Assembly: GCA_021498095.1 (NCBI GenBank)
Contig: JAIZWK010000001.1
Span: forward strand, 3,180,001 to 3,212,000
DNA length: 32,000 nt
DNA from: Candidatus Harpocratesius repetitus
GTDB taxonomy: Archaea > Asgardarchaeota > Lokiarchaeia > Sigyniarchaeales > Promethearchaeaceae
Direction of reading: 5' to 3'
The position numbers were made by a program, and so were the translations under genes. Below the pieces are notes generated by a model. The model was not told the DNA's origin. It saw only the letters and a list, made by a program, of their open reading frames with translations, and did no database searches. Numbering within the stretch: position 1 is the first letter of the stretch; the number at the start of each line of letters is the position of its first letter. Below are positions 1 to 32,000 of the stretch, piece by piece.

Positions 1-40
1 TACTAGTTTTTCTGAATACATCTAGTTTTACATTTCTCAT
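1..40 (-). CDS. 5' end of an unidentified gene running off the left edge (MRNVKLDVFRKTS...)
   Basis: Minus-strand ATG at 40 with GAGGT SD-like motif 7 nt upstream (48-52) and an AT-rich TATA-like stretch near 85-92; frame open to the window edge. Only 13 codons are visible. Confidence 0.4.
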   Translation of the reverse strand, partial: MRNVKLDVFRKTS

Positions 41-287
41 TTGTGATACCTCTAGCAATTTTGTTTGTAAAATTTGTTAAAGTATTATATAGCTCTTTAC
101 ATAAATAAATTTTTTTTTTCATATCTGTCAATCAATATTTTAAGAAATAATGGGATTCTAGAATCAAAATTAAAAAAATATCTCTCAAAATTGACTTTCA
201 TTATATTATTAAATGATATTATGTTGCTAAACGAGAGATAGGTAATTAAATGCTGTAAAAATCAATAAAAATGAAAAAAGAATTCAT

Positions 288-884
288 TTATTTTAAATTA
301 TATAATCGGTGAAGTTGCACACCAACACGTAGATCCCGATTATTCATAGCAATTTGATAACATTTTTGAACAGAAGAATCAAAATCAGCGTTATTTGGTT
401 GAAGCCAGATTGGAATTTTCCCTAAGAAATTAGGAGGTATAACTTTTGGTGTGAATTCATCATCAACAACATATTTTAATTCATTTGGTTCACATTTAAT
501 AGAATAGTTTGCCATCGGTTTGGGTGAGCATACAATCCAATCAACCCCCGCATCCCCTGTAGGAACAGGATTAGTTCCATTAGTTTCGATAGCAATTTGG
601 GGTTTTTGTGAAAAACAAGAAAGTTGATGAATTTTTTCAGATAAAGATTGCAAAGAATAAAGTGTAGGCTCACCACCAGTAAAAATAATATGAGGATAAT
701 GAATGCGCGAAAGAATCTCATCTTCAATCATCAAAATTCCATCACTCCATGATTCCTTCGTGTCACACCAAGAACATCGAAGATTACACCCAGCAAAACG
801 AACAAACGTACAAGGAATTCCCAACCATGAACCTTCACCTTGTATTGAATCAAAGATTTCGCAAATATTGTATTCCACACACAA
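288..884 (-). CDS. queE: 7-carboxy-7-deazaguanine synthase (radical SAM)
   Basis: EIFDSIQGEG N-terminus, FVRFAGCNLRCSWCDT (CxxxCxxC), TGGEP, IETNG, CSPK and C-terminal QLH motifs typical of QueE. TTG start. Confidence 0.92.
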   Translation of the reverse strand: MCVEYNICEIFDSIQGEGSWLGIPCTFVRFAGCNLRCSWCDTKESWSDGILMIEDEILSRIHYPHIIFTGGEPTLYSLQSLSEKIHQLSCFSQKPQIAIETNGTNPVPTGDAGVDWIVCSPKPMANYSIKCEPNELKYVVDDEFTPKVIPPNFLGKIPIWLQPNNADFDSSVQKCYQIAMNNRDLRVGVQLHRLYNLK

Positions 885-964
885 AGTAGGAATACACTAA
901 ATTAAGATTTTTCGATTAAAAACGTACAAAATAAATCTCGAAAAAAGAAAAAAATCAAGAAAAC

Positions 965-3900
965 TTATGGATTATTCTCTTTGGCAGCTTTTCTTTCTCT
1001 TCGGCGTTCTTCTCGTCTTTCTTTTCTTTCTTGGCGTTTTGATTTTCGTTTGGCTTTAGCTTCTTGTCGCTTTTCCCATTGTTCGATTTCTTTCGGTTTT
1101 TCCAGTTTATAGCGAGTGTACCCATATTTTTTATGTATAATGTCAAGTGTGTGAATATACATAATGGTTATATAAGATGTGTTTAGATCGTTAATGATCA
1201 AAGTCTGAGTTGCACCTCCGACCCATAGAAAGAGTGGAACAGCAATACCAACAGTAAGTATCATATTAACGTCGTAAATCCATCCGAAAAGTGCTCCAAC
1301 AAATCCACCTATTAACGCATTGGTTGCCCACATGGTATACTGCATTACTCGAAAAACTTTATTTATATTTGACCGTTTAATGAAAAGATCTACTGTATTA
1401 GTGACAATCATTCGGATAGAGCGAAGTAAAGCCATACTATATGGTCGATTTTCGATCACAATTGCAGGCATAGTAAACATATTTAACTGCATCCACAGAC
1501 GCTCAATTAAAGGAGCTTTCTTTTTCTTTCCTTTAACTTTCTTAGTTTTATCAAAAGATTGTGGATCAACAGGTTTCACTTTTGCTGCTAATTCCATGGC
1601 TTCTTTAGGTGTTTTTGGATGATAATCTCCCTTTAGGAATTTGGTTACAAATTGTATCATGTGAATAATTGTAGAAGTAAACGCATAACCCATTAATCCC
1701 CACCATCTTCGGCGTAAGATTCTAAAACTCTTTCCAAATGAGAGACTACCGCCTCGATACCAATGATGAATCATCAATTGTTTCATCCCTAAGGAGGAAT
1801 AAAATACAATATACATCAAGAATACAAATAGAGCAGTGAAACCGATAAACATATATGTATCACTTACTCCTAGTTTTGAAACTTCTTGATATATTACAGT
1901 AGGTCCATCTTTTTCTACCTTAAAGAAGAATTTCCATGCAGTAACTCCATAAAAGAATGAAAGTAAATTAACCCAAAGTGTCTGGAAAAATTGTGGAATT
2001 AACATCTGTTTCTCTTTTACTACAACCAAGCATGACATTTTAAGAAATTTACTTGCTAATTTGAATTTTCGATGCCAAATGGTTAAAAATAGAATAGAAG
2101 GTATGATAAGTACTAAAAAGACCCAATTGTAATTTTGTCCATTATATTCAAATTCAACATATCGATATAAAATATAATATAGAGAAACTTGCACAAATAA
2201 TACCAAATACATGACAATCATAGCAAGTTCCGCAAAAACTCGAACTATGAAATAAGCAGAAAGAAGAGAAACGATATAAATCCCTATGATAACCAATAAA
2301 CTCACGACAGAATATTTTCCTATAATTTTAGACATTCCTTCCAATTGATCGAAATCTACACCTGCATATTTTATGGATACATCTAAACCTATCACATATA
2401 AACTCCAAATTCCAATACCGAAGAAAATCATAAATAGAATGACTAAAATTCCTTCGCTTATTCTGTGAAATCGTCCGAAAATTTCGAAACCTTCTAAATC
2501 AAAAGGTGGATTCTCCCGATAGAGTTCTTTATATTTCTTAACTCGTCTGGATTTCAGTTCTTCTTGCTTTCGTTTTTGTTCTTCTTTTTCTTGACGCTTC
2601 CACTCTAATTTTTCCTTCTTAGATTTAAATTTTTCAATTCGCTTCTTTAAGAATTGGCTTTTCTTTGGATCTAATTCAGCCAATAATGTCAACAACTCAG
2701 CATCTTGTGTTTTCTTATAAAATCGAGTTAATTTTGAGAAAATATCTGGTTGAAAATTCGGTTGTTTTTGCCAAATATCTTTTAAAACCAAAGAAATTAT
2801 ATGGATCACTTCTTCATCATTAAATCGGAGTAAATTATAGCACATATTTAGAACATCATTTGTCCTCTCTGGAAATTTAGACACTAGGGTATCCAAATTA
2901 GAAGCCAACATGAATCTAACATCTTCATTAGAATCAAAAGCTAAGCGTTGGAAACTGTAAAAAATTCGGTTATTCTCAGCAAATAACTCAGGATTCATGA
3001 AAAGAACTTGAAGTATCATTTTCCCTGCATCTTTTCTCACAGCGGGATTGCGATCTGAGATAAGTTTAAAAATAATATCAAAGTAATCTAAGAAATCTTC
3101 TGGATTAGTACGAAAGATTGCCATGAAAACGCCATGAGTGGTGGATCGGATTTCAGGATTATCAGATGAAGCCAATTTGAGCAAGGTCGGAATTACTATT
3201 TGCATTCTTGTGCCTTTTTGATGATATTCAAGCAGTTTTGTTACCAATATCTTATGAACTTCAACAACGGATGTATTTGCAAAAGAACGAATATCTTGCT
3301 GAAATCTTATCTTATGAATATTATTCTTCTCTGCAAAGTTAAAGTAGGTCTCCAAAGCTTGAGTTGCAACTTCAGGAAGCGGATCTTGCACTGCTCTTGT
3401 TATAAGCTTCAAACAAATAGGAATATTTATTTGTACCAAAGTTATTTTGCTTATTTCTTGTATAATTGCTTTTTTAACAACAAGTGGATTGTTAACATTA
3501 TAGAGTTTTACAAAATATGTATAGATAAGCGATTTGATACGTTTATACTGCTTTCTATCATCTCTCTTGGATAAAGTGGGAAATCTATGAATAAAGAAGC
3601 CTAAAACTTCTATAGCTTTTGCTTTGACATCAGGATCATTCTGTGAGATTTGATGTTCAATAATTGAAAGAACTTTTGATGATTCACTTTCCATAGGAAT
3701 AGACATCAATACACTCATCGCTGTAATTTTTGTTCGTGCATCTTTAGAAGTGCGAAGTGTATCAACAATTAGATTTCTTACTAATTTTGCTTGATTGGTT
3801 GCTTGCAAAAGTCGGTTAAGTGCTTCAGAAACACCTTCTTGTACTATAGATTCTCTAGATTGCATCTGCTTATATATTAAAGGTTTAAATGTCTCTTCAT

Positions 3901-6900
3901 AAGGATTAACTTTTTCTGATTTATTGGTTTTGTAGTTAAGAATCTTATGTGTTTTAAATCCTTTTTTAGAATGATCACCAATTAAAGTGGCAAATAAAAT
4001 TAACGTTTGTTTCATGACTTTTGGTGAAACTGGAATATTTAACAGAAGTAAGTTATATAATACTTCAAAAATTTCATTGAAATAACCAGTATCAATTGAA
4101 TACAGAGTTTTCAGATGTTTAATCAAAATGCCATTAATATTTGCAGTAATCTTCGTAAAATTTTCCCTAATTTTGAATATTATATTATCTATCGTGATAT
4201 CTGGATAAGCATTGCGTTTATTAGAGATTTTTTCTAAAAATATTCTTGAATATACATCTAAAATTTTTGCTAATGCAATTTCTCCTCCTTTAGAATAATG
4301 TGCTTCTAAATAAACAAATAAATCATCATATTTTTGGGGAGCATAATAGAAAATTTCAGCAATTAATGCCAAAGTGGTGCCGTATACAGTCATTGTTTGA
4401 AAGTCTTCCTTGAAACCGAAGAAAGTTGTTTTCTCATCTTTTAATTCTTGTATTTCAGCGTATTCAAGAGATTCATCAATATCATCTGCTGACGAAATAA
4501 GAATTGGTAGCAACTCAACCTTATCCAAATGTGGAACGATTTTTGCAGCAATTTGAGACAAAATATTAAGTAAATCGATACGCACTAGTGTACTTAATGG
4601 AGTTTTTAGCAAAATTGCAATATCATCCAATAAATAATGAGGAGAATCACCTTCAATAAAGAATCTATGAACTTGGTGTCTAATATCCTTAACTTCATCA
4701 ATAAGAAGAGGACTAAAAAGATGTTGGAAGAATTCTTGAGCATATATATCTTCTCGAGTCTTCGCAATTACGATTAATGAAGAGACAGTTGCTTTTCTAA
4801 CATCTACACTTGGTGAATTTACTAATAATTGAAAATGAGGATAGAGAAGTTTCTTAAATAAATCAACGCTAATCCTTGCAGCTAAACTTCCCAAAGCCAC
4901 AGCAGCATCACTTTTATACTGTAAGATTGGGGATTTCAGATATTGTTCAATGTATTGAAAGAAATTTTCAAACCATTCCGGTTTTATACCTGTTAATTTA
5001 ACAACAATACCTATTTTTTGACGAACAATTTCATCATCAGAATCTCTGATTTCATTAAAAGTTTCCATTAATTTTGGGATAATGTCAGGAACAACAACAG
5101 CATAATTGCCAAAAGTTCTTAAAGTGGCAGTAATTAACCCCGTATCTCTATATTTCAATAATTCCAAGAATATATTATTGAGTTCATGACTTTCTTGCAC
5201 AAAATTTCGAGGGGCTTTATCAATTACATCTAATGCACCTGAAGTTACTCTGATTTTGCTTGTATTACTAAGAAGAGGGCGAATGAATTTCCAAACTGCT
5301 TTATGTTCTTGCTTTTCATAAAGACCAACAATCTGGAAAACTACTTGATAACCTTCACTAGATAAATTCTTTTGGATGAGTTCTTCACATAATTCTAAAG
5401 GATTCATAATGTTTCGGCGCACTATTTGACGTAAAACATTACGAGCCTGTTTTATTTTTTGTTTATCTTTTGATTCCAGTAATTCAATTAAAGTTGTTGT
5501 AAGCGATTTTTTATCAAGTTTTAGAATTATATTGTCAATTTCAGATTTTAATTTTTGAACAATATCAGAATTTTCATCAGAAAACAGTTCACCAATTATA
5601 ACTGAAATATGTTTTGCTGTTTGCTTGGAGAGATGATCTTTCATTTGAACATATTTAATAACTGTATCAGTAACTAGCAAACGCATTTCAACATTCTCGT
5701 GAGACGAATACTTCTTAAGGGTTTCAAAGTCATTAGCAATTATTGCACGATTTAAAACCCATTCATCTGCATTTTGTGGAATACTTTTATCCCAAAAAAC
5801 GAAATAAACTAAAAAGTAAATATTTAGGAATTTTTGAATCAAAATTGCAAACCCAAATGTTCGATATATCAATTCGCGGTCTGTTGTTCGAGAAAAATCT
5901 AAATTCAACCCAATCAAACCTAAATTATCATCAGGAAAGAAATCAGGATATTTATACATAGCATTCATAAAAATTGAAAAGGCAATTCCTGTAATTATAT
6001 ATGCAGCAAAAAGAACCATTTTTGAAGTATTAAGGGGTTCTTTGCTGAGAAATTTTTTGTAGAACCCAAATAGACCGAATAAGCATGTTGTAAAGATAAA
6101 ACCGAGAAAATCCAGAGGAAATAGGATGAAAAACATTTGAATTTTTTCAATTTCTTCAGATGTAATATCAGGATTTATTTGAGCAAGAAAAGTAACTATT
6201 TCTTCAACAGCACCAGAGCGAGTTACGCTTGGATTCGAGACACTTTCAGGAACCTTCCCCCAAAATATTGGGATGTAATCTATAGAAAAACTGATTAGGG
6301 AATAAATAGTAGAGATTATACCTAAAATAGCAATTATGTAAAAAATCATAATTTGAGGTTCTTTTTTTAATATTACACGCCTTCCCCGGTAAATAGCATG
6401 AGCAGTTCCATTATATGTATAGTAACTTAAATAGAACATAGGCCCTAAAAGAAGCCATACAAGAAAGATAATGCCCACAGCCCATCCATCTGATAAATTA
6501 CTAGGAATATTCCAATAATTCAAAGCAATATATGATGTAACTAAAGGTGCCAGTAGAACGATAAAAAAGAATAAAACCATAGCAGCTAAAGTGTTCCATG
6601 GAGATTCAAATCGATCTATAAGTTTATTTTCAATTGCTTGTTGAATTTCAGTGGCACCTTCTTGAGACGGCTTTGAAAGTAAGTAATATTCGTAAACTGG
6701 ATAGAAAAAAGAGAATCCCATAATAACAAAAAGTGTAATTGGTAAGAAATTCGGAAATTGAAAAGCTTTAACCATTTCTTCTGTCCAAATAGTTTTTTCA
6801 ACACTGGGTAATATCAATAATGCATTACGGGCAAAAATACTACTAATCATTGCTAAGGCAAAAATAATCGCAAAGGATACCATTACCGAAAATGTCATGG

Positions 6901-7078
6901 CACTGATTGTATTACGTATTTTCTGTCCTTTTGTATAAACTGGAGATGTTTTTAATTCTTGTTGAATATAAATCCAACATCGAATCATGATTACAATTCC
7001 AATAAACGTAAACAATAATGTTAATCCGCTATTTAAAAGCCCCGCATAATCATAATTATTTTCCGTCTGTAATAGCAT
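965..7078 (-). CDS. Giant membrane protein: N-terminal multi-TM domain, long HEAT-repeat solenoid, charged coiled coil, C-terminal CTL/SLC44 (Pns1)/DUF6159-like membrane domain
   Basis: 2037-aa uninterrupted ORF. About 10 hydrophobic segments in aa 1-430. HEAT-like motifs in aa ~435-1465 (LVNSPSVDVRKA, LLIDEVKDIRHQ, QISQNDPDVKAKA, AVQDPLPEVATQA, LASSDNPEIRST, LISDRNPAVRKDA, LAFDSNEDVRFM). Second TM block at aa ~1540-1980. K/E/R-rich tail. Confidence 0.85.
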   Translation of the reverse strand: MLLQTENNYDYAGLLNSGLTLLFTFIGIVIMIRCWIYIQQELKTSPVYTKGQKIRNTISAMTFSVMVSFAIIFALAMISSIFARNALLILPSVEKTIWTEEMVKAFQFPNFLPITLFVIMGFSFFYPVYEYYLLSKPSQEGATEIQQAIENKLIDRFESPWNTLAAMVLFFFIVLLAPLVTSYIALNYWNIPSNLSDGWAVGIIFLVWLLLGPMFYLSYYTYNGTAHAIYRGRRVILKKEPQIMIFYIIAILGIISTIYSLISFSIDYIPIFWGKVPESVSNPSVTRSGAVEEIVTFLAQINPDITSEEIEKIQMFFILFPLDFLGFIFTTCLFGLFGFYKKFLSKEPLNTSKMVLFAAYIITGIAFSIFMNAMYKYPDFFPDDNLGLIGLNLDFSRTTDRELIYRTFGFAILIQKFLNIYFLVYFVFWDKSIPQNADEWVLNRAIIANDFETLKKYSSHENVEMRLLVTDTVIKYVQMKDHLSKQTAKHISVIIGELFSDENSDIVQKLKSEIDNIILKLDKKSLTTTLIELLESKDKQKIKQARNVLRQIVRRNIMNPLELCEELIQKNLSSEGYQVVFQIVGLYEKQEHKAVWKFIRPLLSNTSKIRVTSGALDVIDKAPRNFVQESHELNNIFLELLKYRDTGLITATLRTFGNYAVVVPDIIPKLMETFNEIRDSDDEIVRQKIGIVVKLTGIKPEWFENFFQYIEQYLKSPILQYKSDAAVALGSLAARISVDLFKKLLYPHFQLLVNSPSVDVRKATVSSLIVIAKTREDIYAQEFFQHLFSPLLIDEVKDIRHQVHRFFIEGDSPHYLLDDIAILLKTPLSTLVRIDLLNILSQIAAKIVPHLDKVELLPILISSADDIDESLEYAEIQELKDEKTTFFGFKEDFQTMTVYGTTLALIAEIFYYAPQKYDDLFVYLEAHYSKGGEIALAKILDVYSRIFLEKISNKRNAYPDITIDNIIFKIRENFTKITANINGILIKHLKTLYSIDTGYFNEIFEVLYNLLLLNIPVSPKVMKQTLILFATLIGDHSKKGFKTHKILNYKTNKSEKVNPYEETFKPLIYKQMQSRESIVQEGVSEALNRLLQATNQAKLVRNLIVDTLRTSKDARTKITAMSVLMSIPMESESSKVLSIIEHQISQNDPDVKAKAIEVLGFFIHRFPTLSKRDDRKQYKRIKSLIYTYFVKLYNVNNPLVVKKAIIQEISKITLVQINIPICLKLITRAVQDPLPEVATQALETYFNFAEKNNIHKIRFQQDIRSFANTSVVEVHKILVTKLLEYHQKGTRMQIVIPTLLKLASSDNPEIRSTTHGVFMAIFRTNPEDFLDYFDIIFKLISDRNPAVRKDAGKMILQVLFMNPELFAENNRIFYSFQRLAFDSNEDVRFMLASNLDTLVSKFPERTNDVLNMCYNLLRFNDEEVIHIISLVLKDIWQKQPNFQPDIFSKLTRFYKKTQDAELLTLLAELDPKKSQFLKKRIEKFKSKKEKLEWKRQEKEEQKRKQEELKSRRVKKYKELYRENPPFDLEGFEIFGRFHRISEGILVILFMIFFGIGIWSLYVIGLDVSIKYAGVDFDQLEGMSKIIGKYSVVSLLVIIGIYIVSLLSAYFIVRVFAELAMIVMYLVLFVQVSLYYILYRYVEFEYNGQNYNWVFLVLIIPSILFLTIWHRKFKLASKFLKMSCLVVVKEKQMLIPQFFQTLWVNLLSFFYGVTAWKFFFKVEKDGPTVIYQEVSKLGVSDTYMFIGFTALFVFLMYIVFYSSLGMKQLMIHHWYRGGSLSFGKSFRILRRRWWGLMGYAFTSTIIHMIQFVTKFLKGDYHPKTPKEAMELAAKVKPVDPQSFDKTKKVKGKKKKAPLIERLWMQLNMFTMPAIVIENRPYSMALLRSIRMIVTNTVDLFIKRSNINKVFRVMQYTMWATNALIGGFVGALFGWIYDVNMILTVGIAVPLFLWVGGATQTLIINDLNTSYITIMYIHTLDIIHKKYGYTRYKLEKPKEIEQWEKRQEAKAKRKSKRQERKERREERRRERKAAKENNP

Positions 7079-7351
7079 GTTTCACTAATTGGTAAATGAT
7101 CGCTTTATATTTTTCTAATGTGTGCAATTGATCCATATATGAAAATTCTTAATACAGTAAATATTGAAAATCCTCTCGATATAACATAAATGTCTTTCAT
7201 AATAATAGAATGAATTTTCAAAATTCAAAAATCATCTCCATTTATTATTTCTTTAGCTAAAATTCTATGCAGTATTGAATTGGCAATAGAACAAGTACTA
7301 AATATTGATATGCTTAGAATACAAGCGCATATTAAGAAAAAGAGGTAGTAA

Positions 7352-7504
7352 TTGAAATTGTATTTTATTATTTTAATTCTGAAATTTCAAGATATTTGGG
7401 AATATCTAATACAGAAAGGAATAGATGATGGAAGCATCACTCTAAAATATTCAGCATTACAAATAGTTAACTACATTTTTATGTTAATTAATGGTATTGT
7501 TTAA
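7352..7504 (+). pseudogene. Possible remnant of a TetR-family C-terminal domain (50-codon ORF)
   Basis: TTG-start frame MKLYFIILILKFQDIWEYLIQKGIDDGSITLKYSALQIVNYIFMLINGIV. LIQKGIDDGSI...MLING resembles the TetR C-terminal helices. No HTH upstream; in-frame TAG TAA precede it. Confidence 0.3.
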
Positions 7505-7519
7505 CAAATTTATCAACAT

Positions 7520-8212
7520 TCAATGCCCTTTTCTAATTCTCTCAACTTTTTTATTTATTCTACCTATCATTAATCTATAAAGTAAGATTTTGATTAGATT
7601 AGGTCGATTTTTATATTGACTTGTTGAATAATAATCTCCTGGGTCATCCCATAATCCATGATCCTCTGTTACTGCACCCATCTGTACAAAACCCTCTTCA
7701 TCAATATTAAAGTCAGATGAAGCTTCAGCTTTAGAACAAGAGATCGAAAAACCAGTTTTTTTTCCAGAAGCCTTTAGCTTTATCTTAGCATTTCTAAAAA
7801 ATGGTTCATCATTAATATATGAGTCAATTCGTCGCCACTTACCTTCTAAATATACTTCAACCCAACTATGTGAGATCTCACTAGGTATTAGGCGATAGGC
7901 TAAACCAGTAAATAACCCACTCTGTATTTCTTTACTAATCAATGAAAAATGAATCTTGGCTGTAATACCTACTGCTTTACATAAAGCCAAAAACAGAGTT
8001 GATTTATTATTGCATTGACCCATTCTACTCTTAATTGTCTCAGACGCTTTAACTAGATCATTTTTTACAGGAAAGCCAAACTTAATTTCATCGCGTACAT
8101 AATAAAAGATTTTTCCTAATTTTTCGCGATCACTGGTAGTATTTTGAGTCAATTTATAAGCTATTGATCTGACTAAATCATTTTGATAATCTGCATACAC
8201 TTTATTTGACAT
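7520..8212 (-). CDS. Transglutaminase-like domain protein
   Basis: IFYYVRDEIKF, GQCNNKSTLFLALCKAVGI (catalytic Cys) and HSWVEVYLEGKWRRID (His, Asp) form a transglutaminase-like triad. Confidence 0.85.
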   Translation of the reverse strand: MSNKVYADYQNDLVRSIAYKLTQNTTSDREKLGKIFYYVRDEIKFGFPVKNDLVKASETIKSRMGQCNNKSTLFLALCKAVGITAKIHFSLISKEIQSGLFTGLAYRLIPSEISHSWVEVYLEGKWRRIDSYINDEPFFRNAKIKLKASGKKTGFSISCSKAEASSDFNIDEEGFVQMGAVTEDHGLWDDPGDYYSTSQYKNRPNLIKILLYRLMIGRINKKVERIRKGH

Positions 8213-8324
8213 TTCTTATTCCTCCGAATAAAAGCTCCTAATGTAAATTTATGACCAAAATATTATAAAATAAAAGCAGAGTTTTTTTTTACAAAATGTT
8301 CTTTTTTACAGTAAGTGATCGATA

Positions 8325-8828
8325 TTGAAGAATAATGAAACCATTAGTGAATTATTGAAAAAAAAGCCAGAATTTCTTCATTTCCGTGAAGTCATTGAAA
8401 TGATACCATTGATTCAACAAAAATCTTTAGAAAGCATTTACAAAGAAATAGTCTATAATTTCCATAATAATGAACGTATGGCTGAAGAAAGAGAAAGGAT
8501 TAGAAATATCTCTGAAATAATTAACAGTAAATGGTCCACAGATATAATCTATTTAATACTAATTAAAAAAAATCCTTATTTTAATGATATTCTAAAATCA
8601 CTAGAAGGGATCAGTTCCCGAAGTTTAACTGATAAATTAAAGTTATTTGAGGAAAAAGGAATTATTAAACGAAATGTTAAGAAAACACGACCCCTACGAG
8701 TATATTACACTTTGACCAATTATGGAATGGGGCTAATTTCCCTTTTTAACCTAATTTATTTATACACATTATTCTATGAAGATATTGACAAAATAACTAA
8801 ATATTCAGCTAATTTAAAACTTAATTAA
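8325..8828 (+). CDS. HxlR-family winged-helix transcriptional regulator
   Basis: KWSTDIIYLIL...FNDILKSLEGISSRSLTDKLKLFEEKGIIKRNV...RVYYTLTNYG matches the HxlR pattern. Divergent from the transglutaminase gene. Start uncertain (TTG 8325 or a later ATG). Confidence 0.85.
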   Translation: MKNNETISELLKKKPEFLHFREVIEMIPLIQQKSLESIYKEIVYNFHNNERMAEERERIRNISEIINSKWSTDIIYLILIKKNPYFNDILKSLEGISSRSLTDKLKLFEEKGIIKRNVKKTRPLRVYYTLTNYGMGLISLFNLIYLYTLFYEDIDKITKYSANLKLN

Positions 8829-9573
8829 ACACTTAACTAAGAATGGCAACCAGTGCCATCCAAGTTCTTGGCTTAATACTTGGCCTACAAGTCTAATCTT
8901 ACTCAATCTCATTTTTTCATTCTCTGATCATACTAAAATGTTTTAAAATTCCGCAAGGTCGATCCCAATAGCTCTCTGTCGGAATTAATATTAATGCGGT
9001 AACAATGGTATTAGAGATAAAATCCGGTTTTAAAAATAAATTTACCTGTATTGCAATCATTATCCGAGCACTTTTTGGTCGTGTTCTTATTTTTGTTTCT
9101 GAAAGTAATATCACAATTATATTTAACAGTACCCGATAATACTATCCTAGTGGATGAACAAAGGATGCTATAGTAATAATAAATTGGATAAGACTATTTT
9201 AACCGTTGAAATATTGATACTTCCTTTTGTTTAACGTAATTTTATTTAATTAATTAAACACATGAGCCCTTTGATGATTTAATAAAAAATTTTACGATTG
9301 TGAATATTTCTTTTATTTTTATTATTAAGGTATGAATATCCTATTTTTTGATAACTAGAGTATAATATCTTTTTCCTTTGGCCCATCATCTATATCTATC
9401 AAAAAAGAATTGTTTTTGCCAGTATAAAGGAGTGTACAATATTTTTAAAACGATTCCTTTAGCAAATTTGTTAAATTGTTAAATATTTCCAATTAAACTA
9501 TTCAAGAAGAATAGATTATCTTACACTCTTCTTAAAATGATGTAGAACTAATTATAAAGAAAAAATGAAGCTA

Positions 9574-9870
9574 CTATGGCAGCTGCAAGAATAGGCTGAA
9601 AAATGGGGATTCGAACAAAGTATCCGGGTAGTGTTTGTCCCTAAATCCCCCGTGAACAAAGTTCCATTCTTTAAAGCATTGATTCTTGCCTTCTATTTAA
9701 CCTTTAACAATTGTTTTCGTGATTTTTAATGTATTTTTGGGATTTACGGCCCAAATAACTACAACAGCCCTATTTTTAAAATTGAAAGCTATTATGGAAG
9801 GAGTTCCATCAATTTTATCTTTTTGCTACATATTGGATAGGACTACATTAGAAATATCATGGTTTAATTT
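9574..9870 (-). pseudogene. Possible decayed gene (unidentified)
   Basis: About 99 codons in one frame broken by only two stops (TAG 9826-9828, TAA 9697-9699): ...QKDKIDGTPSIIAFNFKNRAVVVIWAVNPKNTLKITKTIVKG*IEGKNQCFKEWNFVHGGFRDKHYPDTLFESPFF. No family recognised. Confidence 0.2.
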
Positions 9871-9901
9871 TCATATATAATCTTGATCACCTTTCTATAT
9901 T

Positions 9902-9966
9902 ATTTGATTAAATCAAATCTAAAACTTAGATTGCTGAAATTTGTTAAACAAAAAATGTTAAACATT
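9902..9966. promoter_or_regulatory. Cluster of four palindromes upstream of the GH13 gene (candidate operators)
   Basis: ATTTGATT-A-AATCAAAT (9902-9918), AATCTAA-AAC-TTAGATT (9916-9932), TTTGTT-A-AACAAA (9940-9952), AATGTT-A-AACATT (9954-9966). Confidence 0.4.
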
Positions 9967-10025
9967 AAGTGATTAAACCCAATAATTGAAATTTTTATAA
10001 TCTGTAAAAGTAATCTATATTTAAG

Positions 10026-12377
10026 ATGTGTAAATATCATATAAATATCAAAGTAGAATTATGGAAATTGTTCATCGTTTTACTATTAATAATTCCCTTT
10101 TCTTCATTAAATCAGACAAGTATTTCGCATATATCTGATAACAATGAACAATTTCCATCAAATTCGATTATAATTGCTGAAAATCCTCTTATTTCATCAA
10201 AAATAGGACACTTTGATAATGAAATTGATAGGACTGCAGTCTATCATAATTCACGAGACCCCTTTTATCGAAATCCAGGATGGGGAACCACAGAAGGAAT
10301 CGAACGTAGTGGTGCTGTTCCAGTTGGCACAGATGTGACTATTAGGATTCGAACTTTAGCTTCTGATGTAGAGGATGTAAAAATTCGTTACTGGGATGGA
10401 ATGGCTGAGTCAGAAAATTTCATCACATTGAGTGTAACTTTAACACAAGATGGATACGACTATTGGGAAGGTGTGATTCCTTCTCCTACCGAACCAGATG
10501 ATTTTTATTATGGTTTCCAACTTACTGATGGCACAAATACTGATTATTATCATGATGATAATAAAGATGGTGGTGCAGGTCAAATGTATGGCTATCGCTA
10601 CACAGACCAAGATTGGGGGATAGTTTTTTATGATCCGACATTTCATACTCCCGATTGGCATAAATCAACCATTGGATATCAAATTTTTACCGATCGATTT
10701 TTTAATGGCGATCCTACAAATGATCCTATTGGAGATGGTTCATCTGGTGATATCACTTGGTTTGAATGGGATGACGGTGTATATGATTTTCCTCGAGTTT
10801 ATGCAGAGAAAAAGAATTGGGGAGAAACACCTTCAGGTGGCAATGACTTTTTTGGAGGTGATCTTGCTGGTGTTATGCAGAAAGCAGGATATTTAGAAGA
10901 TTTAGGCATTGGAATGATTTGGTTTAATCCAATTTCAGAATCTCCTGATAATCATGGGTATTCAGTTAACAATTATACATCCATTCAACCGTATTATGGA
11001 AAAATAAAAAACCGAACCAATGGTATCGTTATTAGTGATAAAACTGGAAGTCTTGATGTGTTTGACACGCTCCAAGAAACATTAGAATCAGCGGGAATTA
11101 AGGTAATTTATGATACAGTGATTAATCATGCTTCCGCACAATCTTATTTATTCCAACGTTTTGACACAACTGATCATCCGGAAGTAGTAGACCTCTATCC
11201 AAATATTTTGGGTGCTTATGAAAACCCTGGATCGCCATATTATCATAGTTTTCGATTTTATACATTTCCCAATGATTATGATGCTTGGTGGGGTTTTAAG
11301 AATATTCCAACTCTAATTTATGATGATCCCAATTCTGTGGTTGAAGATTTGCTAGTAACCGGTGATACTTCACTATTTATGTTTTGGCAGCAGCATGGGG
11401 TGGATGGTTTTCGGTTGGATGTTCCTAATATGTACCAAGACGGTCATGGATCTCGAGATCTCAATCAAAAAATCCGAGATGTGGTTAAGGCGAATAATCC
11501 TGACGGAATTGTTATTGGAGAAATCTGGGGACGAGCAAATGCATGGTTAACAGGCACAATGCAAGATGGTGTTCAAAATATGCTTTTCAGAGAAGACACG
11601 ATCGATTGGTTGAAAGGTACTATTTCTAAAGATATCTATTCAGGTAGATTATTATATCCTCAAGAAAATTATCCATCTGAAGCTTTTCGCTCTTTATGGA
11701 CCATTTTAGGAAATCATGATACTGCTAGAATCTTAACAGCACTTGGTGAAAATGTTAACCGCTTAAAGATGGCTTCTGCGCTACAATTTACATATCCTGG
11801 AGTACCAATGGTGTACTATGGAGATGAAGTGGGTATGACTGGAGGCTCTGATCCAGGTTGTCGTCAAACATTTCCATGGGGATCGGAAAATATGGAGATT
11901 CTCAATCATTATAAAACCTTAATTCATATGCGTAAGAATTATGAACTGTTTCAATCAGGAAGTTTTAATATTTATCCCACTAATCAAACTGATATTCTAA
12001 TTTATACCAGAGAATTAGGAACCGGTCCAAATTCAACAGCTATTTGTGTTTTCAATAGAGGTGATTACCCATTAAAGGTAACCCTTCCAGCAGATTTGAG
12101 TGCAAAATTAAGCGAAAATCAAAAATTGGTGAATTTATTAAATCCATCCGAAATCGTAAATATCTCCTCAAACAATGGAGTTTCCTTTATAATTAATGCT
12201 CAGACTCCCATGATTTTCATTAATGCAGCATCAAATGTCACTACAACCACAAATGATGACACTTCAACTGATGATTCGACAGATAATGAATCTAAGATTC
12301 CTTTTGCATTTAGTTTAGGCGGATTTGCAGCAATCATAACAATCATGCTTTTATTAAGAAAAAATGGTAAAAAATAG
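10026..12377 (+). CDS. Secreted, membrane-anchored GH13 amylopullulanase/neopullulanase-like glycosidase
   Basis: Signal-peptide-like N-terminus. Ig-like N domain (HNSRDPFYR...GAVPVGTDVTIRIRT). GH13 motifs YQIFTDRFFNGD, GGDLAGV, NHGY, DTVINH, DGFRLDV (nucleophile), GEIW (acid/base), NHDTAR, YYGDEVG. Thr/Asp-rich linker, TM helix and basic tail. Confidence 0.92.
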   Translation: MCKYHINIKVELWKLFIVLLLIIPFSSLNQTSISHISDNNEQFPSNSIIIAENPLISSKIGHFDNEIDRTAVYHNSRDPFYRNPGWGTTEGIERSGAVPVGTDVTIRIRTLASDVEDVKIRYWDGMAESENFITLSVTLTQDGYDYWEGVIPSPTEPDDFYYGFQLTDGTNTDYYHDDNKDGGAGQMYGYRYTDQDWGIVFYDPTFHTPDWHKSTIGYQIFTDRFFNGDPTNDPIGDGSSGDITWFEWDDGVYDFPRVYAEKKNWGETPSGGNDFFGGDLAGVMQKAGYLEDLGIGMIWFNPISESPDNHGYSVNNYTSIQPYYGKIKNRTNGIVISDKTGSLDVFDTLQETLESAGIKVIYDTVINHASAQSYLFQRFDTTDHPEVVDLYPNILGAYENPGSPYYHSFRFYTFPNDYDAWWGFKNIPTLIYDDPNSVVEDLLVTGDTSLFMFWQQHGVDGFRLDVPNMYQDGHGSRDLNQKIRDVVKANNPDGIVIGEIWGRANAWLTGTMQDGVQNMLFREDTIDWLKGTISKDIYSGRLLYPQENYPSEAFRSLWTILGNHDTARILTALGENVNRLKMASALQFTYPGVPMVYYGDEVGMTGGSDPGCRQTFPWGSENMEILNHYKTLIHMRKNYELFQSGSFNIYPTNQTDILIYTRELGTGPNSTAICVFNRGDYPLKVTLPADLSAKLSENQKLVNLLNPSEIVNISSNNGVSFIINAQTPMIFINAASNVTTTTNDDTSTDDSTDNESKIPFAFSLGGFAAIITIMLLLRKNGKK

Positions 12378-12450
12378 AGCAGTTGAGATACTTTTTATGT
12401 ATCTGATTCATATCATTTTTTTTTTTTTATTATTAAGCCCTCAGTCTTCA

Positions 12451-12484
12451 GTGTGTTCATAAGTGTTGATAAGTGTCGATAAGT
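12451..12484. repeat. Imperfect 10-bp tandem repeat (AAGTGTYGAT-like x3)
   Basis: gtgtgttcat aagtgttgat aagtgtcgat aagt. Confidence 0.7.
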
Positions 12485-12543
12485 TTAATCTTAATGATTT
12501 TGTAAAATTCTGTGTTAATTCAAAGATCGATCAAGAGATTAAT

Positions 12544-12567
12544 AGATCAAGAGATCAAGAGATCAAG
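12544..12567. repeat. Perfect 8-bp tandem repeat AGATCAAG x3
   Basis: agatcaag agatcaag agatcaag, with a further partial copy at 12529-12538. Confidence 0.8.
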
Positions 12568-12607
12568 ATTCAAAAGAATTTTTACCGTCCCCGCGCTATC
12601 ATTCTTC

Positions 12608-12670
12608 GGCAATGATGAAAAAACTCGCCCTGATTAAAGGATGATGAAAAATTCGAGAATAAACTGAGCC
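12608..12670 (+). ncRNA. Archaeal C/D-box sRNA (2'-O-methylation guide)
   Basis: Box C ATGATGA (12612-12618), 11-nt spacer, box D' CTGA (12630-12633), box C' ATGATGA (12641-12647), 16-nt spacer, box D CTGA (12664-12667). Terminal GGC/GCC stem, then a T6 tract. Length 63 nt. All four boxes are perfect and in canonical order. Confidence 0.8.
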
Positions 12671-12802
12671 ATTTTTTCAAATCGATCCATGATTTTTTCC
12701 ACATATAAAATTAATTTTAAATAAAATCTTGATCACTCTTGTTCTCTCTAAAAAAACGCAATGTATATATTTTGAGGGAACTAACCTAGATCCCGTATTC
12801 AG

Positions 12803-13606
12803 ATGGTTAAAACCCCCTCACCAGTTACTAAAACTTCACCAATTTTTCAGCAAATTCAAATGGATTATCGCCTAAGTTTCATTCTACTTAAAGAGAATTT
12901 AGTGCCATTGATAACCGTTGGTATAATTGGCTCTGGATTGTTCTATTTGCTGAATTTTCTTGTAGAATCTTTTATTTTTCCTTTAATTCTATGGCAGAAT
13001 TATTCAGTAGTTGATCAAATTATTATCTATAATTTGCTTAAATTCCCTCAACAAGGCATTTTGTTTGGATTTTTCGGCGCAATCATGGGTATGGTACACG
13101 ACATCCTAGCATCTGGTGATGGTTTTACTCAAATCCAAAATTTTGTCGGCTATATTGGAAAATACTGGGGAAAATTCTTTTTACTTTCCATTATTGTAAA
13201 TATTTTTACTTATATTGTTCGATATACTGGTCAAGAAATACTTAACTTAGGGCTCGCAATTTTAGCCAACGTAATAACTTTAATTTGGTTTATAATACTA
13301 GTTGAAAGTAGCCCTGCATTAGTAAATTCTAATAACGTAATACAAGCGTTAAAGGAAAATTTTCGCATTCTTCGTAAACATTCTACTCGTATTTTCATTT
13401 CTTTTCTAGTTTTTTATGTTATCTTTATTCTTCCCAAAGTTATATTGTTTTTCTTAGAATATTATGTTGTTCCAAGCAATACAATAGGATATAAAACAGT
13501 ATCAAATCTGGAAATCATTGCACAACTATTCTATATTTTAATTGGATATCCGATTAATGGATTTCTCGCAATGAGAATCTACTTTGATTACAAGTATGAT
13601 TACTAG
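12803..13606 (+). CDS. Uncharacterised polytopic membrane protein (~6 TM)
   Basis: 267-aa ORF with about 6 hydrophobic helices. The ESSPALVNSNNVIQALKENFRILRK segment resembles common DUF7847/GDPD-membrane-domain-like proteins. Confidence 0.75.
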   Translation: MVKTPSPVTKTSPIFQQIQMDYRLSFILLKENLVPLITVGIIGSGLFYLLNFLVESFIFPLILWQNYSVVDQIIIYNLLKFPQQGILFGFFGAIMGMVHDILASGDGFTQIQNFVGYIGKYWGKFFLLSIIVNIFTYIVRYTGQEILNLGLAILANVITLIWFIILVESSPALVNSNNVIQALKENFRILRKHSTRIFISFLVFYVIFILPKVILFFLEYYVVPSNTIGYKTVSNLEIIAQLFYILIGYPINGFLAMRIYFDYKYDY

Positions 13607-13764
13607 AAAACCCAATTTTGGATTTAGAAAAGTGCAAAACATCCACTTTACGGGCTAAATTACTGGAAGTAAAGGGAGTTGATCCAGAAACTGCTGATGA
13701 AATTTTGTTGTATGGATTTAAGCATCCATTTTCTAAATTTTCTAAATTAAGTATCCATTTCTAA
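13600..13764 (+). pseudogene. Internal fragment of an endonuclease III-related HhH-GPD gene
   Basis: Frame reads LLENPILDLEKCKTSTLRAKLLEVKGVDPETADEILLYGFKHP, matching the HhH motif LxxxxGxGxETADxILLY with the second Gly replaced by Asp. No N-terminus. Truncated at a duplicated segment (AAGCATCCATTTTCTAAATT 13720-13739 / AAGTATCCATTTCTAAATT 13749-13767). Confidence 0.7.
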
Positions 13765-13868
13765 ATTGATATTTATTGAACCATCTTCACATGGTAATAT
13801 TTCAGGACGAAAAAAAAATATGCAAAAATATATAACATATAACATAAAGAATAAAGAAAAAAATAAAA

Positions 13869-14138
13869 CTATCGAGCGCTAACGCCATCCCATGCTTTTA
13901 TTTCTTTATCAACATAACCACAATTTGCACATGTATCCTCGACTTCCCATTTTTCAAGCGCCGGATGAACACGAGTCATTAATGCCCCACATTTCGGACA
14001 GACTAAAAATTTGGCACCACAAGATTCACACATATTCAAAGTTCCATTCTCTACAAATCTAAATGTCCGTTTCATCCATTCATCATGCACAATTCGAAAC
14101 GCTTTTCCTCCGCATACTTTACAAACCTTTTCGACCAT
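13869..14138 (-). CDS. Small double zinc-ribbon protein (4 x CxxC)
   Basis: CKVC, CESC, CPKC and CANC in about 89 aa. ATG at 14138 preferred over TTG at 14144. Confidence 0.8.
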   Translation of the reverse strand: MVEKVCKVCGGKAFRIVHDEWMKRTFRFVENGTLNMCESCGAKFLVCPKCGALMTRVHPALEKWEVEDTCANCGYVDKEIKAWDGVSAR

Positions 14139-14280
14139 AAACAATCCCTAAAATAATTTTATAATTTTAGCAATAATAATATTATTTATACTCGAATAGG
14201 GTAAAAGGTTTTTCTTTTTATAACACAAATTATCATTAATATAAATTGTAAAAATCAATAAATATAAAAAAAATTCTAAA

Positions 14281-14310
14281 AATATCGAAAAAACTCGAAA
14301 AGACTCGAAA
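14281..14310. repeat. Imperfect 10-bp tandem repeat (..TCGAAA x3) just downstream of pyk
   Basis: aatatcgaaa aaactcgaaa agactcgaaa. Confidence 0.6.
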
Positions 14311-14316
14311 AAGAGT

Positions 14317-15840
14317 TTACTTTTTCCATTCAGGAGAATAGATAGATTTTTTCAAGGATAAACCCTTAAGAATATCATCAACATAATAGAGTCCAATCAC
14401 GCTACATTTTCCTGGGCTAATGCGTGAGGGAACTGTGCAAATAACATGTTCCATTTTCTCCAGAATTCCGAATTCTACTAATTTTTGGATGCCATGCTGC
14501 ATAATTTCTTCAGAGTTCCAATCTTCCATTTTCAATGTTGGAATATAAATAGATTGAACGCCCCAAATTAGATTTAATTGGCGTGCGGTTCTTGCATTGT
14601 GAGTAATGGCATAAATTGGGAATTCAGGTCTGTATTTGGCTGCTTTACGAGGGGATTTTCCTCCTCGCGTGAACATAATAATTTTTCCTCGAAAATTAAC
14701 ATCACGAAAAACTCGAGCCAATTCATATACTGCATGCCCGACTGCTTCATACATGTCGGGTTCTTCAGAATCGATTGAATGTGGATCTATATCGGGAATA
14801 TGTTTTTCTGCTTTTGCGATTATTCGATCCATGTATCTCACTGCTTGTATCGGGAATTTTCCTACAGAAGTTTCACCTGAGAGCATGACGGCATCAGATC
14901 GATCATAAACTGCGTTAAATACATCATTTACTTCAGCTCTGGTAGGGACAGGATTGTTAATCATGGATTCCAGCATTTGAGTGGCGACAATCACCGGTTT
15001 TCCTGCACGATTGCATTTTAAAATCATTTCTTTTTGTCTAATGGGTACTTCTTCGGCAGGAATTTCTACGCCTAGATCACCACGTGCGACCATAATTCCA
15101 TTTGATTCAGCTAAAATCTCGTCAAAATTTGTTATTGCAATGGGGCGTTCAATTTTTGAAATAATTTTTATTCTAGGTGCGCCTGCATTGTGAAGTATAG
15201 AGCGGATTATTCTAACTTCCTTTGCATTTGCGATGAATGAAGCAGCAACAAATTCAGGATTAAGTGTCGCGATTAATTTTAAATCGTGAATGTCCTTTTC
15301 TGTTGGGTTTTGTGTACTTAATGTTCCACTGGGAATATTTACACCTTTTCGAGACGATATTGGTCCACCTGCAACTACTATACATTTAATTTTACGACTT
15401 TTTGGATCTTTTTCAACTACTCTTAATCTGACTAAGCCATCATTTATGAAAATTGGATCACCTATATTCACATCTTTATAAAAACCACGATAGGAGATTG
15501 AAGCACCACTTTGATCGCCCAAAATTTCTTCTTCATGCAAAGTGAACGTATCACTGTGATTAAGTATAACTGGTTCCTTCATTTTTCCAATGCGAATTTT
15601 TGGTCCTTGAATGTCACAGAGAATTGCAATATCTGGGGTGGTTGTTCTGATACGATTGAATAAATCTTTCATTTCTGTGCCTTCTTTGGATGCATGGGAA
15701 AAATTTAAACGAAAAACATCAACACCTGCATCATGGAGTGCCTTTAACTGCTCGGGAGATGAAGTTGCAGGTCCAATTGTGGCAACAATTTTTGATTTTA
15801 CCATTTTTTGAATGTTCAAAATCTCTTCCATTTTTATCAT
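14317..15840 (-). CDS. pyk: Pyruvate kinase
   Basis: KIVATIGPA, FRLNFSH, DIQGPKIR, IISKIE, MVARGDLGVEIP, ATQMLESM, DAVMLSGETSVG. Confidence 0.97.
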   Translation of the reverse strand: MIKMEEILNIQKMVKSKIVATIGPATSSPEQLKALHDAGVDVFRLNFSHASKEGTEMKDLFNRIRTTTPDIAILCDIQGPKIRIGKMKEPVILNHSDTFTLHEEEILGDQSGASISYRGFYKDVNIGDPIFINDGLVRLRVVEKDPKSRKIKCIVVAGGPISSRKGVNIPSGTLSTQNPTEKDIHDLKLIATLNPEFVAASFIANAKEVRIIRSILHNAGAPRIKIISKIERPIAITNFDEILAESNGIMVARGDLGVEIPAEEVPIRQKEMILKCNRAGKPVIVATQMLESMINNPVPTRAEVNDVFNAVYDRSDAVMLSGETSVGKFPIQAVRYMDRIIAKAEKHIPDIDPHSIDSEEPDMYEAVGHAVYELARVFRDVNFRGKIIMFTRGGKSPRKAAKYRPEFPIYAITHNARTARQLNLIWGVQSIYIPTLKMEDWNSEEIMQHGIQKLVEFGILEKMEHVICTVPSRISPGKCSVIGLYYVDDILKGLSLKKSIYSPEWKK

Positions 15841-15950
15841 ACTTATCTTAGAGTTCCACTCTTATGTTCTTTTGTTCTTTTGTATCTGTTGATAAGTTTT
15901 AGTATAGATCGTTCTTAAATAACCTCAGAGGTATATTAATAATATTAACG

Positions 15951-16580
15951 ATGTTTAACAATCCCCAACGCAATCTTAGGCAAATTCGATCGTCAGAAGA
16001 AAAACGTGTTATTAAAAGTATCATGGAAATGATTGAACAGAATTTTGGGTTCAATTATATCGTAGTAGACGGACATGTGGTAGAAGTTCAGTTAATTTCA
16101 GCTGGAATAGCAATTATCCCACGTCAACTTAAATACCTGCCTTATTTAAAAAAATTGCAGTTACCTTCGAATCACTTAAAGAAATTACGGAATTTAGATG
16201 GATGTAAAACCTTGAACATGCTAAATTTACATGATAATAGGCTAACCAATGCAACATTGCGACCTTTGGAAGCATTAACACAATTAAAAGTCTTGGATCT
16301 TTCACAAAATGAAATAGAAGGCTGGGAAAACATAGATCATTTGTATTCACTCGAATCACTGATTTTGGAAGATAATTTAATTAAGAATATTCCTGCTTTA
16401 GATCTACCTCAATTAAAAATACTGGATCTTCGTGGTAATCCTATTTCTAAACTTGAAAACCTACATTTATTTGAAAACTTAGTTGATCTTCGATTAGATG
16501 CAAGTAAATTATCAGAGAAAGAGCAAAAAGCGTATGAACAAGGAATTGAAGCGATAAAGGATTACTGTTCTTCTCATTGA
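15951..16580 (+). CDS. Leucine-rich repeat protein
   Basis: Several LxxLxLxxNxL repeats (LKKLQLPSNHL, LNMLNLHDNRL, LKVLDLSQNEI, LESLILEDNLI, LKILDLRGNPI). Confidence 0.88.
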   Translation: MFNNPQRNLRQIRSSEEKRVIKSIMEMIEQNFGFNYIVVDGHVVEVQLISAGIAIIPRQLKYLPYLKKLQLPSNHLKKLRNLDGCKTLNMLNLHDNRLTNATLRPLEALTQLKVLDLSQNEIEGWENIDHLYSLESLILEDNLIKNIPALDLPQLKILDLRGNPISKLENLHLFENLVDLRLDASKLSEKEQKAYEQGIEAIKDYCSSH

Positions 16581-16651
16581 TATAAAAAATATAAATGAAT
16601 TGGAAACTTATCAACACTAAACAAAAATATAATCAAAAAAGCAAAAATAGA

Positions 16652-19114
16652 CTAAACTTGAAATATTTTTTGAGCAATATTTACTGCCGATTTAGCATCT
16701 TGGCCGTAAAAATCAGCTCCAATTTTGTTTGCAAATTCAGGATTTAAAACAGCCCCTCCAACCATAATTTGACATTGAAAATCTCGACTCTTTATTTCCT
16801 TAATGATTTTTTGCATGGAAATTACAGTTGTCGTCATTAAGGCACTTAATCCAACCAATGGGGCGCGGTACTGTTTAATGGCATCGATTATTTTAATGGC
16901 TGGAACATCTTTTCCCAAATCAATTACTCGATATCCATAGTTTTCTAACAAAATTTTAACGATATTTTTTCCAATGTCATGAACATCTCCTTCAACAGTT
17001 GCCAATATAACTGTTCCCTTCGAAATTGGCGCATTTTCAGTCTGTTTTAGTCTTTCTTTAATTAAATTAAATGCAATTTTAACTGTTTCAGCCGATCGAA
17101 TTAGTTGGGGTAAAAAGATTTCATGGTTTTCATAACGTCTTCCGACTTCATCCAAAGCAGGAATTAAGAAGGTATCCACTACTTGCATTGGTGTGAAGGT
17201 TTTTAAGGAATTTTCAGTTAGTTGTGCAATTTTGCTTTTTAATCCCTTTAGAATAACACCTTGTAGACTTTCATCTTCTGACTCACCTGGTTGATCAGAT
17301 TGATTGGATTTACCAGATCGACTGGATTTACCAGATTGACTGGATTGATTTATTTGACCTAATTTAACAGATGCAGAAACAGGTAAATATTCCTTATATT
17401 TTTTAATAAAATCCTTACTATCAAGATCTAAATTGGCTAATACACGGAACGCTGCGATGGTTTCCATAATATCAGTAGATAATGGATCTGTAATAGGAGC
17501 TTTTAATCCACATTGTAACGCCATAGCTAAATAAGTGCGATTAATAAGAGGTCGAGCAGGTAATCCATAAGATACATTACTTGCACCCAATACAGTGGCA
17601 ATTTGATATTTTTTAGTTAATATTCGTAAAGCTTCCAATGAATCTTGAACTGCGCGCTGTTGAGCAGAAGCTGTTAAAGTAAGACAATCCACTAACAGTG
17701 ATTCTTTAGGAATTCCATAAGTTTTTGCAGTATTAATTATTTTTTCTGCAATTTCAATTCGATCTTGCACAGATTTTGGCAATCCTCGCTCGTCCAAACA
17801 TAACGCAACTACTAAACATCCATATTTTTTTACAATGGGAAAAATCTTCTGCATACTTTCTGCTTTTCCATTCACTGAATTAATAATCGGCTTTCCATTG
17901 TAATATCGACATGCTTTTTCTAGAGCATCTGCATTAGAACTGTCAAATTGGAGAGGAATATCGATAATCTCTTGTAATTCTCGAGATATTCGGGGAAGAA
18001 TGGTAGATTCATCAATTTCTGGAAGACCCACATTTACATCAAGAATATGTGCTCCAGCTTCCTTCTGCTTAATACCTTCTTGGAGTAGATAATCAATATC
18101 GCCTTTTTTTAATGCTTCTTTTATGCGTTTTTTACCAGTTGGATTAATGCGTTCACCAATAATCACAATATCTTTTCCAATCTCCACAGTATGTCCCGGA
18201 GAAGCGCATGTTGTCCGAATTTTGGAAGTGATGGGTTTTGGAATAAAATCATGAAATTCTTGAACTATCATCTGGATAAATTCAGGTGTGGTACCGCAAC
18301 ATCCTCCAATAATATGAACCCCAAGTTCCAGAATCTTAGCCATATCAGAAGTATATTCTTCCGGAGTAATGAGAAATTCAGTTTCTCCGTCTTTTAATAC
18401 AGGTAATCCTGCATTCGGTTGCACAATAACTGGAATTGATGCAAATTGCATTATTTGTTCTACAATGGGGTAAATTTCTGCGGGACCAAGTGAGCAATTT
18501 ACCCCTAATGCATCAATGCCTAATCCTTCTAATACTGTAACTAAGGTTTCTGGGTCGGTTCCTGTCAATGTTCGACCGTCTTCTTGAAATGTCATAGTAC
18601 AGAAAATGGGGAATTGAGAATTTTCTTTAGCAGCTAAAATTGCTACTTTTGCTTCATATAAATCTGAAATAGTTTCGATTAGAATTAAATCAGCGCCAGC
18701 TTTTACTCCAGCTTGTACTTGCTCTTGAAACATGGAATAAGCTTCATTAAAACCTAACGGTCCAACAGGTGCAAGCATTTGACCGATTGGCCCAATATCC
18801 AAAGCAATTAACTTTCCTGGTGCTGCATCTCGAACTAAATTAATAGCTTGGCTTATTACATCTTCAACTTCTAATCCTGCTTGTTGCAACTTGTAACGAT
18901 TTGCTCCAAATGTATTCGTTTTAATCATTTCAGCCCCTGCTTCTGCATATTCACGATGAATACTGCGGATCAATTCAGGGTGGGTAAAATTCAACTTTTC
19001 TGGAACTTCTCCTGTTTTTAAACCTTTTTTCTGCAGAGTGGTTCCCATTGCCCCGTCAAAAAAGCAGAGGCGTTTATAGATTTCGTTTTCGATATTCACA
19101 ATAAGTTCCCTCAC
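16652..19114 (-). CDS. metH: Cobalamin-dependent methionine synthase (Hcy-binding, pterin-binding and B12-binding domains; lacks the activation domain)
   Basis: FFDGAMGT, TNTFGAN, GVNCS and GGCCGT (Zn ligands), IGERINPTG, ATVEGDVHDIGKNIV (DxHxxG), VGLSALMTTT. Start could be the GTG at 19099. Confidence 0.93.
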   Translation of the reverse strand: MRELIVNIENEIYKRLCFFDGAMGTTLQKKGLKTGEVPEKLNFTHPELIRSIHREYAEAGAEMIKTNTFGANRYKLQQAGLEVEDVISQAINLVRDAAPGKLIALDIGPIGQMLAPVGPLGFNEAYSMFQEQVQAGVKAGADLILIETISDLYEAKVAILAAKENSQFPIFCTMTFQEDGRTLTGTDPETLVTVLEGLGIDALGVNCSLGPAEIYPIVEQIMQFASIPVIVQPNAGLPVLKDGETEFLITPEEYTSDMAKILELGVHIIGGCCGTTPEFIQMIVQEFHDFIPKPITSKIRTTCASPGHTVEIGKDIVIIGERINPTGKKRIKEALKKGDIDYLLQEGIKQKEAGAHILDVNVGLPEIDESTILPRISRELQEIIDIPLQFDSSNADALEKACRYYNGKPIINSVNGKAESMQKIFPIVKKYGCLVVALCLDERGLPKSVQDRIEIAEKIINTAKTYGIPKESLLVDCLTLTASAQQRAVQDSLEALRILTKKYQIATVLGASNVSYGLPARPLINRTYLAMALQCGLKAPITDPLSTDIMETIAAFRVLANLDLDSKDFIKKYKEYLPVSASVKLGQINQSSQSGKSSRSGKSNQSDQPGESEDESLQGVILKGLKSKIAQLTENSLKTFTPMQVVDTFLIPALDEVGRRYENHEIFLPQLIRSAETVKIAFNLIKERLKQTENAPISKGTVILATVEGDVHDIGKNIVKILLENYGYRVIDLGKDVPAIKIIDAIKQYRAPLVGLSALMTTTVISMQKIIKEIKSRDFQCQIMVGGAVLNPEFANKIGADFYGQDAKSAVNIAQKIFQV
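17303..17347. repeat. 18-bp in-frame tandem repeat (~2.5 copies) inside metH
   Basis: attggatttaccagatcg actggatttaccagattg actggattg; encodes QSSQSGKSSRSGKSN. Confidence 0.8.
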
Positions 19115-19955
19115 TTAAATAAATACAATGAGAATAATTTAAACATGTGTGGCATTTTGGATGATCAATTCGTTTTGAGCGCTGAATTAATTCTGATATA
19201 GAATCAGAATCTGTATTATTATCCGCTTCTAAAATCGGGGTGATACCAAAAATACCCGTTATAGACTTTCGTGGAAAAAGAGTATAAAATTTTGATACAG
19301 AAAGGCCAATCTTAACAGGAGCTTGCAATAGGGAAAGGATTATTGGCTGCACATTTAAACTCAAATCACCATAACCGGGAGAAAATCTAAAAGTAAACTG
19401 CATTCCCTTATCATTATAAGATTTTTCAACAGAACGTTGTCTTTCATCACATACCGCTTCAACATATGCACTGGCAGCTGCATCATAAATTATCCCATGA
19501 GCTAAATCGAATTTATTATAATAAGCAATTTGTTGATCGATTTTATACCCCAATGTCACCGCAACAATGCCGCATTGACTACTTTTTTTCAATAGTTTGG
19601 TTAAATCTTGAGAGTTAAAAACAATATTCGAATTTTTTAAGATAATTTGGGGTGGATCCATAGAAACACTAATTGGAAAAAAGGATATAAGAAATTGTGG
19701 GCGTGAATGGGAAATAACTTCATCAATTATTTCCAGAATCTCTTGATCCATTTCACTGTAGCGCACATTATTCTCACTGTTCTTCTCACTGTTCTTCTCA
19801 CTGCTCTTCTCATTGTTCTTCCCATTTTTCCCTACACTCAGATATTGAGCTTTTTCTCTTTTAATTTCTTTTTTTTCCATTACCTTCTGCTTTATTGGAT
19901 TTAAACCTTCAATATACCGTTTAACTTCGGGTAATAGAGTTTGTGGTGAAATCAT
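19074..19955 (-). CDS. Stand-alone methionine synthase AdoMet activation domain protein
   Basis: VAVTLG, YDAAASAYVEA, FRFSPGYGDL and PRKSITGIFG, plus a C-terminal CxxC...C...C cluster. Overlaps the metH start. Confidence 0.88.
   Translation of the reverse strand: MISPQTLLPEVKRYIEGLNPIKQKVMEKKEIKREKAQYLSVGKNGKNNEKSSEKNSEKNSENNVRYSEMDQEILEIIDEVISHSRPQFLISFFPISVSMDPPQIILKNSNIVFNSQDLTKLLKKSSQCGIVAVTLGYKIDQQIAYYNKFDLAHGIIYDAAASAYVEAVCDERQRSVEKSYNDKGMQFTFRFSPGYGDLSLNVQPIILSLLQAPVKIGLSVSKFYTLFPRKSITGIFGITPILEADNNTDSDSISELIQRSKRIDHPKCHTCLNYSHCIYLSEGTYCEYRKRNL
19771..19818. repeat. 12-bp in-frame tandem repeat x4 inside the activation-domain gene
   Basis: ttctcactgttc ttctcactgttc ttctcactgctc ttctcattgttc; encodes the NNEKSSEKNSEKNSEN stretch. 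Confidence 0.85.
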
Positions 19956-20092
19956 TCGAGTTTTCTCCCTATTAAATTATGAATATTTAATATTATTTGG
20001 TGATAAGATATATGGCATTATAAAAAAAAAAAACAAAAAGAAGAAGAAGAATAATTTCTTGCTCTCATTTGATAATATCTATTATATTGCTA

Positions 20093-20962
20093 TTATATTA
20101 AATCATGGATCTTTTCAATTATTTTTTGGGCAATGTGAGGTTTGTTCATGGTATATATGTGAATTCCATCTATCCCGGCTTGAATAAGTGCTCGAATCTG
20201 CTTTACAGCATAATTAATTCCAAATTCTTCCACCATTTGAGGATCATCTTGTCGTTTGCTTAACTCTTGAAGTAAAGATGGGGGAAAAGTTGCTCCACAG
20301 AGCGATGCAATTCGCTTAACCTGTTTTATATTTGTAACCGGCATAATCCCAGCAGAAAATGGAAGGTTTACTCCAAGTATATGTAGTTTTTGAATGCTAT
20401 CGAGTAGGAAAGCGTTATCAAAAAACATCTGTGAGATAAGAAAATCTGTTCCTTGTTTGACTTTATAGGCAACATTTCTAAAGTCTGTTTCTTGATTCGG
20501 CGCTTCAATATGTCCTTCAGGATAAAAAGCTGCACCGATGCAAAATTTTCCCTCTGATTTTAAAAATTGAATCAAATCGCTGGCAAATTCAAAATGCAGT
20601 GGAGTAGGAAAGACAAAATTTGGATCAGTGGGTAAATCTCCTCGCAATGCTAGAACATTTTGAATATTGTGATTTTCAAGATCTTGAACAATGCGATGAA
20701 TTTGATCTTTCGTAGAACTAATGCACGTTAAATGAGCTAAGGGTTCTATTCCGAAATTTTCTTTGATTAATCCAGCAATCTCAATTGTTCGATCTCGAGT
20801 ACTTCCACCAGCTCCATATGTAACACTCATATAATCAGGTTTTAATTTACTGAAAGTTTCCAGTTGGTTTACTAATTTATTAATCGGAAAGTTCTTTTTT
20901 GGTGGAAAAATCTCAAATGAAAGTACTAGATGCTTGTTGGAATAGAGTTGACTTATATACAT
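20093..20962 (-). CDS. metF: 5,10-methylenetetrahydrofolate reductase (bacterial type)
   Basis: SFEIFPPK, SVTYGAGGS, AHLTC, LALRGD, AAFYPEGH, ISQMFFD, AGIMPV, IHIYTMN. ATG at 20962 preferred over TTG at 20971. Confidence 0.95.
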   Translation of the reverse strand: MYISQLYSNKHLVLSFEIFPPKKNFPINKLVNQLETFSKLKPDYMSVTYGAGGSTRDRTIEIAGLIKENFGIEPLAHLTCISSTKDQIHRIVQDLENHNIQNVLALRGDLPTDPNFVFPTPLHFEFASDLIQFLKSEGKFCIGAAFYPEGHIEAPNQETDFRNVAYKVKQGTDFLISQMFFDNAFLLDSIQKLHILGVNLPFSAGIMPVTNIKQVKRIASLCGATFPPSLLQELSKRQDDPQMVEEFGINYAVKQIRALIQAGIDGIHIYTMNKPHIAQKIIEKIHDLI

Positions 20963-21201
20963 TTTACGCAAACCTATTGATGGAAAAGAAGCGTTCTTCT
21001 TAAAATTATGGGATGGGCGGAAATAGAGAATTTCTACCGTATGTGTCCAAAAACATATAGTTTTTTTAAAAATATATTAACATTTCATACCATTATTCTC
21101 TAAATATTGCATATGTGTTGAAAATCTAATTAATAATCTTTACATTTGCTTTTTGCAAAATATTTAAATAGGTGTATTGATACTATTTACTTGAATTCGA
21201 T

Positions 21202-21217
21202 TTAATGTTAACATTAA
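21202..21217. promoter_or_regulatory. Perfect 16-bp palindrome upstream of hsp20 (candidate repressor site)
   Basis: TTAATGTTAACATTAA, followed by a second GTTAAC at 21218-21223. TTTAAATA TATA-like box at 21163-21170. AGGAGG SD at 21261-21266. Confidence 0.5.
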
Positions 21218-21275
21218 GTTAACAAACATTCAATTCATAAAAATCAAAATAAAAAAAAGAAGGAGGCGTGATAGT

Positions 21276-21872
21276 ATGAAACTACCAGACATCTTTGAAG
21301 AATTTGATGCACATTTCAACAAAATTTTCGATGAATGGAATAAATTCGATGAAGAATTTGAAAGAATGATTGAAGAAAGCAAAAATAATGAAAATACTTA
21401 TCAATTTACCTCTCACTACGAAAACTTCTATGATTCCAGTGATGAAAACAAAAGTTACTCTTTGACCTATAAATATGAAACAGGCATGGATGAACCAGAA
21501 ATTACCATTGAAGGAAATGTTGATGATGAAACCATAAATAACTTCGTGAAAAACATAGAAAACCGATTTGGACGCAGCTTTAAAACACTTCCCACCAATA
21601 GAATAAAACGCTTGATTGCAGGAAAATCTAAAAAGAAAGATTCAAAGAAAGAGAAGCAAGAGATCCCATCTGAAAAAAGTTATACATTTGAAATGCCTGG
21701 AATTGGAAAGAATGATGTTGAAACTAAAATTAACGATAAGATCCTAACAATCACAGGAAAGAAAAACAAACTATTCTATGAAAAACGCGTCCATCTTCCC
21801 TTTGAACCTAAGAAAAAGGTTGACGTGAAAGCTGACAATGGGTTAATTACTGTCACGGTCTATCGAAAGTAA
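21276..21872 (+). CDS. hsp20: Small heat-shock protein (Hsp20/alpha-crystallin domain)
   Basis: Acidic/Phe-rich N-terminus and C-terminal alpha-crystallin pattern (FEMPGIGKNDV...LTITG...YEKRVHLP...ADNGLITVTV). Strong SD. Confidence 0.82.
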   Translation: MKLPDIFEEFDAHFNKIFDEWNKFDEEFERMIEESKNNENTYQFTSHYENFYDSSDENKSYSLTYKYETGMDEPEITIEGNVDDETINNFVKNIENRFGRSFKTLPTNRIKRLIAGKSKKKDSKKEKQEIPSEKSYTFEMPGIGKNDVETKINDKILTITGKKNKLFYEKRVHLPFEPKKKVDVKADNGLITVTVYRK

Positions 21873-21906
21873 TATAGAAATATGTTTAACCTCATATCTC
21901 TACAGG

Positions 21907-21943
21907 AAAAAGCCAAATATTCACTTTACTTTTTGGCTTTTTT
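21907..21943 (+). terminator. Hairpin plus T-tract after hsp20
   Basis: AAAAAGCCAAA (21907-21917) pairs with TTTGGCTTTTT (21932-21942); T-rich sequence follows. Confidence 0.5.
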
Positions 21944-22094
21944 CAAAATTATTTGAACTAATTGATAGATAAGCATATTTTTTTGTTTTTTTAGTTTTCT
22001 TTGTTCTTTTTTCTTATTTTCTAATCTTCTAATCTAATTATCTATTATTTGAATCTTAAAATCTCTGAATCTCTGAGTTCTTTTAATCGGATTC

Positions 22095-22577
22095 TCAACG
22101 TTGAAGGTAAAGTTTTATTTCTTTCTCTTTTTTTTTCGTAATATTTTCGAGAATGCGTAACTTTTGATTGATTCGATATAATTCCCTTTTAGTAATTAGT
22201 TCCATGGCGTTTAATAGGCGGCAAAAATCAATTAACTGCATAATTGCGAATTTATAACTCATTCCGAGAAGTAATAATGGTCTATCTTCAGTAACTATGG
22301 CAACATCATCGTTTTTTGTGCCATAACTCAAAATACTGGCATCTGCTTTATCGAATCCTTGACTAATTGCATCTTCATAGATCCTTTTATTCTTTACTGG
22401 TAAAATTGAAAGTTTAGAAGAGATACATGAAGATAAACCCCGGTGATTAAGTTCTTCAGAAACAAAATGAGTAATACAAACTTCAAAAGTATCGTAGATG
22501 GGGTCAAAATCGAATAATGATTCTGAAATCAAAAGATCGATTTTTGCCCAGGAAAAAGTATCTATAAAAATTTTCAT
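22095..22577 (-). CDS. PIN-domain protein (VapC/DUF3368-like toxin)
   Basis: IFIDT, VSEEL, DKADASI and IVTED provide the PIN acidic tetrad; C-terminal helical extension. ATG at 22577 preferred over 22598. Confidence 0.78.
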   Translation of the reverse strand: MKIFIDTFSWAKIDLLISESLFDFDPIYDTFEVCITHFVSEELNHRGLSSCISSKLSILPVKNKRIYEDAISQGFDKADASILSYGTKNDDVAIVTEDRPLLLLGMSYKFAIMQLIDFCRLLNAMELITKRELYRINQKLRILENITKKKEKEIKLYLQR

Positions 22578-22688
22578 TAAATAATTATTTAGTATCAAAA
22601 ATATTAAATTTATTAAATTTATTAAGCTACTTATTGTAGCGATTAAAATGTATCAATAATTATAAATCAAAATTATGAGTTAAAAATT

Positions 22689-23015
22689 ATGAGTCAAATA
22701 AATATTAGAATAAACAAGCAGACAGATCAACTTTTTCAATATCTGGCAAATAAAAGGAAAATAGCAAAAGCAACCTTGGTAAAGGAACTTTTATTGGAAA
22801 ATTTAAAGGAGAAAATACTAAAGCAGTTATTGGATGAGTATGAAAAAGGGGAAATACAACTAAAAACCATTGGAAAATTGCTAGAAATACCTCCACATGA
22901 ATTATTTAAAATTGTTTCGGAAAACCATATAGAACCCCCCATTACAGATGAAATTGATGAATACACCCAGCAAGTCACAGATAAGCTTATTGAAAAATTG
23001 AAAATTGAAAATTGA
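22689..23015 (+). CDS. RHH + UPF0175-like antitoxin
   Basis: MSQINIRI beta-strand/RHH start, then LLDEYEKGEIQLKTIGKLLEIPPHELFKIV (UPF0175-like HTH). Divergent from the PIN gene. Confidence 0.75.
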   Translation: MSQINIRINKQTDQLFQYLANKRKIAKATLVKELLLENLKEKILKQLLDEYEKGEIQLKTIGKLLEIPPHELFKIVSENHIEPPITDEIDEYTQQVTDKLIEKLKIEN

Positions 23016-23044
23016 AAAAAAGTAATAATTGTAGATTATTTTTT

Positions 23045-24220
23045 TTATTTCTCAACAATCGTTTCTTGTATAGGCATTCCGAAATGAGTAGCAGATGGCC
23101 CGATACATACTAAAATTTCATCTCCAACACGTATTTCAGAAACGGAACGGGAATTGAAATTTTTATCTAAAAAACGAACCGTTTCAGCATGTTGACATGT
23201 AACTGAAAAAGATTCGATAATATCTGAATTCTCATGATGGACGCTTATTTCAAATAAGAGTAGTGGTCGACGTTCAATTTTTACTCTGCTAACAGAAACA
23301 AATCGTCCCTTTCCTTGAGTATTTGCAATCCAAATACGATCGCCGGCTTGTATTTCAATTAAATATTTAGTAGATAGTGCCATTTTCCCGTTTTCATCTA
23401 AAGTAGGAATAAGAACATATTCAGAGACGTCGCCAGCGTTGATCCGAAACGGGCGGGCAGCAACAAATTCAGATGGATGCACCTCTGCTTCCACAAACGC
23501 AAATCCACGAGCTGTATTTCCAACTAAAAGACCCTCTCCTGTATTTAGTAGAGACGAAGTATCTACGCATACTCGATCTCCTGAAGGAATAGGTGTAATT
23601 TTGGTGATTCTACCAGAAATTAAAGACAACGTAAAGGATTCTCTCGTAAGATCAACAAGTTTCTTTAGATTTTGAAGTGTTTCAGGAGCAAATATTACAC
23701 CATCCGCACCTCTTTCTAATGTTTTACTTACCAAAGTAAAATCTTCGATTCGAGAGTCAATATCAACAAAAAGCAAGGGGGCTCTGGCTTGAGATTGCTG
23801 AAAGAGAGCAATTAAGTTTTCCAATGGAATAACCTTCCAATCTTTAAAATGAATAAATACTGCAAATATTTTTTGTTTAATAGCCTTCTGAATAGTCTCT
23901 AATTGAACCGACAAGCCTTTTTCATCGATTTCTACATAGATCGCCTTATCTTGTTTTGAATCTTTTGAGGAAGATAGAGAAGAAGAATGAAAAACTTTTA
24001 GTTCAATAAATTGAGAGTGAACAGGATGATCGGAAAATTCATACAAGATCAAATGAGAATAATGCTTGAATTTTGCTATTTGGCTGCTGTTTATTAGAAA
24101 ATGCATGAGCCCCATATTTAGAGCAGCTTGAACTAAAGTCTGCAATCGGGATTCATCGTTAATTTGTGAGACTTTCACAATAATTTTTTTTTGAGATTCG
24201 TTCGAGGAATGTGCCATCAT
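23045..24220 (-). CDS. 3-dehydroquinate synthase II (archaeal type, aroB')
   Basis: LERGADGV, GDRVCVDTSSLLNTGEGLLVG, RPFRINAG, RVKIERRPL, AETVR, HFGMPIQETIVEK. Confidence 0.9.
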   Translation of the reverse strand: MMAHSSNESQKKIIVKVSQINDESRLQTLVQAALNMGLMHFLINSSQIAKFKHYSHLILYEFSDHPVHSQFIELKVFHSSSLSSSKDSKQDKAIYVEIDEKGLSVQLETIQKAIKQKIFAVFIHFKDWKVIPLENLIALFQQSQARAPLLFVDIDSRIEDFTLVSKTLERGADGVIFAPETLQNLKKLVDLTRESFTLSLISGRITKITPIPSGDRVCVDTSSLLNTGEGLLVGNTARGFAFVEAEVHPSEFVAARPFRINAGDVSEYVLIPTLDENGKMALSTKYLIEIQAGDRIWIANTQGKGRFVSVSRVKIERRPLLLFEISVHHENSDIIESFSVTCQHAETVRFLDKNFNSRSVSEIRVGDEILVCIGPSATHFGMPIQETIVEK

Positions 24221-24632
24221 TTTATATTTTTTTCAATTTAATCTTGTGCAATACGCAATAATTATTAAAATATTTCCATCTTGAAATCTATATATTTTTT
24301 CAATATATGAGGCTCTAGCAATTTTTTTTATTTTAATCAAATTCTATCTTTTGAGCCAATATTTTCGACAATACTCCCACGCATCCAATTACTATTTGAG
24401 TCGATATCTTTAAAACATTAAATGCGGTCAAGAATTTCATATTTTCATCATTTTTCTTTGAATTATTGACTTAATTATATACATTTTTCTTAAACGATTT
24501 TTCGACAATTTTAAAATTGGGATAGATTTGGAGTTTATGGATAAATGATGCAAGATTTCCGAATTTTCTTCAATTTTTCGAATTCTGCTATAACCTCATA
24601 TTATTCTATTAATTTTAAAAGAGTAAATTCTT

Positions 24633-25145
24633 CTAAAGATTCATATAATATAGAATTTCATCCACATAACCTTCCCCTTGGCGATTTATAGAGCCTTTTG
24701 GAAGACATCCATATTGTTTAAATCCCATTTTCTCATAGAATTTTCTAGCTGAGAGATTATTTTCCCAAGTTTCCACTAATAAAATTCTTGCATTATATCG
24801 TCTAATCCATTCTTTTGCAAATTCAAATAGTAATTTACTTATTCCTTTGCCTCTATATTGTGGAGCAGTAACAACTGAAAATAATGTAAAACGATCGTTC
24901 GGTTTAGGCCCTAAGCAACCTTCTAGCACTAACGATGCAATTAATTCTTGTTCATATTCTGCAACTAACCTAACTCGAACTTGAGATTTATCTTTCAACC
25001 ATAGATCTCCTTTTTTTAATGCAGCAATTCCATCTGGTGAATTCATTTTATCATATAAATATTTAACAAGTTTGGGAGGATCATTCTCAAAATCATATTC
25101 TCTAAATATTAATGGTGATCCATTAAATTGAATTTCTCTTTTCAT
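24633..25145 (-). CDS. GNAT-family N-acetyltransferase
   Basis: VVTAPQYRGKGISKLL (acetyl-CoA motif A) and NLSARKFYEKMGF (motif B). Confidence 0.9.
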   Translation of the reverse strand: MKREIQFNGSPLIFREYDFENDPPKLVKYLYDKMNSPDGIAALKKGDLWLKDKSQVRVRLVAEYEQELIASLVLEGCLGPKPNDRFTLFSVVTAPQYRGKGISKLLFEFAKEWIRRYNARILLVETWENNLSARKFYEKMGFKQYGCLPKGSINRQGEGYVDEILYYMNL

Positions 25146-25306
25146 AGGAAAAAAAGAATTGGATAATAAATAAAATTATTGATAAAATTACAAGTATCAC
25201 CTTCTCCTTATTATAAATAATGGACTCCTAGACATTATTATATTTAGAAACGCATATAATTAATTATAATATAACAGAAATTTACTAAAAACGGTAGAAA
25301 AATCTT

Positions 25307-25963
25307 ATGGTATTTCGTAAATTATTTCCCAGCAAAAAAACCCAAAGTGAAAAACTGACCACAGAAGCTCGATTAAAGAACTTAACGCATAATTTAGATA
25401 TGAAAATCAAAGATTACGAAAACAAAGCACAATTATGCCGTTCTAAAGCAAAGAATTTTCTAAAATCGGGTAACCAAAAAGCAGCTAAAACCATGCTCAT
25501 TCGTTATAAACAATTCCAAAATAAAATTTTACAATATAATGCTATGATAATGCGGGCTGAACGACAACTAGATGCTTTGGAACAAGCCAATGTTATTTCA
25601 GATGTCGCAGGAACTATGGAAAGTGCAGCAGTTGAATTGAAGACGGCAGCTACCACAGTTAATGCAGAACGCGCCTTAGAGATTACAGAAGAAGCAGAAG
25701 AAAGCATTGAGCAGATTAATGAAGCAGGAGAACTTTTTGCTGGAGATCCAGAAGTTGATATGGGAATTGATATTGACGAAGATCTTTCTCAGTTGGAAAC
25801 GGAATTGATGCTGGAAGATGCTGGTCAGCTTCCTGAAACACCCGAAGAAAAGATGGAAAGTATTTCATTATACAGTTCAGAATCAGAACCGGAGAAAGAA
25901 ACAAAAGATTCCGATGCATTAAAGAAAGAGATTGAAAAATTGAAAAAGGAATTGGATATGTAA
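25307..25963 (+). CDS. ESCRT-III (Snf7 family, Vps20/32/60-like) protein
   Basis: N-terminal amphipathic MVFRKLF. Snf7-like core (GNQKAAKTMLIRYKQFQNKI...QLDALEQANVISDVAGTMESAAVELK), IDEDLSQLETEL, acidic Pro-containing linker (LPETP), C-terminal MIM1-like helix LKKEIEKLKKEL. Confidence 0.88.
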   Translation: MVFRKLFPSKKTQSEKLTTEARLKNLTHNLDMKIKDYENKAQLCRSKAKNFLKSGNQKAAKTMLIRYKQFQNKILQYNAMIMRAERQLDALEQANVISDVAGTMESAAVELKTAATTVNAERALEITEEAEESIEQINEAGELFAGDPEVDMGIDIDEDLSQLETELMLEDAGQLPETPEEKMESISLYSSESEPEKETKDSDALKKEIEKLKKELDM

Positions 25964-25967
25964 AATA

Positions 25968-26096
25968 ATGAAAAATACATATACTCATCTCCCATTACAA
26001 TCAAAAGAACAACCTAAACAGAAAATTTGTCCATATTGTGGATGTGAATATGAAGAAGATTATTGTCCTAATTGTGATCAAATGATAGAATCTTAA
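25968..26096 (+). CDS. 42-aa zinc-ribbon microprotein (CPYC-x8-CPNC); not in the ORF track
   Basis: ATG 4 nt after the ESCRT-III stop. Translation MKNTYTHLPLQSKEQPKQKICPYCGCEYEEDYCPNCDQMIES*. T9 tract at 26102-26110 follows. Confidence 0.7.
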   Translation: MKNTYTHLPLQSKEQPKQKICPYCGCEYEEDYCPNCDQMIES

Positions 26097-26194
26097 TCTT
26101 ATTTTTTTTTATTTCTGAGAATCCTAAAATGAACTAAGAATTTTTACTGAGAAAAAATAGAGTAAAAAATGAGTATTTGCAAAATTTTTTATTA

Positions 26195-29100
26195 TTACTT
26201 ATTGAAATTATCTATTTTCTTCTTTTTTATCCCTCTTTTTCGTAATTGACAAGTCTCTCCACTTTGCCTTTGAAATTCATGGATTAATCCGATAAGGCTT
26301 ATAAAAGAGAATATTACGCTTGACACAAATATTAAAGGAGAGTATCCCACAATATTTTTCGGTTTTTCATAAATTTTCCACGCTTCTATTAAAAATCCGG
26401 TGTCCAGCATCATTGATATAAAAGAAGAATATTCATATGAACCAATGGAAATTCCTCCGATTACTACCCATGATTTTGTGAGTGTAAATAGCTCGGATTT
26501 CTTATCTCCATCGCAATCTACAGCATAATGCCCAAGTCCTACGTTTTTTAGATTAGAATATTGATAAGTAGCATTCATCCCTTCGTTTCTAATGTAATTG
26601 TTATATGATCTGGCTTGGAATTTTAGGTGATAATAAGCATCATCATTTTCGCCGCTATATTCAAAAATTCTTAATTCTCCGCTATCATAATCGCTCCGAT
26701 GTGCAGTAATCTCCACTTTTCCATCCCCATCAATATCGATAGTTTCAAAATTATTTTTTCCTCTCGCACCCCATTCGCTATGTGTTGATGCGCTATAAAA
26801 ATCGTCTTTCCAAATTAATTCCAAAGAGTTTTTCCCTGTTTCATCATCTTGCACTAATTTCCAAACGCCAAATCCTGATTGTGTGAACTCTGTTTCTTCA
26901 TAATAATGATTTCCTTGGTATTGAATGAAGATTTCATCAGATCCTTTTCCGTCAAAATTACCAAGAGCAATACTATAATATGCCCAGCATTTCCATTCGG
27001 AGAGAGATTGAACCAAGATAGTATTATATTTATGTTGGGCTTCATCGTAATCCATAATTTTAATCGTATCGTATTCAGAAAAAACAACTTCCAATTCTGG
27101 ATCATTATCTAAATTTCCTACATCTGTCCAATAAATAGAACCTAGCTCTGTAGAAGATTCAGATTTACCGATCTCCACAACTTCATATTCATCATCTTTT
27201 TCACCACTTCCTGAAATCATGGTTATTTTTCCACATGAAGCAATGCAGATATCTTGTAATCCATCTTTATCAATATCTTCTTTCCATACAGCTCCTTGAT
27301 GGCTCATACCTCTTACGGGTAATTCAACAGAAGGATCATGCCTAACCATGATCCATTCAGGTAAGCGTTCATCTCCATCACTTTTACCCATATATTCCAT
27401 TACAATAGTTCCTTTATCACTAGTTCCAAAGAAGATTTCAGGTCTTCCATCTCCATCGACATCACCGGGATAAGCGGATGTAAAATTTCTGAGGGGTAAT
27501 AAATAATATGGAAAGTAAAAGTATTGAGTTAAGGGTGTTCCGTCATGATCATAAATCAGTATATGGCTTAGATTAAATTCATAGCCGATATTTAAGTTTC
27601 CTCCTGTAATAATTTCAAGATCAGAATCTCCATCCAAATTTCCTGCTTCAAAAAAGATAGGATTTCCAGGAACTTGAGCAATCCATGGTAATACTAAACT
27701 AGAACCCATCATTTCGTCAGCAATTTCATCCCCTTCGGCTGTTGCTGAAACATATTGAATATTTAATAGCGAATGCGGTACAGACGAAATTGTAATCAAT
27801 GAATTCAAAATAAGCATTACAATTAAGAATTTTTTAAGAAATTTGGATTTGGATCTTTTATGATTTCTCAAGTGAGATAATACTGAATAGGTGTATAATG
27901 CTAAAATTGTCCATATTAGAGTTGCGAGAAATGTGGTATTAGGATATCCAGGAATATTTTTGTTGCTTGATTCGTTCTCAATTTCAAATTCCTTAAAATT
28001 ATCTGAATCTACTGCAAATACTTCGGATCTATTTGATTTAAATTGTCCGTTTATTTGACGAACTGTGTAATAAAATGTAACTTTTTCATTTTCATTTGAT
28101 ATCAAATCTGTCCAGTTTTCATGAAACCATGTACGATTTCCCCTATAGATCACTACGGCATCTTCCATATTTTCATTAGTTGATCGTTCTAATTCGTAGT
28201 ATCCAAAAGGTGTTCCTGTCCAGTATAGTGATACTTCATCATAATAATAATTACTTGGTTTACATAATATTGCGGGATAATTATCAAGATACCATTCAGA
28301 AGTTAATACGTATACTTGTCCAATTATTGGGTCTTCTCCAACCCCGATATCGATTTCAACTCCAGAATACCATGTATCTTGAAAATAAAGTAAACAATCT
28401 TTACCTACGGGGATATTGAGAAATTCTAAATTAAACGGTTGAAGAGACAATTCATCCGTTATGTAATAAATTTTGTCATTATTCGTGGCAACTACAACTT
28501 CATTCTCATTCCAAGCCATGTCAACCATATCTATTCCTAAGTTAATCGGTGTTGTCCAGTCTATTCCATTATTACTTTTTGAAACAGAAATGTTTGTTTG
28601 TCCAATTATTATTCCAATTTCATCCGCTCCTAATTCTGATTTAATTGGAAATAATTTTCCAAGAATTGATGGAATGTAAATTATTTTCTCATTATTAACT
28701 GGATTTGCAGGTTGACCAGATATGTAGAGATAATCTCCCATAAAGAGTGCAGATGTATAATTACCTTTATTACTAAATGTTGTTTCTACGTTAGCCCCAT
28801 TTTCGTTTTCAAGATTTGATACTCTAAAATGATAAAAATCTTGATTTTGAACCGCCAAAACATGGATTTCATTATCAAGTTTTGCAACATAAAAATCCCA
28901 ATATGTTTTCCATTGAATGCTTGATAATTGCACATCTGCTATCATTTCTAAGTCTTCTGTGTATACCACCATTCGTGCATAAGTGCCTAAATTAATTTTT
29001 GCCGTGTGCACAATGTATAAAAGACCATCTATCCAGAAGATTTCTGGATAACTCCAAGTAGAACCCAGTTTTATTGTAGTTCCTTCAGATTTTGTATTAT

Positions 29101-29515
29101 TTGTTCTTGTTAATGTTATATATCCTGTATCGGGTCCAGATCCGCCCCAAACATCTAAAGAAAAGATGTAATTATCAGTTGAAACCCACGCACCATGTCC
29201 TTTCTTAATATTTTCATTCAAAGCAGGAATTTTCATAATACTATTCATTTCATCTGAAACTTTCATCTCTTTCATAACTGAGGAATCTTTAAGGCAATAA
29301 TTATTCCTTTCTACGGTGAAATATGAGTTAGTAGAGTGAAAATTTGTAGATATCGATGTAGTATCATTTTTAAGATTTATAGAATTCTTATATGGATTTT
29401 GTATAGGAACCTGTATTATGCAAAAAATTTCTATAAAGATCAAAAATGCCAGAAAAATTATGCATATACTGCGAAATTTATTATAGGTTCCCTTATTTCG
29501 TTTTAATATATGCAT
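26195..29515 (-). CDS. Large surface protein: signal/TM, probable beta-propeller + FN3-like domain, internal IPGY-TM-basic-TM hairpin, 7 FG-GAP/VCBS-like repeats, C-terminal TM
   Basis: 1106-aa ORF. FN3-like VSLYW...YELERS...YYTVRQ. IPGY at 27944-27955. DxDxDG repeats GNLDGDSD, GDVDGDGR, DIDKDGL, GNLDNDPE, GNFDGKGS, DIDGDGK, DCDGDKK. C-terminal IVGY-TM-basic tail. Confidence 0.85.
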   Translation of the reverse strand: MHILKRNKGTYNKFRSICIIFLAFLIFIEIFCIIQVPIQNPYKNSINLKNDTTSISTNFHSTNSYFTVERNNYCLKDSSVMKEMKVSDEMNSIMKIPALNENIKKGHGAWVSTDNYIFSLDVWGGSGPDTGYITLTRTNNTKSEGTTIKLGSTWSYPEIFWIDGLLYIVHTAKINLGTYARMVVYTEDLEMIADVQLSSIQWKTYWDFYVAKLDNEIHVLAVQNQDFYHFRVSNLENENGANVETTFSNKGNYTSALFMGDYLYISGQPANPVNNEKIIYIPSILGKLFPIKSELGADEIGIIIGQTNISVSKSNNGIDWTTPINLGIDMVDMAWNENEVVVATNNDKIYYITDELSLQPFNLEFLNIPVGKDCLLYFQDTWYSGVEIDIGVGEDPIIGQVYVLTSEWYLDNYPAILCKPSNYYYDEVSLYWTGTPFGYYELERSTNENMEDAVVIYRGNRTWFHENWTDLISNENEKVTFYYTVRQINGQFKSNRSEVFAVDSDNFKEFEIENESSNKNIPGYPNTTFLATLIWTILALYTYSVLSHLRNHKRSKSKFLKKFLIVMLILNSLITISSVPHSLLNIQYVSATAEGDEIADEMMGSSLVLPWIAQVPGNPIFFEAGNLDGDSDLEIITGGNLNIGYEFNLSHILIYDHDGTPLTQYFYFPYYLLPLRNFTSAYPGDVDGDGRPEIFFGTSDKGTIVMEYMGKSDGDERLPEWIMVRHDPSVELPVRGMSHQGAVWKEDIDKDGLQDICIASCGKITMISGSGEKDDEYEVVEIGKSESSTELGSIYWTDVGNLDNDPELEVVFSEYDTIKIMDYDEAQHKYNTILVQSLSEWKCWAYYSIALGNFDGKGSDEIFIQYQGNHYYEETEFTQSGFGVWKLVQDDETGKNSLELIWKDDFYSASTHSEWGARGKNNFETIDIDGDGKVEITAHRSDYDSGELRIFEYSGENDDAYYHLKFQARSYNNYIRNEGMNATYQYSNLKNVGLGHYAVDCDGDKKSELFTLTKSWVVIGGISIGSYEYSSFISMMLDTGFLIEAWKIYEKPKNIVGYSPLIFVSSVIFSFISLIGLIHEFQRQSGETCQLRKRGIKKKKIDNFNK

Positions 29516-29917
29516 TGTTTGTTAACCTACCGTTTTAGGGGTTATATTATTTATTGATTTAAGAATATAAAAAATTTTAAAGATTTTAAAAGAGAAATTA
29601 GAGTTAAGGCTGTTAGTGACAATTTTTTACTGATCAAACTTATTTTCTTCAATTTCTGATATTCATGTGACAAAATATTTGATGAAAGATATCGAAGTAT
29701 AACCTCTGGCACAAAATACTGAAGATAGAATCCATAATATATAAGACATTACAAGTACATTGCGTTTAAGCCAATTCTCATCGAGAACCACCACTATTAC
29801 GTCTTTCAGTAATATTCCTAAAGAAGTAAGGGAATAATTCCCGAATTCGAAATCACAAGAAAATTAACAATAATGCAACAAATTATAGCTAGTAATAGTT
29901 AAATTATTATTGTTTAT

Positions 29918-29936
29918 TTGATATCAATGATATCAT
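29918..29936. promoter_or_regulatory. Tandem palindromic TGATATCA sites overlapping the antitoxin start codon (candidate operator)
   Basis: TTGATATCAA (29918-29927) and ATGATATCAT (29927-29936) are both perfect 10-bp palindromes. Confidence 0.55.
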
Positions 29937-30264
29937 GAATCAAGTCAATTTCCGATTAAAAGAATCTGAACATGAAATTGCGAAAATAATTGCTGAATAC
30001 AATGGTAAATCATTAGCAGAATATGCAAGACAAACCTTACTCACGGATATTCGATCAAAGCGGTGTGATTTGGCATTTAAATTGGTTGAAGAAGGTAAAT
30101 GTGGGATGAAACGAGCATGGAAAATTTCAGGACTTTCTTTTCGTGAATTTTTGATAGAGTGGAATAATCGTAAAGCTTCTGAAAAAATTAGCGATAATTT
30201 ACAAGAAGAACATTGGAACATTGTTCAAAACTTAGATATAAATAAATACTTGCGAACCAAGTGA
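29935..30264 (+). CDS. RHH + UPF0175-like antitoxin
   Basis: MNQVNFRL RHH start, then AFKLVEEGKCGMKRAWKISGLSFREFLIEW (UPF0175 pattern). Paralogous in layout to 22689-23015. Confidence 0.82.
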   Translation: MNQVNFRLKESEHEIAKIIAEYNGKSLAEYARQTLLTDIRSKRCDLAFKLVEEGKCGMKRAWKISGLSFREFLIEWNNRKASEKISDNLQEEHWNIVQNLDINKYLRTK

Positions 30265-30764
30265 AACCGATGCAAATCACTTTTGATACTTGCTTTCTTT
30301 TACGAATTCAAGAAATTGATCAAATTTTGAACTTAAAATTGAAAGAATTATTCGCAGATTTCATTTGGGTTTATTCTGATGAATTATTATTAGAATACAA
30401 AAGACAACAGATTGAAAAATTTCTACCTAAAGATGCAATCTATATTCCACTAACTAAGAAAGAATGGAACTATTATCAAAGTAAATACCCACTTGAATCT
30501 TTTGATTTAGCAGACCAAGAAATCGTAATTCTCGGATTGCGGGATGGAATAACCACAGTAACTGGGGATCGTGATCTATTTCATTTAATTCATGCTCTAA
30601 AATTACCTGTTATTCAAATATGGGCATTTCTCTTAAAATTAGTTGATAATAAAATGTTATCAAAGAATAATATGGCAAAAATCATTAATTATTGGGTAAA
30701 AAGCCACCAATATTCTAAAGGTACGATCAAATTGATGAAAAACATACTTCAAAAAATTTCATAA
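30261..30764 (+). CDS. PIN-domain toxin (VapC/DUF3368-like)
   Basis: ITFDTCFL, LLLEY, DLADQEI, VTGDRDL. 4-nt GTGA overlap with the antitoxin. Confidence 0.82.
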   Translation: MKPMQITFDTCFLLRIQEIDQILNLKLKELFADFIWVYSDELLLEYKRQQIEKFLPKDAIYIPLTKKEWNYYQSKYPLESFDLADQEIVILGLRDGITTVTGDRDLFHLIHALKLPVIQIWAFLLKLVDNKMLSKNNMAKIINYWVKSHQYSKGTIKLMKNILQKIS

Positions 30765-30948
30765 AGGAAATTTTCTTCTTGAGTGAGCTAAACGATGTAA
30801 AAAAACGATTTAAGTTCAAATCTTGGATACGAGAACCAACCTCTGAAATATTTCTATTGCAAAATTTATTTAATTGCTTACTGATTTTTTCTTTGGATTT
30901 CAAAGTAAAATCAATATTTAAATATATAAATATAGATTAAAATATAAT

Positions 30949-31284
30949 ATGGAAAAGAAATTGAAATCTTTGATAGATTCATATTATTCTATAAATCCAA
31001 AAATTGTTACTCCTATTCGCCTTTTAATTCTAAATTTACTTAAATTTCATAAGGATGGGTTACAATTTAGAGAATTTAAAGAGGCGATCCAAATATCTGA
31101 TGGAAATCTTTATTCAAATCTTGAAATATTGAAGGGTTTATCACTAATTAATTCTGAAAAGGTAGATATTGATAATAAATCAATTGAAATATATTCATTG
31201 ACTTCAGAAGGTCTTATTGAATTAAAAAAAACCAATGAATGGTTAAATAACTTACAAGATTTTGGTGATCAAATTGAAAGCTGA
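30949..31284 (+). CDS. Winged-helix (ArsR/MarR-like) transcriptional regulator
   Basis: IRLLILNLL...LQFREFKEAIQISDGNLYSNLEILKGLSLI...IYSLTSEG. Confidence 0.85.
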   Translation: MEKKLKSLIDSYYSINPKIVTPIRLLILNLLKFHKDGLQFREFKEAIQISDGNLYSNLEILKGLSLINSEKVDIDNKSIEIYSLTSEGLIELKKTNEWLNNLQDFGDQIES

Positions 31285-31828
31285 TTATATTAAAATTCTA
31301 AAAGCGATGAAACAATTAGAAATTCCGATAGAAAGACATGAATTAAGAAAAACAAATAGAATCTTTATCCAAAAATTCACATATATTTTAAAGAAACTTG
31401 GATTTGAGTTATCCAGTTATAATGATTACAATTTTTATTTAAATGGAGTATATAGCCCTCATTTAACTCAAGATTATTATCAAATTCCAATTACTTCAGT
31501 TAATGAATCATCAATTTATCTCAGTCAGAGAGAATTAGACATTATAGAAAAATATAGAAACAACATTTTGGAACATCCCTACTTTAAAACTCACAAAATA
31601 GAATTTCATGAAGCCTTAACCACAATTCAATATTTATATGAGAAATATCACGAGTTATCTGAAAAAGAACTATTAATTACTGCTAAAAATTTAAAGAATC
31701 ATTTATCACGGAAAATCTTAGTAATATCTTTGAATGTAATTAAGAAATTGAAATTTCAACAAGATATGGTCACTCCTGATCTGAAGGAAGAATTTGCCCT
31801 TTGGGATTCATTAAACGATGGTGATTGA
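31262..31828 (+). CDS. Panacea/SocA (DUF4065)/YwgA-like putative antitoxin
   Basis: RIFIQKFTYILKKLG...YNFYLNGVYSPHLTQDYY resembles the xQKxxY...Y.xGPyS..L signature. Overlaps the upstream wHTH gene and abuts the downstream toxin. Confidence 0.6.
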   Translation: MVIKLKADYIKILKAMKQLEIPIERHELRKTNRIFIQKFTYILKKLGFELSSYNDYNFYLNGVYSPHLTQDYYQIPITSVNESSIYLSQRELDIIEKYRNNILEHPYFKTHKIEFHEALTTIQYLYEKYHELSEKELLITAKNLKNHLSRKILVISLNVIKKLKFQQDMVTPDLKEEFALWDSLNDGD

Positions 31829-32000
31829 ATGGTAAATTTATTTAAAAAAGAGATATGGAAGATAAATCTTCAGATGGGTTCTCAATCTATAATTGGTCAT
31901 GAGCAAGGTGCTACAAGACCTTGTGTAATAATGAAAGTATTACCTGCAGTTCAATTAGCAACAGTAATTCCATTAACTCGTACTTTAAGTATATTAAGAT
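31829..32000 (+). CDS. MazF/PemK-family endoribonuclease toxin (5' part, truncated by the window edge); not in the ORF track
   Basis: ATG directly after the TGA of the previous gene. MVNLFKKEIWKINLQMGSQSIIGHEQGATRPCVIMKVLPAVQLATVIPLTRT matches the EIW..L....GHEQ..RP.V....V.PLT pattern. Confidence 0.85.
   Translation, partial: MVNLFKKEIWKINLQMGSQSIIGHEQGATRPCVIMKVLPAVQLATVIPLTRTLSILR

Follow-up and report, generated by a model that had tools for sequence, protein, structure and literature searches.

The locus examined here raises the question of whether a frame that runs from one membrane block across a giant repeat solenoid into a second membrane block encodes one genuine protein, and if so, what its parts are and what their union could be for. 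It lies in a 32,000-nt stretch of the genome of Candidatus Harpocratesius repetitus (contig JAIZWK010000001.1, positions 3,180,001–3,212,000; the window), to which the nucleotide positions below refer. The initial annotation had described a single open frame at 965–7078 with a transmembrane (TM) block, HEAT repeats, a charged stretch and a second TM block. We found this frame intact and the layout of its modules as first described. The N-terminal TM block was likewise recovered, with nine helices in place of the roughly 10 counted originally. The gene and its modules are as follows:

965–7078, minus strand: whole gene, one uninterrupted open reading frame with an ATG start, 2037 aa; stop codon at 965–967
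5789–7078, minus strand: N-terminal domain of nine TM helices, aa 1–430, from hydropathy and an AlphaFold model
2660–5788, minus strand: HEAT-repeat solenoid of about 1040 aa, aa 431–1473, from Pfam HEAT, HEAT_2, Adaptin_N and Cnd1
2474–2659, minus strand: fusion junction, aa 1474–1535, from the alignment of fused and stand-alone proteins
1124–2473, minus strand: CTL/Pns1/DUF6159-like polytopic domain of about 10 TM segments, aa 1536–1985, from profile searches
968–1123, minus strand: K/R/E-rich C-terminal tail, aa 1986–2037, with 22 K/R and 11 D/E in 53 residues

The gene is real, is under purifying selection and encodes one polypeptide. A TATA-like box (aaaatataaag) can be read from the sequence about 30 nt 5′ of the ATG, at 7100–7115 on the minus strand, and T-runs follow the stop codon at about 925–960. 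No RNA sequencing run listed covers the locus. Full-length orthologs were found in other MAGs, namely P0003 (2040 aa, 79% identity) and P0004 (2046 aa, 69% identity), and a second genome of the host genus (G136) contains an open frame of 2042 aa. In addition, a 24.6-kb contig from another study, about 93% identical to the host sequence, spans nt 1800–3398 with 112 substitutions and no indels, and third codon positions hold 34 of the 40 substitutions listed for it. A frame of this length could also be an artefact of mis-assembly, of a sequencing frameshift or of the decaying read-through of two genes, as might be suspected from the two separate genes seen in most homologs. We consider such an artefact extremely improbable: it is already contradicted by the host genome, a single closed contig, and by the intact fusion at both levels of ortholog identity and in the second genome. 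The independent contig, which reads through the junction with no indel and differs mostly at third positions, and the absence of any internal Met or stop within aa 1473–1549 also speak against it. Altogether, the junction is uninterrupted in at least four divergent assemblies. The doubt raised at the outset, that homologs might always be two genes with nothing to support the junction, was thus borne out only in its first half: most homologs are separate and the fusion occurs in one genus only, but several independent assemblies support the junction.

The alignments also revealed how the two halves meet. Proteins that consist of the N-terminal domain and solenoid alone (TM-HEAT proteins) stop at about aa 1473–1478, and stand-alone CTL-like proteins open with a charged tail followed by the motif YKELY-x-E-x-PPFDLEGFE. 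In the fused protein, a helical Lys/Glu-rich linker (20 K/R and 9 D/E in the 47 residues of aa 1474–1520) is followed by this same N-terminal motif. At its 3′ end, one TM-HEAT paralog was joined to the only stand-alone CTL-like gene of the lineage, by way of the latter's charged N-terminal tail.

When we examined the distribution of the parts, the TM-HEAT core, which matches aa 1–1473 only, was found as proteins of 1434–1562 aa in 13 of 13 genomes of the host's family and was restricted to one Lokiarchaeial family-level clade, with four paralogs in the host genome. The other Lokiarchaeial members share the nine-TM domain and solenoid with the fused protein at 26–40% identity over aa 1–1473 and end at about aa 1475, without the second membrane block. 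They are annotated as "hypothetical" or "HEAT repeat domain-containing protein" (e.g., P0056 of Ca. Lokiarchaeum ossiferum) and are probably included in the asCOG category "adaptin N heat repeats domain". Membrane-anchored giant HEAT solenoids with four paralogs per genome were not described in the literature that we searched.

Fused open frames of 2038–2042 aa were confined to the host genus, and the three fused proteins formed one clade in the tree (support 100), nested among unfused TM-HEAT proteins. In sister genera, the CTL module is a stand-alone protein of 525–591 aa encoded 3.6 Mb, 66 kb or 40 kb away, and no CTL gene was found adjoining an unfused TM-HEAT ortholog; in the host genome, the fused copy is the single CTL-like locus. 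These findings indicate that the two genes were fused end to end in the common ancestor of a single genus. Synteny around the gene was absent between genera, so that the underlying rearrangement cannot be reconstructed. The joint occurrence of the TM-HEAT family and the close CTL subfamily in genomes amounts to a single clade and is of little statistical weight. Another CTL-like fusion, P0018 (907 aa), bears an N-terminal extension unrelated to HEAT repeats or to the N-terminal TM domain. The statement in the initial annotation that no described protein of this architecture was known to it agrees with our searches, in which no Pfam or NCBIfam model covered the whole protein and the literature searched contained no counterpart. 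The fused architecture is new and is built from known parts.

We then analyzed these parts one by one. The reading of the middle section as a HEAT solenoid was supported, over aa 435–1473 (nt 2660–5776), by PF02985 (HEAT, 46.7–54.6 bits, cut-off 23.5) and PF13646 (HEAT_2, 28.5–33.2 bits, cut-off 27.7). PF01602 (Adaptin_N) reached 55.9 bits (cut-off 37), although this score is the sum of four to five separate stretches, the best of which covers profile positions 350–429 of 524. Against the PDB, the TM-HEAT family profile matched PP2A-A best (1e-17), with AP-1 beta (6e-12) and CAND1 next; all three matched in a number of short stretches (about 115 aa for AP-1 beta). A specific adaptin or karyopherin identity was rejected, since there is no colinear match to an adaptin trunk and PP2A-A ranks above AP-1 beta; the solenoid is generic HEAT. 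The PP2A A subunit, the large subunits of AP-1/2/3, CAND1 and condensin Cnd1 resemble it at the level of repeats, with matches of 70–180 aa scattered over the solenoid and no colinear full-length match. Unlike these eukaryotic scaffolds, the solenoid has no appendage domain and is covalently anchored in the membrane.

For the C-terminal block, relationship to the CTL/Pns1 family had been guessed initially. With a profile built from the C-termini of the three fused proteins and run against 1.8 billion proteins, we recovered P0012 (1e-125), P0025 (2.8e-32) and P0032 (1.1e-14), which themselves exceed the PF04515 cut-off of 26.9 across the whole profile, at 39.8, 41.3 and 41.7 bits. A 21-sequence family profile matched yeast PNS1 (9f63_A) at 5.8e-13 over profile positions 29–426, and Atlas gave a score of 0.91 between the block and a DUF6159/Choline_transpo cluster. 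The three-sequence profile found no match in a PDB sequence search, and hmmscan of aa 1520–2037 returned neither PF04515 nor DUF6159 at E ≤ 1. In a six-frame scan of the genome with PF04515, the CTL module was the sole match, at 16.9 bits against the cut-off of 26.9 (E 0.003, positions 2–299 of 326). The homology that had been guessed was thus recovered through the profiles and the direct Pfam match that had been expected was not, so that the link to the family is transitive. Sequence comparison largely supports placing the block as a divergent member of the CTL/Pns1/DUF6159 superfamily. The segment LNMFTMPAIVIENRPYSMA presumably aligns with the CTL signature around N-x-x-A-Y...G-x-x-F-x-x-S-A.

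We took a bowl of 10 TM helices with three amphipathic helices as the criterion for the CTL fold. An AlphaFold model of the module from the three-sequence alignment was unusable (pLDDT 37), and its fold is therefore inferred from sequence: hydropathy fits about 10 segments, and, as in CTL/SLC44/Pns1 proteins (PF04515), these are hydrophobic or amphipathic, with a short M1–M2 loop like that of Pns1. In the known 10-TM fold the M1–M2 loop lies outside (PMC13160678). The module differs from CTL/SLC44/Pns1 and DUF6159 (PF19656) proteins in its own Lys-rich loop, its basic tail and its fusion to 1500 aa of other domains. The conserved Lys-rich loop (aa 1816–1860) is predicted to lie on the outer face, in conflict with the positive-inside rule, which makes the topology of that part uncertain. 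CTL-like genes were present in 107 of the 400 Asgard genomes searched, and we found no mention of them together with Asgard archaea in the literature searched.

The assignment bears directly on what the protein might do. One reading takes the CTL module as a genuine transporter of a small organic cation (choline, ethanolamine or similar), with the N-terminal domain and the solenoid as its gating sensor or regulator and no wider scaffold role. The superfamily is named for choline transport, the genome has no CTL-like copy other than the fused one, which must therefore supply the function of the CTL family, and conservation is highest in the CTL module; identity by module is 89/74–75% for the N-terminal domain, 88/80% for the CTL module and 70/62% for the solenoid, both TM modules being more conserved than the solenoid. 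However, choline or ethanolamine transport by CTL1, PNS1 or CherI was not detected in a 2026 structural study, whose authors could reconcile the bowl fold with no known transport mechanism; the transport role of the eukaryotic family is disputed (PMC13160678). Most of the four TM-HEAT paralogs per genome, moreover, were never fused to any transporter, which indicates that the primary role of the TM-HEAT family is independent of CTL. We therefore regard a dedicated transporter as a rather unlikely, if serious, alternative.

The predicted orientation of the N-terminal domain bears on where the solenoid lies. Its predicted inner loops carry 19 K+R compared with 8 on the outer loops, a distribution that fits a predicted N-terminus outside and C-terminus inside. 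Nine helices in this orientation, followed by an even-numbered CTL module with a cytosolic N-terminus, would place the solenoid in the cytoplasm and both of its ends in the same membrane. It could instead be supposed that the two TM blocks sit in different membranes or in distant patches, for example in protrusions, and that the solenoid spans the gap or curves the membrane. Such a membrane bridge or shaper, an idea of the initial annotation, would suit a solenoid this long (about 1040 aa) and anchored at either end, and elaborate protrusions have been described in cultured relatives (PMC9834061). Nevertheless, two anchors occur in one genus only, and the ancestral, widespread proteins are anchored once; a single membrane can accommodate the inferred topology, and internal membranes are without evidence. 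We accordingly give bridging or shaping very little credence.

Our preferred reading, to which we assign a probability of about 0.6, is a genus-level fusion of a TM-HEAT scaffold with a CTL protein, in which a cytosolic solenoid is tethered twice to one membrane and the two parts act together. Because a cytoplasmic solenoid would be tethered to the membrane, we read the TM-HEAT family as a putative membrane-anchored scaffold for protein interactions. Its N-terminal domain may serve as an escort or anchor of the LMBD1/LMBR1 kind, and the solenoid may either bring soluble partners to the CTL module or act as its regulator. The fusion would then be a Rosetta-stone hint of cooperation between scaffold and CTL-type bowl protein, also in genomes that encode them as separate genes. 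Its confinement to one genus leaves room for a fusion that is possibly fortuitous and merely tolerated. A complex prediction between the N-terminal domain and the CTL module scored 0.00, which we take as evidence neither way. If the two parts do act together, the wiring of an Asgard archaeon's only CTL-like protein to a membrane-anchored HEAT scaffold offers an independent hint on the partners of the contested CTL/SLC44 proteins.

The N-terminal domain itself is confined to Lokiarchaeial TM-HEAT proteins, and our search for stand-alone versions returned only contig-truncated fragments. Pfam, NCBIfam, PDB sequence-profile and Atlas feature searches gave no match. Its AlphaFold model (pLDDT 82.4, pTM 0.83) was compared by Foldseek with Swiss-Prot models, and the best 30 matches all belonged to the LMBR1/LMBD1/GPHR superfamily over the whole length (probability 1.00, E 3.7e-4 to 2.9e-3); these families also recurred among the AFDB cluster matches. 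PDB structure searches with the model gave no clear match, and an Atlas shape search reached TM ≤ 0.28. Transporters of the MFS type were judged spurious as a fold match (Foldseek against the PDB, best E 0.019, TM 0.18).

These comparisons suggest that the fold weakly resembles that of eukaryotic LMBR1/LMBD1/GPHR nine-TM proteins. Like LMBR1, LMBD1, LMBR1L, GPHR (GPR89) and plant GTG, the domain has nine TM helices, and the N-out/C-in orientation predicted here is that of the LMBR1/LMBD1/GPHR family. TM-scores by query were only 0.33–0.46, between predicted models only, and the domain lacks the long cytosolic TM5–TM6 loop of these proteins. Sequence similarity to PF04791 or PF12430 was absent as well: none of 30 TM-HEAT family members matched the LMBR1 or ABA_GPCR HMMs at E ≤ 10, and genome-wide scans with the two models did not pick up the 965–7078 gene. 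LMBD1 escorts a transporter (ABCD4) and is a binding partner of the AP-2 adaptor. It is tempting to regard TM-HEAT proteins as true homologs of the eukaryotic family with a built-in adaptor-like solenoid, the fusion revealing an ancestral escort-adaptor-cargo partnership with the CTL family, and we consider this doubtful. The anchor resembles, so far by predicted structure only, a family of nine-TM proteins that is otherwise characteristic of the endomembrane system of eukaryotes. If the homology were true, LMBR1-like and CTL-like families would be added to the eukaryotic signature proteins of Asgard archaea, and a non-transport, scaffold-linked role would be indicated for the CTL family. Alignments of the N-terminal domain also showed conserved motifs, among them PSQEGPMEIQ, LGPxFYLSYY and KFLSKEPLN.

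The window is AT-rich (G+C about 30%) and carries on its minus strand an uninterrupted ORF of 2037 codons (965..7078) that starts with ATG. A 19-residue hydropathy scan gave nine strong peaks in aa 1–430 and a second set in aa 1537–1960, while the Pfam matches HEAT, HEAT_2, Adaptin_N and Cnd1 all fell within aa 435–1470; neither membrane block was matched by Pfam or NCBIfam. A Lys/Glu-rich stretch (20 K/R and 9 D/E in 47 residues) lies between the solenoid and the second membrane block, and the C-terminal end is a K/R/E-rich tail. The initial annotation had described a membrane-HEAT-CTL/SLC44-like fusion, and its coordinates and overall module description were confirmed by these data. The first block is polytopic as it proposed, with nine helices in the hydropathy scan and the AlphaFold model rather than about ten. 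A separate transcription unit is suggested by a TATA-like box roughly 30 nt before the ATG and by T-runs beyond the stop, both read from sequence only.

The window's genome is one 4.36-Mb contig, and several independent lines showed that the long frame is genuine. In other Promethearchaeota MAGs, proteins of 2040 and 2046 aa matched over 99–100% of the length at 79% and 69% identity, and another genome from the window's genus had a 2042-aa open frame, with a radical-SAM neighbour downstream common to both. Among public contigs compared over nt 1800–3400, one was near-identical (and may be the window's own source), and a 24.6-kb contig from a different study spanned the whole interval with 112 substitutions and no indel, which bore out the continuity of the junction. 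By manual count, 34 of the 40 substitutions listed out of the 112 were congruent with the third codon position, and aa 1473–1549 contained neither Met nor stop. These comparisons show that the fusion is genuine and that purifying selection acts on it.

For the second membrane block, a direct match to PF04515 or DUF6159 had been expected, but hmmscan gave neither; a PDB search with a 3-sequence C-terminal profile also found no match. The top match in a protein-language-model search was a Thorarchaeota cluster (score 0.91, 195/256 shared features) with DUF6159 in 75% of its members and Choline_transpo in 42%. A search of 1.8 billion representatives with the profile built on the three fused C-termini retrieved stand-alone proteins of 541–616 aa (1e-125 to 5e-98) and, at greater distance, proteins of 460–670 aa down to 1e-7. 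Among the relatives scanned, P0012, P0025 and P0032 matched the whole PF04515 profile at 39.8–41.7 bits (cut-off 26.9), and P0040 matched DUF6159 at 53.7 bits. With a 21-sequence profile, yeast PNS1 (9f63) was matched at 5.8e-13 over profile positions 29–426. When PF04515 was searched against the six-frame translation of the window's genome, exactly one match appeared, at window nt 1214–2122 (-), covering profile positions 2–299 of 326 at 16.9 bits, below the cut-off of 26.9. From the language-model, two profile and six-frame results, we concluded that aa 1536–1985 belong to the CTL/Pns1/DUF6159 superfamily as a divergent member, in line with the original CTL/Pns1 guess. CTL-like proteins were present in 107 of 400 Asgard genomes. 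One conserved feature lies inside the module and is common to P0018, a CTL-like protein with another N-terminal extension:

window 1499–1633, minus strand: conserved Lys-rich loop DKTKKVKGKKKK, aa 1816–1860

The remaining full-length relatives of the query, 1434–1562 aa long, covered only aa 1–1473, the N-terminal membrane (N-TM) block and the solenoid. Across the 400 Asgard genomes, the N-TM profile gave strong matches in the window's family (13/13 genomes) and in the only genome of a neighbouring family, and weaker matches to open frames of about 1120–1290 aa within the same order. The window's genome contains four TM-HEAT paralogs, the fused gene included:

965..7078, minus strand: fused query gene, 2037 aa
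second paralog, 1477 aa, 34% identity to the query
third paralog, 1560 aa, 26% identity to the query
G000:C1:549976-553413 (L066:976-4413), minus strand: fourth, distant paralog with TM plus HEAT, 1145 aa

The 1120–1290-aa open frames in other families of the order resemble the 1145-aa paralog, which suggests a wider TM-HEAT superfamily. A search for a stand-alone N-TM protein found only contig-truncated fragments. In databases, TM-HEAT proteins are named "hypothetical protein" or "HEAT repeat domain-containing protein"; we assume that they are counted under "adaptin N heat repeats domain", an asCOG category given among Lokiarchaeia eukaryotic signature proteins (PMC9834061).

The AlphaFold model of the N-TM domain, built from a 30-sequence alignment, had nine TM helices (pLDDT 82.4, pTM 0.83). 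In a Foldseek search of Swiss-Prot models, one eukaryotic superfamily filled 30/30 top rows: LMBD1 ("lysosomal cobalamin transport escort"), LMBR1, LMBR1L, Golgi pH regulator (GPHR) and plant GTG, with probability 1.00, E-values of 3.7e-4 to 2.9e-3 and whole-domain coverage. AFDB clusters returned the same LMBD1/LMBR1/GPHR families together with unnamed proteins, and the PDB search with the model gave no clear match. TM-scores by query were only 0.33–0.46, and HMM scans with PF04791 and PF12430 found no sequence-level similarity. This superfamily is the only known fold class resembling the predicted model, and we put true homology at roughly even odds.

A solenoid profile of 24 sequences (aa 435–1475), searched against PDB, matched the PP2A A subunit (1e-17) and AP-1 beta1 (6e-12), followed by CAND1, designed armadillo proteins, AP-3 delta and AP-2 beta; every match consisted of several stretches of 70–180 residues each. 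Likewise, the Adaptin_N score of 55.9 bits was the sum of four or five fragment scores. The possibility that the solenoid is an adaptin orthologue was rejected, as the Adaptin_N and PDB matches were fragmentary and the PP2A A subunit was the best. By its sequence profile it is a generic HEAT solenoid.

The fused copy was the only CTL-like locus in the window's genome, as query-protein and broad-profile searches agreed. In sister genera, the closest CTL-like relatives were separate open frames of 525–591 aa (37–46% identity), lying 3.6 Mb, 66 kb and 40 kb from the TM-HEAT gene in three genomes, and the neighbours of unfused orthologs were unrelated genes. In the N-TM tree, the three fused proteins formed a clade of their own (SH-aLRT 100) that sits within unfused proteins of 1485–1520 aa. 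Unfused TM-HEAT proteins end at the position of aa 1473–1478 in the junction alignment, and stand-alone CTL-like proteins begin with a K/E/R-rich tail of 20–90 residues, after which comes the motif Y-x-[ED]-x-Y-x-E-x-PPF-x-LEG-F, found at aa 1516–1535 of the query. This alignment therefore indicates that the charged stretch, correctly noted earlier but read as a coiled coil, is the former N-terminal tail of a CTL-like protein, and that the two genes were simply joined end to end in the ancestor of the one genus to which the fusion is restricted. Other N-terminal extensions in the same CTL subfamily occur in P0018 (907 aa) and in a 1065-aa open frame of another genus (G143:C750:5382-6881, locus L046). 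The CTL-like module may be fusion-prone. The P0018 extension is hydrophobic, has no Pfam match and is unrelated to HEAT or to the query N-TM domain.

In the N-TM domain, loop charges (K+R 19 inside versus 8 outside) favour an N-out/C-in arrangement of its nine helices. Ten TM helices, three amphipathic helices and an M1–M2 loop outside characterise CTL1 and PNS1 (PMC13160678), which implies a cytosolic N-terminus, and both modules would thus fit one membrane, with solenoid, linker and tail cytoplasmic. Under the Pns1 topology, the Lys-rich loop at aa 1816–1860 (the would-be M7–M8 loop) would face outward, contradicting the positive-inside rule. Most economically, TM-HEAT proteins would be membrane-anchored interaction scaffolds, and the fusion would be a Rosetta-stone sign of cooperation between such a scaffold and a CTL-type protein. 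The function of the eukaryotic CTL family is itself unsettled: a 2026 study did not find choline transport by CTL1, PNS1 or CherI, and reported a conserved lipid-binding groove (PMC13160678). A scaffold-linked, non-transport role is therefore no less plausible than that of a regulated transporter. None of the parts is of a new kind: HEAT and CTL/DUF6159 are known, and members of the TM-HEAT family, although it has no name, had been sequenced before. What appears undescribed is the three-part architecture, along with CTL-like proteins in Asgard and the LMBR1-like prediction; a literature search on these subjects returned nothing pertinent.

Elsewhere in the window, a region of about 1.2 kb (8829–10025) had no ORF of at least 80 aa and no Rfam or tRNA match; it falls where the left half of the window is richest in A+T (G+C 0.267 in the 1-kb bin 9001–10000). 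A methionine-synthase cluster at 16652–20971 (-) comprises an 820-aa MetH-like protein (S-methyl_trans, Pterin_bind and B12-binding domains) and a 293-aa overlapping ORF with a weak Met_synt_B12 activation-domain match, followed by MTHFR; because of this overlapping ORF, MetH appears to be split. Between pyruvate kinase and MetH lies a 209-aa leucine-rich-repeat protein (15951–16580, +; LRR_4 and LRR_8). A 218-aa Snf7/ESCRT-III family protein (25307–25963, +; PF03357, 46.8 bits) is adjoined by a 1106-aa FG-GAP-repeat protein (26195–29515, -).
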